Shown piece by piece: positions 1 through 20,000 of a stretch of DNA of 20,000 bases (the stretch's first letter is position 1; each line of letters opens with the position of its first letter). Source of the DNA: an uncultured virus (IMG/VR IMGVR_UViG_2634166398_000002) (Duplodnaviria; Heunggongvirae; Uroviricota; Caudoviricetes); IMG/VR virus record IMGVR_UViG_2634166398_000002; one strand, given 5' to 3'. The position numbers were made by a program, and so were the translations under genes. Under the pieces are notes generated by a model. The model did not search any database. It was given only the letters and a program-made list of their open reading frames with translations, and was not told the DNA's origin.

Positions 1-2
1 TA

Positions 3-227
3 ACAAAAACAGTTTCATTGATTACTGCGGTTCTTTCTGCAATAACACTTGTAATGAAATTTGTATTTGGTGAAGGAATGTCTTACACTGTGTTATTTGC
101 GCTTTATGTCTCGTGTATAGCTATAGCAGGATTGCTAGATAGAAGGAAACATATTGCGGCTACTTATTTTAAAGACTTGGTAATACGTATCAAAGAAGAT
201 AAAGTTAGAGACGAACAAAAAGATTGA
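3..227 (+). CDS. 3' end of a putative membrane protein (5'-truncated by the window)
   Basis: The frame is open from base 3 (TKTVSLITAVLSAITLVMKFVFG...). Two hydrophobic segments are followed by a charged tail, with stop TGA at 225-227. Confidence 0.7.
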   Translation, partial: TKTVSLITAVLSAITLVMKFVFGEGMSYTVLFALYVSCIAIAGLLDRRKHIAATYFKDLVIRIKEDKVRDEQKD

Positions 228-255
228 CGCTGTTTCCCTCTTTCTGATGATACAG

Positions 256-284
256 TTCTAAGCTTCTGGAAACCATGATATAAT
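256..284 (+). promoter_or_regulatory. SigA-type extended -10 promoter
   Basis: TG-A-TATAAT at 276-284 is a perfect extended -10. A weak -35 (TTCTAA, 256-261) sits at 17-bp spacing. The -10 ends 28 nt upstream of the ATG at 313. Confidence 0.7.
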
Positions 285-312
285 GTAGGAAAATAATACT
301 GGTGGTGGTTGG

Positions 313-939
313 ATGATCTGGGCTATCATTCTAATTTTAGTGATTGGCGCTTTCATTATTATCGGGGTTTGCGCTTCAGATAAGCAAAAAGAAATGGATA
401 AAAAAAGGGCAACCGAGATTGAGATCATCGGGAACTTCCCTTCTAATTACAAGTCGATTATTAATCCCGATAAAAATGCAAAGCTTACATTAGTTGAACC
501 GGATGATAAGTTTATGATCCACAAATTCAATCAATATGGAACACTGGAAGAAAAAATTATTCCCTTTGAAAAAATCATTGAAGCCGAGGTTTCAATTGAT
601 GATTGTACAGTTACAAAAGTATCCAAAGGAAGTCAAATAACCGGCGCTGTTGTTGGTGGATTAGCAGCAGGAAGCATTGGGGCATTAGTTGGTGGGCTAT
701 CTTCCAATAAGACAGAAACAAAACACTTCAAAAAAATTGATTTAAAATTAAAACTCGATGATTTCTCCTCCCCTATTTACAGATTTGATTTCCTGCCGAG
801 TAAAGATGAATTTGGCCTAGAGAATGTTAAAGGGTTTAAACAGGATGATCCAAAAGTTAAAGATGCTTTATCAAATGCTGAAATATGGCAAGGGATTATG
901 GAGATTGCAATACGGAAAGCAAACAAAGTCGCTCAATAA
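313..939 (+). CDS. Membrane-anchored protein at the yomJ position; candidate superinfection exclusion/immunity moron
   Basis: 208 aa with an N-terminal TM helix (IWAIILILVIGAFIIIGVC) and an internal glycine-zipper segment (GAVVGGLAAGSIGALVGGL). It has its own promoter and terminator and lies directly upstream of cwlP. Function is inferred from position and architecture. Confidence 0.6.
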   Translation: MIWAIILILVIGAFIIIGVCASDKQKEMDKKRATEIEIIGNFPSNYKSIINPDKNAKLTLVEPDDKFMIHKFNQYGTLEEKIIPFEKIIEAEVSIDDCTVTKVSKGSQITGAVVGGLAAGSIGALVGGLSSNKTETKHFKKIDLKLKLDDFSSPIYRFDFLPSKDEFGLENVKGFKQDDPKVKDALSNAEIWQGIMEIAIRKANKVAQ

Positions 940-954
940 TGAGTGGCTTTTTTA
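925..954 (+). terminator. Intrinsic terminator
   Basis: AAAGTCGCTCA-ATAA-TGAGTGGCTTT stem (two G.U pairs) running into a T tract and overlapping the stop codon of 313..939. Confidence 0.75.
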
Positions 955-1002
955 TATGCCCTAAAAATCACTCTCCCCTATTCGAAAGGATGTGACCTAT
1001 AT

Positions 1003-4000
1003 TTGAGTCAAGATTTAAAGATCATACTCACACCCAAAGCTGATACTTCTTCAAAAACTGTCGAACAGTTAAATCAGCAAATTAAATCTTTAGAGAAAAA
1101 GCTAAATTCCCTTAATTTAAAGACCAATATTGATGCCTCTGCTTTAAAGACTCTCAACGATTTCTCCTCTGCAGTCGACACTTATCAAAAACATCTCAAA
1201 TCCTTCAATCAAACAGTTAAAGAAACTACAACTATTACCAGAAGTGCTGATGGCACTGTTGAAAAGCTTACACAGCAGTATAAGAAAAATGGCGAAATCA
1301 TTCAGCGTGAAAAGAAATTCATCGACAATCGTAATCAATCACTACGTGAACAAACGCAAGAAGTTAACAGACTTACTCAAGCGACTGAAAAACTTGGTCA
1401 GGTACAGAAGAAAACAGAACAAAAGAATGCTCAAGGACAAACAACGAGGGTTACTCAAAAGAACCGCAATGGCTTTGACGATATTACCTATACTACTGAC
1501 CCAAAAACAAACGCTACGTCGTCGAAAGTTACAACAAACTATGATCAGCAACGAAAAGCAATTGAACAATTAAAACTGGATTTAGAAAAACTTAGGCAAC
1601 AAGGAATTGTAACTGATACCACCCTCTCCTCCCTTGGGCGGAAATTAAATACTGCTCAGACAGCACAGCAAATTGAAGCATTACAAAACAGAATTAAGAT
1701 GCTCGATGATAAGTCTGCTGCTGTGGCGAAAAATAATGAACTCAGAAAAACTATTGAGTTGTATCAACGTCAAGCGCAGGTAAACGTACAAAACCTTAAT
1801 ACACGTTACGGCGATACTATGGGTACCGGCAATAGACAAGCTGCTCAAGATTATTTAAATGCAGTAAATAGTCTTAATGTAAGTGCCGGCGGTAATAATA
1901 TCAGATCTCAAATGCAAAGCTTGAACATGCAATTTAGGGAATTGGCTTCAAATGCTCAAACAGCGTCTAGTCAAGCCTCCTCTTTTGGCACAGAGTTAAC
2001 TCAAGCTTTCAAAAGTATGTCGACATATTTGATCTCCGGTTCTTTGTTCTATGGTGCTATATCTGGGCTCAAGGAAATGGTTTCCCAGGCTGTTGAAATT
2101 GATACTCTAATGACGAATATCAGACGTGTAATGAATGAGCCTGATTATAAGTATAATGAGCTTCTTCAAGAGTCAATCAACTTAGGTGACACGCTTTCAA
2201 ATAAGATCACTGACATCCTGCAAATGACTGGCGATTTTGGGCGTATGGGTTTCGATGAAAGTGAACTGTCTACGCTTACTAAAACCGCTCAGGTTCTACA
2301 AAACGTCTCTGATTTAACTCCTGATGATACAGTTAACACTTTAACTGCCGCAATGTTAAACTTCAATATTGCTGCGAATGATTCTATTTCAATCGCAGAT
2401 AAGCTTAATGAAGTCGATAACAACTATGCTGTAACTACTCTTGACCTAGCGAATTCAATCCGAAAAGCAGGAAGTACCGCTTCGACTTTTGGCGTTGAAT
2501 TAAACGATCTGATTGGTTATACTACAGCAATTGCAAGTACCACCCGTGAATCAGGAAACATTGTTGGTAACTCACTTAAAACCATTTTCGCACGTATTGG
2601 GAATAATAATAGCTCAATTAAAGCCTTAGAACAGATTGGTATTTCTGTGAAAACTGCCAGTGGCGAGGCAAAATCTGCTACTGATTTAATTAATGAGTTA
2701 GCAGACAAATGGAATACCCTCAGTGATGCTCAAAAACAAAATACCTCAATAGGTGTAGCGGGCATTTATCAGCTTTCAAGATTTAATGCCTTGATGAATA
2801 ATTTCTCCATATCACAAAATGCAGCGACCACTGCATCTAATTCCGCAGGAAGCGCTTGGAGTGAACAGCAGAAGTACGCTGACAGTTTACAGGCAAGATT
2901 AAACAGGCTGTCAAATGCATTTACAGAAATGTCGATTGCCTCAAGTGAAGCCTTCATCTCTAATAGCATTGTTGTTTTTGCAGATGCACTTAAAGGATTA
3001 ATGCAAACTAGTGCTCAAATTACTAAAACAGTCGGACTCCTACCTCAAGTTTTTGGTTCTGCGACAACTGCAATCCTGCTTTTCAACACCTCTCTTCGTA
3101 CAGCTACCATCTCAACTGGAATGTCTGCAATATCAACCCTTAAAAATCTTGTCTTAAACTTTAATGCTGTTGGGATTGGCGCAACCACCGCTTCAGCTAA
3201 AACTGCAGTTTGGACTCGAGTGGTTAATGCTTCAAGCGTTGCGATGAGCAACCTAAAGAAAGTAGCAGTCTCTACAAGCGCGTTTTTAGCCGGTAGTTTT
3301 CTTCCTATGGCAGCCATGGTTGGACTTGGCGTCGTTATTGAGAAGTTAATTTCTTCTTACTCTGAGTTGAAACAAGCTAGAGAAGATTTTGAACAAGCGA
3401 AAACTACAAGCATTGAAGCAATTACAACCAATAAAGATGAAACTGATAAACTGATTAGCCAATACAAAGAACTGCAAAAGGCTAAAGATGGCGGGGCTTT
3501 ATCAGCCAATCAGGAGCAAGAATACTTACAAGTAACGCAGCAGTTGGCGCAAACGTTCCCGAATTTGATCGCCGGGTATGATTCTCAAGGGCAAGCAATC
3601 ATAAAGAAAAACCAAGCACTAAAGGATGCTATAAAGTACACTGAAGACCTTAGTAATTTAAACAAAAAAGACATTCAAACAGGTGCCAATAGTAACTTTA
3701 AGGAAAGCTTAAAAGACATTGATAAACTCAATGATAAGATTAAACAGTATAAGCAGGTTGCCGATTATTATAAAAACGGCAAGAGTTGGGATATTTTCTC
3801 TTCTGAAAATGACAAAAAAAATCAAGGTATTAAAGCTGAACAAGATGCACTACGTACTGAACAAGAGCTATCCAGCTCACAGGCTAAAATTAGAGAGCAA
3901 GTGCAACAGACAATTGATGCCTTTAACTCAATAAAGATAAATCCGAATCTTTCAAGGGAAATATCTAACGCTTTCGATAAAATCGATTTCAGCAAAATGA

Positions 4001-7000
4001 ATGCAGATGAACTTGAGTCATTTTCAATAAATGTTTCAAAATACATGGAAAATATCCAAAAAGCTCTGCAATCGGGAAATAAAAATAATTTTGATTCCGC
4101 CTCTAAAAGCTTAGAACAGCTTGTTGATCAATATATGAGTGGCAAAGATAAAGCTAATGGTTTGGCTTTATCTTATGATGACCTTAAAACTGCCATTGAC
4201 TCTACAAACGATTCTGCACAAACTGCAAAAGTAACATGGGATGAAAATGGTGAAGGTGTAGATGCATTAGGTGAGCAAGTCGGGAATTTATCTGACAAGC
4301 TCAAAGAAGCTAAAGGTGATTTTGAAGCAATTAAAGGAATCATCGATGAATTAGTTGAATCGAAGCAAAATGATGCTGCTATATCTGCTATTCAAAATGA
4401 AGCTTATGACACTATGTCTGACAGCATCTCCCCTTTAAATAACCTCCTTGAAAAAATGTCTGAAGGTAAAAGCATATCTGCAACAGAAGCCATGAAGCTT
4501 ATTCAGAAAGAACATGATCTTGCTGATGCAATTTCTGTTGAAAATGGTGTTGTAAAAATCAACAGAAATGCAGTTGTTAAGCTTCGGGACACAAAACTCA
4601 AAGCTTACAATGATATGCAACAATCTGTAAGACAAGATCTAATTAATCAGGCTAATGCATTAAACAAAAAGATTAATATGTATAAGTCTGAAGTCAAGGC
4701 TATCAAGACTGTTCAAGACGCTTATAAAATGAAGTCTGAGCTTGAAGACAACAAGAAAAAGATATACGACGAACTAAAAAAAGGGAACAGTGGTGCGCTA
4801 CAGTTCCTACCGAAAACACAAGATGATTTAAATCAGGTCACTGATATCACTGATCAGCTTAAAGAGCTTGATAAGCTAGCCGATTTGGCTTCAACTTCCC
4901 TATCTGAAACAGGAACATCTCTTGATGACCTGTCTTCTTCAAGTGATAAAGCCTCTGAGGAAATGAAAACATCTATGTACGTGGCTGATAAATACAAGGA
5001 AGCTCTGGAGAAAGTTAATGCCGAAGTTGAAAAGTACAATAAGCAAGTAAACGACTATCCAAAGTATTCTCAAAGTTATCGAAATGCCCTGCAGAAAGAA
5101 ATTAAAGCTCTTCAACAAAAGAAAAAGCTTATGCAGGAGCAAGCCAAACTCCTCAAGGATCAAATTAAGTCAGGGAACATTGCACAATACGGTATAGTTA
5201 CCTCTTCCCTTTCCTCTGGTTCATCTTCTGGTGGTTCTTATTCTTCCGGTGGCGGGTCTTACTCCGGTAAATACTCCAGCTACATTAATTCTGCCGCAAG
5301 CAAATACGGTGTTGATCCAGCTCTAATTGCAGCTGTAATCCAACAAGAATCAGGATTCAATGCAAAGGCTCGTTCTGGAGCAGGCGCAGCAGGATTAATG
5401 CAGTTGATGCCTTCCACTGCCAAAAGCTTAGGTGTAAACAATGTTTATGATCCTTATCAGAGCATTATGGGTGGCACGAAATATTTAGCCCAACAACTAA
5501 GCAAATTTGGTGGCAATGTTGAAAAAGCACTTGCTGCTTATAATGCAGGGCCTGGTAATGTAATTAAGTATGGCGGCGTCCCTCCTTTCAAGGAAACTCA
5601 GAATTATGTTCAGAAGATCATGTCTAATTACACTAAGTCAATGACTTCTGCTAATTCCTCCATTGCAAGCTACTACACGAAGAACAGTGCGTTTAGAATA
5701 AGTTCTAAATATAATGCGCAAGATGGCGCTTACCGATCAACTCCACATAAAGGTATCGACTTCGCAGCAAAAGCTGGAACCGCAATTAAATCGGTTCAGA
5801 GTGGAAAAGTTCAAATTGCTGGTTATAGTAAAACTGCCGGTAACTGGGTTGTCATTCAACAGGATGATGGAAAAGTTGCTAAGTATATGCATATGCTTGA
5901 TACCCCTTCTGTTAAAGCCGGTCAAACTGTTAAAGCTGGCCAGACCATCGGTAAAGTTGGCAGTACGGGTAATTCAACAGGAAATCACCTTCATCTTCAA
6001 ATTGAGGAAAACGGAAAGACGATTGACCCTGAGAAGTATTTAAAAGGTGTCGGTACATCTATTTCAGATGCATCTCAAGCTGAAGCAGAACGACAGCAAG
6101 CAATAGCGCAAGCTAAATCCGATCTTCTCTCCCTCCAAGGTGATATTGATTCAGTAAACGATCAGATCCAAGAGCTCAGATATGAAATCGTTCAATCGAA
6201 ACTTGATGAATATGACAAGCGTATTGGTGATTTTGATGTAAGAATCGCTAAAGACAAGGCGCTGGCTAGCCATTATCTGAGCGACAGTAAAGAATTCCGC
6301 AAGTATACCAATGATCAGAAAAAAGCTTTAACTGAACAGCAAAAGATTCAGAGTCAGAAGGTTTCTTTTATTGAAAAAGAAATTAAAACAAACAAAACTC
6401 TGAATGCCGCTCAAAGAGCACAGCTTGCTGAGGAATTAAAACAAGCTAAGATTGATCTCATCAATTTCCAAGAAGAAGTAAGAGAACTTCGAGGACAGCT
6501 CATTCAGTCTGAGGTTGATCAAACGCTTAACGGTATTGAGAAATCAACCAAGAAAACTGAATCCAAGCTTAAAGATGTTAGCAACAAAATATCCATGACC
6601 GAGGAAGATAAAGACAAGGTTAAATATTATAGCCAACAGATTAAGCTTATTCAGCAGCAACAGAATGAAGCGAAGAAGTATATCAAACAGTTGGAAGCAC
6701 AAAAGAAAGCTGCTAAAGGGTTCCCGGATATTCAGAAACAAATTACTGAAGAAATCGAGAACTGGAAAGACAAGCAGAAGGATTACAACCTGGAGCTTTA
6801 CAACACAAAGAAATCTATCAAAGATGTGTACAAATCTCTTGCTGATGAAGTTGTCTCTATCTACAAAGAGATGTACGAAAAGATGCGTGATATCGAATTA
6901 AAAGCGCACCAAAAAGCTACACAAGACTTGATTGATGAGATTGATAAAACTGATGATGAAGCTAAATACCAAAAAGAGCTCAAAGAAAAGAATCAGGCTA

Positions 7001-7887
7001 TTCAGGAAACCAAAGATAAGCTAAATAAACTGTCTCTCGATGACTCAGATGAAGCAAAATCACAGGTTAAAGACTTAGAAAAGCAACTTCAAGAACAGCA
7101 AGAAGCATTAGATGAGTTTCTTAAAGATCGTGAAAACAGTAAACGAAAAGAATCGTTACAAGATCAGCTTCAAAAAGATGAAGATTCAATTAACAAGAAA
7201 TACGATGATCTCGTTAATGATGAGCGTGGGTTTAAGGAACTTGAGAAAAAGCTAATGGATGGGAAGATTACTGATATTGCTAAGCAACTGAATGAGTTCT
7301 CTAAGTTCATTAACAGCAATATGGAGTCCATTGGGAAAAGCATCTCTAATAACCTTATCGATAAGCTTAAAGAAGCTTCTAATGCCCTTAATACTGTGAC
7401 CAAGGGTAATAAAACTGGAAAAAAGGTATCTTCTTTTGCATCGGGCGGATATACAGGTACAGGACTAGGTGCAGGTAAGCTCGCCTTCCTACACGATAAA
7501 GAGCTCATCCTTAATAAAACCGACACTGCAAATATCTTGGATACAGTAAAAGCTGTACGTGAGAAAGATGCTCCAAGTGAAGAGACGCCAAAATGGGGTC
7601 AAGGTGGGAAATTAACAGCCTTGATTAACAAAGGAATCACGACTATTCCATCAATAATTCCGAATATTAATCAATCCAGTTTTTCTAATAGTTTGATACC
7701 GAGTATTCAAAACCTCTCTTCCCCACCAGATGCAACTAAGTCAGTAAACGGCACTGTAAACAACAATAATTTTAAAGCTACATTTAACATTAATGAATCA
7801 GAAAATCCTCAGAAAACAGCTGATTTTGTATTCAATAAATTTGCAAATGGTCTTAAAAACAAGGGCATAAATTTCAACAACTCATGA
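1003..7887 (+). CDS. cwlP: Tail tape measure protein with lytic transglycosylase (SLT) and M23 endopeptidase domains (CwlP/YomI)
   Basis: Likely TTG start at 1003 after RBS AAAGGA, giving [28 protein letters not shown], which resembles the SPbeta YomI N-terminus. It has a TP901-type tape-measure core and a Ser/Gly linker at about 5200-5270. The SLT motifs are [17 protein letters not shown] and ALAAYNAG. The M23 motifs are HKGIDF, YMHM and HLHLQ. About 2294 aa. Confidence 0.93.
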
Positions 7888-7918
7888 GCCAGTGTATATG
7901 CTGGCTCTTCTTATTTTT
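7886..7918 (+). terminator. Intrinsic terminator-like hairpin after cwlP
   Basis: GAGCCAG-TGTATATG-CTGGCTC followed by TTCTTATTTTT. Confidence 0.65.
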
Positions 7919-7931
7919 GAGGTGATAAAAA

Positions 7932-8693
7932 TTGATTAGAGAAAGCCTCTATTTTTTATTTAATAACGAAAAATCAAGTGACTATGGCGTCACAAATGTT
8001 AATACTGATTCAGGCTTAGTTGAGGAACCGTTCTTAGGCTCAAGAACAGTCAATGAAACTTATGTAAAGGGTCGACCTGAACCCTACACTGAAGGTGTTA
8101 AACAGGAACCTAAGCAATTCCCATTGAATTTTTATCTCGGTGATCACTTTGATGAAAAGAATGTACGAGCAATTAAACGTTGGTTAAGTGTAGATGATTA
8201 CAAGCCTTTTGCGTTTAGCCAAAACCTTGATATCGTTTATTATGCAATGCCAGTAGATACAGCTGATTTAGTTCATAATGCCGCTCGTAATGGCTACGTC
8301 CGGTTAACTATGAAATGCAACTCCCCTTACGCTTACAGTCGAAATGCAATTACTCATGCCTTTGATATATCCTCTGGTACTGAAATTGTTGAGTTGCATA
8401 ATAAAGGCGATGTAAACATCTTCCCCTCTTTAGAAATATTGAAAATTGGTGATGGTGACATAAAAATCGAAAATCTCAGTGATTTCAGCGAACCGTTTTT
8501 ATTCAGCAACTTGAAAGATAAGGAGCTCTTAAAAATAAACAGCGAAAAAGAAATTATTGAGTCTAATCTTTATGGCAATGAGCGCTATGACGATTTTAAT
8601 GACCAGTACTTGAGATTGGGATTTGGAAGGAACAGATTAAAGGTTACAGGGAATTGCAAATTAAGATTTTCATTTAGATACAAGTATTTGTAG
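7932..8693 (+). CDS. yomH: Distal tail (Dit-like) protein, YomH-like
   Basis: 253 aa, TTG start after RBS GAGGTGA. It occupies the position right after the tape measure and has Dit-like motifs (FNNEKSSDYGV, CNSPYAYS, LGFGRNRLKV). Confidence 0.8.
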   Translation: MIRESLYFLFNNEKSSDYGVTNVNTDSGLVEEPFLGSRTVNETYVKGRPEPYTEGVKQEPKQFPLNFYLGDHFDEKNVRAIKRWLSVDDYKPFAFSQNLDIVYYAMPVDTADLVHNAARNGYVRLTMKCNSPYAYSRNAITHAFDISSGTEIVELHNKGDVNIFPSLEILKIGDGDIKIENLSDFSEPFLFSNLKDKELLKINSEKEIIESNLYGNERYDDFNDQYLRLGFGRNRLKVTGNCKLRFSFRYKYL

Positions 8694-12005
<3,312 letters not shown>

Positions 12006-12025
12006 GAAAGGACGGTGAATTTAGT

Positions 12026-12844
12026 TTGGATTTTCCTCAGCTCTATAACGACCCTACACTTTCTCAAAAAAGGAAGGGTTCAATCGATGACCCTTATTTA
12101 AGCTATAGTGAAACTTTAACTGTTTACAATGGTCGAGTCTTACTTACAGAAGTGCCTAACCGTGAGTACAGGGTCGAGGTTAGTGGTGACAGTAAAGAAT
12201 GGCGAGAAATTGAAGATGGTGAATTAGAAGACAACTACTTTAAGGTTGATTATCTTATGGGAGTTGTCTTTTTCAATGGTTCAAATGAAGGCAAATCACT
12301 TACTTTTACATATCAAGGAGAAGGCGCATCCTTCTTCCCTGCCTCAAGAATTTGGATTAAACGACAAGGAAATATGGTCATTGAAACGCTTCAAGGCTTA
12401 ATTGATGATGCTGAAGATGCCATTATTCGTATCAATGAACGTATTGCTGAATGTGAACGTGTCACCAAGCGATGTATTGAAATAACAAATTGGTGCAGAC
12501 AAGCAACATCAGATTATGAATATGTAGTTGAAAACACTAGGAAGATTTACAAACCCTCTGTTTATACATTCGCAGATATACAAACAACTTACCCCAATCC
12601 ACTTATAGGATGGACGGTTGCTGTAAAAGAAAACAAAACCGTGTATAGATGGGATGGTTTTGATTGGATTGATATTGGAACTTCGGAAGCTTACGAAGGT
12701 TTCAATATCTTATTAAGCGCTGTAGAACCTTTCAATACTAATTATGTATGGTATCAGGATGAAGGCTTAATTCCAGAAAAACAAAGAGTTGTTATATCAA
12801 ACGTTGCTCCAGAATCAGGTGCAGTTTGGTATGAAATTGATTAA
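12026..12844 (+). CDS. yomF: YomF-like baseplate/tail protein
   Basis: 272 aa, TTG start after GAAAGGACGGTGA. Size and position match SPbeta yomF as recalled. It carries a tail-protein-like motif (YPNPLIGWTVAVKENKTVYRWDG). Confidence 0.7.
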   Translation: MDFPQLYNDPTLSQKRKGSIDDPYLSYSETLTVYNGRVLLTEVPNREYRVEVSGDSKEWREIEDGELEDNYFKVDYLMGVVFFNGSNEGKSLTFTYQGEGASFFPASRIWIKRQGNMVIETLQGLIDDAEDAIIRINERIAECERVTKRCIEITNWCRQATSDYEYVVENTRKIYKPSVYTFADIQTTYPNPLIGWTVAVKENKTVYRWDGFDWIDIGTSEAYEGFNILLSAVEPFNTNYVWYQDEGLIPEKQRVVISNVAPESGAVWYEID

Positions 12845-12871
12845 AGGAGACTTCGATCGGGTCTCTTTTTT
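12843..12871 (+). terminator. Intrinsic terminator-like hairpin between yomF and the spike gene
   Basis: AAAGGAGAC-TTCGATCGG-GTCTCTTTT followed by further Ts. Confidence 0.6.
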
Positions 12872-12885
12872 ATGGAGGTAAATGA

Positions 12886-15444
12886 ATGGGATTTAAATAT
12901 TACGACAAGAAAACAGAGCAGTATGTACCCATGTCGATTGAATTACTCAAATCTGATGGGGTATCGTTCACTGCTCCTGAAATCAAAAAAGCTTTTGATA
13001 CCGCTTCTCAAGACATTACAAACGTAATAAGTACAGTCAATTCTAGTTTATCAGATATCAAAAACACTATTGGAGACATTTCAAAAATCCCTGCATCCGG
13101 TGCAACAATTGTTGATAAAGTCTTAAATGAATTTATCAGACGAAGTGTCAATGTTCAGGATTTTGGAGCTAAGGGTGATGGTGTTACTGATGACACTGAA
13201 GCTTTCAAAGCTGCCTTTGCAAGTGGGAAACGAGAGGTTTTTGTACCTGCAGGTATTTATATGGTTCAAGGATTACATATCCCTTCTTATGTCAGACTTT
13301 ACGGTGTTGGATCAGGGTCTATTATCAAGCTTCACCCAACTGCCGCCGGAACATCTTGTGTGTTAACCAATAGCGACTACACAAACGGAAACGAATATAT
13401 CTTAATTGAAGACTTAGACCTCGATTGGAATTTAGACAAAAAGGATAATACCATTACAAACGGCACAAATGCAAACTGTGTGGGCATTGTTAACTCTAAA
13501 TTTGTTCGGGTTAGAAACGTCAATGCTCGAAATCCAGGTGTGCATGGTTTTGATGTAAGCTCCCCTGTTTGGAACTCTTCCTCTGATGGCGCAGATCATT
13601 ATCAGCCAAATGGTAGCAAATATGTTTGGATTGAAAATTGTACTGCAACTAATTATGGTGATGACGGCTTCACAACTCACTATTCTGACTACATCTTCTT
13701 CACTAACTGTTACGCCTATGACGCTAACGGATCTGCACACAGCAAAGGAGCTTCAAATTCAAACGGTTTTGAAATTGATGATGGCTCTAAAAATGTGTGG
13801 CTTGTGAACTGTTACAGCCGAAAAAACTGCAGAGGTTTTGAAGTCAAAGCTCACAACAGAGCACCAGCAGCAAGAAACGTAAACTTAATAAACTGCTATT
13901 CCGAAAATGATATCCGCGCTTTCGACTTTAGACATATTGGCTTCCACCTAGCCTCCGAAAAAATCTCCACAAGTGCATTTGACATTAATGTTGTTAACTG
14001 CACTGCACAACATCCTATTTTCAGTGACCTTTATCAAGGTTTAAATCCTCGCGCACTTGTTATTTCCGCTTATAGAAATGTCAACGTATCAAACTTCAAT
14101 GCAATCGGTGACCCGACATATGATTACAAGAATACTACAGTAATCTCTACTCAATATAAGAGCAGAAATATCAACCTAAGCAACATCACTGTTTCAGGGT
14201 TTACAACAGCTAGTAATGATATCTATGTAATCGGTGGAGCTCAAAAATCAGACAATGTAAACATCTCGAATGTAACTATTAACCAATCTGCACTAGTGGG
14301 TATTGCTGTGGGAAGTAAAGTTGGCTCAGTCAATATCAACAACGTTAACATGACGGGAACAAACAAAGCAGGTTCAATTGGTGTTTACTGCACGAATTCA
14401 CAAGCTAATATTAGCGCTGCGATGTGTGAACAATACTCTACTCCCAGTAAAATTGCCGGAAAAACCTACACTTTTATCCCAAATAATTTCAAAGGCGGCA
14501 CACGGATTGCGACGACTTCTGGCTATGCTAAAACGAATACTAGCGTCGTAATGGCATCTTCAGGTGGCGGACAAGCAACTGGCGATGCTTCTGCTGTTAT
14601 TGCAACAACTGGCGGTTCTAAAGCAGAAGGGCCACGTAATGCAGTTATTGCTTCCTCTGGTGGATCTAAAACAACAGCTGAAGGAAGTCGTTCATTGGTT
14701 GTTGCATCAAATAATTCTTCCATTGAAGGATCAGGATCTTCTAGGGTTGTTATTGGATCACAATCTGTAGTAAACAGAAAAGGGTATACCACTATATGGG
14801 GATATGGAACATCAGATACCCCTTCCATCTCGAACATTAAGATAGAACATGATGCGATGAGAGGAAATATTGCCTTAACCGGTCAGGTTAAAGGCGCTTC
14901 AACATTTGCTGACTATGCGGAGTATTTCGAATCTGCAGATGGAAGAGCAATTCCTACCGGATATATGGTCACACTTGATGGGGACAAAATTAAGAAAGCG
15001 AATCTCGGTGACAAGGTATTAGGAGTTATATCTGAAACAGCTGGTATTGTGCTCGGAGAGTCTTTGTTTAATTGGCAAGGAAGATACCTCAAAAATGAAT
15101 TCGGCGGTCTTATTTATGAAGATACGGATGTAACATTTGTGGATTCGGAAGGTATACAAAGAACAGAAATAAGAAGGTTACCAAAAGAAAACCCCAACTT
15201 CAACGCCAATGAAGAATATGTTCCACGATCTGAGCGTCCTGAATGGAATATTGTCGGTATGTTTGGACAGATATTCGTTCGCATTGATGAAACAGTTCAA
15301 AACGGCGACAGAATTGTACCTAAAGCCGGAAAAGGATCAAAATCCTCTGATGCTTCAGGTTATCCGGTAATGAAAATAACTACACCTTATACAAAGGAAA
15401 GAGGATATGGTGTCGCTGTCTGCTTAATAACACCCACAGTTTAA
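12886..15444 (+). CDS. phi29 gp12-like appendage/tailspike (pectin-lyase beta-helix plus peptidase G2 autocleaving chaperone), at the yomE position
   Basis: 852 aa, RBS GGAGG. The beta-helix starts at VNVQDFGAKGDGVTDDTEAF. gp12-like motifs are GDDGFTTH, NGFEIDDGS, EVKAH..APAA and FRHIG. The chaperone domain has DYAEYFES, GVISETAG..LGES.F.WQG..LKNEFGG and ITTPYTKERGYGVA. Confidence 0.88.
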   Translation: MGFKYYDKKTEQYVPMSIELLKSDGVSFTAPEIKKAFDTASQDITNVISTVNSSLSDIKNTIGDISKIPASGATIVDKVLNEFIRRSVNVQDFGAKGDGVTDDTEAFKAAFASGKREVFVPAGIYMVQGLHIPSYVRLYGVGSGSIIKLHPTAAGTSCVLTNSDYTNGNEYILIEDLDLDWNLDKKDNTITNGTNANCVGIVNSKFVRVRNVNARNPGVHGFDVSSPVWNSSSDGADHYQPNGSKYVWIENCTATNYGDDGFTTHYSDYIFFTNCYAYDANGSAHSKGASNSNGFEIDDGSKNVWLVNCYSRKNCRGFEVKAHNRAPAARNVNLINCYSENDIRAFDFRHIGFHLASEKISTSAFDINVVNCTAQHPIFSDLYQGLNPRALVISAYRNVNVSNFNAIGDPTYDYKNTTVISTQYKSRNINLSNITVSGFTTASNDIYVIGGAQKSDNVNISNVTINQSALVGIAVGSKVGSVNINNVNMTGTNKAGSIGVYCTNSQANISAAMCEQYSTPSKIAGKTYTFIPNNFKGGTRIATTSGYAKTNTSVVMASSGGGQATGDASAVIATTGGSKAEGPRNAVIASSGGSKTTAEGSRSLVVASNNSSIEGSGSSRVVIGSQSVVNRKGYTTIWGYGTSDTPSISNIKIEHDAMRGNIALTGQVKGASTFADYAEYFESADGRAIPTGYMVTLDGDKIKKANLGDKVLGVISETAGIVLGESLFNWQGRYLKNEFGGLIYEDTDVTFVDSEGIQRTEIRRLPKENPNFNANEEYVPRSERPEWNIVGMFGQIFVRIDETVQNGDRIVPKAGKGSKSSDASGYPVMKITTPYTKERGYGVAVCLITPTV

Positions 15445-15458
15445 TTTAGTGTCCTCTT

Positions 15459-15480
15459 AAAGGAGGTGGTTATGTTCTAG
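15459..15480 (+). other. Perfect Shine-Dalgarno followed by a two-codon minigene (Met-Phe-stop)
   Basis: AAAGGAGGTGGTT-ATG-TTC-TAG (ATG at 15472-15474, TAG at 15478-15480). No longer ORF uses this RBS. Confidence 0.45.
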
Positions 15481-15546
15481 TTAAAATATAAATTTTATTC
15501 AATTTACAGCATTCAAAAACAGAGATAACAAGAGCATACGTGAGAT

Positions 15547-15583
15547 AAAGAGAGATTGGAATTTACCCCCTTCTCTCTTTTTT
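15547..15583 (+). terminator. Intrinsic terminator upstream of the endolysin
   Basis: AAAGAGAGA (15547-15555) pairs with TCTCTCTTT (15572-15580), followed by Ts. Confidence 0.6.
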
Positions 15584-15618
15584 GTGCTCAAATTTAATTT
15601 TTAGGAGAGATGCTCAAT

Positions 15619-16662
15619 ATGACAATTGCAGTGAAAAAGAGATTAGTTCTAAGTGAAAAATACGCCCTGAAATGTCCGAACCCAATGACACCGGAGTATA
15701 TCACTATTCATAACACAGCAAACGACGCATCAGCCGCCAATGAAATCAGTTATATGACGGGAAACAGCGAATCGACAAGCTATCACTTTGCCATCGATGA
15801 TAAAGAAGTCATTCAGGGGATTCCGCTGGATCGGAACGCTTGGCACTCTGGCGATGGAAGGAATGGAACCGGTAACCGTAAGTCTATCGCAGTAGAAATC
15901 TGCTACAGTAAGTCAGGTGGCGCGCGGTACCGCGCAGCAGAAGCGCTGGCTATCAAGTTTGTGGCGCAGCTTCTCAAAGAGCGCGGATGGGGCGTTGACA
16001 AAATCAGAAAGCATCAGGACTGGAACGGAAAATACTGTCCGCATCGTATTCTGTCTGAGGGACGTTGGGATCAAGTGAAAGCGGCCATTGCTGCAGAATT
16101 AAAAGTACTCGGCGGAAAAACTTCTTCCTCATCTTCAAAGCCAACAAAAGTCGTTAAAACAAATGGCTCTTATGTTAAGAACACAGTTATCGCAGACAGT
16201 CTTAATGTGAGAACTCAGCGCAATGCGAACTCCTCTATTGTACTTGCCCTTCCTAAAGGCTCCACTGTCCAATACCAAAAAGGATCAACTCAAAATGGTT
16301 GGGGTTATATCAAATATACAAACTCCAAAGGTGCTACATACAGCGGATATGTAAATGTGAAATACATTAAAAGTGATGCTGAGCTTGGAAAATCAACCCC
16401 AAAGCCTAAACCCACTTCTAAGCCTGATAACAGTGGAATCAAATCTGTAGGCAAGATTAAAGTTGTCGGAGTAAAAAGCGCTGCTATCGTAATGGACAGA
16501 CCTGATAAAAACAAAGCGAAGAATCTCGGCACTGTGGAGCTAGGTGATACCGTCAGCATTTCTGGCTCAGTGAAAGGGTCAAACAATGCTAAGGGTTACT
16601 GGGAAGTTATCTACAAAGGTAAACGCGGCTACATTTCAGGACAATTTGGCTCAAAAATCTAA
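15619..16662 (+). CDS. Endolysin: N-acetylmuramoyl-L-alanine amidase (Amidase_2, CwlA-type) with two SH3-like cell-wall-binding domains, at the blyA position
   Basis: ATG at 15619 is properly spaced from AGGAGA. Zn-amidase motifs are ITIHNTAN, SYHFAIDD, AWHSGDG and KHQDWNGKYCP. An SH3b domain follows (SLNVRT...LPKGSTV...GWGYI...SGYVN..YI). The last domain (IKSVGKIKVVGV...GYISGQFGSKI) resembles the C-terminus of SPbeta BlyA as recalled. Confidence 0.92.
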   Translation: MTIAVKKRLVLSEKYALKCPNPMTPEYITIHNTANDASAANEISYMTGNSESTSYHFAIDDKEVIQGIPLDRNAWHSGDGRNGTGNRKSIAVEICYSKSGGARYRAAEALAIKFVAQLLKERGWGVDKIRKHQDWNGKYCPHRILSEGRWDQVKAAIAAELKVLGGKTSSSSSKPTKVVKTNGSYVKNTVIADSLNVRTQRNANSSIVLALPKGSTVQYQKGSTQNGWGYIKYTNSKGATYSGYVNVKYIKSDAELGKSTPKPKPTSKPDNSGIKSVGKIKVVGVKSAAIVMDRPDKNKAKNLGTVELGDTVSISGSVKGSNNAKGYWEVIYKGKRGYISGQFGSKI

Positions 16663-16717
16663 ATATATTTAAATATCTTTGAGGATGATTGTAGCTCAAA
16701 GTGTATCAATGATTATT

Positions 16718-16750
16718 TAGGAGGTGATGTGACATTACCTCCTATTTTTT
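16718..16750 (+). terminator. Terminator-like hairpin that sequesters a perfect Shine-Dalgarno
   Basis: TAGGAGGTGATG-TGA-CATTACCTCCTA (12-bp stem, one G.U) followed by TTTTTT. Confidence 0.7.
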
Positions 16751-16768
16751 ATGGAGGATGATTGCATT

Positions 16769-17140
16769 GTGGCTGAAAAAGAAAACTATGAAGTTTTAAA
16801 GACTGAGGTTGCTCATATAAAAGAACGTCTTAAAGAACAAGCAGAAGATAGAAAAATCATGTTGGAAACACAAAAAACAACAAGTGAATCACTTATTAGA
16901 CTTACCACTGTTGTTGAGAACCAAGAAAAAAACCTTGTTGAAACAAAAAATTTGTTCACCACTGAGATAGCTGGACTAAGAAATGAATTTCAGCAAGTTA
17001 ATCAGTCGCAAACAAAGTGGCTTCAAAACTTATTAGAAGGAACATTTGGCAAGACATTAAAGATTTTAGTTTTAATTATCCTCATACTACTTGGTGCAGA
17101 GATCGCTGGTGTTGATATCACCAAATTAGCTAATTTATAA
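16769..17140 (+). CDS. XhlA-like lysis-associated membrane protein (coiled coil plus C-terminal TM helix)
   Basis: Likely GTG start at 16769 after GGAGG (16753-16757), giving about 123 aa. A hydrophilic coiled coil is followed by one hydrophobic helix (ILVLIILILLGAEIAGV). It lies between the endolysin and the holin. Confidence 0.65.
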   Translation: MAEKENYEVLKTEVAHIKERLKEQAEDRKIMLETQKTTSESLIRLTTVVENQEKNLVETKNLFTTEIAGLRNEFQQVNQSQTKWLQNLLEGTFGKTLKILVLIILILLGAEIAGVDITKLANL

Positions 17141-17152
17141 GGAGACGATTTA

Positions 17153-17404
17153 ATGACTAAAATTAACTGGAAAGTAAGACTAAAAAAGAAAACATTCCTG
17201 GTTGCAATCTTCTCTGCAACTCTTTTGTTTGCACAAGCAATTGCATCAGCTTTTGGATACGATATTTCTGTGTTTAGTGATGATCTCACTGAGAAATTTA
17301 ATGCACTGCTGACATTTTTAACTGCCATGGGAATTGTAGTGGATCCAACCACTACAGGTATCTCAGATAGTGATCAAGCAATGGAATACACAGAACCAAA
17401 ATAA
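17153..17404 (+). CDS. Holin, phiLC3 family
   Basis: 83 aa, RBS AAGGAG. Family signature INWKVRLK.K.F and GIVVDPTT.GISDS..A..Y..PK, with two TM helices. Confidence 0.9.
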   Translation: MTKINWKVRLKKKTFLVAIFSATLLFAQAIASAFGYDISVFSDDLTEKFNALLTFLTAMGIVVDPTTTGISDSDQAMEYTEPK

Positions 17405-17407
17405 CTC

Positions 17408-17431
17408 GGGGGAGTTCATCCCCCCTTTTTT
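17408..17431 (+). terminator. Intrinsic terminator after the holin
   Basis: GGGGGA-GTTCA-TCCCCC followed by CTTTTTT. Confidence 0.75.
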
Positions 17432-17455
17432 CATTTTTAATTAAGAAAGGAATGA

Positions 17456-17746
17456 TTGTTGGTCATGCAAATAGGATCTGGATATATCGGGAGTCCAATG
17501 CTTGAGAAGTCAGAATCTAACCATGAAGTGATCCCTTCCCCACCTGCAACCTGGACGATTAAATATTCTTTCTATAAATTCAGCTTTTCGAATGATCAGG
17601 AATGCCACGTATCAATCAATGGTGGTGATCCTATCTATTTAAGAGCTGGACAAGGCTTTCAAATGGACGCTCATGATTCACCTATCACAAGCTTCAAAAT
17701 TTCTGAGTCAGGAATAACATATAATTTTTTGGGGGCGCATAAATGA
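17456..17746 (+). CDS. Small hypothetical, probably beta-rich protein (start uncertain: 17456, 17459 or 17465)
   Basis: RBS GAAAGGA, 93-96 aa. The stop overlaps the next start (ATGA at 17743-17746), implying translational coupling. Confidence 0.7.
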   Translation: MLVMQIGSGYIGSPMLEKSESNHEVIPSPPATWTIKYSFYKFSFSNDQECHVSINGGDPIYLRAGQGFQMDAHDSPITSFKISESGITYNFLGAHK

Positions 17747-18021
17747 GTTTCTTCAATCCAATGGTTAATGTCTCAATTGTCACTGGGAAGTCTGCTTATG
17801 ATATTGCAGTAGACAATGGTTTTTCAGGAACTGTAGAGGAATGGTTAGCTTCATTAAAAGGTGAAAAAGGCGATACTGGAGCTACTGGTGCAACCGGGGT
17901 TAAAGGTGCTACTGGTGCTGCCGGTAAAGATGGAAAATCAGCATATGAATTAGCCGTTCAACAAGGTTTCTCAGGAACATTGGATGAGTGGCTTGCCTCA
18001 CTGAAAGCAACAGCAAACTGA
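17743..18021 (+). CDS. Mini collagen-like protein with a duplicated KSAY...GFSGT..EWLASLK motif
   Basis: 92 aa. The motif GKSAYDIAVDNGFSGTVEEWLASLK is followed by nine Gly-X-Y triplets (GEK GDT GAT GAT GVK GAT GAA GKD GKS), which run into a second copy, GKSAYELAVQQGFSGTLDEWLASLK. Confidence 0.8.
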   Translation: MSFFNPMVNVSIVTGKSAYDIAVDNGFSGTVEEWLASLKGEKGDTGATGATGVKGATGAAGKDGKSAYELAVQQGFSGTLDEWLASLKATAN

Positions 18022-18026
18022 TAACG

Positions 18027-18057
18027 TACCCTTCTCTAACGAGGAGGGTATTTTTTT
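18027..18057 (+). terminator. Intrinsic terminator
   Basis: TACCCTTCTC-TAAC-GAGGAGGGTA followed by TTTTTTT. Confidence 0.8.
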
Positions 18058-18139
18058 CGTTTCGGTCATAAACAAATTATTGATTTGTTTTTAATTTTCA
18101 CTCAAATCCCCTTTACATTTCTTTCCTCTAATGCAACTA

Positions 18140-18164
18140 TATAATAAAATGGATATGAAAGGGG
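18140..18164 (+). promoter_or_regulatory. Putative SigA -10 element and RBS of rap
   Basis: TATAAT at 18140-18145 and RBS AAAGGGG at 18158-18164. There is no well-spaced -35 (TTTACA at 18112-18117 is 22 bp away). Confidence 0.4.
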
Positions 18165-18172
18165 TTTAGGAC

Positions 18173-19333
18173 TTGAAGAGTGAAAAAGTCATTCCTTATG
18201 ATTTAGTAGCAACAAAGATGAATCATTGGTATGTGGCTATTAAAAAGAATTGGGTCGGTAGAGCAGAAGAAATGCGTAAAGAAGTTATGCAGGAAATAAA
18301 AGTTATGGAAGAAAATCAAGATGTTTTACTATACTACTCCCTACTTGAGTTTAGACATAAGCTAATGTTGGCATATATGTATCCTAACGCTATAAAAGAT
18401 ATTGAGAAAAATTATGGCGAGCTAAAAGAATATGAAGGTCATGGAAATTTAACAGGAATGCTGGAATATTACTATTACTTTTTCATGGGCATGTTCTATT
18501 TCAGACAAAAAGAGTTAACATTCTCCCTTAATTACTATAGACAAGCTGAGAGGTATTTGGATTCAATCGAGAGTGGAGATATTGAAGTTGAAAAAGCTGA
18601 ATTTTATTTTAAATTGTCAGAAGTGTATTACCACATGAAACAGACTTATTTTTCAATGAATTATGCCATGAGGGCTTACGATATATTTAAAAAACAACCT
18701 GCTATTGACGGGAACCCTACATACGGGGTACAAAAGGTGCGCTGTCAATTCGTCATATTTGGTAATTTGCTGGACAGTATGAAGTTTGATGAAGCTTTAA
18801 AGCAAGCATACAAAGCGTATCAGGAGGCAGTAGAGCTAAACAAAAGTGAAAAGAATCGTGGGCATTTGATGCGTTCAGCACTGTTTAATATTGGATTGTG
18901 TTATAATCAAATGGAAGAACTTGATAAAGCATTTTTTCACTTTAATAAGTCACTTCAAATCATTGAGCCGGAAAATCATGATTACGCTGCTAAGACATTA
19001 TTTGTTATCTCCTTCTTAAAGGGAAGGCAAAATGACGTTGAAAACGCAAAAAAATTTTATGAACAGGCCAAACAGCTGGCTGAACGGCATAACAATGAAA
19101 TGGTACTTGAAAAGTTAAAAATGGTTAAAGGACTTTTCTTGGACTATGATTTAGACTTAGTTAGGAAAACATTCGAGTTCTTCAAAGAAAGAGGTATATA
19201 CCCTGACATGGAAAGTTATGGTGTCTCTGTAGCAGATTTTCTCACTGGAAAACAGGATGCTTGGGGTGCAGTTGAATTTTATCGTTTGGCAAATGAAGCA
19301 AGAAGACAAATCAAAAGGGGAGAAGCAATATGA
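18173..19333 (+). CDS. rap: Rap-family TPR response-regulator aspartate phosphatase / peptide receptor, RapI-like
   Basis: 386 aa, TTG start. Rap signatures are IPYDLVA.KMN.WY..IK, MEENQDVLLYYSLLEFRH..ML (catalytic-position Gln49 present), LTGMLEYYYYFF.GM, EKAEFYFK...YYHMKQTYFSMNYA and C-terminal ARRQIKRGE. Confidence 0.93.
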   Translation: MKSEKVIPYDLVATKMNHWYVAIKKNWVGRAEEMRKEVMQEIKVMEENQDVLLYYSLLEFRHKLMLAYMYPNAIKDIEKNYGELKEYEGHGNLTGMLEYYYYFFMGMFYFRQKELTFSLNYYRQAERYLDSIESGDIEVEKAEFYFKLSEVYYHMKQTYFSMNYAMRAYDIFKKQPAIDGNPTYGVQKVRCQFVIFGNLLDSMKFDEALKQAYKAYQEAVELNKSEKNRGHLMRSALFNIGLCYNQMEELDKAFFHFNKSLQIIEPENHDYAAKTLFVISFLKGRQNDVENAKKFYEQAKQLAERHNNEMVLEKLKMVKGLFLDYDLDLVRKTFEFFKERGIYPDMESYGVSVADFLTGKQDAWGAVEFYRLANEARRQIKRGEAI

Positions 19334-19449
19334 AAACTAAACTATTTATCTGTGCAGTTCTATTATTCGGCGTTGCCGGAACATTGGGTGCTTCCTATCT
19401 CCAACAACAAAATGATACGTTCAAGGTTGCTGAAAGAGCCGAAACGTAA
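19330..19449 (+). CDS. phr: Phr-family secreted signalling propeptide (39 aa; predicted mature peptide ERAET or AERAET); absent from the supplied ORF track
   Basis: Hand-translated as MKTKLFICAVLLFGVAGTLGASYLQQQNDTFKVAERAET*. The ATG overlaps the rap stop (ATGA) and follows RBS AAAGGGGAG. It has a basic N-terminus, a hydrophobic signal region and a C-terminal pentapeptide with Arg at position 2, preceded by Val-Ala. Confidence 0.9.
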   Translation: MKTKLFICAVLLFGVAGTLGASYLQQQNDTFKVAERAET

Positions 19450-19469
19450 AAAACTAATAACTTTGTAAG

Positions 19470-19498
19470 GAGAACAGAGGGAGCTGCTCTCTGTTCTC
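19470..19498. terminator. Hairpin between the convergent phr and uvrX genes (possible bidirectional terminator)
   Basis: GAGAACAGAG-GGAGCTGCT-CTCTGTTCTC, a perfect 10-bp stem. U-tracts are weak on both strands. Confidence 0.6.
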
Positions 19499-20000
19499 AT
19501 GACTTATGTCCACCAGTCAAACCTGCTCTATGCAATGCTGTTCCACCAGGTGTATATGAAACAGCTCGTAAGATCGCTTTAGATCCGTATTTATTTCTTA
19601 TCCCGTCCATCACAAATCCAAGCTTCCTTCTCTTCTCATTATCCTTTTCAAACAGACTTAATTGCTGATTCACATCGTCTTCAATATTGGATAAAGTAAC
19701 TGAAATACTTCTTACTGTTTTTCCTGTATAGAACTTATCAAACAAAATCAAGCAGTATCGATAAATATCCATTGTGATATTCGTAGGCAAATCAATTGTT
19801 TTAGATCTGTGAAAGCCACCGCCGAACTCATCTTTACTGTAACCAATTCCTAAGCTGATCGTACGCCCTACTTTGTTATGTGTTCGTGCTCTTCGTGCAA
19901 CCTCTTCACAAATCTCCAAGAGGACTACTTTGATATCCTCTTTCTTCGTATAATCTCTAAGTAATATCTGGCTTTTCCCGTAGCTTATTTGCCCCTGCAT
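19497..20000 (-). CDS. uvrX: C-terminal part of a Y-family (UmuC/ImpB-like) DNA damage polymerase, UvrX-like; 5' end outside the window
   Basis: Little-finger domain motifs SYGKSQIL.RDY, EEVARRAR, GGGFHRS.T, QLSLF (clamp-binding) and MDGIRNKYGSKAILRAVSY...GGHK. Position and orientation match SPbeta uvrX. Confidence 0.88.
   Translation of the reverse strand: MQGQISYGKSQILLRDYTKKEDIKVVLLEICEEVARRARTHNKVGRTISLGIGYSKDEFGGGFHRSKTIDLPTNITMDIYRYCLILFDKFYTGKTVRSISVTLSNIEDDVNQQLSLFEKDNEKRRKLGFVMDGIRNKYGSKAILRAVSYTPGGTALHRAGLTGGHKS

Follow-up and report, generated by a model that had tools for sequence, protein, structure and literature searches.

The tail and lysis end of this SPbeta-like prophage carries a rap gene with a small ORF overlapping its end, which raises the question of whether the two form a working Rap-Phr pair, which signal and host target such a pair would have, and whether it is new. 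The window, i.e. the whole stretch of 20,000 nucleotides analysed, runs through the tape measure, tail proteins, amidase, holin, two small genes and rap to the convergent uvrX. The genes and signals that matter here are the following.

17153..17404, plus strand: holin, left boundary of the slot (Pfam Phage_holin_1, E=1e-26; 87% to the phi3T holin)
17456..18021, plus strand: a 96-aa gene (unknown) and a 92-aa collagen-like gene, both small, accessory and outside the Rap-Phr unit
18158-18164, plus strand: rap ribosome site, AAAGGGG
18173..19333, plus strand: rap, TTG start, 386 aa, predicted Spo0F phosphatase of the RapP/RapI clade with catalytic Q49
19314-19322, plus strand: phr ribosome site, AAAGGGGAG
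19330..19449, plus strand: phr, ATG start, 39-aa Sec-type propeptide
19432..19446, plus strand: coding stretch for ERAET, the predicted mature signal (AERAET, from 19429, if a hexapeptide)
19497..20000, minus strand: uvrX/yolE (Y-family polymerase), 3' end, which bounds the slot on the right (Pfam IMS_C, E=1e-25; same position in phi3T)

The preliminary description of a complete rap gene with a 4-nt overlap (ATGA) to a 39-codon ORF was exact in its coordinates and quoted translation. This ORF comes immediately downstream of rap, on its strand, and encodes a polypeptide with a basic N-terminus and a hydrophobic core. Three ATG ORFs of 30 to 60 codons pass a crude signal-peptide filter in the whole window; since phr alone among them combines a ribosome site with a basic -4 residue, it is not a chance ORF. 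Pfam and PHROG searches with its product gave no match. The published SignalP value for the allele of Bacillus velezensis SQR9 (RRNPP_detector, Table S4) is Sec/SPI 0.70, with a cut at 21-22. The gene had been presented as unannotated: it was indeed absent from the ORF track supplied with the sequence, but it is called in public records (AHZ16189.1). Three of the 15 listed members of its protein cluster are named, all as hypothetical or putative membrane protein.

The rap product has a Pfam RapH_N domain (E=3e-23, residues 7-66) and TPR repeats, with full-length matches to RapI, RapJ, RapF and RapH; its best relative of solved structure is RapI (4i1a, E=1.5e-91). The N-terminal three-helix bundle, the TPR part, the lack of a DNA-binding domain and the length of 386 aa (norm ~370-390) are the build of a Rap-Phr receptor, whereas a domain search gave no match to the arbitrium receptor AimR. 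From the recovered set of 88 intact Rap ORFs, 40 entered the phylogeny after near-duplicates had been dropped; reference names were set from the adjacent peptide, RapP and Rap3T were taken from named records, and the labels RapF-like and RapD-like were assigned here. The protein groups with RapP and RapI-like proteins in a clade of 19 rows (support 99/96). Inside it, a 17-row clade (100/99) holds the window Rap together with RapP, and the RapI-like rows branch outside. The ERAET/ERMET/ERMAT group has RapP as its sister, at a fork whose support of 93/83 does not reach the starred threshold. Sequence identity is 48.7% to RapP, 44.1% to RapI-like, 32.5% to RapC-like proteins and 31.8% to Rap3T. 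The label RapI-like, initially given to the gene, is thus fair with respect to clade and best structural match, and the phylogeny that had been called for does place the pair near RapI; RapP is closer, however, and appears to be the nearest characterised relative of the ERAET Rap. Orthology to RapI would go with a DRVGA peptide, an ICE context and a position as sister to RapI, while the locus has ERAET, lies between holin and uvrX, and leaves RapI outside the 17-row clade.

Three characterised systems help to situate the pair. RapP-PhrP of plasmid pBS32 (signal DRAAT) has a similar propeptide and pocket and shares with the ERAET Rap an insertion before Y184, but is plasmid-borne and has Glu, not Gln, at the catalytic column. 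Its NCIB 3610 allele is peptide-deaf (N236T), whereas the ERAET Rap keeps the Asn. RapI-PhrI of ICEBs1 ((A)DRVGA) has in common with the ERAET Rap the ENQ..L motif, R190, K274 and K314, but has another peptide and an identity of 44%; the N-terminal bundle of the ERAET Rap is closer to that of RapI (ENQ..L) than to that of RapP (KNE..A). Rap3T-Phr3T of phi3T (RRGHTA/SRGHTS) occupies the same holin-uvrX slot, but belongs to another clade, has duplicated peptides, and displays the RapF-type ComA residues F, P, D and L that the ERAET Rap does not have.

Comparison of the peptide pocket used the positions of Gallego del Sol and Marina 2013 (PMC3601957). The anchors Y68, Y153, D201 and N239 are kept, as mapped by eye from the matches to solved Rap structures and by an alignment, which recovers the known N-to-T change of RapP at the N239 column. 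Four residues differ from the RapF anchors (R190, S235, K274, S348), and at V311 a Tyr would have gone with an acidic first residue; these departures count against the proposed peptide fit, though RapP has the S, K and V as well. K314 occupies the position of RapF E303 and RapJ K300, where a Lys goes with an acidic first peptide residue (PMC3601957, PMC3601965), and therefore fits E1 of ERAET. The basic residue at -4 is the R of ERAET, for which the matching Asp (D201) and the Asn anchor (N239) are present. We do not claim R234 as the partner of peptide E4: it is found in 7/7 rows with E4 and in 0/33 others, but all seven belong to one clade and a DRIET Rap has a Tyr (by eye, Even-Tov table). 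The proposed ERAET signal stands as a prediction and is not a peptide of strain 168. Processing, import and inhibition of Rap are likewise predicted for (A)ERAET; penta- and hexapeptide forms both inhibit RapI (PMC3601965).

Cross-talk with PhrC had been envisaged for the pair. It is poorly supported, since the Rap belongs to the RapP/RapI clade, far from RapC-like proteins (33%), and since 10/19 pocket positions match a RapC-like protein against 14/19 for the Asn allele of RapP; an ERMET Rap (L010) also matches at 14/19. Strong orthogonality among Rap-Phr pairs (Even-Tov et al. 2016, PMC5199041) speaks against it too. Were the ERAET Rap to cross-react, DRAAT or ERMET would be likelier partners than PhrC.

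The pair is real but already known: public catalogues have listed it since 2016, the predicted peptide and the location in a phage are in print as well, and the novelty first envisaged for it does not hold. Cluster 91 in S1 Data of Even-Tov et al. (PMC5199041) has the signal ERAET and 10 rows, three of which give the identical 39-aa propeptide with a Rap one residue different from that of the window. The cluster bears no characterised Rap name there and is listed beside the RapI, ERMET and RapP clusters; the main text of that paper, for its part, mentions neither ERAET nor prophages. Bernard et al. 2021 (PMC8027211, Fig. S2B) place an ERAET rap-phr pair (AHZ16188.1/AHZ16189.1) in a prophage of B. 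velezensis SQR9 with arbitrium SASRGA, and Table S4 of RRNPP_detector (PMC10075063) gives the SQR9 pair a -4 overlap, a Sec signal and the same predicted peptide. AHZ16188.1 is in the same 90% protein cluster as the window Rap. The SQR9 pair is known from prediction only, and its AimP SASRGA differs from the SIIRGA of G002, the record nearest to the window, whose Rap is 100% identical. Pair, peptide and presence in an arbitrium prophage are therefore all found in the supplements of three papers. More broadly, 326 viral Rap-Phr systems have been counted (bioRxiv 10.1101/2021.07.15.452460) and the Rap of phi3T has been noted (PMC8044106). A functional test of the ERAET pair was not found in the full texts searched, which leave aside supplements and most subscription papers, so that one may exist.

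Which host protein would this Rap act on? The Spo0F-interface positions named by Parashar et al. 2011 (PMC3035606) were mapped via a RapH-like orthologue whose numbering reproduces all the named residues, and 13 of the 18 published positions were compared. Nine of the 13 are identical (I42, E47, Q49, L52, Y55, L57, F60, E140, Y184), including Q49 and L52, the counterparts of catalytic Gln47 and of Leu50 in RapA/H/I/J-type Spo0F phosphatases; a His at the L52-equivalent position blocks activity in RapF (PMC3035606). N48 and M96 are the residues of RapI, a proven Spo0F phosphatase (Parashar et al. 2013, PMC3601965). Of the TPR-side contacts L96, D134, E137 and Y175, the last two are kept as E140 and Y184, the first is M96 as in RapI, and the D134 column has a Ser within an insertion of 3 residues in the loop of RapH S133/D134 (aligned with E133/S134). 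A further insertion of 6 residues precedes Y184. Sporulation control by the ERAET Rap is what these residues suggest. Against it stand the two insertions and the finding of Even-Tov et al. that Spo0F-contact residues are conserved regardless of the effect of a Rap on Spo0A, 4/10 of their new Raps acting on neither pathway (PMC5199041).

We consider it likely that the two genes are a functional Rap-Phr cassette, carried as swappable cargo of an SPbeta-like phage, in which Rap would dephosphorylate Spo0F~P at low density and be shut off by (A)ERAET at high density. Both genes would be transcribed in lysogens; the N-terminal three-helix bundle would bind Spo0F~P and Q49 dephosphorylate it, so that Spo0A~P would be lowered and commitment to sporulation and biofilm delayed. 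The propeptide would leave the cell by Sec, be trimmed to ERAET or AERAET and return through Opp to lodge in the TPR channel, with R2 facing D201, the peptide backbone N239 and Y153, and E1 K314. This would close Rap and lift the delay once carriers of the allele are dense, the whole working beside arbitrium. There is a precedent in Rap3T: it represses reporters of both sporulation and competence, and the addition of peptide ends this repression (Felipe-Ruiz 2024, PMC11343458). If the mechanism holds, the prophage is one more SPbeta-like element that times host sporulation by its own density, as with Rap3T, but using a receptor of another clade in the same slot.

The Rap may also inhibit ComA, as RapP does, which would extend this mechanism to two targets and make low-density lysogens 'cheaters' for surfactin and competence. 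None of the six RapF-type ComA contacts (F24, P27, D28, L67, E71, Q78; set of Baker and Neiditch 2011, PMC3246441) is kept, the corresponding residues being N26, G29, R30, M69, A73 and N80. Such contacts are nevertheless unneeded for ComA inhibition, and Raps acquired ComA as a target on several occasions through different residues (PMC5199041), so inhibition of the RapP type stays compatible with the 0/6 count. RapP affects both pathways (PMC5199041, PMC12935306) although it too has no RapF-type contacts, and the slot-mate Rap3T represses both (PMC11343458). Against this, RapI, the next relative, affects only Spo0A (PMC5199041), and it is RapI's bundle motif that the ERAET Rap resembles. We hold the dual target to be a tenable but doubtful extension.

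The preferred reading, a Spo0F-directed cassette, supposes expression in lysogens. The candidate transcription signals around the pair are the following.

18026..18051, plus strand: intrinsic-terminator-like hairpin with a T run, upstream of rap (z=-4.4)
18112..18145, plus strand: candidate rap promoter block TTTACA ... TATAAT, with a non-canonical 22-nt spacing
19470..19498, strand unassigned: 12-bp hairpin in the interval from phr to the convergent uvrX (z=-3.7; 0/200 shuffles as good)

The unit is thus bounded on both sides by the terminator and the hairpin that had been described for it. The 3' arm and T run of the upstream terminator are kept also before RRGHT-type raps and in phi3T; the terminator is common to different cassettes, and the sequence that follows it varies with the cassette. 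The downstream hairpin lacks a T run, and the terminator caller did not report it. It shows a paired C-G to U-A change in L001/L055 (by eye), is replaced by other sequence in L054 and L058, and is the probable transcript end. The promoter block is conserved in 5/5 aligned ERAET alleles though their flank diverges, and was not called by a sigma-70 scan; the alignment makes it a candidate rap promoter. For an internal phr promoter we scanned 24 genes with a sigma-H-type motif: a match with 16-nt spacing at -76 occurs in the window and L043 and is absent from L001 and L058, the motif being erratic on control raps.

Fourteen RNA runs contain 84-97% of the words of the stretch. The contig runs X1 and X4 contain rap, and the raw-read runs X21 and X24 are without it (depth 0-0.5). 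The contig depth of X1, which marks neither a start nor a level, is 2-8 over the holin, 665 over rap, 10,600-12,600 over 19121-19322 and 1,210 over phr. This is compatible with expression in lysogens and with an internal promoter, and supportive at best. The strain of run X24 has a related prophage without the ERAET rap, and in this run read depth reaches ~365 over the 92-aa collagen-like gene (17743-18021).

The position of the cassette was examined in 32 viral loci found with the UvrX C-terminus of the window, a set biased to close relatives in which some loci may be duplicates. Between holin and uvrX lie an ERAET pair (5 loci), an RRGHT-type (11) or ERPVGG-type (6) pair, a sublancin-type cluster (5, confirmed by Pfam for L105), other cargo (4) or only the two small genes (1). 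Those two genes are absent before the 89% ERAET alleles and present before some RRGHT-type raps. In phi3T, rap3T-phr3T lies between holin and uvrX, and the whole genome nearest to the window (G001) has an RRGHT-type Rap only. The gap is a swappable slot, a point added here that we do not claim as new. Its variety among similar phages (three unrelated Rap-Phr types, a sublancin cluster, nothing) offers a natural set for asking what benefit a Rap-Phr pair brings. Four prophages (L121-L124) have in the slot a DUF5907-repeat gene of 700 aa, together with three paralog-sized genes (~282 aa) for which Pfam gave no match, and in L103:9617-14445 (same record as L054) a cluster with an MFS transporter, a methyltransferase and a ThiF-family gene is found between the ERAET phr and uvrX.

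AimR was searched in 15 virus records and is present, elsewhere in the prophage, in 13/13 SPbeta-like ERAET prophages. Their AimP types are SAIRGA (4), SASRGA (4), SPSRGA (3), GMPRGA (1) and SIIRGA (1). With five types, ERAET rap-phr assorts independently of arbitrium type, as expected from the earlier view that the two channels are separate. The two records of the 15 without AimR, L058 (ERAET, 68% Rap identity) and L056 (ERMET), have different gene neighbourhoods.

A main target within mobile elements, either a regulator such as the ImmA-type protease that RapI acts on in ICEBs1 or a phage protein, seems very unlikely to us. RapI does stimulate ImmA (PMC3601965), the ERAET Rap belongs to the clade that contains RapI, and every ERAET context inspected is a prophage or its remnant. 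Identity to RapI-like proteins is only 44%, however, no immA/immR-like neighbours were seen at the inspected loci, whose flanks are holin and uvrX, and the slot receives Raps of three unrelated types as well as a bacteriocin cluster. In addition, a Rap is missing from the slot in 10/32 loci and is therefore dispensable for the phage cycle.

A search for related loci gave 39 genome and 30 viral loci, 21 of which carry the ERAET allele group. As anticipated for a genuine pair, a small ORF ending VAERAET follows rap in 19/21, many of them near-clones, and both exceptions (L013, L008/L091) are broken rap remnants. ERAET is invariant in the 19/19 intact phr copies, down to 68% Rap identity (L058), while more distant Raps (50-60%) are followed by propeptides of the same build ending ERMET, ERMAT, IRIET, ERLAS, ERNAT, DRLQS or DRFGS. 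The 90% Rap cluster has 210 proteins, and its 15 listed members bear at least six species labels (B. subtilis, velezensis, amyloliquefaciens, halotolerans, stercoris, rugosus). Among isolated phages in the INPHARED set searched, from which very near records may be missing, none has the ERAET Rap allele, 0/33 matching records being above 31%. Relative to L001, rap has 92 synonymous and 41 non-synonymous codon changes, and phr 5 and 3. Some alleles are interrupted at one site:

19048..19054, plus strand: A7 run in rap, frameshift site in three published alleles

At this run 3/10 Even-Tov rows (B. amyloliquefaciens TA208, XH7 and strain ATCC 13952) shift frame and end AKKNFMNR...LKS, losing K314 and the last repeats. 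The run is intact in all 13 allele-group viral contigs matched by pattern. In one X4 RNA contig the run is longer by one A (depth 435 of 4158); slippage or an error may account for this.

These frameshifted rows, the broken copies L013, L091 and L097, and the 4/10 new Raps of Even-Tov et al. that affected neither pathway or had no clear effect (PMC5199041) could indicate decaying or inert cargo, a Rap without a strong target in its present hosts. We find this quite unlikely: synonymous changes exceed non-synonymous ones, ERAET is unchanged in L058, the cluster is large and spread over several Bacillus species, and at least two of the three frameshifted rows come from one species. An improbable further reading would make the slot a polymorphic host-control locus, with unrelated pherotypes swapped independently of arbitrium, an ERAET Rap from the mobile RapP/RapI clade that, besides counting its own lysogens, would respond to other mobile elements or act on them (plasmid PhrP DRAAT, ERMET/DRAET peptides, or ImmA/ICEBs1 stimulation), and A7 slippage that would give some cells a shortened, peptide-deaf Rap.

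Several relatives of the cassette have singular organisations. In Bacillus sp. WMMC1349 (L022:6001-7252) a frameshifted relative, which has the same insertion before the Y184 column, is followed by a phr with the ending DRAET, which stands between ERAET and the DRAAT of PhrP. In L057/L097 and the plasmid record NZ_CP097468.1 Rap residues 189-386 alone remain; in L057/L097 the intact phr comes directly after a truncated tape-measure gene, implying a large deletion. A decayed B. tequilensis prophage (L091:1143-2475 and 6900-8067) contains an RRGHT-type rap-phr that is intact and, 5 kb away from it, an ERAET-type rap that is broken. In the ~124 kb virus records L058 and L056, a SMODS nucleotidyltransferase gene (possible CBASS; L058:3409-4206 and L056:4518-5357) adjoins the rap-phr pairs, followed by a DNA ligase gene in L058 and accompanied by a C-5 DNA methylase gene in L056.
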